Shown here: positions 1 to 6,252 of the stretch, piece after piece | Numbering within the stretch: the first letter of the stretch is position 1 | Layout of the letters: every line of letters starts with the position of its first letter | IMG/VR virus record: IMGVR_UViG_2778261453_000008 | From: a virus | Lineage: Duplodnaviria; Heunggongvirae; Uroviricota; Caudoviricetes | Strand: one strand, 5' to 3' | Length of the DNA: 6,252 bases | The notes under the pieces: model-generated | The model's database searches: none | What the model saw: the letters and a program-made list of their open reading frames with translations, nothing else | What the model was told of the DNA's origin: nothing | Made by a program: the position numbers and the translations under genes

Positions 1-330
1 GTGCCTGTCGTAGCGGCGTATTTCGCCGTCTGGTAACGACCAGATAAGGTCCGGATCAACCACTGCAGGTTTCTTCACCTTTGCCCTTGAGAGTTTTTTG
101 CGGGCATTTTGCCAGTCCTTACGAGCCTGTTCAGACGGGAATAACCCGTAACCAGAGTTGTATACATCGCCACTGGCAACCAGCTCTCTGGCAAGAACGC
201 TCATCAGATATCTTGTCGCACCTGTCTTGGCTTCCAGTTGCCGTAACGTCTCGCGCCCACTCCGGCGTACTAGCTCAACAACCTGCCCTTTAATTTTTTC
301 TCGCTCTTCTTGTGTAAATACTTTTGCCAT
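1..330 (-). CDS. Hypothetical prophage protein, 5' end complete, 3' end beyond the window (first 110 codons)
   Basis: ATG at 330..328 (minus) preceded by GGAGG with a 5-nt spacer (plus 336..340). The frame is open over all 110 codons to position 1, so it is absent from the ORF track only because no stop lies in the window. Begins MAKVFTQEEREKIKGQVVELVRRSG... It lies 15 nt after the stop of the upstream minus-strand gene, so same operon. Function not recognised. Confidence 0.5.
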   Translation of the reverse strand, partial: MAKVFTQEEREKIKGQVVELVRRSGRETLRQLEAKTGATRYLMSVLARELVASGDVYNSGYGLFPSEQARKDWQNARKKLSRAKVKKPAVVDPDLIWSLPDGEIRRYDRH

Positions 331-345
331 AAGCGCCTCCGGCTA

Positions 346-1116
346 TCACTTTTCCGACACAATACGACTGGAGGAATCGACAATCTGTCGAACAATATCC
401 CGGTGCTTGTTCAGCTCCCGCAACGCGGCGCAGACTCGCTCCCACTTCTGAACATCACTTTTCGCCCTGCGCAGCGCCAGGTTTGCCCTGCGCAGGGACG
501 GAAAAATCAGCTCATCTGCTTGCGTTTCGGTAAACGATGGCAACGACTGCACAATGTCCGCCACAGTTTCTGTTTTAATTTCTTCCTGTGTTGCGGCTTC
601 CCGGACTGGTAACGCAGCACCTGCTGGCTGAGGAAAGGCCTTACCATCACTTTCCGTTACCAGCGCGGCTTTCGACTCTGCTGGTAAATTATCGCCCGGC
701 ATGCAGTAACGAAATTTACCGTTCTGATTAACGCGTGCCAGCCGCCCCGTTGCGGTTACCACCGCCAGCGTGGAAGCAACCTTGCGAGTACTGACACCGA
801 ACTTACCCGCCAGTTCCTCACACGTTTTAGCCCCATCCTGACCGATAAACTCAATCATCATGTCTGCGGTAACTTTTTGTTCGACCTCCCCGGTCAGCAT
901 ATCCTGTGCTTCAGATTTTACTGGCCGCTCTTCGGTTACCCGGGATTCACCTTCGCCAGCCAGAAACCAGGTGTGACCAGTTTTATCAACGACGCCATTT
1001 CTTTTGAGTTACCACAGCTCGTTGACAGCCTCTTCACGACTGATTCCAAGGCGAGCTGCCACCACATGTGAAGAGGCTTTTTTCAGTGCTTTCAGTGCGT
1101 CAGATACGGTTTCCAT
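346..1116 (-). pseudogene. DUF1627/YdaW-position prophage protein interrupted by an in-frame TAA (ochre) at 1011..1009; the intact C-terminal 184-codon ORF is 346..900
   Basis: ATG at 1116..1114 with GGAGG 4-5 nt upstream (plus 1123..1127) and 22 nt after the DnaC-like stop. It reads 35 codons ([35 protein letters not shown]), then TAA at 1011..1009, then continues in the same frame for 36 codons into the track ORF 346..900. The ATG at 900 has no good SD (AGGA only 1 nt upstream), so independent initiation is unlikely. Assignment to the YdaW position is by synteny, not sequence recall. Confidence 0.55.
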
Positions 1117-1137
1117 TAAAATTTCCTCCGGACAAAA

Positions 1138-1884
1138 TTACTTCACAACCCTCATATTGCTGACATTTGGACGCCAGCTATCCCAGTTAAACGTCACCCA
1201 TCGACCACCGTTCATGGTCATGCGGTCCATAATCCTCTCACCAAGAAGCGTACTCATTGCGGCATGATTCAGGTTTGTTAACATCCCGACACTGCACAGT
1301 GATGCTGTCCGGCGATCAATTATCTGGTGCAATACCACCTGCTCGTTTTTCGTCTCCCGCTGAACGCCTATTTCATCCAGGACCAGCAAATCAACCCCGC
1401 AAAGCTCCTGTAAAAATTTTTCCCCGGATTTGCCGTTGTCGTAGCTGTCATGCAACACGCTCATGACGTCAGACACGGTGACGATAATCACGCTGCGCCC
1501 CTTCACCATCAGCCGGTTGCCCATCGCCGCTGCAAGGTGATTTTTCCCGGTGCCGGTTTTACCGCTGAACACAAAATTCGTGCACCCGGTCATCAGTTCG
1601 TCAGCTATGGATTTGGCCTGGCTCAGCGCGTATTTTTGCCCGTCGTTCTGCACCTGATAATTTGCAAACGAGCATTTGCTGTGCAGAGGCTGGATGCCCG
1701 AACGATTCAGGATTTTTTCCACCCGCAACTGGCGATTCTGGCGGTTAATCTCCTCGCTGCGTTTTCGTCCTTCAGCAAGTTGCCATTCCCGCCACTCCTC
1801 CACCGTCCGGTACGGTGGAACCGACCCCTGTGGTGCAAGTCTGCGAATACGTTCAAGAACCCCAACTGCCGCAATGTTTTTCAT
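1138..1884 (-). CDS. DnaC-like replicative helicase loader (AAA+ ATPase; lambda P functional analogue, Rac YdaV position)
   Basis: 248-aa ORF with a DnaC-type Walker A (FSGKTGTGKNHLAAA) and Walker B (DLLVLDEIG). ATG at 1884..1882 lies 6 nt after the O-like stop (1891..1893), suggesting translational coupling. Confidence 0.9.
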   Translation of the reverse strand: MKNIAAVGVLERIRRLAPQGSVPPYRTVEEWREWQLAEGRKRSEEINRQNRQLRVEKILNRSGIQPLHSKCSFANYQVQNDGQKYALSQAKSIADELMTGCTNFVFSGKTGTGKNHLAAAMGNRLMVKGRSVIIVTVSDVMSVLHDSYDNGKSGEKFLQELCGVDLLVLDEIGVQRETKNEQVVLHQIIDRRTASLCSVGMLTNLNHAAMSTLLGERIMDRMTMNGGRWVTFNWDSWRPNVSNMRVVK

Positions 1885-1890
1885 GACACG

Positions 1891-2853
1891 TCACCCCCTG
1901 AATCCCGGCGGTATTTCAGTGTCCGGTTCAGAAATGTGATTCACGCAACGCTGCGCGGGCGAACGCCCCAGGCGGATAACCAGTTCATCCCATTTTTCCC
2001 GGAGTTTTGCCGGACTCATGATGTTTTTTACCCAGAACGAATCCCGCTGGAGACGCCCAAACATTTCACAAATTTGTCTGTGAGTTCTGCCATCCAGCAT
2101 CCGCATTGTGCGAACGTCATTGGCCCATGCAGTCCAGTTGGGTTCTTTCGGTCTAGTGATCTCGCCATCATCGCTGGCCGCCTGCTCGTAAAGACTCACG
2201 ATTCGTCCCCAGATCCACTGTGCGCACACCAAATCTTCCTGACTTCCCCACTGGCGTTTTTTCGCACTGAACACAACCGCGTCAGGGTGTCGGGTTAAAA
2301 AATCCTGTTCAGCCGTCTGCGGGTCCGGTTGCGAAGCGTCCGGACAAGAAGATCTTTTATCTGACGGATCAGGTTTTAATACTGACGGATCGGGGTCAAT
2401 CATCGCCCCCCTAATCGGCAGTTTTTTATCAACAGTTGATCCATCAAAATTTGACGGGTCAACCGTTGAGGGGTCAATATTTGACGGGTCAACTGTTAAC
2501 GGGTCATTTTTTGCCGGGCTAATTTTTCTTTTCGGTTTATATGACTCACGCGCCGCCGCAGCAGCTGCTTCGAGTTTTTCCACATTAAGCCGATAGATAT
2601 TGCTTACATTACGCCCACCGACCTTACGCTCTTCCTTCGTCAGCCAGCCCTCTTTCGCCAGTTCTGCAATAGCCGATTTCACTGTGGATTCACTTCTTGC
2701 ACCGATCTGACGCCGGATAGTTTCAATGGCAGGCCATGACACGCCCTCGTCATTGCTGTAGTCTGCAAGACGGGCCATAACCGCCACCCTGGATAAGATC
2801 ATGCCGGTGAAGGCGCACCCTTCCCAGACAAGACCATGAAGCTTGCTGCTCAT
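1891..2853 (-). CDS. Phage replication initiator, lambda O-like (Rac YdaU position), with ori iterons inside the coding sequence
   Basis: Long minus-strand ORF. The N-terminal part resembles a winged-helix DNA-binding domain (...LADYSNDEGVSWPAIETIRRQIG...KSAIAELAKEGWL...). The central linker is a periodic peptide (DPSNIDPSTVDPSNFDGSTVD) encoded by the iteron array. The track starts at GTG 2868; I prefer ATG 2853..2851, which has a GGGGG SD 4 nt upstream, while the GTG has none. Confidence 0.85.
   Translation of the reverse strand: MSSKLHGLVWEGCAFTGMILSRVAVMARLADYSNDEGVSWPAIETIRRQIGARSESTVKSAIAELAKEGWLTKEERKVGGRNVSNIYRLNVEKLEAAAAAARESYKPKRKISPAKNDPLTVDPSNIDPSTVDPSNFDGSTVDKKLPIRGAMIDPDPSVLKPDPSDKRSSCPDASQPDPQTAEQDFLTRHPDAVVFSAKKRQWGSQEDLVCAQWIWGRIVSLYEQAASDDGEITRPKEPNWTAWANDVRTMRMLDGRTHRQICEMFGRLQRDSFWVKNIMSPAKLREKWDELVIRLGRSPAQRCVNHISEPDTEIPPGFRG
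2361..2520. repeat. Iteron array (putative prophage origin of replication) with adjacent AT-rich stretch
   Basis: Six tandem 15-bp units start at 2436, 2451, 2466, 2481, 2496 and 2511 (ttgatccatcaaa / ttgacgggtcaac / ttgaggggtcaat / ttgacgggtcaac / ttaacgggtcatt / ttgccgggct), each with internal dyad symmetry TTGAC..GTCAA. Two related copies, ctgacggatc, lie at 2361..2370 and 2382..2391. An AT-rich stretch follows at about 2505..2550. Confidence 0.65.
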
Positions 2854-2875
2854 AAAACCCCCGAACACCGTGCTT

Positions 2876-3301
2876 TTAGTGCATCACCACAGCATTCCCT
2901 GCAGGGCCGCCGCGATTCATCTGGTCATACAAAACAACCGCTGACGCAACAAAATCATCGACATCCTTCACCAGCCGATCCCTCCGTTCGACGATCTCAC
3001 GGTAATATTCAGAACTGTGGCTGCGCATACGGGCCACCAGCAAAGGCGGCATCGCCTTTTCGATTGCCGGTAACAGAGCCTGCATTTTTTCAACAGCATC
3101 AGGGGTGTCTTTATCCAGCCAACGGAAAATTTTCTGGGTATTACGGGCCAGGGCTTCCGGATGGCTGTCGTCATACAGTTCCGGGAACGTCATTCCCAGT
3201 TCGAAATACGCTTTGGTAATTTTCGCAGCCGGTATTTTTTCGCCGTCCGGATGCGCCCAGGCATTCATCGCCATGCGGATGTGTTCATGCTTGATTTTCA
3301 T
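2876..3301 (-). CDS. ydaT: YdaT-like protein (Rac-type, toxic when derepressed)
   Basis: 141-aa ORF starting MKIKHEHI..., which matches my recollection of YdaT in length and N-terminus. ATG at 3301..3299 has an AGGAG SD (plus 3309..3313 reverse-complemented). It overlaps the end of the upstream ydaS-like gene by 17 nt. Confidence 0.8.
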   Translation of the reverse strand: MKIKHEHIRMAMNAWAHPDGEKIPAAKITKAYFELGMTFPELYDDSHPEALARNTQKIFRWLDKDTPDAVEKMQALLPAIEKAMPPLLVARMRSHSSEYYREIVERRDRLVKDVDDFVASAVVLYDQMNRGGPAGNAVVMH

Positions 3302-3566
3302 GAATCAAGCTCCTAGTAAGTGGTTGTGTTAACGTTTTGGTATCTTCCAGCTCGGGCCAAATATTCATCCAATCAAAAGGCCTTAGTTGCTGACGTGTAA
3401 CTTCACCATTACTGGCTCGCTCAATAAGGACACATAACGATGCCCCTAACATTTGACCTTTACTCAATGCCTTTCTTAGATAACCGATGCTAGTACCACA
3501 CTCACATGCAAACATACGCTGTTCATCTGACGAAAGAGAATTGAGAAATATTCTTAATTCTTCCAT
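3285..3566 (-). CDS. ydaS: YdaS-like Cro/CI-type HTH protein (Cro analogue of Rac-type prophages)
   Basis: 93-aa ORF with a C-terminal segment (...LCVLIERASNGEVTRQQLRPFDW...) typical of the YdaS family. ATG at 3566..3564 has an AAGGAG SD 5 nt upstream. It is divergent from the repressor gene and first in the replication operon. Confidence 0.8.
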   Translation of the reverse strand: MEELRIFLNSLSSDEQRMFACECGTSIGYLRKALSKGQMLGASLCVLIERASNGEVTRQQLRPFDWMNIWPELEDTKTLTQPLTRSLIHENQA

Positions 3567-3666
3567 AGCTACTCCTTAGTAAACACAGCAAAGGATACCT
3601 ACAGGTAAACAAAAGTCAATACCCTTGGGTTGTTTACCTTGCGGTAATCGCATCTATTATTTACCT
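3567..3666. promoter_or_regulatory. Divergent promoter/operator region between the ydaS-like and repressor genes
   Basis: Two palindromic sites of form (A/T)TACC-N4-GGTAA: O1 at 3595..3608 (ATACCtacaGGTAA) and O2 at 3634..3647 (TTACCttgcGGTAA), plus a half-site TTACC at 3661..3665 abutting the repressor ATG. Candidate minus-strand promoter for ydaS: -35 TTGACT (plus 3614..3619 reverse-complemented), 16-nt spacer, -10 TATCCT (plus 3592..3597 reverse-complemented), overlapping O1. Confidence 0.55.
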
Positions 3667-4086
3667 ATGGACAAATATGAATTTAGACGACAACAACTCA
3701 TCAAAATTCGTGATGAGAAATGCGATGGTAAAGCGGTTAACGTGGCCAGAAAGATCGGTCGCGAGCCTTCTTATGTATCAAGAATGTTGTACCCAGAGGG
3801 GAAAAAAGGAAAAAAACGGATCGCTGATGATATGGTGGAGATTATAGAAGAGTCCTTTGGGTTACCCCGGGGATGGATGGATGGTATCGTTTCATCATCA
3901 ACGAACACAGCCTCCAATTATGAAACAAGGGTTCTAACGCCACGACAACGTATTTTTTTAGATCTCTTAGACGAACTGCCAGAAAGTGAAGCGGATAACT
4001 TATTAAAAACTCTTGAAGAGAAAAAACAGTATTACAATATGATCTACGAAGAAATCCGTAAAAAGAAAGCACAAAACGCATCATAA
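3667..4086 (+). CDS. Prophage immunity repressor, RacR/DicA-like (N-terminal HTH, C-terminal ELPESE-type domain)
   Basis: 139-aa ORF from ATG 3667 (MDKYEFRRQQLIKIRDEK...KAVNVARKIGREPSYVSRM...). The C-terminal ...LDELPESEADNLLKTLEE... resembles DicA/RacR-type repressors. It is divergent from the cro-like ydaS and AT-rich. The track ORF begins at an upstream TTG (3625) with no SD, so ATG 3667 is preferred. Confidence 0.8.
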   Translation: MDKYEFRRQQLIKIRDEKCDGKAVNVARKIGREPSYVSRMLYPEGKKGKKRIADDMVEIIEESFGLPRGWMDGIVSSSTNTASNYETRVLTPRQRIFLDLLDELPESEADNLLKTLEEKKQYYNMIYEEIRKKKAQNAS

Positions 4087-4120
4087 CTCACCAAACAACC
4101 AGTCACCAGTCAAGATACAT

Positions 4121-4168
4121 CAAAAAAAAATTACCCGTGGGTATTTACTTTTTGAATACCCACGGGTA
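4121..4168 (-). terminator. Rho-independent terminator hairpin, canonical on the minus strand (possibly bidirectional)
   Basis: Perfect 14-bp inverted repeat, tacccgtgggtatt (4132..4145) and aatacccacgggta (4155..4168), with a 9-nt loop. Plus-strand A9 at 4122..4130 gives a U9 tract right after the stem on the minus strand. On the plus strand the stem is followed only by tccttcctttc, so it is weaker for the repressor transcript. Confidence 0.6.
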
Positions 4169-4354
4169 TCCTTCCTTTCATACCAACCCACCCCGTCCCA
4201 CAGAACGCAGGGCAATACCTAGAGTTACCCGGCAGTGGTCAGGGGTTAAGTAGCCAGCCCGAGGCGTATGAACATGACGGCGGGAACACTTTATATAACA
4301 GCGCAGCAGGTTTTTAGTTCCGCTACCCCGGCGTTAAGGGGAAATGAGGTCAAC

Positions 4355-4507
4355 ATGGATACGCTCAATCTTGGCAACAACGAATCTCTGGTGTGCGGCG
4401 TGTTCCCAAACCAGGACGGTACGTTCACCGCAATGACGTATACCAAAAGCAAAACGCTTAAAACCGAATCTGGCGCGCGTCGCTGGTTAGCCAGAAACAC
4501 TGACTGA
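4355..4507 (+). CDS. Small conserved prophage protein, 50 aa (Rac YdaF/YdaG-like position)
   Basis: ATG 4355 with a GAGG SD (4346..4349) and 5-nt spacer; product MDTLNLGNNESLVCGVFPNQDGTFTAMTYTKSKTLKTESGARRWLARNTD. The track extends the frame up to ATG 4268, but that extension has rare codons (ATA, AGG, GGA) and contains a -10-like TATATA/TATAAC at 4293..4300, so I read it as promoter/5' UTR. Confidence 0.55.
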   Translation: MDTLNLGNNESLVCGVFPNQDGTFTAMTYTKSKTLKTESGARRWLARNTD

Positions 4508-4518
4508 TGAGGTTGACG

Positions 4519-4893
4519 ATGGAATTTAAAGATTTACCAATACCATTTCAGGAAATGGCAGCGAATATAGTTCGTTCTCAATTGGCTACTCTTGACCTGA
4601 GTACCGTAGAAAAAGAAACCATCGATAATATATCCGGTAACGTGCGCCGAGCCTTTATCGGGCTATACGAAGAGAAGCAGCTCTCTGATAACCAGGATTT
4701 ACATGAAAAATACTTTCTGGAATTAATGGACATCATTAATAAGGGATTTGGCCTGTTAATGAAAAAGAAAGGGATTCGAATAGCCCCCCTTGAAAATCAT
4801 TTTACAGCAAGCAGTATTAATTCCTGTGATTTAAAGCATCACACATCCGATAGGAAAGTTGAATCCACCTATAAAATATCAATTAATCATTAA
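4519..4893 (+). CDS. Hypothetical protein, AT-rich moron in the immunity region (124 aa; 128 aa if started at ATG 4507)
   Basis: ORF immediately after the small ORF. ATG 4507 overlaps its TGA by 1 nt, and ATG 4519 has a GAGG SD (4510..4513) with 5-nt spacer. GC is about 37% in a 119-nt sample I counted, versus about 58% in a sample of the DnaC-like gene. No transmembrane segment or recognisable motif; ends ...TSDRKVESTYKISINH. Confidence 0.6.
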   Translation: MEFKDLPIPFQEMAANIVRSQLATLDLSTVEKETIDNISGNVRRAFIGLYEEKQLSDNQDLHEKYFLELMDIINKGFGLLMKKKGIRIAPLENHFTASSINSCDLKHHTSDRKVESTYKISINH

Positions 4894-5343
4894 TTTATTC
4901 ACGGGTGAGATAGAGTGCGTGCGCCGGACACGGGTGAGCATCCGGCACTGACAGTTTACTGAAAGGATATTTCCCTGAAAAGTCAGACCATAACGCGAAA
5001 GCGTACGGCGAGGTAGCTGGTTCATAGATAGCCTGTCGTTAAATTTTGACCGTGCGCTTCCGGTTGTGGCAATCCGCGAAATGGCGCGGCGGTAAGTATG
5101 GCGGGGTTATTCCTTCCCCGTTGAGGACACCGGGTTGTCAGGTTGACCATACGCTTAAGTGACAACCACGCTGCAACGCCCTCTGTTATCAATTTTCTGG
5201 TGACGTTTGGCGGTATCAGTTCTACTCCGTGACTGCTCTGCCGCCCTTTTTAAAGTGAATTTTGTGATGCGGTGAATGCGGCTAAGCGCACGCGGAACAG
5301 TTAAAACCAAAAACAGTGTTATGGGTGGGTTCTCTGTATCCGG

Positions 5344-5388
5344 CGTTAATTGTTAACTGGTTAACGTCACCTGGAGGCACCAGGCACC
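5344..5388. promoter_or_regulatory. Repeat cluster upstream of kilR (putative regulatory site)
   Basis: Three tandem 8-bp units GTTAAYTG at 5344, 5352 and 5360 (gttaattg / gttaactg / gttaacgt), with GTTAACTGGTTAAC near-palindromic. Then a tandem 7-bp repeat aggcacc-aggcacc at 5375..5388, flanked by the inverted pair cctgg / ccagg. Function not established. Confidence 0.3.
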
Positions 5389-5425
5389 GCATCAACAAAG
5401 TTCATTTGTAAAAATGGAGATAATT

Positions 5426-5647
5426 ATGATTGCTCATCACTTCGGAACTGATGAGATTCCTCGTCAGTGCGTGACTCCCGGTGATTATGTTATTCATAAA
5501 GGAAGAACATATATTGCTTCGGTAAACAACATTAAAAAACAACGGCTCTATATTCGTGATTTTTCCACACAACACTGTATTAAGGAAACCATGATTAAAG
5601 TCTTCCTTGGTCGTGATGGTTTACCTGTAAAAGCAGAGTCATGGTGA
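5426..5647 (+). CDS. kilR: KilR-like killing protein (Rac-type cell-division inhibitor)
   Basis: 73-aa [35 protein letters not shown]...[18 protein letters not shown], matching my recollection of Rac KilR in length and sequence character. GGAG SD at 5416..5419 with 6-nt spacer to ATG 5426. The track ORF starts 4 codons upstream at ATG 5414, which has no SD. Confidence 0.8.
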
Positions 5648-5771
5648 GCAGTAATAAAATAACTGCCACAATACGACATTCAGCTTAATGAATACATCAG
5701 ATTTGATTCTTATATGCCAGCAATGGCAGGGATTTGTTCATCCTTAAATATATCATGAGGTTAAAACAAAA

Positions 5772-6252
5772 TGAGTAAAGTCTTTATTTGCGCCGCCATT
5801 CCGGACGAACAGGCAATAAAGGAAGAAGGTGCAATTGCTGTAGCCACTGCCATTGAAGCCGGTGACGAACGCCGCGCCCGTGCCAAATTTACCTGGCAAT
5901 TCCTGGAGCAATATCCGGCTGCTCAGGACTGCGCTTATAAATTTCTTGTCTGCGAGGATAAACCCGGCATGCCCCGCCCTGCTATCGACTCCTGGGATAC
6001 CGAATATATGCAGGAAAACCGCTGGGATGAGGAATCCGCTTCCTTTATTCCGGTCGAACCAGAATCCGATCCGATGAACGTCAATTTTAACAAGCTGTCC
6101 CTTGAAGTACAGAACGCGGTCCTGGTTAAGTTCGGTACATGTGAAAACATCACCGTTGATATGGTGATTAGCGCGCAGGAATTGTTGCAGGAAGACATGG
6201 CAACATTCGACGGACATATCGTTGAAGCGTTGATGAAAATGCCAGAAGTTAA
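5772..6252 (+). CDS. Hypothetical acidic protein, 3' end beyond the window (first 160 codons); first gene after kilR in the early-left operon
   Basis: ATG 5772 with GAGG at 5757..5760. The frame is open to the window end and gives a well-behaved acidic protein (MSKVFICAAIPDEQAIKEEGAIAVATAIEAGDERRARAKF...). The overlapping minus-strand track ORFs translate to Cys/His/Phe-rich junk. Identity not recognised with confidence. Confidence 0.65.

Follow-up and report, generated by a model that had tools for sequence, protein, structure and literature searches.

A gene at the DUF1627/YdaW position in a 6,252-nt stretch of DNA (hereafter the window) is interrupted by an in-frame ochre stop codon. This raises the question of whether the locus holds one gene broken by a nonsense mutation, a separate gene starting at an internal ATG, a sequencing or assembly error, or a case of recoding.

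The window carries the region for immunity and replication of a lambdoid, Rac-like prophage, a type known from E. coli. The genes follow the order YdfE, KilR, a DUF1391 gene, a RacR-like repressor, a YdaS-like gene, YdaT, an HTH_36 initiator, a DnaC/IstB-like ATPase, the split DUF1627 gene and a DUF977 gene. The location of DUF1627 between the ATPase and DUF977 genes is common to the window and to complete genomes. The upstream neighbour, the DnaC/IstB-like ATPase at the YdaV position (1138..1884, minus strand), is intact with 248 aa (Pfam IstB_IS21, 7.3e-19), and exactly this protein was found on at least 1000 public contigs. The downstream neighbour, the DUF977 gene (2..330, minus strand; Pfam DUF977, 7e-19), is cut by the contig end. 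It has its own GGAGG at 340..336 and an ATG at 330, with a Shine-Dalgarno (SD) duplex of -9.5 kcal/mol. The remaining genes of the window are all intact.

The split reading frame and its starts

Re-reading the minus strand bore out all the coordinates that the preliminary description had given for the split gene. Translation starts at ATG 1116..1114 and runs through 35 sense codons (1012..1116), whose DNA is identical to the 5' end of intact genes, before it meets the premature ochre stop TAA at codon 36 (1009..1011). Beyond the stop, codons 37-256 (346..1008) stay open as 220 more sense codons in frame, up to the TGA at 348..346, and are collinear with 256-aa homologues. The first ATG, GTG or TTG past the TAA is ATG 900, which corresponds to codon 73 (Met73) and opens the 184-aa ORF (346..900, minus strand) found in the ORF list and reported by gene callers.

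The two starts differ as the preliminary description had claimed. The good SD attributed to ATG 1116 is present as a GGAGG at 1125..1129 (minus strand), 8 nt 5' of the start, and its duplex with the anti-SD reaches -9.5 kcal/mol, a value attained by only 1.7% of the 20-mers in the window. ATG 900 has no proper SD; an AGGA stands one base from the start codon (AGGA-N1-ATG), and its duplex of -4.1 kcal/mol is matched by 28% of the 20-mers. An internal start calls for both a functional ribosome binding site and a conserved start codon, a combination not found at ATG 900.

Homologues and predicted architecture of the intact protein

From 1116 to 346, all 771 nt can be aligned with no gap to annotated DUF1627 genes of 256 aa, at 98-99% nucleotide identity. 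This collinearity shows that the two ORFs have not come to lie side by side by chance. We compared two intact genes from complete E. coli genomes base by base (WP_134894859.1 and WP_000451003.1; 771 nt, 256 aa), and found GAA at codon 36 in both, where the window has TAA. The frame is disrupted by one base, a coding-strand G>T at position 1011 (C>A in plus-strand terms), and this is the only difference of its kind in the gap-free alignment. The preliminary description had foreseen four possible sense codons at this site, and GAA (Glu) was among them.

The intact genes WP_134894859.1, WP_000451003.1 and WP_000450998.1 (PHROG 630, PF07789) agree with the window gene in position, 771-nt length, start and SD. 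Intact E. coli prophage DUF1627 genes have a 256-aa product with Glu36, whereas the window has the stop and also P148S. Besides the stop, the window allele has five further differences from its nearest complete-genome relative, including P148S, which occurs in none of the four compared alleles. The repaired 256-aa protein of the window allele had no match in a 15-billion-protein collection, and thus no intact twin allele is documented.

The 8-mer GTGGTAAC, which is made by the G>T change (1015-1008, minus strand), recurs at 762-755, 253 nt downstream in the same gene and on the same strand. This second copy is most likely due to chance (about 1-2% for an 8-mer in 771 nt), and it could in principle have served as a template for the change.

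The family is common in E. coli. A search with 901 nt around the gene matched 2,414 complete E. coli records, 1,582 of them at a query coverage of at least 80%, and the best 40 of the 2,414 matches were all annotated as 'DUF1627 domain-containing protein'. Many E. coli genomes carry multiple copies of the gene, in up to 9 places per genome.

Conservation of codon 36 extends well beyond these alleles. In a search of 5.8 billion proteins, Glu36 was invariant among the closest cluster representatives (120/120), 94 of which are exactly 256 aa long. A distant alignment was built from 37 full-length family members, 36 of them relatives at 20-65% identity, and here position 36 is E in 29 sequences, D in 4, K in 2, Q in 1 and N in 1. 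All 37 start at the equivalent of ATG 1116 with the motif METV..DALKA.GKA....A.RL, and even at 20% identity, relatives retain the N-terminal domain from residue 1 onwards. Met73 is present in 114 of the 120 close relatives, but in only one of the 37 sequences of the distant alignment (P0003 itself). The preliminary description had left room for homologues that begin at the equivalent of ATG 900; close and distant relatives alike begin at the position of ATG 1116.

We also considered the 184-aa ORF as an independent gene and rejected this, since relatives at every distance start at the position of ATG 1116. Its low standing in the preliminary description is further supported by the poor SD and by the lack of any promoter-like site in 250-1300. 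The 184-aa ORF is a by-product of the upstream stop and no independent gene.

The ydaW gene (b1361) of the Rac prophage in E. coli K-12 belongs to the same family and occupies the same place after ydaV, with 55% identity over residues 1-154, including the stretch NELWELK that holds Glu36. K-12 YdaW has no match to the C-terminal part of the family past residue 154, whereas the window keeps all of the DNA and translation is stopped at codon 36. The C-terminal part of K-12 ydaW was presumably removed by a deletion in Rac.

The 184-aa part of the window gene matches Pfam DUF1627 PF07789 (5.4e-98, 325.6 bits; cut-off 28.1) and phrog_630 (1.6e-92). The window gene thus belongs to the family by profile, and the full architecture is not present as one ORF; it is a pseudogene copy of a DUF1627/YdaW family member. 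An AlphaFold2 model based on the 37-sequence alignment had a mean pLDDT of 80, with values above 95 in the folded parts and in residues 1-50. The model places a first winged helix at residues 1-52 (helices 4-11, 16-23 and 27-39; strands 43-46 and 49-52), followed by a low-confidence linker (55-83), a second winged helix (84-138), a disordered stretch and a long C-terminal helix (208-255). Codon 36 lies within helix 27-39, the third of the first winged helix. The 35-aa peptide comprises the first two helices and the larger part of the third; it lacks the end of that third helix and the wing, which fits its earlier characterization as half of a small helix-turn-helix. According to the model, it cannot fold into a winged-helix domain.

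A Foldseek comparison with the PDB returned generic single or tandem winged-helix matches (SelB, ScpB, ESCRT-II, DDRGK1, Z-alpha, MarR/ArsR), all with E values of 1e-3 or worse, so no function can be assigned from them. PHROG 630 and Pfam PF07789 are both labelled 'unknown function', and in the sparse literature on DUF1627 the only use that we found was as a synteny marker. Judging by the model, the intact protein may have a nucleic-acid-binding role.

DUF1627 and DUF977 are joined in a single product in two ENA proteins with 98% identity to the query (P0002, 403 aa; P0004, 372 aa). These are probably stop-loss or frameshift fusions of the two neighbouring genes.

Occurrence and origin of the stop codon

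The stop is very rare. A 61-nt probe around it hit 1,541 places in complete E. coli genomes, none of them an exact match. A 30-nt probe requiring the T gave 0 matches in 5,426 complete E. coli genomes and 0 in 50,697 phage records, and the control probe with G matched 1,168 places in 1,014 complete E. coli genomes. A 23-mer with the TAA found no match in JGI metagenome contigs or in GTDB representative genomes. The exact look-up of the window's 184-aa product returned a single contig, NOCO01000078.1 (6,252 bp, draft assembly GCA_002549675.1), to which the window corresponds in full.

The exact 35-aa product was found in 33 index blocks. Among the 10 places listed, 8 are contig ends at codons 35-36 (...TGG, ...TGGG or ...TGGGA), and the TAA is present, besides the window, only in one contig (L011). 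We rejected the idea of many carriers of the 35-aa product, as the places listed are mostly contig ends; exact look-ups of short N-terminal fragments are contaminated by contig-end truncations. Public assemblies often break at codons 28-42 of this gene (L005-L010, L012, L013), and the resulting 'partial' proteins include 35-aa ones identical to that of the window. A probable cause of these breaks is branching of the k-mer graph between prophage copies that reside in the same genome.

The second carrier, L011, is the ENA metagenome contig ERZ27269940 k141_181971, which has the same TAA (501-503) followed by an intact 184-aa ORF. Within the gene, 14 other differences separate its allele from that of the window (the closest lies 14 nt downstream of the stop), and its DUF977 gene is divergent. 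Compared with the commonest allele (CP023844.1), L011 has two differences in 1,227 nt, at gene positions 106 and 285 (the second at contig position 680), each a G>T within a G-run. Shared descent of the two stops needs a recombination end point in the 13 nt between gene positions 106 and 120, and is no more likely than an independent recurrence or an artefact in L011. The TAA of L011 could be a recurrence, a short conversion tract or a damage artefact.

Disruption of the gene by other lesions is commonplace. The M73-start 184-aa product of the commonest allele was called on 220 public contigs. In 13 loci (L017-L029, from the 184-aa products of two alleles), at least 10 different events have disrupted the 216 nt upstream. 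This sample was selected for an intact 184-aa ORF and shows frequent disruption, not preferential 5' damage. The events are IS3-family insertions in L024 and L026 (CP027355.1, strain 2013C-4991), single-base indels in L017-L020, L027 and L029, a 16-nt deletion in L022, and a deletion or recombination junction near gene position 176 in L021, L023, L025 and L028. Errors in long-read assemblies probably account for some of these indels; in L029, the DUF977 and QueH genes are also split. Like the window, such disrupted genes (e.g. in CP027355.1) have a 5' break before Met73 that leaves a small N-terminal ORF and a 184-aa ORF starting at Met73. They differ from it in the kind of lesion, being broken by an IS, a 1-nt indel or a deletion of 16 nt or more, whereas the window carries a base substitution.

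Taken together, we consider it very probable that the window gene is a rare nonsense pseudogene allele (E36*) that arose by G>T at the GAA codon 36. This was also the first choice of the preliminary description, and it is supported by the GAA to TAA difference, by the invariance of Glu36 in close relatives and by the absence of the T allele from complete genomes in which the G allele abounds. One G>T transversion would have turned the conserved Glu36 codon into an ochre stop. Translation from the strong start at 1116 would then end after 35 residues, inside the third helix, and the remaining 220 codons would stay untranslated or be at most weakly translated from Met73. The downstream codons contain no second lesion, and because none has accumulated yet, the gene would be a recent loss-of-function pseudogene; the same intact codons fit an error or continued selection equally well. 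The comparisons directly show the lesion, GAA (Glu36) as the ancestral codon, the rarity of the stop and the collinearity with intact genes. We infer that the organism truly carries this base at 1011, that the product lacks function and that the stop may have a polar effect on the downstream DUF977 gene. Against a unique private mutation stands the same TAA in L011 on a different allele, since such a recurrence is unexpected.

The main rival is a sequencing or assembly error, in which the organism has G at 1011 and an undamaged gene, and the stop is a consensus error in a short, repeat-bounded contig. The window is indeed a 6.2-kb contig of a draft assembly, the multiplicity of gene copies per genome and the frequent breaks inside the gene in public assemblies make such errors conceivable, and both the absence of the T allele from complete genomes and the undamaged downstream codons fit an intact gene. 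Furthermore, the two private changes of L011, both G>T in G-runs, resemble oxidative-damage or base-calling artefacts. In the window allele, however, the other private changes are C>T transitions, which gives no G>T error signature, and, barring a systematic error, the presence of the same base in two independent assemblies speaks for a real variant. In consensus sequences from short reads, the rate of wrong substitutions is about 1e-6 to 1e-5 per base, much lower than the frequency at which real pseudogenes occur in E. coli prophages. We regard an error as unlikely, and less likely than a nonsense pseudogene.

It is most unlikely that the locus works as a functional split gene, with reinitiation or de novo initiation at ATG 900 yielding a 184-aa protein whose function is kept or altered. 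The 184-aa ORF is intact and contains the entire Pfam DUF1627 region, with the predicted second winged helix and C-terminal helix. The exact ORF starting at Met73 also remains intact behind the varied 5' lesions described above, and the C-terminal part is joined to other N-termini in P0166, P0168, P0170 and P0182. These counts are, however, ascertainment-biased, as the look-up was made by exact product, and the lesions in L029 and L027 resemble long-read indel errors. ATG 900 lies 108 nt past the stop, a distance much greater than those over which reinitiation works in bacteria. The start has a weak, mis-spaced SD, and Met73 falls in the low-confidence linker and is unconserved in distant relatives.

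Programmed readthrough or recoding of the stop, which would still yield the 256-aa protein, is effectively excluded. The frame is continuous across the stop and the next base is C (UAAC), which is not the strongest termination context. But a programmed signal should be conserved, and the stop occurs in none of the 1,168 homologous places and in only one other contig, in agreement with the low rank that the preliminary description gave to recoding. UAA is read by both release factors and is not known to have a natural recoding system in E. coli. We found no tRNA genes in the window, and thus no suppressor tRNA, and no Rfam element at the stop site.

Another reading, which we hold to be very unlikely, is that E36* belongs to a large set of independent lesions by which the first winged helix is selectively lost while the 184-aa remainder (second winged helix and C-terminal helix) stays intact in resident prophages. 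If true, either the full-length protein would be selected against, or a short form starting at Met73 would be functional. In that case, the same G>T on two alleles would suggest either selection or that the TGGGAA run is a mutational hot spot.

As a nonsense pseudogene, the window gene is an ordinary, very rare loss-of-function allele of little biological weight. It would be one more decaying gene of a resident prophage, in a family without assigned function that is already truncated in the Rac prophage of E. coli K-12. In annotations, the 35-aa ORF and the 184-aa ORF are best combined into a single entry marked as a pseudogene (E36*), rather than listed as a pair of hypothetical proteins.

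The surrounding prophage region

Several other elements were observed in the window. A full-length DicF sRNA lies at 5195-5246 on the plus strand (Rfam RF00039, 72.4 bits against a gathering score of 48, E 4.9e-15), in an otherwise gene-free stretch between a 128-aa ORF and the KilR gene. Inside the gene of the HTH_36 replication initiator (1891-2868, minus strand), we found five iteron-like repeats TCAACnGTTGAnGGG with 15-nt spacing at 2429-2518. The repeats are partly palindromic (arms 2431-2463 and 2465-2497) and encode a DPSxxDPS peptide repeat. By analogy with lambda O, they probably form a putative prophage replication origin inside the initiator gene.

In addition, two inverted repeats were detected. 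One, with 17-nt arms that are 82% complementary (3596-3646), is located in the divergent intergenic region between the RacR-like and YdaS-like genes, and the other, with 27-nt arms (4119-4181), lies just past the end of the RacR-like gene. These are candidate operator and terminator sites.

Follow-up and report, generated by a model that had tools for sequence, protein, structure and literature searches.

A 15-bp repeat array inside a prophage initiator gene as the probable iterons of a lambda-type replication origin

The window examined here is the whole 6252-bp stretch of DNA, and its replication initiator gene is followed by a gene for a DnaC-like helicase loader (Table 1). Counted from the PGAP start the initiator has 320 residues, with the open frame extending to a GTG at 2868; its current annotation is just "helix-turn-helix domain-containing protein," without any origin being marked. 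In the AF2 model an N-terminal winged-helix domain is joined to a C-terminal helical domain by a disordered linker, and when these residues are mapped to the window the linker coding region holds the entire origin-like element described below. No ORF of at least 50 aa other than the initiator overlaps 2361–2550. Residues 30–76 match Pfam HTH_36 (E=2e-6; 27.8 bits against a cutoff of 25), which is the only Pfam hit above threshold, with a DnaD_N match falling below it. NCBIfam profiles gave no match to the initiator, and neither did Phage_rep_O, the Pfam model of the lambda O family. Although PHROG 391 ("replication initiation O-like") matches the protein over its full length (E=2e-115), this label is functional naming; an initiator of the HTH_36 family with no Phage_rep_O match was ruled out as a lambda O homologue, and the kinship implied when the original prediction called the protein O-like had to be given up.

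The winged-helix domain is presumed to be the iteron-binding domain. Foldseek searches with it returned weak matches to dimeric MarR/PadR-type winged-helix proteins (E of at least 3.8e-3), all generic regulators, and a sequence search against solved structures gave no meaningful match (TraM at E=0.31). The C-terminal domain is presumed to contact the helicase loader, and residues 200–307 match PHROG families labelled "DnaD-like helicase loader / replisome organizer." The loader itself scores 506 bits against NCBIfam PRK12377 (cutoff 389) and 299 bits against the DnaC equivalog, under the cutoff of 357, and matches PHROG 50, "DnaC-like helicase loader."

Table 1. Features of the initiator locus in window coordinates, with the basis for each.
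Feature	Coordinates	Strand	Basis or remark
Replication initiator gene	1891..2853	minus	ORF list; PGAP CDS in 99.7%-identical record
N-domain (winged-helix) coding region, aa 1–105	2539..2853	minus	AF2 pLDDT 75–90, H-H-H-H-beta-beta topology
Disordered inter-domain linker coding region, aa 109–169	2347..2529	minus	AF2 pLDDT below 50
C-terminal domain coding region, aa 178–297	1963..2322	minus	AF2
Iteron array, six contiguous 15-bp units	2429..2518	none	TRF, repeat search, dyad counts, self-match
Downstream box 1, GATCCGTCAG, iteron-like with Dam site	2382..2391	minus	Motif count, family conservation
Downstream box 2, GATCCGTCAG, iteron-like with Dam site	2361..2370	minus	Motif count, family conservation
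Candidate DNA-unwinding element	2344..2395	none	AT-rich, low stability; both GATCCGTCAG boxes and three GATC sites
AT-rich flank, N-domain side	2519..2550	none	31% GC, moderately AT-rich; role uncertain
DnaC-like helicase-loader gene	1138..1884	minus	7 bp downstream of initiator gene; Pfam IstB_IS21 E=7e-19

Within the linker coding region, TRF reported a period of 15 (also 30) over 2429–2527 with 0% indels, and a repeat search gave a start-to-start spacing of 15 bp all through the array, in agreement with the exact periodicity of six units inside the initiator gene that had been claimed from inspection. In plus-strand register the units read TCAACAGTTGATCCA, TCAAAATTTGACGGG, TCAACCGTTGAGGGG, TCAATATTTGACGGG, TCAACTGTTAACGGG, and TCATTTTTTGCCGGG, and they share the dyad core nTTGA-N4(G/C)-TCAAn. 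The core TTGA-N4-TCAA is perfect in four units (2436–2447, 2451–2462, 2466–2477, and 2481–2492), and these are its only matches in the whole window (0.21 expected; at least four in 0 of 200 shuffles). Because the two units nearest 2518 (2489–2518) are degenerate, a count of six is fair but generous, and the internal dyad symmetry predicted for all six was recovered intact in four. ATA-type and CNG-type spacers alternate to give a 30-bp super-period, and the self-match of the array at lag 15 is 52 of 75 positions against 38 in the best of 200 shuffles, with only lags 15 and 30 prominent. With a period of 15 bp, adjacent units face almost opposite sides of the helix, in contrast to the phasing at ~22 bp of classical plasmid iterons. 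Read on the minus strand, the array encodes the peptide DPLTV-DPSNI-DPSTV-DPSNF-DGSTV in the predicted disordered segment, so that the repeats do impose a periodic DPSxxDPSxx peptide on the inter-domain linker, as had been proposed.

Related sites extend beyond the array on one side. The motif GAYSSNTCAR has 10 matches in the window against 0.82 expected, all within 2361–2492. The two extra related copies of the original prediction correspond to the GATCCGTCAG boxes of Table 1; "upstream," as they were described, holds for the plus strand and means downstream in the coding direction. Both boxes are conserved family-wide, third codon positions included, and their Asp codon is GAT-C as opposed to GAC in the array. 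They lie in an AT-rich tract that a ~30-bp G+C-rich spacer divides from the array and that contains GATC sites at 2351, 2367, and 2388, that is, three within 41 bp. The least stable 40-mers of the initiator gene start at 2343–2347, and 2344–2383 is 32.5% GC. Across the family, mean GC falls to 0.32–0.35 at +50 to +80 bp past the array, with flanks at 0.62–0.69. The density of GATC in this dip is 23/kb against 3.5/kb elsewhere in the genes, although the sites number only two to four; at least one site is present in 56 of 56 non-redundant loci, and the sites are kept via codon choice (GAT-C 100, GAC-C 26). The oriC 13-mer consensus has no good counterpart here.

The flank on the N-domain side is a different matter. 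GC over 2504–2550 is 36%, and the family mean there is 0.42–0.45 and not strongly conserved. The predicted AT-rich flank is confirmed only in part: it is far weaker than the lambda tract, and the conserved dip is on the other side of the array. The best candidate for the unwinding element, judged from base composition and conservation, is thus the AT-rich GATC segment at ~2340–2395 and not the flank, and this conserved segment is new relative to the original prediction. At ~32% GC over 40 bp it is weaker than the 38-bp tract of lambda; the window also has stretches with a much higher AT content than 2344–2395, though these lie outside the replication genes.

These features were compared across about 160 related loci. 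The 15-base repeats are very probably both the initiator's own binding sites and the origin of prophage replication, and a probability of roughly 0.78 is assigned to the array being the iteron part of a lambda-type origin placed where the prophage's own initiator gene encodes the linker. Constraint at synonymous sites, retention of the dyad, linkage to the N-domain, the disordered linker, and the adjacent DnaC-like loader all argue for the lambda-type origin that was originally predicted, and every computational test separating iterons or an origin from a mere repetitive linker favoured the former.

The alternative that survives best, although improbable, is that the initiator binds the repeats for regulatory ends (autoregulation, a transcriptional roadblock in its own gene, copy control by titration, or handcuffing) and that the origin is at another place, such as an AT-rich intergenic stretch. 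The selection on DNA and the linkage to the N-domain described below would fit such sites equally well, and 40-mers of at most 25% GC are found at 3645–3685, 3993–4055, 4850–4914, and other places in the window. Iterons are also known to act in control, both in plasmids and in lambda, in which an inhibition phenotype needs ITN3–4 (PMC3349717). However, all 56 non-redundant loci have the conserved AT-rich GATC module beside the array, which an origin would require but a pure operator would not. The remaining AT-rich stretches belong to the immunity/early-left region, whose exchange is independent of that of the replication module, and every characterised lambdoid system has its origin in the repeats within the initiator gene (PMC7466680, PMC8022706). 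These points favour the origin over a purely regulatory role.

A further alternative is that some other protein (a host factor, the phage repressor, a Cro/YdaT-like regulator, or a partition or packaging protein) binds the repeats, which would be linked to the N-domain coding region only physically; adjacency alone could give their co-inheritance with the N-domain, since recombination breakpoints lie in the conserved box region. The loci compared show the array to be co-inherited with the winged-helix N-domain, whatever the C-domain. A 15-bp periodic stretch (29–41 of 45) occurs in every locus whose N-domain is of the HTH_36 "VMARLADY" kind, whereas loci with only the C-domain in common score 17–23 of 45 and lack the array. 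The N-domain plus array is also found on proteins without the window-type C-domain motif, and the C-domain is swapped independently of both, with BLAST matches breaking at query positions 468–501 (window 2358–2391). On the same C-domain, a PhiR42_1-type N-domain comes with its own array of 5 x 23 bp at the equivalent position. The N-domain falls into two subtypes, each paired with a unit consensus of its own, a covariation that rests on essentially one split; similarity in unit consensus correlates with that of the N-domain (Spearman 0.50) more than with that of the C-domain (0.23), but this Mantel-type test is weak, as no more than 10 loci combine the N-domain with the window-type C-domain motif, and the pattern of presence and absence is the stronger argument.

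The HTH_36 N-domain is the only protein that constantly accompanies the array. The immunity genes differ among loci that share it, with RacR or an unrelated repressor and with YdaS/YdaT or cII/Cro types. The units do include TTGAC, with which the sigma-70 −35 consensus begins, but no promoter-like site was predicted in 2200–3590, array included, and a promoter role for them was dropped. An RNA element was likewise ruled out, as an Rfam scan of the window matched only DicF, elsewhere in the window. A single DnaA-box-like 9-mer, TTTTCCACA, occurs near the array at 2576–2584 and was rejected as no better than chance (at least two window matches in 39 of 200 shuffles); it falls in the type-I-specific NVEKL codons. 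Recognition by a protein other than the initiator is, on this showing, very unlikely.

Codon statistics were gathered from 56 non-identical arrays comprising 294 units. As the register was at first picked via TCA, which is partly circular, the counts were repeated with a definition based on the peptide only. The first Ser codon of the units is TCA in 170 cases and TCG in 16, with no other codon used, and the second is TCT in 151, TCC in 25, TCG in 11, TCA in 1, and AGY in none, so that the two Ser positions of one unit draw on differing, mutually exclusive codon sets; Lys is encoded by AAA in 188 cases and by AAG in 3. The remainder of the same genes uses all codons. Over the 294 units of the TCA-based register, the third codon positions 9, 12, and 15 carry 1.6, 1.1, and 1.1 bits, respectively, and the residue at codon 2 is unconstrained; in type I linkers it is Pro or Gly only (EG 24, EP 0). 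Across genera the encoded residues vary (DPS, EGS, DAS, or VPS) though the synonymous positions are nearly fixed, and the dyad is retained through the change from DPS (GAC CCG TCA) to EGS (GAG GGG TCA) or EGL, as well as in DGS units, in which GAT GGA TCA corresponds to TTGATGGATCAA.

For 36 distinct close relatives, the third-position diversity of the array plus boxes (0.012) is five-fold below that of the parts coding for the two domains (0.056 and 0.062), and none of 5000 random subsets had a diversity as low. Diversity at positions 1 and 2 of the array is about equal to that at position 3. Recombination history may in part explain why close relatives differ so little in the linker. Taken together, the codon patterns show selection in the array acting on the DNA and not on the peptide. 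A low-complexity pentapeptide linker made by slippage, with flexibility at most under selection and no function for the DNA, would suit the predicted disorder, the typical linker residues (Pro, Gly, Ser, and Asp), and an array copy number that differs by whole 15-bp units between relatives, but it is scarcely credible given the near-fixed synonymous positions amid variable residues, the exclusive Ser codon sets, the survival of the dyad through non-conservative peptide changes, first and second positions as little diverse as third positions that are themselves five-fold below those of the domains, and the unrelated repeat that an unrelated N-domain carries at the same position.

For an origin within the initiator gene, the following course is proposed. 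We infer that the initiator binds at the repeats, that unwinding and the action of Dam/SeqA take place at 2344–2395, and that replication starts here. Upon derepression the initiator would be translated, and its N-terminal winged-helix domain, probably as a dimer, would bind the 12–14-bp dyads nTTGA-N4-TCAAn, which follow one another head to tail at 15-bp spacing. The initiator would additionally bind both GATCCGTCAG boxes, 40–70 bp beyond the array, and the resulting nucleoprotein complex would destabilise the AT-rich GATC segment round the boxes (~2344–2395). The C-terminal domain would then recruit the adjacent DnaC-like loader and host DnaB, leading to theta replication. Because the sites sit in a coding region and the linker needs only flexibility, the requirement of the DNA would dictate the pentapeptide repeat.

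A more elaborate version, in which the initiator forms a helical filament (15-bp packing with a 30-bp super-period and dimers on alternating faces) and firing is gated by Dam/SeqA at the GATC boxes, is possible but doubtful. If true, there would be no lambda-like wrapped O-some, prophage replication would be coupled to the host methylation cycle, and the gain or loss of units would tune origin strength and linker length together. Searches of the literature found no binding or origin-mapping experiments for the HTH_36 initiator family, and the only matches there to the unit sequences were primers or shRNAs unrelated to them. The SfIV genome paper names merely a "replication module."

The closest parallel is ori-lambda, in which the repeats sit in a disordered linker between two folded domains of O (PMC7466680, PMC3349717). 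As in the window, ori-lambda and the six-iteron origins of Stx phages have dyad-symmetric repeats mid-gene between the parts encoding the N- and C-domains (PMC7466680, PMC3349717), an AT-rich tract after the repeats in the coding direction, and a loader gene directly downstream, and their iteron number varies among relatives as it does in the family examined here; the suggested comparison with lambdoid origins yielded the same plan of mid-gene repeats and loader gene, with an AT-rich tract as candidate unwinding element. The differences are in detail. Lambda has four 18–19-bp iterons with spacers, whereas the window has contiguous 15-bp units, each a 12–14-bp dyad plus 1–3 bp; the lambda loader is P, whereas that of the window is DnaC/IstB-like; and the window has a weaker AT tract preceded by the ~30-bp G+C-rich spacer, extra iteron-like boxes, and clustered GATC. 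Gene 18 of P22 and that of phage L each provide a distant initiator with in-gene repeats of its own that are taken as the origin, and the six short, imprecise repeats of phage L are comparable to the short units of the window (PMC8022706). These two differ in repeat sequence, in protein family, and in having a DnaB-type helicase (gene 12) in place of a DnaC-like loader.

The Rac prophage of K-12, for which an active oriJ is mentioned in the literature, was also compared. Its ydaU-ydaV module shares the gene layout of the window (divergent repressor, YdaS-like, YdaT-like, initiator, DnaC-like YdaV homologue, and DUF1627). The expected likeness to Rac goes no further than this layout, as YdaU belongs to the DUF1376 family and has no relationship to the HTH_36 initiator, in which no DUF1376 Pfam hit was found, and the mid-gene repeats of ydaU, AAnCAGATGTTCAA, are unrelated to those of the window in sequence and spacing. 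Further afield, the oriC 13-mers and the GATC-rich unwinding region of P1 oriR belong to origins that depend on Dam methylation. Both have clustered GATC in an AT-rich segment beside initiator sites, as does the window, in which a role for Dam/SeqA would be analogous. Classical plasmid iteron origins (R6K, RK2, F, P1, and pSC101) likewise combine a winged-helix initiator with direct repeats by an AT-rich region. Plasmid iterons, 17–22 bp long and phased at ~22 bp, lie between genes and usually occur together with DnaA boxes, whereas the window has a period of 15 bp, sites in coding sequence, and no significant DnaA box.

DNA resembling the initiator gene is present in 3265 of 5426 complete Escherichia coli genomes, with a full-length copy in 1514, many of them Shiga-toxin-producing. 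The wider family extends across the Enterobacterales, viable phages of Shigella, Klebsiella, Citrobacter, and Yersinia included, and the same arrangement is found in the viable phages SfII, SfIV, and phiNP and in Klebsiella phages, with the gene annotated as O or primosomal. No isolated phage in the phage collection has a window-type initiator over at least 80% of its length, and for this reason the prophage lineage of the window may be defective. A lead from phi80 gene 15 (a homologue is named "Replication protein 15") was abandoned, as phi80 was absent among the N-domain phage matches listed (60 of 63) and nothing relevant on such a link was found in the literature. Most "plasmid" matches are megaplasmids or mislabelled chromosomes with prophages. 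One 16-kb circular record, NZ_CP148542.1, has an identical array; homopolymer indels split its initiator and ydaT-like genes, which suggests a noisy assembly, and it was discounted as evidence of autonomous replication.

The conceptual step is an extension of the well-known lambda rule and overturns nothing. For these prophages the array supplies a concrete candidate origin, and its consensus (nTTGA-N4-TCAAn at 15-bp intervals, then GATCCGTCAG boxes) is usable for annotating origins in relatives. An origin at this position would account for the odd pentapeptide repeat in the initiator, and it would make the locus a clean example of a DNA-binding-site constraint shaping a protein, in which palindromic sites can be read either way to give DPS or EGS.

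TRF and a repeat finder agreed on a gap-free 15-bp (and 30-bp) periodicity over 2429-2518/2527 within the initiator gene, where the original prediction had placed six 15-bp units of exact period. In plus-strand register the units read TCAACAGTTGATCCA, TCAAAATTTGACGGG, TCAACCGTTGAGGGG, TCAATATTTGACGGG, TCAACTGTTAACGGG and TCATTTTTTGCCGGG, the two closest to 2518 being degenerate. The proposed internal dyad symmetry takes its best form as TTGA-N4-TCAA, which is perfect in four units (at 2436, 2451, 2466 and 2481) and has no other perfect copy in the window; 0.21 copies would be expected, and at least four occurred in 0 of 200 shuffles. Lag-15 self-match was 52/75 in the array, against a maximum of 38 in 200 shuffles. 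The two related copies beside the array were recovered as exact copies of one sequence (the boxes in the table), and a looser pattern, GAYSSNTCAR, matched 10 times against 0.82 expected, always inside 2361-2492. On the minus strand the units (GAC CCG TCA AAT ATT and similar) encode the anticipated DPS-type linker peptide, DPLTV DPSNI DPSTV DPSNF DGSTV. Apart from the initiator, no overlapping ORF of at least 50 aa was found across 2361-2550.

Features of the replication region and its neighbourhood (window positions)
Feature	Position	Strand	Remarks
DnaC/IstB-like loader gene	1138-1884	-	
282-aa ORF	1450-2298	+	Antisense to DnaC-like gene and initiator C-domain
Initiator gene	1891-2853	-	Open frame reaching 2868; Pfam HTH_36, PHROG 391
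GATC sites in GC dip	2351, 2367, 2388		
Boxes, GATCCGTCAG	2361-2370, 2382-2391		
Six-unit array	2429-2518		
DnaA-box-like 9-mer, TTTTCCACA	2576-2584	+	58 bp from array
YdaT-like gene	2876-3301	-	
YdaS/Cro-like gene	3285-3566	-	
Promoter-like site (prediction)	3592-3619	-	Divergent from next
Promoter-like site (prediction)	3633-3660	+	
Repressor-like ORF	3625/3665-4084	+	Divergent to minus-strand genes
DicF antisense sRNA, full-length	5195-5246	+	Rfam RF00039, 72.4 bits (gathering score 48)
DUF1627 gene		-	

The window comes from a lambdoid, Rac-type prophage of E. coli. Its initiator gene is 99.7% identical to the copy in STEC strain 2011C-4251, and other E. coli chromosomes match ~94% of the window at 96-98% identity. 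The ORF at the repressor position gave no match in a Pfam search and is named 'hypothetical protein' in RefSeq (WP_000362153). Because the strain with the 99.7%-identical initiator gene has RacR there instead, the immunity region is swapped independently of the replication module. The 282-aa antisense ORF is annotated in none of the related records and is therefore presumably spurious. DicF is flanked in a 97.6%-identical record by an annotated ydfC-like gene and, at its other end, by truncated dicB, kil and an exonuclease gene.

The initiator matches HTH_36 at aa 30-76, and PHROG 391 'replication initiation O-like' covers its whole length. Homology to lambda O (Phage_rep_O), as the earlier label 'O-like' could be read, was rejected on the Pfam family, as was kinship with K-12 Rac YdaU, a DUF1376 protein. 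An AlphaFold2 model built from a 30-sequence alignment predicts, with confidence, a winged-helix N-domain (aa 1-105) and a helical C-domain (aa 178-297), with a disordered stretch at aa 109-169 (pLDDT <50) that maps to 2347-2529, exactly the array plus boxes. The N-domain fold is weakly similar to dimeric MarR/PadR-type wHTH proteins (best E = 3.8e-3), which is compatible with a dimer on a dyad site without proving it.

If the repeats were linker peptide only, without a DNA function, codon choice should not be held fixed while the peptide varies. The comparison drew on relatives encoded at 79 diverse loci, sampled from a single genome for each species, and at 80 loci on viral contigs, plus annotated phages. 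Codon positions were examined in 56 non-identical arrays comprising 294 units (3-9 copies per array, 5-6 in most). With the register set by TCA, and thus with partial circularity, third codon positions 9, 12 and 15 carried 1.6, 1.1 and 1.1 bits, equal to first and second positions, and the codon-2 residue varied (A/P/L/G/T/V/R). Codon counts were therefore redone with periodic residues defined by the peptide alone: the first Ser was TCA 170, TCG 16, other 0; the second TCT 151, TCC 25, TCG 11, TCA 1, AGY 0; and Lys was AAA 188, AAG 3. Outside the repeats these genes encode Ser with all six of its codons, and 30% of their Lys codons are AAG. The DNA core stays constant through non-conservative peptide changes, such as DPS (GAC CCG TCA), EGS (GAG GGG TCA), DGS, EGL, DPP, VPS and ERS, and the DGS variant GAT GGA TCA (TTGATGGATCAA) retains the dyad. 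In type I (window-type) linkers the second codon always encodes Pro (CCN) or Gly (GGN), and Glu is paired with Gly only (EG 24, EP 0). Such a pattern would arise from a palindromic site whose centre is a run of C or of G and which is read off either strand. Third-position nucleotide diversity, calculated over 36 distinct close relatives of the window gene, was 0.012 in both array and boxes, against 0.056 for the N-domain and 0.062 for the C-domain. Array diversity at positions 1+2 (0.014) equals that at position 3, in contrast to the usual position-3 excess seen in the domains, and 0 of 5000 random third-position subsets were as low. Codon bias, a constant core under peptide change and low diversity together disfavour the pure-linker explanation. 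A repressor-type binder in place of the initiator is argued against because the immunity genes beside the initiator vary among loci that share the array.

The sites track the N-domain. A 15-bp periodic stretch (lag-15 score 29-41/45) is present at every locus encoding the HTH_36 'VMARLADY' N-domain, including many without the window-type C-domain motif, and the 16 loci with only the C-domain in common score at background (17-23/45). BLAST matches of relatives stop at query 468-501 (window 2358-2391), at the conserved boxes. Escherichia phage PhiR42_1 (L005) has the same C-domain and an unrelated N-domain in its 'replication protein O' gene; at the equivalent linker position it carries its own repeats (3003-3134 and 2964-2999), one set of about five 23-bp units, CATyrGGnCATTTTGAmCyrATG, and another of three 12-bp units, TATTCTCTGTAG, which probably form the origin in modules of this kind. 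Type I initiators (...ERKxGGRNxSN) pair with nTTGA-N4-TCAAn and ATA/CNG spacers, and type II (SfIV; ...RRxGNRNASN) with TCTGAC-N3-TCAAAA, a supportive pairing that, as a single split, is not decisive. The DnaA-box-like 9-mer, in the NVEKL codons of the last N-domain helix, is not beyond chance in the window and is probably not common to the whole family, since the type II relatives examined use other codons there.

The AT-rich flank of the original prediction is present, if modest (31% GC over 2519-2550, 36% over 2504-2550). A family-wide dip lies downstream in the coding direction: aligned on the array end, mean GC in the family falls from 0.62-0.69 (+30 to +40 bp) to 0.32-0.35 (+50 to +80 bp) and is back at 0.62-0.66 by +100 to +110 bp. 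Its counterpart in the window spans ~2340-2395 and contains both boxes, which are conserved at third codon positions too; the least stable 40-mers of the initiator gene begin at 2343-2347. GATC density in the dip segment is 23/kb versus 3.5/kb in the remainder of the genes, with at least one site in 56/56 non-redundant loci and at least two in 49/56. Asp is GAC in array units (152:41) and GAT before C in the downstream boxes (100:26), a switch that creates a Dam site. The segment is likely an unwinding element, and its GATC sites are possible Dam/SeqA control points. This conserved, GATC-bearing candidate module was absent from the original prediction and offers a testable lead.

In ori-lambda, a 38-bp AT-rich sequence comes next to the right of the iterons (39044-39119) inside the rightward-transcribed O gene (PMC3349717). 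The likeness first proposed is borne out by the arrangement, with iterons and then an AT-rich tract between N-domain and C-domain. Lambdoid origins with iterons and an AT-rich tract in mid-initiator gene are established, with four iterons in lambda and six in Stx phages (PMC7466680); gene 18 of P22 and of phage L each has its own repeats, taken as the origin (PMC8022706). The element described here shares this logic but differs in initiator family, in its DnaC-like loader and in geometry, its 15-bp units being contiguous and showing a 30-bp super-period. In the suggested comparison with Rac, K-12 ydaU (L002 4263-4563) has dispersed mid-gene repeats, AAnCAGATGTTCAA, unrelated to the window units. 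These, with a perfect 11-bp inverted repeat (ATGTTCAAACA/TGTTTGAACAT), are candidate oriJ iterons.

Close relatives (16 initiator homologues and viral loci L087-L166) differ by complete 15-bp units, with proteins of 320, 315, 310 or 305 aa and linker DNA of 204 or 189 nt, so iteron number is polymorphic inside E. coli; Klebsiella relatives have up to ~9 SDxSK units. An identical array occurs in NZ_CP148542.1 (E. coli Z1322PEC0161), a 15,977-bp circular 'plasmid' consisting only of a prophage immunity-replication-nin-lysis segment, similar in layout to lambda-dv and given no plasmid replicon type. Homopolymer indels break its initiator and ydaT-like genes, so the record may reflect noisy assembly, or else a segment that was excised or over-replicated.

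No account of iterons for this initiator family was found in the searchable literature. Since several independent comparative arguments agree, we consider it probable (roughly four chances in five) that the array represents the initiator-binding iterons of a lambda-type origin inside the initiator gene. This reading would help to annotate a very common prophage replication module, and the array is a clear example of dual DNA and protein coding.

Follow-up and report, generated by a model that had tools for sequence, protein, structure and literature searches.

The 17-nt overlap of a cro-like gene and ydaT in a probable lambdoid prophage of Escherichia coli coincides with a predicted YdaT-box operator

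Introduction

Two regulatory genes that share 17 nt of a tailed-phage sequence raise a simple question: does the overlap mark a toxin module guarded by a repressor, or is it a part of the usual phage switch? The case considered here is a 6,252-nt stretch of DNA from the IMG/VR virus record IMGVR_UViG_2778261453_000008 (Caudoviricetes), analyzed at its full length and called the window below, in which a cro-like gene runs into ydaT. The original prediction for this locus had described the pair as a tightly coupled, toxic unit.

Our analysis suggests another answer. Very probably, the window represents the immunity and early-right region of a lambdoid E. coli prophage of the Rac/CP-933P type, and the overlap is the junction of the immunity and replication modules, situated on a YdaT-box. 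The feature itself is already known, as the published YdaT-box at the junction of the cro and cII analogues in Rac/CP-933P-type prophages. It reflects the usual circuitry of a lambdoid phage rather than a module dedicated to toxicity.

Gene arrangement around the overlap

Both overlapping genes are encoded on the minus strand. The gene for a Cro-like (YdaS-like) helix-turn-helix (HTH) regulator (3285..3566, 93 aa) is read from the ATG at 3566, which is preceded by AAGGAG 5 nt upstream, to the TGA stop at 3287..3285 ('tca' on the plus strand). The next gene, ydaT (2876..3301, 141 aa), encodes a transcription activator equivalent to CII, in which a POU-type HTH is combined with a tetramerising helix; its ATG occupies positions 3301..3299. 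Both the ORF calls and direct reading of the sequence give a minus-strand overlap of 17 nt (3285..3301), in which the end of the Cro-like ORF (…H E N Q A stop) is written out of frame over ydaT codons 1-6. The Shine-Dalgarno (SD) sequence of ydaT, AGGAG (3310..3314, minus strand), is separated from the ATG by an 8-nt spacer and lies within the Cro-like coding sequence. The two genes leave no space between them in which a promoter or terminator could fit, and the pair has the arrangement regarded as a sign of translational coupling, with the downstream start and its SD sequence both inside the upstream ORF. The identical 17-nt overlap was annotated by the NCBI pipeline PGAP in E. coli DA33137 (locus L001, 97.6% identical), where the genes are given as 4486..4767, 'transcriptional regulator', and 4077..4502, 'toxin YdaT family protein', and also in the O157:H7 strain AC-5.

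On the other side of the cro-like gene, a divergent repressor-like gene (3667..4086, plus strand) encodes a protein of 139 aa that matches PHROG 5736 'transcriptional regulator' (E 5e-70). In this protein, no LexA-type peptidase domain and no Pfam match were detected. It is weakly similar to PaaR2, the CI analogue of CP-933P (23% identity over 90 aa, E 9e-9), and to the C-terminus of DicA, and it shows no similarity to RacR. The intergenic region of 100 bp contains two predicted promoters on opposite strands. The PR-like sigma-70 promoter of the cro-ydaT-O-dnaC operon (3592..3619, minus strand; TTGACT-16-TATCCT) was found by a consensus scan with 9/12 matching positions. The PRM-like promoter (3633..3660, plus strand; TTTACC-16-TATTAT) has a -10 element that ends 6 nt upstream of the repressor ATG. 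Its predicted transcription start falls at about 3667, on the A of this ATG, which implies that the repressor mRNA would be leaderless; PaaR2 of CP-933P is translated from a leaderless message (PMC8630535).

Three operator-like palindromes TACC-N4-GGTA are located within 3596..3646 (at 3596, 3620 and 3635) and overlap the -10 and -35 elements of the PR-like promoter and the -35 element of the PRM-like promoter. Three more (4132..4227; at 4132, 4157 and 4216) form a candidate OL downstream of the repressor gene, where those at 4132 and 4157 also make a terminator-like inverted repeat. Altogether the window contains nine matches to this motif with at most one mismatch, against 1.4 expected. By analogy with lambda and with the OR sites of CP-933P, we infer that these palindromes may function as OR/OL-like operators. 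Thus, the region has the predicted layout of a lambdoid immunity region: a divergent repressor/cro pair about 100 bp apart, back-to-back promoters and operator sets on both sides. A gene for a DUF1391 protein, and not a paaA2-parE2 pair, lies downstream of the repressor-like gene.

Downstream of ydaT follow an O-like replication initiator (1891..2855, minus strand; PHROG 391, E 2e-115) and a DnaC-like helicase loader (1138..1884, minus strand; Pfam IstB_IS21, E 7e-19; PHROG 50, E 8e-82), and then a gene for a DUF1627 protein. The O-like ATG at 2855 agrees with the 963-nt CDS annotated in DA33137. A search for tandem repeats found about five 15-nt iterons (2429..2527) inside the O-like gene, which form a candidate replication origin.

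The anatomy drawn by the original prediction holds well at this level. Its 17-nt overlap with the ydaT ATG at 3301 was confirmed in every coordinate and recurs in RefSeq relatives, and its AGGAG SD within the 3' end of the ydaS-like gene was found at 3314..3310. The placement of the pair directly ahead of O-like and DnaC-like genes agrees with the Pfam and PHROG matches. Control of the pair by the repressor, which it also proposed, is plausible from anatomy and homology, given the divergent repressor-like gene and the palindromes over the PR-like promoter. The homologous pair of Rac is transcribed as a bicistronic mRNA repressed by RacR (PMC5700373, PMC11879457).

Identity of the two regulators

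The identity of YdaT can be regarded as settled because the protein is about 99% identical to the crystallized YdaT of CP-933P (PDB 8BT1; E 4e-92), with two substitutions over the aligned 140 residues. It belongs to the Pfam family PF06254 (YdaT_toxin), scoring 40.9 bits against a cut-off of 21 bits, and matches PHROG 163 'CII-like transcriptional activator' (E 1e-47). The identity to Rac YdaT is only 31%; the recognition residues R60-W61 align with R57-W58 of the Rac protein. The gene also occupies the position typical of the family, between a cro-like gene and a replication initiator and divergent from the repressor. In isolated phages, a YdaT homologue is annotated as 'activator protein cII' and is found beside Cro or DicC. 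For the YdaT proteins of both CP-933P and Rac, binding of the box by a tetramer and activation of a leftward promoter directed towards the repressor gene have been shown.

The upstream protein is less clearly assigned. It matches PHROG 35 'transcriptional repressor' (E 2e-23) and the CP-933P YdaS deposited as 'antirepressor protein Cro' (PDB 8c7k/8co2; E 1.5e-10, 36% identity), and its RefSeq name is 'transcriptional regulator'. Its score for Pfam YdaS_toxin (PF15943), 25.9 bits, is below the 30-bit cut-off of the family. Judging from these matches, 'Cro-like' appears to be a safe label, and 'YdaS family member' a borderline one. In NCBIfam, neither this protein nor YdaT has a match.

A predicted YdaT-box on the overlap

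The plus strand at 3291..3308 reads TTGATT-TTCATG-AATCAA, an inverted repeat TTGATT-N6-AATCAA with the ydaT ATG in its spacer. The pattern has one exact match in the window and none in 200 shuffles. In CP-933P, footprinting identified the same sequence, 5'-TTGATT-N6-AATCAA-3', where ydaS meets ydaT, as OM, the operator bound by YdaT with high affinity (PMC9986795). The predicted site in the window is identical to it and differs by 1 nt from the YdaT-box of Rac, ATGATTCATGAAAATCAA, footprinted by Wons et al. (PMC11879457). It also corresponds to the form common to the family, (T/A)TGATT-N6-AATCAA straddling the ydaT start codon. Judged by sequence, the overlap coincides with the published YdaT operator, a point missed by the original prediction.

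In this allele the palindrome is extended to 8-bp arms, GCTTGATT and AATCAAGC (3289..3310), compared with 6 bp in CP-933P. A palindrome of such unusual length hints at an additional function at the RNA level, although the explanation of the overlap as a by-product of its junction, given below, does not need one. In a search for secondary YdaT sites of the OL/OR kind that allowed up to two mismatches, the box had no second match. An isolated half-site AATCAA is seen by eye at 3371..3376.

The Rac box is required for YdaT to activate, 29-fold, a reverse promoter lying in ydaS and thereby to raise racR expression (PMC11879457). YdaT of CP-933P activates a 120-bp fragment, the PRE933P reporter (PMC8630535), whose forward primer has an exact match in the window at 3273..3292. 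Relative to the box, the responsive promoter is placed differently in the two prophages: within 84 bp in CP-933P and about 190 bp away in Rac. A standard scan of the plus strand from 3273 to 3600 found no leftward promoter of the PRE type, and a relaxed scan of the cro allele gave only weak candidates with 8/12 matching positions, at 3337..3365 and 3527..3554. A third weak leftward candidate, also 8/12 (TTGACC-17-TTAGAT, 3453..3481), was noticed by eye.

Variation of the junction

The conservation of the overlap was surveyed in 91 loci including the window, namely 80 IMG/VR loci with YdaT at least 96% identical and loci from E. coli, Shigella, E. albertii, Serratia and K-12. The IMG/VR loci were used for statistics instead of genome contigs, in which the YdaT scan had found only four loci. 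The measure was the distance from the stop of the upstream ORF to the ydaT ATG. Most loci (58 of 91, such as the CP-933P-type TW14359) have a 4-nt overlap formed by ATGA, with the upstream protein ending in …DS*. The 17-nt overlap, with the tail …IHENQA*, is found in 30 loci including the window. Gaps of 10 nt and 22 nt occur once each, in Serratia and in K-12 Rac, respectively, and one locus gave no upstream ORF. The Rac arrangement has been described as a 'short ~20-bp spacer' (PMC5700373). Thus, the arrangement is not conserved among relatives, contrary to what selection for coupling would imply, and an overlap of such variable length cannot be taken as evidence for a specially coupled unit. 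Overlaps of 4 and 17 nt are both tolerated in nature, and each allele keeps its own SD sequence.

What is conserved is the DNA of the junction. Column counts over 12 allele classes delimit a near-invariant block at 3277..3306, from -5 to about +24 in the sense of ydaT, which is common to all upstream classes even where the YdaT proteins are only 31% identical. Twelve upstream classes, which between them encode about ten distinct Cro-like proteins, all meet ydaT at this junction. Upstream of the block these sequences are unrelated, except for a purine-rich SD element at the same position in 12/12 classes. In a megablast search with 3,072 matching E. coli records, the matches to genomes with other cro alleles stop at window position 3307 or 3313 (query 431/432/438), placing the mosaic breakpoint just outside the block, at about 3307-3313. 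The repressor allele remains linked to the cro allele of the window in all 19 of the other loci that carry it (19/19).

The block also accounts for the two main overlap lengths. When it is read in the 17-nt frame, the first stop is the TGA formed from ydaT codons 5-6 (CAT GAA), and the tail IHENQA* is accordingly found on five unrelated Cro-like alleles. One Cro allele switches between 4 and 17 nt by the indel of a single G in a G-run (loci L032 and L085 versus L017 and L089). Because the overlap length varies and a one-G indel can flip it within one allele, the 17-nt length is a reading-frame by-product of the mosaic junction and has not been specifically selected, while the overlap itself is not due to chance. 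The remaining frame, in which the TGA within TTGATT would stop the upstream ORF and leave a 3-nt gap, is absent from the loci with the conserved junction (0/89); this absence was not counted as evidence, as the alleles are few and partly related.

Comparison with known systems

The closest characterized system is the cryptic prophage CP-933P (Sp12) of E. coli O157:H7 with its repressor PaaR2 (Jurenas 2021, PMC8630535; Prolic-Kalinsek 2023, PMC9986795; PDB 8BT1, 8C7K). Apart from the nearly identical YdaT and the same box at the ydaT ATG, the window has in common with it the gene order (repressor, divergent cro-like gene, ydaT, O-like, DnaC-like) and a small, weakly PaaR2-related repressor that is devoid of a peptidase domain and predicted to start on a leaderless message. 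The systems differ in the cro allele and the repressor; in the operators, which are TACC-N4-GGTA here and GTTTAGTAA-type repeats in CP-933P; in the overlap, 17 nt here and 4 nt there; and in the genes after the repressor, a DUF1391 gene here and the paaA2-parE2 toxin-antitoxin (TA) pair there.

The racR/ydaS-ydaT region of K-12 Rac (Krishnamurthi 2017, Bindal 2017, Wons 2025) has the same architecture, with the box over the ydaT ATG, and its first eight ydaT codons are identical to those of the window save for one synonymous base. There, too, YdaT activates transcription of the repressor through the reverse promoter in ydaS. However, the Rac genes are 22 nt apart, YdaS aligns with the Cro-like protein over just 44 aa, and RacR is unrelated to the repressor-like protein found here.

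A further parallel is the lambda cI/cro-cII region with PRE. Both have a divergent repressor, triple operators on its two sides (predicted here), the order of cro, cII and the O- and P-type replication genes, and the right edge of an exchangeable immunity module between cro and cII. The analogy in position is close, too, as in both a site for the activator is found at the extreme 5' end of the activator's own gene: the lambda TTGC-N6-TTGC lies in cII codons 3-8, reportedly the finding of Ho, Wulff and Rosenberg in 1983. The differences are also clear. The proteins of the window have no sequence similarity to those of lambda, and the repressor has no RecA-cleavable domain. YdaT recognizes an inverted repeat, whereas CII recognizes a direct one. 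The window also has no cro-cII intergenic region, so there is no room for nutR or tR1.

Explanation of the overlap and its alternatives

A natural explanation can be based on these observations. A CI-like repressor gene (3667..4086, plus strand) faces a minus-strand operon coding for the Cro-like protein, YdaT, the O-like initiator and the DnaC-like loader, and the 17-nt overlap is very probably the seam between an exchangeable immunity module (repressor and cro) and a ydaT-replication module. The TACC-N4-GGTA palindromes would serve as sites for the repressor and Cro. Judging from its homologues, YdaT would bind the box at 3291..3308 as a tetramer and could switch on a leftward promoter within the cro-like gene, raising repressor synthesis in an establishment circuit of the PRE type. 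For the homologues, the literature shows DNA binding, promoter activation and a bicistronic mRNA. The box and the first eight ydaT codons are invariant at the DNA level, while recombination just upstream swaps cro alleles, and the frame of each arriving cro decides which stop is used, the one in ATGA (4-nt overlap) or the TGA of ydaT codons 5-6 (17 nt, as in the window).

Long overlaps on the same strand often result from start-site mis-calls, and ydaT has in-frame Met codons at residues 10 and 12. One may therefore suppose that its true start is at one of them, or that the cro-like gene ends earlier, and that no real overlap exists. This is extremely improbable: the ATG at 3301 has a strong SD sequence at the correct spacing, the Cro-like ORF has no earlier in-frame stop, and E. 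coli relatives as distant as K-12 Rac share the N-terminus MKIKHEHI at both the protein and the DNA level, while Serratia has the related MEIKHEQI. Moreover, the proteins crystallized for 8BT1 and 3C4R start with these residues, and the literature names this very ATG, in the spacer of the YdaT-box, as the ydaT initiation codon (PMC11879457); a mis-annotated start was rejected on these grounds. A different alternative accepts the overlap and takes the pair for toxic cargo, a toxin or TA-like module that is joined to the replication operon and would serve mainly to render the repressor indispensable. It draws on the Pfam and RefSeq names 'toxin YdaT' and 'YdaS_toxin', and on Rac, where the original prediction was accurate: racR of K-12 can be deleted only together with ydaS-ydaT (PMC5700373), over-expression of Rac YdaT kills the cells (PMC11879457), and the repressor is essential. 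In CP-933P, prolonged over-expression of YdaS slows growth (PMC8630535). However, the Rac toxicity data are not directly transferable to this locus. The YdaT of the window is only 31% identical to that of Rac, and Rac is no precedent for the overlap either, its genes being separated by a gap. The CP-933P YdaT, practically the same protein as that of the window, showed no toxicity, and its pair proved not to be a TA system (PMC8630535); hence, the toxin-module reading is not supported for this YdaT type. An earlier test of TA activity was also negative, according to the passage of PMC5917428 that cites it. Toxicity of Rac YdaT itself has been explained by its activity as a transcription factor on host promoters, including rcsA (PMC11879457), and the pair has been reinterpreted as Cro and CII analogues (PMC5917428, PMC8630535, PMC9986795). 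The arrangement of the locus speaks against a toxin module as well. Type II TA pairs are self-contained two-gene autoregulated operons, but here the two genes open a longer cro-cII-O-DnaC operon under a separate divergent repressor with its own putative operators. The Cro-like protein falls short of the YdaS family threshold, and the same genes occupy the cro and cII positions of isolated phages. One locus of the survey (L054) has a frameshifted repressor and intact cro and ydaT, a weak argument, as the frameshift may be a sequencing error. Taken together, this reading is unlikely here, although by analogy with Rac, where expression of YdaT or YdaS kills the cells (PMC5700373, PMC11879457), derepression of this locus might have toxic effects.

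Another group of alternatives concerns the RNA. The segment 3316..3285 is predicted to form a hairpin of -9.2 kcal/mol (z = -2.3), much more stable than those of 12 other representative junctions (-1.7 to -4.1 kcal/mol). The first base of its stem (3310..3289) is the last G of the SD sequence, the AUG is in the loop, and the Cro-like stop (3287..3285) is located just 3' of the stem, 2 nt past it. Given this geometry, with the ydaT SD inside the upstream ORF, allele-specific coupling can be envisaged: the 8-bp palindrome would act as an mRNA hairpin, ribosomes translating Cro would melt its stem, and YdaT synthesis would be tied to Cro translation, fixing the ratio of Cro to the CII analogue. 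It is established that a start-site structure of this strength lowers de novo initiation and that upstream translation can relieve the effect, as is attributed to de Smit and van Duin and to Adhin and van Duin. On the other hand, such a hairpin arises whenever the DNA operator is transcribed, and no RNA function is needed to account for it. Folded in its 84-nt context, it is not exceptional (z only -1.4). The AUG is a part of the loop and not of the stem, and the SD sequence is largely unpaired. Other alleles work with weak hairpins, 4-nt overlaps or gaps, and the presence of an SD sequence in every allele suggests independent initiation. We consider such coupling possible but rather doubtful; it could coexist with the explanation by a YdaT-box and a mosaic junction. 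A stronger version, in which the palindrome with 8-bp arms is also an RNA switch, seems improbable. According to it, the hairpin would block independent initiation at ydaT, so that the CII equivalent would be made only via read-through from the Cro-like gene into the 17-nt overlap, and the junction frame and arm length would be evolvable settings of the Cro:CII ratio. If true, these settings would tune the frequency of lysogeny across swapped immunity modules.

Implications for annotation

The explanation by an operator at a module junction introduces no new principle, and the twelve upstream classes on one invariant 30-bp operator/start block provide a tidy example of modular phage evolution. 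Its main value is corrective. The names 'toxin YdaT' and 'YdaS_toxin' invite interpretation of such loci as toxin genes, while the closest homologues that have been characterized act in a lambdoid switch, as its Cro and CII analogues. For surveys of prophages and TA systems, correct annotation is therefore important, since the immunity type is a common one: 813 of 5,426 complete E. coli genomes contain 80% or more of the segment 2800..4150.

The cro-like/ydaT junction

In the window, the cro-like gene (3566..3285, minus strand) and ydaT (3301..2876, minus strand), the CII equivalent, overlap by 17 nt. The frame in which the cro-like gene ends varies among related loci from IMG/VR. A single Cro-like allele has six or seven G's preceding GATTCATG upstream of ydaT (loci L017, L022, and L089 versus L032 and L085), and this difference flips the Cro-like C-terminus between …GGIHENQA with the 17-nt overlap and …GGDS with a 4-nt overlap. 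The G-run variation is a natural experiment showing that the 17-nt and 4-nt forms are both tolerated. The third frame, with TGA within TTGATT as the stop codon and a 3-nt gap, was found in no Cro-like allele across 89 loci with the conserved junction, which represent too few independent alleles to give this absence weight.

The DNA at the start of ydaT is itself conserved. Codons 1–8 and the 5 nt upstream of them (3277–3306) are nearly identical, synonymous sites included, in the window and in the comparison loci L002, L006, and L010. Such near-identity, despite just 31% identity of the YdaT proteins encoded behind it, points to either constraint at the DNA level, imposed by the operator, or recurrent recombination at this place. 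In the same region, the cro allele of the window lengthens the YdaT-box palindrome to 8-bp arms (3289–3310). The junction RNA of the window is predicted to form a hairpin whose loop contains the AUG and whose folding energy is -9.2 kcal/mol; at the 12 other representative junctions the arms are 4–6 bp, and the predicted folds range from -1.7 to -4.1 kcal/mol.

Immunity region

TACC-N4-GGTA palindromes form two clusters of three, one overlapping the divergent PR-like and PRM-like promoters (3596–3646) and the other directly past the repressor gene (4132–4227). With at most one mismatch allowed, the window contains nine matches to this motif, compared to 1.4 expected. The six clustered palindromes are candidate OR1–3 and OL1–3 operators of an uncharacterised immunity type that about 15% of complete E. 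coli genomes carry. Directly 3' of the repressor stop codon (4132–4168), two of these candidate operators jointly form a 16-pair inverted repeat. This repeat also scans as terminator-like, and it could play a double role of operator and terminator.

The PRM-like -10 element, TATTAT (3655..3660, in the region 3633–3669), ends 6 nt upstream of the repressor ATG (3667), and hence the repressor mRNA is predicted to be leaderless, similar to those of lambda cI and of paaR2 from the E. coli O157:H7 prophage CP-933P.

Locus L054 (IMG/VR UViG_2740892449_000007) has lost one G from a GGG run at 870–880, which shifts the repressor frame past approximately codon 88, and its cro-like gene and ydaT are intact. 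The missing base may be a sequencing error; otherwise, the repressor can do without its C-terminus.

Putative origin and a probably misplaced contig

The O-like gene contains approximately five tandem 15-nt iterons resembling TTTGACGGGTCAA (2429–2527), which encode the repeated peptide DPS(N/T)(I/V)D. By analogy with lambda O, whose gene also harbors the origin, these iterons probably constitute the replication origin of the prophage.

An E. coli-type cro-like/ydaT pair (85% amino acid identity, identical junction) was also observed in JAIHTM010000357.1, a 1.8-kb contig from a "Collinsella sp." MAG. Most likely, it is an enterobacterial prophage fragment mis-binned in an actinobacterial MAG.

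Follow-up and report, generated by a model that had tools for sequence, protein, structure and literature searches.

Predicted operators of a lambda-type prophage immunity region with a DicA-tailed repressor

The immunity region and its predicted sites

The DNA considered here, called the window in the following, is a stretch of 6,252 nucleotides from a virus of the Caudoviricetes (IMG/VR record IMGVR_UViG_2778261453_000008). An intergenic region of 100 bp (3567-3666) separates a 93-aa gene on the minus strand from a divergent 139-aa gene on the plus strand, which are cro-like and repressor genes, respectively. The minus-strand operon consists of the cro-like gene and YdaT/CII-like, O-like, DnaC-like and DUF1627 genes, while the plus-strand operon downstream of the repressor gene contains a DUF1391 gene, a 128-aa ORF, DicF and kil. 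The features of these genes and operons that are used below are:

3285..3566, minus strand: cro-like (YdaS-family) gene, 93 aa, first gene of the operon predicted to be repressed; PF15943, phrog_35
3291..3308: YdaT-type operator, zero-mismatch match to TTGATT-N6-AATCAA, located where the cro-like gene ends and the ydaT-like gene begins
3667..4086, plus strand: repressor gene, 139 aa; residues 1-75 are an XRE-fold HTH, residues ca 89-134 a DicA-like helical C-terminal domain
5195-5246, plus strand: DicF sRNA (Rfam RF00039, 72 bits)
5414-5647, plus strand: kil, septation inhibitor gene (family match)

The cro-like protein matches YdaS_toxin (PF15943) with E = 8.9e-6 and 25.9 bits, which is under the curated cut-off of 30, and K-12 YdaS in BLASTP with E = 9e-7 (39% over 44 aa). 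Judged by these scores, it is a distant YdaS relative. For the YdaT-like protein the match to YdaT_toxin (PF06254) has 40.9 bits at a cut-off of 21, and BLASTP against K-12 YdaT gives E = 1e-15 with 31% identity.

The palindrome TACC-N4-GGTA has four exact matches in the 6252-bp window, at 3596-3607, 3635-3646, 4132-4143 and 4157-4168, while 0.04 are expected and none of 200 shuffles reaches four. The existence of the sites and their significance are established by these counts. A scan with one mismatch adds 3620-3631 (TACCCTTGGGTT), located between the two intergenic palindromes. The predicted operators, named by analogy to those of lambda, and the predicted promoters are:

3596..3607: O1, OR1-like operator, TACCTACAGGTA, exact motif, over the −10 and spacer of the cro-side promoter
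3620..3631: O2, OR2-like operator, TACCCTTGGGTT, one mismatch, abutting the −35 of both divergent promoters
3635..3646: O3, OR3-like operator, TACCTTGCGGTA, exact motif, over the −35 and spacer of the repressor promoter (called O2 in the earlier note)
4132..4143: OL1-like operator, TACCCGTGGGTA, exact motif, directly upstream of the PL-like −35
4157..4168: OL2-like operator, TACCCACGGGTA, exact motif, over the PL-like spacer and −10
3592..3619, minus strand: PR-like promoter, TTGACT-16-TATCCT, from the consensus scan, predicted start at ca 3585; serves the cro-like/YdaT-like/replication operon
3633..3660, plus strand: PRM-like promoter, TTTACC-16-TATTAT, from the consensus scan, predicted start at the A of the ATG at 3667; serves the repressor gene
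4144..4172, plus strand: PL-like promoter, TTTACT (4144-4149)-17-TATCCT (4167-4172), read from the sequence, predicted start at ca 4179

O1 and O2 are 24 bp apart and O2 and O3 15 bp, at offsets of −71 (O1), −47 (O2) and −32 (O3) from the repressor ATG. The distance between OL1 and OL2 is 25 bp, and that between OR and OL ca 540 bp. The repressor site is most likely a dyad of 12-14 bp with the consensus tTACC-YRYR-GGTAa, which the 139-aa repressor would bind as a dimer.

The earlier note on this DNA had described two TACC-N4-GGTA palindromes that share one dyad and have centres 39 bp apart, which are the present O1 and O3; they are exact in the sequence and the excess of the motif is significant. 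Its count of two operators plus a half-site has to be revised, however, since 3620-3631 was missed and there are three full intergenic operators. As for the half-site that it placed at the start codon, a TTACC is present at 3661-3665, but it is a 5-mer at chance level that is missing there in all relatives outside the E. coli lineage. It was rejected as an operator, its extension TACCTATGGACA having two arm mismatches; within the E. coli lineage it is invariant, but so is the whole of 3649-3666. We have also rejected the one-mismatch matches at 1801, 3207, 4216 and 5004, the number of which fits the chance expectation of 1.4; the match at 4216 has two further mismatches in strain AR_0085.

It is worth pointing out that the promoter consensus scan by itself does not exceed chance, with two promoters found where 2.1 are expected, and that the PL-like promoter is not called by this simple scan. 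The promoter calls are supported by the relatives, in which the hexamers are placed in the same way with respect to the operators: both the PR −35 (TTGAC, that is, gtcaa beside O2) and the −10 that starts in the last TA of O1 are found again there. The scan puts TTGACT-16-TATCCT at 3619..3592, so that O1 shares 2 nt with the PR-like −10 and spans most of the spacer, in agreement with the earlier note, which had placed it over the spacer and −10 of the cro-side promoter. The PL-like promoter is a near copy of the PR-like one, with the same layout and the same −10 (repeat I3), and the corresponding downstream position in phage mEp043 was annotated as "putative PL" by the depositors.

On the repressor side, the PRM-like −10 ends 6 nt ahead of the ATG, and a Shine-Dalgarno sequence is lacking, which suggests that the repressor mRNA is probably leaderless, as reported for the transcripts of lambda cI and paaR2 (PMC8630535). 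A TAnnnT hexamer is found 6-7 nt ahead of the repressor ATG in enterobacterial relatives as well, and the cro-like gene has an AAGGAG 6 nt ahead of its own ATG. With the start at 3667, the centre of O2 is at −41.5 and that of O1 at −65.5. A TTG at 3625 was considered as the repressor start and rejected, the homologues beginning at the conserved MDKYE.

Conservation of the sites and composition of the repressor

The sites were compared across 23 loci from a genome-wide scan with the 139-aa protein, each of which encodes a homologous DNA-binding domain. The loci come from Yersinia, Arsenophonus, Edwardsiella, Klebsiella, Brenneria, Leclercia, Aeromonas, Paraburkholderia, Herbaspirillum, Alcaligenes and Stenotrophomonas, and from one Hydrogenophilaceae MAG and one Xanthobacteraceae MAG. 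All three intergenic sites, at ca −72, −47 and −32 from the repressor ATG, are found in 17 of the 23 loci, which span Enterobacterales, Aeromonas, Burkholderiales, Xanthomonadales and Xanthobacteraceae, and also in phage mEp043. This positional conservation is established by the comparison.

Taken site by site, an exact O1 is present at −71 to −75 in 22/23 loci, and O1 is also found in 80/82 prophage copies from E. coli and in mEp043. O2, in the 17 loci scored for it, lies at ca −47/−48 (one at −50) and reads TACC-YRYR-GGT followed by T or C in 14 of them, the right arm being more degenerate in the other three; the last-base defect of this site is itself conserved across the scored loci. For O3, a site with at most two mismatches occurs at ca −32/−33 (one at −35) in 21/23 loci. 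The pair of downstream sites, 25-26 bp apart, is found in 12/23 loci besides the window, in mEp043 and in all 82 E. coli copies. In these 12 loci a −35-like hexamer comes right after the first site and a −10-like one starts in the last TA of the second. The 82 E. coli prophage copies, which are near-identical and total 416 kb, have exact matches at the four positions and, apart from three strays, nowhere else.

Across the loci the arms are invariant and the four central bases variable, with the YRYR pattern kept in O1 and O2. Fixed arms with variable centres are the mark of a dimeric protein-binding site and not of an RNA element. Polymorphism was also compared within the E. coli lineage. In 20 haplotypes of the region from −76 to −1, the operator centres are variable at 9 of their 12 positions, compared to 9 of the 64 others (Fisher p = 5e-5). 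In O1 and O2 none of the eight centre positions is constant, the N4 centre of O2 being as variable as that of O1 among these close relatives, whereas the centre of O3 is almost fixed. The simplest reading is that the centres would be contacted in a way that is not base-specific, while nearly all other bases of the switch would be constrained by a promoter or ribosome site. Alternatively, the polymorphism of the centres could be caused by affinity tuning, neutral change or templated mutation.

Some further observations on individual sites can be added. The changes in the O1 and O2 centres (3600-3603 and 3624-3627, loci L028-L107) are mostly transitions that preserve YRYR. The right arm of O3 (3643) reads AGTA, that is, TACCTTGCAGTA in place of ...GGTA, in 27/82 E. 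coli copies (L028-L107), and this common variant should, judging by the consensus, weaken the autoregulatory site. Five Klebsiella loci (L006, L008, L010-L012) have one site at −73 and another at −33, together with OL-type sites downstream, as a pair in four of them, but lack the middle site O2 as well as a nearby divergent cro-like gene. These loci appear to represent a module that is wired differently around the same DNA-binding domain.

Another possibility is that the Cro-like (YdaS-family) protein is the sole owner of the sites, with the 139-aa protein binding elsewhere. Homologues of the cro-like gene are indeed divergent to the repressor gene, and co-inherited with the sites, in 17/23 loci. 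However, the Klebsiella loci retain O1, O3 and the downstream sites in the absence of a nearby cro-like gene, and the sites can therefore be assigned primarily to the repressor. In lambda, CP-933P and Qin, moreover, both proteins share the operators (PMC8630535, PMC10448788), and shared use by the repressor and the Cro-like protein is thus to be expected here. Exclusive ownership by the Cro-like protein is, in our view, improbable.

The repressor itself has no match in Pfam: residues 1-76 give none at E ≤ 1, and Peptidase_S24 (PF00717) is absent. For comparison, the N-terminus of DicA matches HTH_3 at 1e-16. Residues 1 to ca 75 (MDKYE...LPRGWMDG) are common to many Peptidase_S24 proteins of 220-242 aa, including mEp043 cI, and most relatives of this DNA-binding domain, a family of 632 representative clusters at 50% identity, carry S24. 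Residues 89-134, on the other hand, match the C-terminus of DicA with 33% identity and E = 1e-7. These homologies are established, and by them the repressor is a domain hybrid in which a DNA-binding domain of the S24-type CI proteins is joined to a DicA-type tail. Since the S24 domain is absent from the hybrid, RecA-mediated cleavage is predicted to be absent as well. The sites co-occur with the DNA-binding domain of the repressor irrespective of whether the C-terminus is S24 or DicA-like.

The fold is that of an XRE HTH with a Rep/DicA-like C-terminal domain, although the sequence similarity to the Rep repressor of Salmonella phage SPC32H (PDB 5d50), which belongs to the antirepressor-controlled class, is low. 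No antirepressor gene was identified among the ORF families of the window. A separate observation concerns an A6GGA7 run in the repressor gene (ca 3802-3816), around which the frame switches in several database proteins (P0005, P0009, P0013, P0016 and P0019) that are frameshifted versions of the repressor. Many E. coli copies of the repressor may have been pseudogenised at this apparently slippery A-tract.

The downstream operator pair as a hairpin

The two exact operators past the repressor gene can also be read as the arms of a hairpin:

4132..4168, plus strand: OL hairpin, composed of OL1, OL2 and four flanking bases; 16-bp stem, −26 kcal/mol, terminator-like call

Between the stop codon (4086) and the OL pair no other terminator is found, and the sequence that follows the hairpin (TCCTTCCTTT) makes a weak U-tract. 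The pairing is kept in 99.2% of the cells in the 16 distinct haplotypes among the 82 E. coli copies, which are closely related sequences. Four central pairs are changed on both sides (CG to UA, AU to GC, UA to CG and GC to AU). The values for pairing and covariation are reached by at most 1 of 500 shuffles, and the covariation score is above all 500; the covariation of the hairpin is thus established. The cells that are not Watson-Crick pairs comprise 19 G·U against two others when read on the plus strand, an excess that fits an RNA stem within the repressor transcript.

On these grounds the repressor transcript of the E. coli lineage could end at the OL hairpin by intrinsic termination, which we regard as an evenly balanced proposition. 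A template-switch mutation in a quasi-palindrome could also yield the same complementarity, with no selection on the RNA. An A9 run precedes the hairpin and a T-rich tract follows it (4120-4129 and 4169-4178), and read on the minus strand this becomes a hairpin followed by T9. The hairpin could also be a bidirectional terminator, blocking antisense transcription into the repressor gene.

If termination does occur here, the OL element of ca 40 bp would possibly be three in one, combining two operators with the core of the PL-like promoter and with a terminator for the repressor's own transcript. By the compensatory substitutions the hairpin is kept while each arm remains a valid operator.

The question then is whether the palindromes could mainly be RNA or DNA hairpins, that is, terminators or attenuators, and not protein operators at all. 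The downstream pair, with its 16-bp stem of −26 kcal/mol and its compensatory changes in the E. coli lineage, would agree with this. The three intergenic sites, however, are upstream of both predicted starts and have neither mutual complementarity nor covariation. A hairpin between O1 and O3, which came out of the repeat analysis, was rejected for this reason, the centre of O1 being variable and that of O3 fixed. Distant taxa keep the arms of the downstream pair, but the complementarity of its centres is not kept, only 0-3 of the 4 centre positions being complementary at these loci. The sites also track one DNA-binding domain family. A primary role as hairpins is consequently very improbable, and hairpin formation by the OL pair is best seen as an additional function, specific to one lineage.

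Known systems and proposed mechanism

In phage lambda the operators are 17 bp long, the O2-O3 spacing is 23 bp and there are three OL sites. The spacing of lambda OR1 and OR2, and the positions of OR2 and OR1 upstream of the repressor start, match the 24 bp, −41.5 and −65.5 of the window. The two regions are further alike in having divergent repressor and cro genes, three intergenic operators over both promoters, a repressor mRNA that here is probably leaderless, and operators reused on a second outward promoter past the repressor gene. The differences are that here the dyad is 12-14 bp, O2 and O3 are 15 bp apart, there are two OL sites, the distance from OR to OL is only ca 540 bp, the OL pair doubles as a hairpin and the repressor is without an S24 self-cleavage domain. 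This last difference bears on the protein family of lambda CI and not on the layout of the switch.

Another close system is the functional lambdoid phage mEp043 (NC_019706). Its cI has a DNA-binding domain that is 65% identical to that of the repressor over residues 1-86, its three operators are at the same offsets, its two-site OL lies on the annotated PL and its cro-like gene is homologous. In contrast to the window, its cI is a protein of 228 aa with Peptidase_S24, and would thus presumably be cleaved in the SOS response, an N antiterminator gene is driven from its PL, and a separate canonical terminator of its own is present ahead of OL. A lambda-like nutL (CGCTCTTAA ... GCCCTGAA) is seen downstream of its PL and before the N gene (L027, 3640-3700). 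The PL operon of the window lacks an N gene and any obvious nut site, which means that the two share immunity but not antitermination. The NC_019706 record has no operators annotated, and no paper describing them was found in the literature searched; a search for the mEp043 operators and for the motif string gave nothing relevant within the literature collection that it covered.

The DicA/DicC/dicBp module of Qin resembles the window in its short repressor without S24, in the homologous C-terminal domain of that repressor, and in having DicF, a DUF1391 gene and an inhibitor of division under the control of a downstream promoter. The N-terminus of DicA, however, is a standard HTH_3 and the operators are unrelated in sequence, TACC-N4-GGTA being absent from the DicA intergenic region. 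Between the Cro-like proteins of the window and Qin there is no detectable similarity (E = 0.04). As the downstream operon here contains DUF1391, DicF and Kil, the PL-like promoter can be viewed as the counterpart of dicBp in Qin (PMC10448788).

CP-933P (PaaR2/YdaS/YdaT) and Rac have YdaS-like and YdaT-like genes opposite the repressor, as here, and in CP-933P the PRM, PR and PL analogues have been shown experimentally (PMC8630535). YdaT of CP-933P footprints a TTGATT-N6-AATCAA motif at the end of the cro-like gene (PMC9986795), the same place as the exact match in the window, which suggests by analogy that a PRE-like control of establishment could operate here too. The operators of CP-933P, compared by their published sequence, are instead palindromes of the GTTTAGTAA type (PMC8630535). 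The window also differs in having no toxin-antitoxin pair after the repressor gene and, with respect to Rac, in a repressor that is unrelated to RacR.

The proposal that the region is the RacR/YdaS/YdaT module of Rac, in which RacR binds the palindromes and its loss derepresses toxic ydaS/ydaT, agrees with the gene order (the repressor facing ydaS-like, ydaT-like and replication genes) and with a YdaT_toxin score over its cut-off, but it is refuted by comparison of the sequences: BLASTP of the repressor against K-12 RacR gives E = 2.3, that is, no homology, the footprinted RacR operator (T/A)TAGGC-n3-GCCTA(T/A) (PMC9638921) is not matched anywhere in the window at up to two mismatches, and the relatives of the repressor are mEp043 cI for the N-terminus and DicA for the C-terminus. 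The chance that the Rac reading holds is negligible, and functional analogy alone remains. This is where the earlier note was wrong, as it had taken the repressor to be RacR; the "established Rac biology" that it invoked applies only by analogy. Its observation was otherwise largely right. The compact switch of the lambda OR type is borne out by the divergent repressor and cro-like genes and by an operator on the cro-side promoter, and the operon that it supposed to be repressed does contain YdaS-like, YdaT-like, O-like and DnaC-like genes. Its logic is thus correct, while its number of sites is incomplete and its simple switch model omits the OL/PL analogue, with two exact operators past the repressor gene.

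With these comparisons in hand, we consider it very probable that the sites form the operator set of a lambda-type prophage OR/OL immunity region, in which the 139-aa repressor is predicted to bind all five. What follows is the mechanism that we infer for this region, as regards the binding protein, the order in which the sites are filled, activation, the starts of transcription and termination. Repressor bound at O1 and O2 would turn off the minus-strand promoter and silence the operon of cro-like, YdaT(CII)-like, O-like and DnaC-like genes. The centre of O2 would be ca 41.5 bp upstream of the leaderless start, a position like that of lambda OR2, and repressor synthesis could perhaps also be stimulated from there. 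Negative autoregulation, and shut-off by the Cro-like protein, would likely take place at O3, which covers the −35 and spacer of the PRM-like promoter. As O2 and O3 are only 15 bp apart, compared to 23 bp in lambda, their joint occupancy or cooperativity may differ.

At the other end of the repressor gene, OL1 and OL2 would cover the second promoter, and the same repressor would there repress the DUF1391-DicF-Kil operon. Since this operon is driven by the PL-like promoter, the repressor would probably silence inhibitors of cell division, much like DicA at dicBp. The OL pair, in the hairpin form that it has in the E. coli lineage, would in addition be the probable end of the repressor transcript.

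The lambda layout as such is already known, also in neighbouring YdaS/YdaT prophages, and the OR/OL/PL logic has been demonstrated by experiment in CP-933P, Rac and Qin (PMC8630535, PMC9638921, PMC10448788). What is new is the predicted operator sequence, together with its proposed assignment to a DNA-binding domain family without a Pfam model; no description of the operators of the TACC-N4-GGTA immunity type was found in the literature searched. Also new are the swap of S24 and DicA-type tails on constant operators and the possible overlap of operator, promoter and terminator at OL.

Most of the region is present in 822 of 5,426 complete E. coli genomes. The present operator map, with five sites, three promoters and predicted starts, applies to an immunity type that is found in hundreds of E. 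coli genomes and in mEp043, and it corrects the "RacR" label. The occurrence of S24 and DicA-like tails on the same operators amounts to a natural experiment, in which the mode of induction has been swapped and the specificity of immunity left unchanged. As the specificity is common to SOS-cleavable (S24) and non-cleavable DicA-type repressors, an effect of cryptic prophages on inducible phages is conceivable. The joint reading, with OL as a three-in-one element and with S24 and DicA-type repressors on one specificity leading to uninducible immunity, is a tentative one that we consider less likely than not. If it is true, a cryptic prophage could provide uninducible immunity against inducible phages of the mEp043 type, or lock them down.

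Follow-up and report, generated by a model that had tools for sequence, protein, structure and literature searches.

A predicted leaderless repressor mRNA and its conserved promoter-operator geometry in the immunity region of an Escherichia coli lambdoid prophage

Background

The promoter from which bacteriophage lambda maintains cI expression in the lysogen, pRM, reads TAGATT-TAACGT-ATG: a -10 hexamer, six nucleotides and then the start codon. Leaderless repressor genes are also found in the prophages of Escherichia coli. Only five leaderless mRNAs were detected in E. coli K-12 by dRNA-seq (Romero et al., PMC4681348), and three of these, dicA, racR and ymfK, encode the maintenance repressors of the prophages Qin (DicA), Rac (RacR) and e14 (YmfK). 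For racR, primer extension has shown that promoter PracR3 gives a leaderless transcript; further promoters exist upstream, but the leaderless one is the strongest (Wisniewska et al., PMC9638921).

The closest described system is PaaR2 of CP-933P (Jurenas et al. 2021, PMC8630535). By 5' RACE, transcription from its promoter PRM933P starts at the A of the paaR2 ATG, and N-terminal sequencing of the protein gave MQKKE, in agreement with mass spectrometry (PMC8630535). PaaR2 footprints cover the 97-bp intergenic region, which contains operators with the consensus GTTTAGTAA, arranged as four 18-bp palindromes; at low levels PaaR2 activates PRM and at high levels it represses it (PMC8630535). CP-933P also carries a YdaT-activated promoter, PRE933P (PMC8630535).

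The leaderless arrangement is therefore the norm for the maintenance repressor genes of prophages. Since it has been published for dicA, racR, ymfK and paaR2 (PMC4681348, PMC9638921, PMC8630535), finding it again in a related immunity region is to be expected rather than surprising. Here we describe such a region, in which a repressor gene annotated as 'hypothetical protein' is predicted to be transcribed from the first base of its own start codon.

Results

Gene content of the window

The DNA analysed (6,252 nucleotides from the viral sequence IMGVR_UViG_2778261453_000008, here called the window) corresponds to the region of immunity and early genes in a lambdoid prophage of E. coli. The minus strand includes a DUF1627 gene, a DnaC/IstB-like ATPase and a replication organiser (ORF list, Pfam and PHROG), a YdaT-type (CII-like) gene at 2876-3301 and a YdaS-type (Cro-like) gene at 3285-3566 (Pfam YdaS, 8.9e-6; phrog_35). 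The last of these has a clear Shine-Dalgarno (SD) sequence, AAGGAG, at 3572-3577 on the minus strand, with an anti-SD energy of -8.6 kcal/mol. Facing it on the plus strand is a gene for a protein of 139 amino acids at 3667-4086, identified in the ORF list, by PGAP and by phrog_5736 ('transcriptional regulator'), which it matches from end to end (4.7e-70). It is followed on the same strand by a DUF1391/ydfA-like gene and by the DicF RNA (5195-5246). DicF was the sole match in the Rfam scan, and lies downstream; the regulatory region itself matches no RNA family.

Judged from its sequence and surroundings, the 139-aa gene is, in our reading, the CI-analogue repressor of the prophage. PGAP places its start at ATG 3667 but labels the product 'hypothetical protein'. 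Of 5426 complete E. coli genomes, 822 carry an 801-bp core of the module at 95-99% identity, among them O157:H7, CFT073 and E2348/69. A literature search for studies of this repressor gene found none, and a search of the EHEC dRNA-seq and leaderless-mRNA literature (PMC7547250, Sakai, without its supplementary tables) yielded no 5' end for it.

The repressor promoter and start codon

A -10 hexamer, TATTAT, is present on the plus strand at 3655-3660 (sequence and promoter scan), as the original prediction had stated. Between it and the ATG at 3667-3669 there are six bases, TTACCT, which put a T at -1 and an A at +1. Since A3667 is the seventh base after the -10, it occupies the canonical +1 position, and on this spacing, together with the conservation of Met1, it is the predicted transcription start. 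The corresponding -35 hexamer, TTTACC at 3633-3638 on the plus strand, was found by the promoter scan and overlaps the left half-site region of operator O3 (see below). It matches the consensus at four positions of six, so that its earlier description as weak is fair; TTTACC-16-TATTAT as a whole matches at 9 of 12.

When one kilobase was scanned, only two matches were returned, and these lie back to back within the 100-bp intergenic space. Two sites per kb is nevertheless what shuffled sequence gives (1.9 +/- 1.5, calculated from the window alone), so the motif by itself proves nothing. Its significance comes from the placement of the -10, which recurs in the 36 non-redundant loci described in the next section.

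The 20 nucleotides preceding ATG 3667, atcgcatctattatttacct, include no purine-rich SD. The energy of the anti-SD duplex is +1.9 kcal/mol, whereas 36 other annotated genes, from five related prophage and phage loci, have a median of -6.5 and none lies above -2.7. For this comparison annotated starts were used; the starts picked automatically for the divergent genes were spurious TTG codons inside operators. The only other genes without an SD in the five loci are paaR2 (-0.9), dicA (+0.3) and the cI gene of phage mEp043 (-0.9). In the predicted mRNA, the first 9 nucleotides are unpaired and the 5' structure is unremarkable (z=-0.75).

The original prediction had proposed a pRM-like promoter with its +1 at the A of the ATG and no SD before it. 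The missing SD is borne out by the duplex energies, and the promoter is supported by the conserved spacing, the SD absence and the PaaR2 precedent. On these grounds we consider it likely that the maintenance mRNA of the repressor is leaderless, beginning with the A of ATG 3667.

Comparison across loci

Loci encoding the same N-terminal domain were collected in a scan of one genome per species. This yielded 43 loci, from Enterobacterales, Aeromonas, Xanthomonas, Stenotrophomonas, Neisseria, Burkholderiales, Nitrosomonas and others, of which 36 were left after dropping upstream regions that were at least 85% identical. When these are aligned on the start codon, which is ATG in all 36, the usual layout is CC-N4-GGTAA, TCAATACC-N4-GG, ATTTACC-N4-GGTAA, a -10-like hexamer, 6-7 nucleotides and ATG. 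TTTACC lies 34-37 nucleotides 5' of the ATG in 27 of the 36 loci (34 nucleotides in nine of them and 35 in 14). This is the distance predicted from a spacer of 16-17 bp and a discriminator of six nucleotides, provided that +1 is the A of the ATG.

The -10 hexamer shows the same regularity. Summed over the 36 loci, the -10 PWM score at gaps of 6/7 nucleotides from the ATG is 123, compared with -49 +/- 17 in shuffles (z=10; none of 5000 shuffles reaches 123), and the pattern NANNNT occurs at a gap of 6 or 7 in 24 loci where 5.9 are expected; both the shuffle and the binomial statistics are overstated, because the loci are related by descent and were treated as independent. Among real positions gaps 6/7 give the only strong peak. 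Other positive sums are limited to the overlapping gap pairs and to a weak peak at gaps 16-18, beside the O3 half-site. Twelve of the 36 loci do not have the canonical A as second base of a -10 at the 6/7 spacing, and seven of these have hexamers of the TnnAAT type. The six discriminator bases are only 27% identical between pairs of loci, compared with 89% for the first 15 coding nucleotides.

The layout is not universal. It differs in a few distant members (L022, L034, L036, L039, L043 and L044), and in one of these, from Orbus (L034), the -10 is absent and a GGGGGG SD is found instead, 4 nucleotides from the ATG. Some other relatives have an SD-like AGGA or GGAGG just 5' of the -10, which would be carried by read-through RNA only. 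To the eye, the -10/ATG spacing pattern is plain in the alignment, overstated statistics notwithstanding.

Over shorter distances, TTTACC is invariant among the E. coli variants and mEp043. Variation between E. coli strains falls in the N4 centres of the operators and in a few bases of the spacer and of the pR -10; no strain differs in the operator half-sites or in either hexamer of the repressor promoter. Over the whole set of loci, from Gamma- and Betaproteobacteria, the geometry of promoter, operators and ATG is unusually deeply conserved.

Operators and the divergent promoter

The intergenic region contains three putative operators of the form TACC-N4-GGTA. O1 (TACCTACAGGTA, 3596-3607) is an exact match and covers the spacer and -10 of the cro-side promoter; O2 (TACCCTTGGGTT, 3620-3631) has one mismatch and abuts both -35 hexamers; O3 (TACCTTGCGGTA, 3635-3646) is again exact and overlaps both the -35 hexamer of the repressor promoter and the spacer that follows it. 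The cro-side promoter is pR-like, TTGACT (3619-3614)-16-TATCCT (3597-3592), on the minus strand at 3592-3619 (promoter scan), and serves the cro-like/ydaT operon. The TTGAC beside O2 (tcaatacc on the plus strand) is kept in nearly all loci. With up to one mismatch allowed, the operator motif occurs nine times in the window, compared with 1.4 expected, and its exact matches cluster in two regulatory regions. Its half-sites are kept while the N4 centre varies, both among E. coli strains and in distant loci.

The second regulatory region (4132-4172, plus strand) lies after the repressor gene and is probably OL/pL-like, a function suggested by its sequence. It includes two putative palindromic operators, at 4132-4143 and 4157-4168, both exact matches to TACC-N4-GGTA, which together form a terminator-like hairpin, and a rightward pL-like promoter on the plus strand, TTTACT-16-TATCCT (4145-4172), which was recognised by eye and which, with 8 of 12 matches, falls below the scan threshold.

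Between centres, O1 and O2 are 24 bp apart and O2 and O3 are 15 bp apart. The centre of O2 is at -41.5 from A3667, and O3 spans -32 to -21 of the repressor promoter. This geometry, together with the activation by PaaR2 of its own PRM at low level, makes O2 a candidate activating site, comparable to OR2 of lambda, and O3 a candidate site of negative autoregulation, comparable to OR3. As the O2-O3 distance is 15 bp here and 23 bp in lambda, the details of autoregulation may differ. A possible fourth operator over the start codon (TACCTATGGACA, 3662-3673) was rejected on account of its two mismatches and its lack of conservation in mEp043.

The repressor protein

Homologue searches identify the repressor as a mosaic. 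Over residues 1-75 it shares 70-85% identity with the N-terminal domain of repressors of 221-242 amino acids that carry a Peptidase_S24 domain (PF00717), from Salmonella, Pantoea, Klebsiella, Edwardsiella, Yersinia and the lambdoid phage mEp043. Residues 84-136, a helical domain with the pattern LTxxQ...LPExE, match the NCBIfam DicA model NF007257 (E=2.5e-5). In this match only the C-terminal third is aligned and the score is 24.1 bits, where the curated cutoff is 101, so the full-length model is not matched and the protein is not DicA itself. BLASTP gives E=1e-7 to DicA, with 33% identity in the C-terminal 46 amino acids, and E=9e-9 to PaaR2, with 23% identity over 90 amino acids (residues 32-121). 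The repressor is thus a distant homologue of PaaR2, and its C-terminal domain can be described as DicA/PaaR2-like.

Searches of Pfam, of NCBIfam at full length and of PDB sequences returned no family for the N-terminal domain, and Pfam gave no match to an HTH model. Matches to ADAR Z-alpha (E~0.08) were dismissed as chance. An AF2 model (pLDDT 85.7) consists of an HTH bundle, with four helices in residues 3-63 at pLDDT above 90, a disordered linker (residues 76-87) and a long C-terminal helical hairpin; the N-terminal domain thus models as an XRE/lambda-like HTH DNA-binding fold. In Foldseek the best PDB matches, all with weak E-values, are HTH proteins of the XRE type. Among them are Rep of Salmonella phage SPC32H (5D50, E=1e-3), a repressor controlled by an antirepressor, as well as C proteins and HigA; the N-terminal domain of lambda cI (1LLI) is found at rank 48.

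The original prediction had placed the repressor in a family unrelated to lambda cI. Pfam does find no S24 peptidase domain, but the claim is overstated, because the DNA-binding domain is common to S24 repressors of the cI type and the tail to DicA and PaaR2. Since the S24 domain is absent, RecA-mediated autocleavage is not expected, and induction via an antirepressor is plausible.

Alternative explanations

Could translation begin further upstream? The window ORF is open back to an in-frame TTG at 3625, and a start there, or at another upstream codon, would lengthen the protein (by 14 residues from the TTG) and place TATTAT inside the coding sequence. This codon, however, lies inside operator O2 and has no SD, and both PGAP and the PHROG profile begin at ATG 3667. 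Conservation between homologues also starts exactly at Met1, which is invariant in 29 of them, and the first residues, M1-D-K-Y-E, are invariant or nearly so. In 18 of the 36 loci there is an in-frame stop 1-9 codons 5' of the ATG (at -1 in L003 and at -2 in L020, for example). The N-terminal extensions found in databases (MMSD-, MLMS-, MFC- and MVNDVKIAS-) are short, mutually unrelated and not conserved, and some, such as MMSD- in Pantoea, begin at an ATG within the -10 box or an operator. The upstream start, which the original prediction had named as the result that would overturn it, is effectively refuted by the stops and by conservation that is bounded by Met1, and we give it almost no credence. 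It is scarcely more probable that the prophage is cryptic and decayed and its likeness to pRM a coincidence, with the repressor silent or transcribed from elsewhere. Promoter-like matches do occur at chance frequency in this AT-rich region, and decay does occur, as frameshifted repressor copies in some E. coli (P0013, P0015, P0016 and P0019) indicate. Against this, the module is intact and 95-99% conserved in the 822 genomes already mentioned, variation spares its promoter hexamers and half-sites and is found in the operator centres, and the same architecture is found in the plaque-forming lambdoid phage mEp043 and in distant taxa.

The most probable of the alternatives, though we regard it as unlikely, is that most of the repressor comes from a leadered transcript starting well upstream and that TATTAT is incidental. 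Candidate origins are a YdaT-activated promoter of the pRE type near the ydaS/ydaT junction, or a promoter inside the cro-like gene, and translation could then proceed without an SD, for example with the aid of ribosomal protein S1 on an A/U-rich leader. CP-933P, which hardly differs from the window in ydaT and in the junction DNA, has the YdaT-activated PRE933P (PMC8630535), and a leadered establishment transcript is therefore likely here also; the additional upstream promoters of racR (PMC9638921) and the SD-like elements that some relatives carry 5' of the -10, confined to read-through RNA, point in the same direction. What such a transcript leaves unexplained is the fixed -10 pattern and the fixed distance from -35 to ATG amid surrounding bases that are randomised. 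In addition, the PRM transcript of PaaR2 is leaderless by 5' RACE (PMC8630535) and the leaderless promoter of racR is its strongest (PMC9638921). Most likely the two kinds of transcript are complementary, with the leadered one serving establishment and the leaderless one maintenance, rather than the first replacing the second.

Proposed mechanism

If the maintenance mRNA is leaderless, regulation in the lysogen might proceed as follows. RNA polymerase would bind at TTTACC (3633), a 16-bp spacer and TATTAT (3655-3660) and start at A3667. With AUG as its first codon and without a ribosome-binding site, the mRNA would depend on leaderless initiation, in parallel with lambda cI from pRM and PaaR2 from PRM933P. 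This promoter and a stronger, divergent pR-like promoter would share one 100-bp region with three operators between them. Repressor bound at O1, inside pR, would repress the lytic genes; with O1 and O2 occupied, the cro-side promoter would be shut and polymerase would be helped at the weak TTTACC/TATTAT promoter, with O2 as the likely activating site. Once in excess, the repressor would also occupy O3 and curb its own promoter. During establishment, the leadered mRNA would probably be supplied by a YdaT-dependent read-through transcript of the pRE type. The geometry of O1, O2 and O3 fits the logic of OR1, OR2 and OR3 in lambda, and we infer both operator occupancy and autoactivation from that analogy.

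Discussion

Significance for annotation and immunity

The results leave the current picture unchanged, and their interest lies mainly in annotation and in the deep conservation of the geometry. Hundreds of E. coli genomes, O157:H7, CFT073 and E2348/69 among them, carry this repressor under the label 'hypothetical protein'. Once it is recognised as a CI analogue with a leaderless mRNA and an immunity type of its own, the annotation of its start codon is settled; in relatives, gene callers introduce spurious N-terminal extensions that begin inside the -10 box. The map of operators and promoters will be useful in considering prophage maintenance and cross-immunity in pathogenic strains. It also provides a deep comparative data point for the rule that translation of maintenance repressors in the lambdoid group proceeds from mRNAs without a leader.

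A broader interpretation can be put forward only tentatively, and we think it rather less probable than not. The operators, a promoter with an operator half-site as its -35, the ATG of the leaderless mRNA and the ~75 codons for the DNA-binding domain with which the gene begins may constitute one ancient, selectively maintained immunity cassette that travels across the Gamma- and Betaproteobacteria and has been recombined onto alternative C-terminal domains: either an S24 peptidase (SOS-cleavable) or a DicA/PaaR2-like coiled coil (presumably controlled by an antirepressor). In some members, the SD-like element 5' of the -10 might provide a ribosome-binding site on establishment transcripts only, giving two modes of translation from one start codon.

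Comparison with known systems

PaaR2, from the cryptic prophage CP-933P of E. coli O157:H7, is likewise a short CI analogue without a peptidase domain, encoded opposite a YdaS/YdaT operon. Its intergenic region is 97 bp, compared with ~100 bp here, with back-to-back promoters in both, and the geometry is identical: GATAAT-taccac-ATG in CP-933P and TATTAT-ttacct-ATG in the window. The ydaT gene and backbone DNA of CP-933P are near-identical to the window up to ~3308, where the two diverge into different immunity cassettes. Immunity specificity differs, with 18-bp palindromes in CP-933P and TACC-N4-GGTA here, and the ydaS-type cro gene of CP-933P is unrelated to that of the window at the DNA level. 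CP-933P also has a paaA2-parE2 toxin-antitoxin pair, whereas the repressor gene of the window is followed by no such pair.

The likeness to lambda is one of organisation. Both have divergent pR and pRM promoters, a tripartite operator and a weak -35; in both, the centres of O1 and O2 are 24 bp apart, that of O2 falls close to -42 in the repressor promoter, the repressor gene lacks an SD, and OL/pL is found after the repressor gene in the same reading direction. The components are different. Lambda cI has 237 amino acids and an S24 autocleavage domain, whereas the repressor here has 139 and no such domain, and the two have no detectable sequence similarity beyond the weak HTH fold match to 1LLI. 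Unlike those of lambda, the operators of the window have 12-bp cores with TACC/GGTA half-sites, the -35 is embedded in O3, and the O2-O3 distance is shorter.

With Qin, the window shares the downstream order of a ydfA-like DUF1391 gene, the DicF RNA and dicB. DicA, however, has a different N-terminal DNA-binding domain and different operators, and there is no clean -10 at six nucleotides from the ATG upstream of dicA, unlike in the window.

The DNA-binding domain recurs in mEp043 cI, a phage on whose immunity region a literature search found nothing, and in S24 repressors of the 'LexA family' from prophages of Salmonella, Pantoea, Klebsiella and Edwardsiella. These have not only the domain in common with the window but also the operator motif, the TTTACC -35 and the spacing from -10 to ATG. 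They differ at the other end of the protein: their C-terminal domain is a Peptidase_S24, in proteins of 221-242 amino acids that are presumably SOS-cleavable on that account, whereas the repressor described here ends in a helical C-terminus resembling those of DicA and PaaR2.

Repressor domains and a probable immunity-cassette exchange

Compared with homologous repressor proteins from the database search (P0031-P0112), the repressor (3667-4086) is a mosaic of domains. Residues 1-75, the DNA-binding domain, are common (70-85% identity) to repressors of the S24-peptidase type, including cI of the lambdoid phage mEp043, while its C-terminus resembles those of DicA and PaaR2. With a common DNA-binding domain and differing C-termini, the same operator specificity would therefore exist in both cleavable and non-cleavable versions.

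At the DNA level, a sharp recombination breakpoint separates the window from CP-933P, the E. coli O157:H7 prophage encoding PaaR2, at window position approximately 3300-3310 (1600-1640 in the CP-933P comparison, L048). The two share ydaT and its left-hand flanking DNA at approximately 99% identity, whereas the cro-like gene, the operators and the repressor show no DNA-level relationship. To judge from sequence, this breakpoint at the 3' end of ydaS looks like a textbook-type immunity-cassette swap.

Repressor start codon and annotation of homologues

The sequence TTATTTACCT (3657-3666) is a repeat of TTGTTTACCT (3630-3639). Within 3657-3673, this repeat places a sequence resembling a TACC half-site, TACCTATGGACA, across the repressor start codon. 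All four of the further E. coli strains in the alignment carry it unchanged; the aligned mEp043 sequence lacks it.

In the distant homologous locus from Orbus sasakiae (L034, 1480-1500), the -10 at the conserved spacing has been lost and a canonical GGGGGG Shine-Dalgarno (SD) sequence is found in its place. Several other loci (L003, L005, L008 and L033) carry AGGA, GAGG or GGAGG just 5' of the -10, at -17 to -12 (approximately 12-13 nt) from the ATG; this SD-like element would be present in read-through transcripts only.

Many homologues (proteins P0035, P0040, P0065, P0087 and P0090; loci L012, L007 and others, 1-30 nt upstream of position 1501) have been given short, non-conserved N-terminal extensions by gene callers. 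In the two homologues where the origin was traced, the extension starts at an ATG within the -10 box in Pantoea (TATGAT) and within the O3 half-site in Klebsiella (ATGGTA). This looks like systematic mis-annotation, apparently because an SD is missing.

Some E. coli copies (P0013, P0015, P0016 and P0019) encode products of 135-136 aa and are apparently frameshifted, decayed repressor genes. The frame switch is seen in at least one, P0016, the single copy aligned: it begins in the overlapping +1 frame (window ORF 3677-3847) and returns to the repressor frame near GGGAAAAAAGGAAAAAAACGG runs. A-runs occur in the window at approximately 3800-3816.

Region 3' of the repressor gene and the early-left operon

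Two candidate operators, both perfect palindromes, are located at 4132-4143 (TACCCGTGGGTA) and 4157-4168 (TACCCACGGGTA), with a spacing of 25 bp. Paired, they form a terminator-like hairpin with a 16-bp stem, followed by a T-rich tail, directly 3' of the repressor gene. A rightward pL-like promoter (TTTACT-16-TATCCT) lies at 4145-4172. OL, pL and the repressor terminator may be one stretch of DNA (4132-4172).

The DicF small RNA is encoded at 5195-5246 on the + strand (Rfam RF00039, 72 bits), and the early-left operon is therefore like that of Qin, the K-12 prophage encoding DicA: a ydfA-like gene is followed by DicF and, in related strains, by dicB.

Follow-up and report, generated by a model that had tools for sequence, protein, structure and literature searches.

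Genes of the locus

The DNA analysed here, called the window, is 6,252 nt long and is identical to the whole of a 6252-bp contig, NOCO01000078.1, in the NCBI draft assembly GCA_002549675.1. It holds the immunity and early regions of a lambdoid prophage of the Rac/Qin-like type. In larger contigs the same arrangement adjoins ompW and comes with int and xis.

The left part of the window is coded on the minus strand. It contains a DnaC-like gene (1138-1884), an O-like gene (1891-2868), a YdaT gene (2876-3301), and a YdaS/cro-like gene (3285-3566). The last of these is divergent from a repressor-like gene on the plus strand (3667..4086), whose product of 139 amino acids (aa) matches the transcriptional regulators of phrog_5736 (E 4.7e-70). 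The C-terminus of this protein weakly resembles DicA.

Behind the repressor-like gene, also on the plus strand, lie the two small ORFs that are the subject of this report, one of 50 aa at 4355-4507 and one of 124 aa at 4519-4893. A first-pass annotation had described them as a tightly spaced, AT-rich cargo module, expressed in the lysogen and a candidate for phage exclusion or defence. The coordinates and the close spacing are correct. An 11-nt gap separates the ORFs, GAGG is found at 4509-4512, and an alternative start of the second ORF overlaps the stop of the first as TGATG.

Both ORFs are genuine genes under purifying selection, with a ratio of nonsynonymous to synonymous polymorphism (pN/pS) of about 0.2. 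When six alleles of each are pooled, the ratio for the 50-aa ORF is 0.22 in frame vs 1.83 and 1.78 out of frame, and for the 124-aa ORF it is 0.24 in frame vs 1.09 and 1.67. In base composition the two differ. The GC content of the 124-aa ORF is 36.5%, falling to 32% in its C-terminal half, compared with 52% in the replication genes and 48% in the window. The 50-aa ORF has 51% GC, and the description as AT-rich applies only to its neighbour.

The first gene: DUF1391

Judged by its profile match, the protein encoded by the 50-aa ORF (4355..4507, with the stop TGA at 4505-4507) is already known and not novel. It belongs to DUF1391 (PF07151), the family of YdfA and YdaF. The match has an E-value of 1.1e-28 and a score of 99 bits, where the cut-off is 27.3, and it aligns residues 2-48 with positions 1-47 of the 48 in the profile. 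The ORF is also a member of phrog_751. The earlier remark that no motif can be recognised is thus true of the 124-aa protein but not of this one.

DUF1391 is common within a narrow range. It is found in 4173 of 5426 complete E. coli genomes (77%), at 8732 places, and its range covers Escherichia, Salmonella, Shigella, and Cronobacter, with at least 74% identity. An AlphaFold2 (AF2) model of the protein (pLDDT 80) consists of a beta-hairpin and a C-terminal helix, and a structure search with this model returned no structural neighbour. Longer forms of the ORF, beginning at 4268 or 4274, were considered and rejected, because indels and a TAA break the upstream frame in relatives.

The 124-aa gene and its product

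The second gene (4519..4893) matches phrog_6937, a family without assigned function, over its full length (E 7.9e-76, residues 1-124 on profile positions 1-124). Two starts are possible, ATG 4507 in the TGATG overlap, which would give 128 aa, and ATG 4519, which gives 124 aa. Since all homologues of the 124-aa protein begin with MEFKDLP, 4519 is the conserved start.

Selection is not uniform along the gene. Codons 1-95 have a pN/pS of 0.16, with synonymous divergence of up to 0.42, and the last 29 codons are relaxed, with a pN/pS of 0.41. A full-length copy is present in 723 complete E. coli genomes (13%) and the N-terminal part in 1357; the gene occupies 1601 places in the species, vs 8732 for DUF1391. 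The homologues are labelled hypothetical everywhere.

The protein is predicted to be soluble and is slightly acidic, with a pI of 6.2. It has no transmembrane segment, and its maximum Kyte-Doolittle value in a 19-residue window, 0.53, is well below the threshold for one. Its AF2 model, whose confidence is moderate (pLDDT 62 overall, about 80 for the N-terminal domain), shows helices at residues 8-24, 32-55, and 61-84, with disorder in the tail (90-124). Three parts can be distinguished: a conserved N-terminal helical hairpin (aa 1-52), a third helix (61-84) that is specific to one class of relatives, and the disordered tail.

Searches for a function returned little. A VLPT match below threshold was the only result in Pfam, there was no match in NCBIfam or PADLOC and none to a known fold, and a sequence profile search of the PDB gave a best E-value of 0.38. 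The models of PADLOC-DB v2 gave no family at E <= 0.1 for either ORF. The 124-aa protein shows no similarity to YdfB, YdfC, or YdaG, which are encoded in the early operons of the Qin and Rac prophages.

Operators between the repressor gene and the two ORFs

There are exactly four copies of the palindrome TACCN4GGTA in the window (3596, 3635, 4132, and 4157), where 0.04 would be expected. The first two copies, together with a site at 3620 that has one mismatch, form a cluster of operators in the region between the cro-like and the repressor-like gene (3596..3646). A promoter scan places a PR-like promoter here on the minus strand (TTGACT-16-TATCCT, 3619..3592). The other two copies are of the same type and form an OL-type operator pair behind the repressor gene (4132..4168), with TACCCGTGGGTA at 4132-4143 and TACCCACGGGTA at 4157-4168. 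On the plus strand, 4128-4173 is an inverted copy, about 78% identical, of the PR promoter and operator at 3591-3635.

A PL-type promoter is predicted at 4144..4172 on the plus strand, with a -35 element TTTACT (4144-4149), a 17-nt spacer, and a -10 element TATCCT (4167-4172). The two operators of the pair overlap the -35 and the -10. By its position, transcription from this promoter would be expected to start near 4179. The candidate agrees with the consensus at 8 of 12 positions; the promoter scan did not call it, and found no other consensus-like plus-strand promoter between 3661 and 5500.

These elements are kept in related prophages. Among loci with the same repressor, nearly all unique sequences retain the outer TACC and GGTA of the 4132-4168 pair, and the changes fall mostly in the central 4 nt. 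The hexamers of the PL-like promoter are invariant in these loci except in one, L088, where one operator and the -10 differ and only one exact operator site is left. A possible third operator at 4216, with one mismatch, was rejected as it is not kept in the same-repressor loci. A structured RNA in the leader (4179-4360) was rejected as well, since the leader folds no better than shuffled sequence (z = +0.83) and has no Rfam match.

The operators at 4132 and 4157 are also complementary to each other. Together they can form a hairpin of 16 bp (-26 kcal/mol, z = -6.8) that is terminator-like on both strands. It is flagged on the plus strand, and a run of nine T follows on the minus strand. With a U-tract as weak as that of the plus-strand tail behind it (TCCTTCCTTT), a fraction of the transcripts from the repressor gene may pass the hairpin.

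The operator pair and the hairpin come after the repressor gene and before the ORFs, which places the two genes downstream of OL/PL, at the head of the predicted PL transcript. This is not the position assigned to them earlier, a slot equivalent to that of rexAB, between the repressor and the early-left operon. Nor does co-expression with the repressor gene, which had been suggested, agree with an intervening operator pair and terminator-like hairpin. The homologous genes of Qin and Rac are themselves repressed by the repressor (PMC10448788; PMC6765115).

DicF, kil, and the exonuclease gene

Downstream of the 124-aa gene the plus strand has a long untranslated region. Alignment with the Qin prophage of E. 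coli K-12 identifies 4894..5194 as a DicF precursor region, which forms the 3' UTR of the 124-aa gene, and the alignment is nearly invariant between 4900 and about 5400. The small RNA DicF itself lies at 5195..5246, where Rfam family RF00039 matches over its full length (72.4 bits, where the gathering score is 48). It is followed by kil, an inhibitor of FtsZ of the KilR family (5426..5647), which matches PRK11354 of NCBIfam (E 2.3e-41), phrog_294, and, on the identical contig, Pfam KilR. The last gene is an early-left exonuclease gene of the YdfE type (phrog_2082, E 3.8e-114), whose N-terminal part begins at 5771 and runs off the end of the contig at 6252.

The proposed order of the whole region would then be the repressor gene, the OL operator pair with a PL-like promoter, the DUF1391 gene, the 124-aa gene, a long processed 3' UTR, DicF with its terminator, kil, and the exonuclease gene.

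DicF is cut out of the 3' UTR of the coding sequence ahead of it, whichever that is (PMC9438474). The 124-aa ORF might accordingly have no function as a protein and be only the 5' part of the DicF precursor, or filler left by recombination. The place that it occupies can be empty in related prophages, and no match to a function or a fold was found, which would both fit. Against this, pN/pS is 0.24 in frame compared with 1.1 to 1.7 in the other frames, and lower still in codons 1-95, the frame is intact in hundreds of genomes, and the motifs of the N-terminal domain are kept down to 45% identity. A role without a protein is very improbable on these grounds.

A variable slot

The surroundings of the 124-aa gene vary between prophages. 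In a survey of 80 IMG/VR loci, retrieved with DUF1391 and compared to the window, homology breaks recurrently at 4500-4514, 4538, 4575, and 4677-4699, and it resumes at 4900, 4918, 4970-4978, and 5035-5075. The filling between DUF1391 and the DicF leader is from 31 nt to 1776 nt long, and with 31 nt, as in 6 of the 80 loci, the slot is empty. In one locus with the same repressor type as the window (L006), ydfB and ydfC stand in place of the 124-aa gene. Conversely, at least five differently annotated repressor genes are found ahead of the module that contains the 124-aa gene. Some related loci have additional ORFs of 73, 77, 91, and 148 aa in the slot, on the opposite strand.

The 124-aa gene is therefore exchangeable cargo in a truly variable slot, a hot spot of recombination that lies between DUF1391 and the DicF leader and has many alternative fillings. 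The first-pass annotation had called both ORFs cargo. This holds for the 124-aa gene but not for the 50-aa gene, which is the near-universal first gene of operons of the dicBF type.

Exchange also occurs within the gene. The N-terminal 52 aa (MEFKDLPxxIQEIAA...NVRDAFxGLY), referred to here as the N-domain, are common to proteins of 112-212 aa whose C-termini are unrelated. An exhaustive HMMER search of 1.84 billion representative proteins gave only 37 matches, all of them with the N-domain or fragments of it. Wherever an N-domain ORF is adjacent to DUF1391, it starts 11 nt past the stop (43 of 43 loci), and at least six classes of C-terminus follow. The constant start and the number of C-terminal classes place an exchange point inside the gene, near codon 53.

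Four further families, PHROG 1363, 2151, 9419, and 33007, share the helical hairpin in their N-terminal 50-60 aa, with 45-85% identity, and their genes all belong to the early-left regions of lambdoid phages. Beyond the hairpin they have unrelated C-terminal modules, and the C-terminal half encoded in the window is found only in members of phrog_6937. Pfam and PHROG scans of the paralogues with other C-terminal modules returned only families of unknown function. An example from these four families is YP_009187334 (147 aa), from the Stx2 phage VT2phi_272, which is encoded deep in the early-left region.

The constant spacing, together with the small size and common orientation of the two ORFs, might suggest a toxin-antitoxin-like or other obligate pair of proteins. 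The shared ancestry of closely related DNA can also account for a spacing of 11 nt. Most copies of DUF1391 have no such partner, as the counts for E. coli given above indicate, and these include the loci with an empty slot and the Qin and Rac prophages of K-12. N-domain proteins in turn occur away from DUF1391, behind ydfC in two loci (L008 and L011) and behind a DUF2303 gene in an Stx phage. No toxin-antitoxin family in Pfam or NCBIfam was matched. The two genes are no obligate pair, and the earlier view of them as one two-gene module is not sustained. A toxin-antitoxin function is thus very unlikely, and it shares this standing with the non-coding role discussed above.

Comparison with Qin, Rac, and lambda

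The closest parallel to the locus is the dicBF operon of the Qin prophage in E. coli K-12. Its order is dicA, then, from the promoter dicBp, ydfA, ydfB, ydfC, dicF, dicB, ydfD, and ydfE. Like the window, Qin has a co-oriented, operator-bearing promoter behind the repressor gene. When K-12 Qin was examined as a control, copies of the DicA-type operator were seen in the dicC-dicA and the dicA-ydfA intergenic regions, a layout that has also been described in the literature (PMC10448788). In both prophages the DUF1391 gene (ydfA in Qin) comes first, followed by small cargo ORFs and by an untranslated region of about 500 nt with DicF, and a division inhibitor and an exonuclease gene lie further on.

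There are differences as well. The operators are TACCN4GGTA in the window and TGTTAG-type sites for DicA in Qin, and the repressors differ. The slot contains the 124-aa gene in one case and ydfB with ydfC in the other. The division inhibitor is kil in the window, whereas Qin has dicB and ydfD.

The regulation of the Qin operon is known from experiments. Deletion of dicA raises the activity of dicBp, the promoter ahead of ydfA, 22-fold (PMC10448788), and the transcript from ydfA to dicF is polycistronic, without an internal promoter (PMC10448788; PMC5069750). Most cells keep the operon off; it comes on in about 1% of cells, during stationary phase, and in response to certain stresses (PMC10448788; PMC5069750; PMC9438474). 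DicF and ydfA RNA build up in stationary phase (PMC10448788). Since the Qin operon is incompletely silent, low-level expression in populations of lysogens is plausible.

In the Rac prophage, the early-left order is racR, ydaG, ydaF, sieB on the opposite strand, kilS, kilR, and, after further genes, recE. The DUF1391 gene (ydaF) is again co-oriented with the repressor gene and downstream of it, a cargo slot lies directly behind DUF1391, and kil is found further downstream. Rac is unlike the window in having ydaG ahead of ydaF, and its small RNA is KilS where the window has DicF. When the expression of racR drops, ydaF, ydaG, and kilR rise 40- to 70-fold, with about 40-fold for ydaF and ydaG (PMC6765115).

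The cargo of the Rac slot is sieB, which encodes a membrane protein. The window has no SieB-like ORF, as the first-pass annotation had stated: tblastn with the SieB of K-12 gave only E >= 0.79, and the Pfam model of SieB (PF14163), which finds the K-12 protein at 1.5e-31, matched neither ORF. The description of the locus as a sieB slot is correct as to position, since sieB stands directly behind DUF1391 in Rac. It is not correct as to orientation, since sieB is on the opposite strand. Both sieB and the other opposite-strand inserts of the slot would need a promoter of their own.

In lambda, the rexAB genes are located upstream of OL/PL and are co-transcribed with cI. They resemble the two ORFs of the window in being downstream of the repressor gene and co-oriented with it. 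Unlike rexAB, the ORFs of the window are separated from the repressor gene by the operator pair and the terminator-like hairpin, and family searches (Pfam, PADLOC) gave no sequence similarity of either ORF to Rex proteins.

A probable repressor-controlled early operon

The layout of a dicBF-type operon is found here: operators and a promoter-like sequence ahead of the first gene, DUF1391 as that gene, DicF in an untranslated stretch, and a division inhibitor downstream. The two ORFs are probably the promoter-proximal genes of a repressor-controlled early-left (PL-type) operon, a variant of dicBF, in which the 124-aa protein would be an early-expressed small effector. The placement of the operators suggests that the adjacent repressor controls the operon in this phage too.

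The operon could work as follows. In a stable lysogen, the repressor would occupy both TACCN4GGTA operators, covering the -35 and the -10, and the operon would be off. Transcripts arriving from the repressor gene should be halted by the hairpin that the operator palindromes form. Upon derepression, whether by induction, a spontaneous switch, or stress, a single transcript encoding DUF1391 and the 124-aa protein would be made. Its 3' part would be processed into DicF, and read-through would extend to kil. The 124-aa protein would then act early, binding or modulating a protein of the host, or of a competing phage, through its variable C-terminal part.

All characterised proteins of dicBF-type operons bind host proteins: DicB targets MinC and ManYZ, Kil targets FtsZ, and YdfD acts at the IspG step (PMC6832061; PMC8835842). 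As DicB, Kil, and YdfD are all small binders of host proteins, we infer by analogy that the 124-aa protein is a small effector as well, with the variable C-terminus setting its target.

Alternatively, the 124-aa gene may be a superinfection-exclusion or defence gene, active in the lysogen through leaky expression, expression in stationary phase or in a subpopulation, or read-through from the repressor gene. The gene is AT-rich cargo in a variable slot, and the slot of Rac holds sieB. The polymorphic C-termini and the relaxed tail are consistent with an arms race. In Qin, a transient induction of the operon gives protection from lambda by way of an operon-mate, DicB (PMC6832061), and the Qin operon is on in a small fraction of cells and in stationary phase (PMC10448788).

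Several observations argue against such a role. The gene lacks its own promoter and lies downstream of the operators and the hairpin. It is co-oriented with the first gene of a repressed operon and stands 11 nt behind it, whereas sieB in Rac and the other inserts mentioned above are on the opposite strand. PADLOC gives no match. Where SieB is a membrane protein, the 124-aa protein is soluble, and it showed no similarity to SieB or Rex. Finally, in Stx phages relatives are found far into the early-left region, behind gam, bet, and exo. Defence in the lysogen is accordingly possible but rather unlikely, and control as an early operon is the preferred reading.

A wider idea concerns the whole polymorphic family, and it is put forward tentatively, with more doubt than confidence. 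The 124-aa protein may belong to a previously unrecognised polymorphic family of early-left proteins, in which the N-terminal hairpin may dock to a common partner, possibly DUF1391. The C-terminal parts would be swappable effectors of an arms race, for anti-defence or for the exclusion of competing phages, acting at the start of induction or in the subpopulation in which the operon has switched on.

Significance

The dicBF-type operon is known; what is new is an uncharacterised 124-aa cargo gene within it. Two widespread hypothetical genes, present in 77% (DUF1391) and 13% (124-aa gene) of complete E. coli genomes, are placed in a regulatory context. Rather than forming an immunity unit expressed in the lysogen, both would belong to the early operon of Qin/Rac-like prophages that is under repressor control and produces DicF. 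One consequence for assays is that their effects should be sought upon derepression or induction of the prophage rather than in the resting lysogen. The coding sequence of the 124-aa gene would also be part of the parental mRNA of DicF in these prophages. If the members of the polymorphic family are indeed effectors, they would add to the small prophage proteins that manipulate the host.

Gene content of the early-left region

Prophage regions of the DUF1391/DicF type can be found in as many as seven copies per E. coli genome. The window (1-6252) spans the whole of NOCO01000078.1, a short contig from a draft assembly, and it probably stands alone because such multi-copy regions break assemblies.

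The cargo slot, the variable stretch between the DUF1391 gene (4355-4507, +) and the DicF leader, can be empty. In six related loci (L030, L033, L034, L038, L039 and L083), DUF1391 is followed directly by the DicF leader, with just 31 unmatched nucleotides between them, and the leader junction lies at the position equivalent to 4970 of the window.

Downstream of the DicF terminator, and ahead of kil (5426-5647, +), is a stretch (5258-5399, +) resembling the Rfam family STnc100 below threshold (37.4 bits against a gathering score of 47, E 3e-6). It is nearly invariant when aligned with the K-12 prophage Qin. Homology to Qin then stops at 5397-5425, just ahead of the division-inhibitor gene, which is kil in the window but dicB in Qin. 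Two related loci, L006 and L008, retain an 84-nt dicB remnant immediately upstream of kil, which points to replacement of dicB by kil through recombination.

A further gene can be inserted between DicF and kilR. L092 (10918-11769, +), L093 and L095 carry a 283-aa gene there with Phage_ASH and antirepressor-like pRha domains. All three contigs encode a 124-aa protein identical to that of the window (4519-4893, +).

Opposite-strand ORFs in the cargo slot

Four related prophages have opposite-strand ORFs in the slot, like sieB in Rac. These encode 148 aa (L007, 2954-3400, -), 73 aa (L008, 2865-3086, -), 91 aa (L002, 5728-6003, -) and 77 aa (L011, 3886-4119, -). Hydrophobic segments occur in the 148-aa protein. 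Pfam gave no match for any of the four; three matched only PHROGs of unknown function (6315, 7249 and 10348), and the 91-aa protein matched no PHROG. Because they lie on the opposite strand, as sieB does, these ORFs are candidate lysogen-expressed morons.

Since a run of nine A residues precedes the operator palindrome on the plus strand, 4121-4181 read on the minus strand has a U9 tail and a folding energy of -30.5 kcal/mol, and so looks like a strong intrinsic terminator. Leftward transcripts from opposite-strand slot inserts could be halted by it before they reach the repressor gene (3667-4086, +) as antisense.

Follow-up and report, generated by a model that had tools for sequence, protein, structure and literature searches.

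A dicF cassette with a structured leader as the very likely content of the ORF-poor gap upstream of kilR in a Qin/Rac-like prophage

The prophage DNA analyzed here raises the question of what occupies the roughly 520 bp without a plausible gene that separate kilR from the ORF preceding it. Judged from its ORFs and from family searches, the window (the whole stretch of 6,252 nt that was analyzed) is the early region of a Qin/Rac-type lambdoid prophage. A preliminary description of this DNA had pointed out the gap, had expected a pL-like promoter in it, and had closed with three guesses: a differently regulated promoter, a structured leader or a small RNA. Its account of the coding capacity holds, with the upstream ORF stopping at 4893, kilR starting at 5426 and the longest ORF in between measuring at most 56 aa. 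The genes surrounding the gap are the following:

1138-1884, minus strand: DnaC-like gene (ORF and family search)
Minus strand: replication-initiator gene, carrying an iteron array with a 15-nt period at 2429-2518
2876-3301, minus strand: YdaT-family gene
3285-3566, minus strand: Cro/YdaS-like gene
3667-4086, plus strand: repressor-like gene
4355-4507, plus strand: DUF1391 (ydfA/ydaF-type) gene (family search)
4507-4893, plus strand: ORF of 128 aa without a family, between the DUF1391 gene and the dicF cassette
5426-5647, plus strand: kilR, encoding a Rac-type FtsZ inhibitor of 73 aa, with the Shine-Dalgarno (SD) sequence GGAG at 5416-5419

The iteron array consists of five tandem repeats of the type TCAAC.GTTGA.GGG, and its position within the initiator gene is the usual site of a lambdoid origin. 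The 128-aa ORF, for which a Pfam search gave zero matches, stands where Qin carries ydfB and ydfC, and resembles an inserted cargo gene in its behavior. An ORF of 124 aa, likened to it by size and position alone, is found at the equivalent place 3' of ydfC in other prophages (L003, 2126-2500; L126, 4433-4807). The KilR protein of the window shares 81% identity with K-12 KilR (E 2e-47), and an in-frame ATG at 5414, upstream of 5426, provides an alternative start. Downstream of kilR, an ORF of at least 160 aa (5771-6252) extends past the end of the window and likewise has zero Pfam matches. The gene content downstream differs from that of L126, the closest complete genome, since the latter has an exonuclease gene directly after kil.

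It is very likely, in our view, that a dicF cassette fills this gap, belonging to an early-left operon of the pL/dicBp type in a Qin/Rac-like lambdoid prophage, and that it is processed as proposed below. The Rfam covariance-model search suggested in the preliminary description identifies DicF (RF00039) at 5195-5246 over the whole model (1-52 of 52); the score is 72.4 bits (E 4.9e-15), where the gathering score is 48, and so the guess of a small RNA was right. The remaining Rfam matches in the window (CRISPR-DR41, snoU49, mir-250, c4-a1b1) are far under their thresholds and were taken as chance. In the alignment to K-12 dicF (b1574), 52 of 53 nt are identical, the one substitution being U29C. 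The RNA has the architecture of DicF, with a single-stranded 5' seed, a GGCGG...CCGCC terminator hairpin and T5 at 5247-5251; a simple terminator scan missed this terminator because its loop is long. The context is equally that of dicF, namely a repressor-controlled early-left operon, after the DUF1391 gene and before kilR (instead of dicB). For the duplex with the K-12 ftsZ region from -29 to +25, RNAduplex predicts -38.7 kcal/mol versus -38.5 kcal/mol for K-12 DicF, and the window DicF is predicted to retain full complementarity to the ftsZ initiation region.

DicF is known from the DicF/dicBF operon of prophage Qin in K-12 (RF00039; Faubladier 1990; Balasubramanian 2016; Ragunathan 2023). 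It represses ftsZ, xylR, pykA and manX in an Hfq-dependent manner and activates pchA in EHEC, and a second form of 72 nt is cut by RNase III out of full-length transcripts (PMC5069750, PMC9438474). The window resembles Qin in having the same sRNA, upstream hairpins, terminator and downstream leader within an early-left operon after the DUF1391 gene. It differs from Qin in that kilR takes the place of dicB, ydfB and ydfC are missing, the 128-aa ORF lies ahead of the cassette, the putative RNase III hairpin has a 4-nt deletion, and DicF carries U29C. The element itself is an ordinary one, as it is a known DicF locus with known processing signals, and the gap is thus explained by a well-studied sRNA locus.

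The comparison across related prophages that had also been suggested reveals a widespread spacer. From 4899 to about 5395, the gap is ~97% identical to the ydfC-dicF-dicB spacer of K-12 Qin; from about 5395 on, the window follows Rac (kilR) and not Qin (dicB). Of 5426 complete E. coli genomes, 4722 carry the spacer, in up to 10 copies each (median 2). Functional phages have it as well, and one of them, Tritos, has DicF annotated at this place. Among species representatives, the exact junction between terminator and leader was found in Escherichia and Shigella only, plus two probably contaminated metagenome bins.

We propose that transcription most likely starts at an operator-controlled promoter near 4132-4168, and that the transcript would pass the DUF1391 gene and the 128-aa ORF before entering the gap. 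RNase III would probably cleave a long hairpin at 4988-5069 near position 5057, giving a precursor of ~190 nt, RNase E would cleave an A/U-rich stretch ahead of 5194, and the GGCGG/CCGCC-U5 terminator would end the 53-nt DicF at 5246. The product would act as an Hfq-dependent base-pairing RNA repressing ftsZ and other host mRNAs. Read-through of the terminator would lead to transcription of a multi-hairpin leader of 168 nt, whose 28-bp closing helix is predicted to bring the terminator U-run into pairing with the bases immediately ahead of the SD of kilR. An RNase III cut in this helix (at ~5265 and ~5394) would then yield the 72-nt DicF and a kilR mRNA with a short leader. The RNase dependence and the RNA sizes are taken from published work on the Qin homologue, from which we infer the same processing steps, and the exact cut sites, for this prophage.

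The structures expected for such processing are present in the part of the gap up to the DicF terminator, which is organized as follows:

4900-4986, plus strand: two hairpins directly after the stop of the upstream ORF, kept in Qin
4988-5069, plus strand: long imperfect hairpin, containing the first GGTTGT (5062)
5070-5193, plus strand: rest of the putative 190-nt precursor, with hairpins at 5074-5089, 5090-5132 and 5133-5167
5194-5246, plus strand: DicF sRNA of 53 nt (Rfam RF00039 and alignment to b1574)

The GCCGGA/TCCGGC hairpin of the preliminary description is found here with arms at 4923-4928 and 4941-4946 and with the second copy of a duplicated 10-mer, CACGGGTGAG, as its loop, while a second hairpin (CUGAC...GUCAG) spans 4948-4986. 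The two may form the 3' structure of the cistron fragment upstream. In the long hairpin that follows, the lower stem joins 4988-5011 to 5046-5069 through 22 pairs, with two single-base bulges per arm, and the first GGTTGT is part of this stem as the arm GGUUGUGG, which pairs with CCAUAACG. The window and Qin differ at two positions of the 5' arm (U5004/C5006), with pairing kept via G-U. The Qin locus yields a 190-nt DicF species with an RNase III-dependent 5' end (10.1101/2023.04.14.536235) and a 53-nt species that requires RNase E (10.1101/2023.04.14.536235; for RNase E also PMC5069750). Counting 190 nt back from 5246 leads to 5057, a position obtained by arithmetic on the published length and not by aligned end-mapping, and ~5057 falls midway along the 3' arm of the long hairpin. 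By analogy, this hairpin is a candidate RNase III substrate whose cleavage would set where the 190-nt DicF precursor begins. The window lacks four nucleotides (CGTC, at 5045/5046) that are present in the 17 other DicF-type loci in the comparison (n=18). This deletion is on the loop side of the predicted stem, at its inner end, adjoining the pair U5046-A5011, and could change the processing of the long hairpin.

In the remainder of the putative precursor, the hairpin at 5133-5167 is formed by the arms GGUUGUCA and UGACAACC, which are the later GGTTGT motifs, and is followed ahead of 5194 by the A/U-rich single strand CUCUGUUAUCAAU. Following the literature, the latter would be the site where RNase E makes the mature 5' end of DicF. 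The processing of DicF is known for Qin (10.1101/2023.04.14.536235, PMC5069750), and the matching structures seen in the window are consistent with the same route. Two other readings of this part were tried and are less likely. A long-range pairing of 5039-5059 with 5284-5304 could also hold the 5057 site, but the fold of 5030-5312 is no better than shuffles (z = -0.26), and in the full fold this pairing is outcompeted by the local hairpin. The segment 5057-5193 was considered as a second STnc100-like domain, as GTTGTGGCAATCCGCG resembles GTTGTGGTGAATGCGG by eye, but it has no STnc100 match at E <= 10.

The gap had been described as carrying several short repeat families, and the motifs concerned are indeed there, with coordinate errors of 1 to 4 nt where the earlier positions are off. 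The tandem AGGCACC-AGGCACC is located exactly at 5375-5388, and GGTTGT is found at 5062 and 5133 with its complement at 5162. The copies of CACGGGTGAG lie at 4900-4909 and 4929-4938, rather than starting at 4899 and 4933. The GTTAAYTG triple is present too, but its start was off by one and its third copy does not fit that consensus (GTTAATTG at 5345-5352, GTTAACTG at 5352-5359 and GTTAACGT at 5360-5367). As repeats, these motifs are weakly above chance. GTTAAYNG has 5 matches in the whole window versus 1.6 expected (a level reached in 5/200 shuffles), GGTTGT has 10 versus 3.75 expected (2/200 shuffles), and for a 10-mer duplicated within 600 nt we estimate ~0.17 occurrences by chance. Both copies of CACGGGTGAG, at the 5' edge of the gap, are variable among relatives. 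The motifs are better called hairpin arms: the short repeats are stems of RNA structures, not control sites. On the plus strand, the whole gap folds better than its shuffles (z = -4.25).

The guess of a structured leader is borne out by the sequence between DicF and kilR, for which folding and covariation agree on the following elements:

5247-5414, plus strand: structured leader of 168 nt, from the U-run of the DicF terminator to the ribosome-binding site of kilR
5247-5274 / 5385-5414, plus strand: closing helix
5278-5282 / 5288-5293, plus strand: hairpin 1
5294-5296 / 5339-5341, plus strand: junction helix
5342-5351 / 5359-5368, plus strand: hairpin 3, which is the GTTAAY triple
5370-5374 / 5380-5384, plus strand: hairpin 4, with the loop AGGCA

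The leader fold has a z of -5.55 relative to shuffles. In an alignment of 13 distinct versions, the consensus comprises 50 pairs, five of which show compensatory changes, located in the closing helix (A-U to G-C), the junction helix and hairpin 3, where Qin and Rac types differ by G-C to U-A and U-A to G-C swaps. The AGGCACC pair corresponds to the loop of hairpin 4 plus the start of the closing helix on its 3' side. Relatives differ in the center of the leader by indels of 1, 4 and 14 nt, and this part is therefore not coding. The 3' end of the 72-nt DicF, counted from its published length (5194 + 71), would be 5265, midway along the 5' arm of the closing helix; the partner of this position, ~5394, lies some 20 nt before the SD of kilR. 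As this RNase III product would end inside the closing helix, we read the helix as a putative RNase III site at which read-through transcripts would be split into DicF and the mRNA that follows.

In lambda, the N leader of the pL operon contains an RNase III site located after nutL. The two leaders can be likened in having a long RNase III-sensitive helix (putative in the window) just 5' of the ribosome-binding site of an early-left gene, and no sequence relation was seen. Unlike in lambda, no N/nut system was seen in the window.

The leader is common to versions linked to dicB and to kilR, and to versions preceded by DicF and by KilS, the sRNA of Rac. It also matches the STnc100 model (RF02076) end to end, over positions 1-206 of 206, with 37.6 bits (E 1.3e-5), a score under the Rfam gathering threshold of 47, and the Rac copy of the leader reaches 28 bits (E 3e-4). 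STnc100 and PasD are prophage RNAs of unknown function that have been judged to share a common ancestor, PasD having been found by Hfq RIL-seq (10.64898/2026.05.13.724894, PMC12370729); neither of these two reports links them to the dicF locus. The leader shares with them the multi-hairpin architecture, the GGUGAAU junction, the 3' hairpin CACCNGGAGGCACCNGGCACC with the closing strand, and a covarying closing helix, GGUGAAU ... CACCNGGAGGCACCNGGCACC being the invariant core of both types. Viral contigs were scanned for the 3' motif common to both, which gave 135 matches: 108 of the STnc100 type (CACCGGGAGGCACCCGGCACC) and 27 of the leader type (CACCTGGAGGCACCAG.CACC), two types that are themselves set apart by a compensatory G-C to U-A swap. 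The closing helix and hairpin 4 show compensatory changes in this wider family too: among 31 diverse sequences they are 92% paired, by many kinds of pair, and this pairing score was reached by 0/500 shuffles, nor did slid registers come close. This wider count is limited to these two elements because MAFFT set the subfamilies in different registers, and the leader-only alignment was used for all other pairs. The leader is related to STnc100 at a sub-threshold level.

The STnc100-type copies are mostly found between the Q antiterminator and holin genes at the head of late operons, and one copy follows a cI-type repressor gene. On sequence reading, they are often closely preceded by promoter-like hexamers and closely followed by a terminator. 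Typical members thus stand alone between Q and the lysis genes, whereas the window leader is internal to the early-left transcript and runs directly into a coding gene. It extends from the terminator U-run of DicF up to the SD of kilR, with no promoter-like sequence or terminator of its own in the window.

These relations bear on the best surviving alternative, in which the leader core (~5266-5394) has a role of its own as an RNA of the STnc100/PasD class, either released as an sRNA or acting in cis on the read-through into, or translation of, kilR or dicB. The end-to-end match, the invariant core with its swap and covarying closing helix, the conservation with dicB or kilR after and DicF or KilS before, and the fact that the STnc100-type copies head late operons and that STnc100 and PasD are detected RNAs all argue for it. 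The sub-threshold score and the missing promoter and terminator speak against it, as does the K-12 annotation, which has no RNA from the dicF-dicB spacer. HK022, which has the known put antiterminator RNA, also lacks the motif: neither the core (with up to 3 mismatches) nor an Rfam match was found in HK022, and a put-like antiterminator was rejected on sequence. We therefore regard such a role as possible but rather unlikely. The same tentative standing applies to the extended reading that the leader is a true, diverged member of STnc100/PasD, kept as a fixed joint between DicF/KilS and dicB/kilR alleles, with its core released as a second stable RNA or controlling the read-through or translation of the toxic gene. 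The folded spacer shared by dicB and kilR, akin as it is to the uncharacterized STnc100 and PasD, could guide work on that class.

A pL-like promoter is not to be expected in the gap itself. The TACC-N4-GGTA motif has 9 matches in the window versus 1.4 expected, and exact sites are restricted to 3596, 3635, 4132 and 4157. The first two lie between the cro-like and repressor genes in the divergent region, where a group at 3596-3646 adds one site with a single mismatch. The other two form a pair in the interval that separates the DUF1391 (ydfA-like) gene from the repressor gene:

4132-4143 and 4157-4168, plus strand: operator-like palindrome pair TACCCGTGGGTA / TACCCACGGGTA, both exact TACC-N4-GGTA

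Both palindrome groups are likely the operators of this immunity type. A candidate pL-like promoter, TTTACT-N17-TATCCT, was read by eye at 4132-4168, flanked by the two palindromes of the pair. In Qin, dicBp is located upstream of ydfA (10.1101/2023.04.14.536235), and the window operators at 4132-4168 match this position. By this analogy, from which we infer the promoter function, 4132-4168 is probably the pL/dicBp-like control region driving the transcript through the gap. The preliminary description was correct that no TACC-N4-GGTAA operator is visible in the gap, where the best match is a single one with one mismatch at 5004. Its expectation of a pL-like promoter there fails, as the operators are at 4132-4168 instead and the gap has no plus-strand sigma-70-like site. 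The early-left control region is thus placed ~730 bp upstream of the gap, given the exact operators at 4132/4157 and none in the gap. Motif and consensus scans detected no lambda-type pL/OL region, that is, no operator motif overlapping a sigma-70 promoter, in the gap. The promoter consensus scan of 4000-5800 returned zero plus-strand sites, and in the gap it returned two minus-strand promoter-like sites only, fewer than in shuffles.

These scans also weigh on the second alternative, an internal promoter in the gap driving kilR or DicF independently of the repressor-controlled one, which we consider improbable. A weak GTGACT-N16-TAAAGT (8/12), overlapping the DicF terminator at 5229-5256, can be read by eye, KilS of Rac is possibly transcribed independently and can have its own start site (Bar et al., PMC8175672), and an older report, to which 10.1101/2023.04.14.536235 refers, had proposed a promoter ahead of dicB. 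However, apart from the absence of plus-strand sites and of an operator motif, the near-identical Qin sequence shows processing and not initiation: no internal promoter was found in this homologue, with ‘no evidence for other promoters’ by primer extension and northern analysis (10.1101/2023.04.14.536235). This improbable reading is the differently regulated promoter guessed at in the preliminary description.

A missed small protein, either the 31-codon frame at 5316-5411 (‘DicB, partial’) or a minus-strand hypothetical ORF, is highly improbable: PGAP, the automatic annotation pipeline of NCBI, annotates a partial DicB pseudogene and minus-strand hypothetical proteins on the homologous stretch, but the frame is open into dicB in Qin-type copies only and in the window stops at 5411 without sharing the frame of kilR, the indels given above fall in the middle of the leader, leader substitutions track base-pairing rather than codons, and the annotated minus-strand ORFs vary in length among close relatives (54 and 73 aa; 48 aa here). 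The Pfam search gave zero matches for the small ORFs of the gap, which were rejected as genes on this ground and for lack of a conserved frame. A decayed sieB, ydfB, ydfC or dicB was also looked for in the gap by tblastn, with nothing significant. In related genomes, 84 nt of the leader are labeled ‘DicB, partial’ by PGAP (L126, 5471-5554; L001, 2922-3005). Given the stop at 5411 and the frame relative to kilR, this is an annotation artifact, traceable to DicB models that extend too far rather than to the remains of a gene.

While the DicF element is already known, its combination with kilR is less common than DicF with dicB or KilS with kilR. In viral contigs, the leader-type motif is followed by DicB (start 32 nt past the motif) or KilR (25 nt), rarely by others, and the sRNA before it is either DicF or a second type, which shares the terminator base and differs in its seed. 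This second type is KilS of Rac (b4833; PMC8175672), and the usual pairings are KilS with kilR and DicF with dicB. The Rac locus is like the window in its homologous position, the GGCGG..CCGCCC-U5 terminator base, the same leader and kilR downstream, but KilS has the RprA-like seed AUUGCUGUGUGUAGUC. In the window, the DicF seed and not AUUGCUGUGUGUAGUC precedes the shared terminator, and KilS scores 39 bits with the DicF model via this terminator. DicF combined with kilR is found in 135 of 5426 complete E. coli genomes (~2.5%), in a prophage adjoining ompW, and the viral contig L107 encodes a KilR identical to that of the window. Judged by sequence comparison, the DicF-kilR arrangement is a recombinant with its crossover at the 3' end of the shared leader. 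The prophage thereby places two FtsZ-directed inhibitors in series, the DicF RNA and the KilR protein.

Some further arrangements of these modules were observed. In KilS of K-12 Rac (L005, 2406-2503, minus strand), the seed AAAUAACGACAUUGCUGUGUGUAGUC aligns, in the Rfam model of the core sRNA RprA, with its conserved pairing region at a sub-threshold 28 bits, and KilS may be a prophage mimic of RprA. The viral contig L029 (~2821, minus strand) has a DicF seed joined to a KilS-like terminator loop, with the upstream RNase III hairpin wholly deleted, and this hybrid allele shows that recombination occurs within the sRNA itself. Four other viral contigs (L006, L008, L019, L021) encode an STnc100-like domain with a leader-type 5' half, GGTGAATGCGGCTCAGCGCACGCGG, followed by a KilS/RprA-like seed and terminator. 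As the seed and terminator come after the domain and not before it, the same modules occur there in the opposite order.
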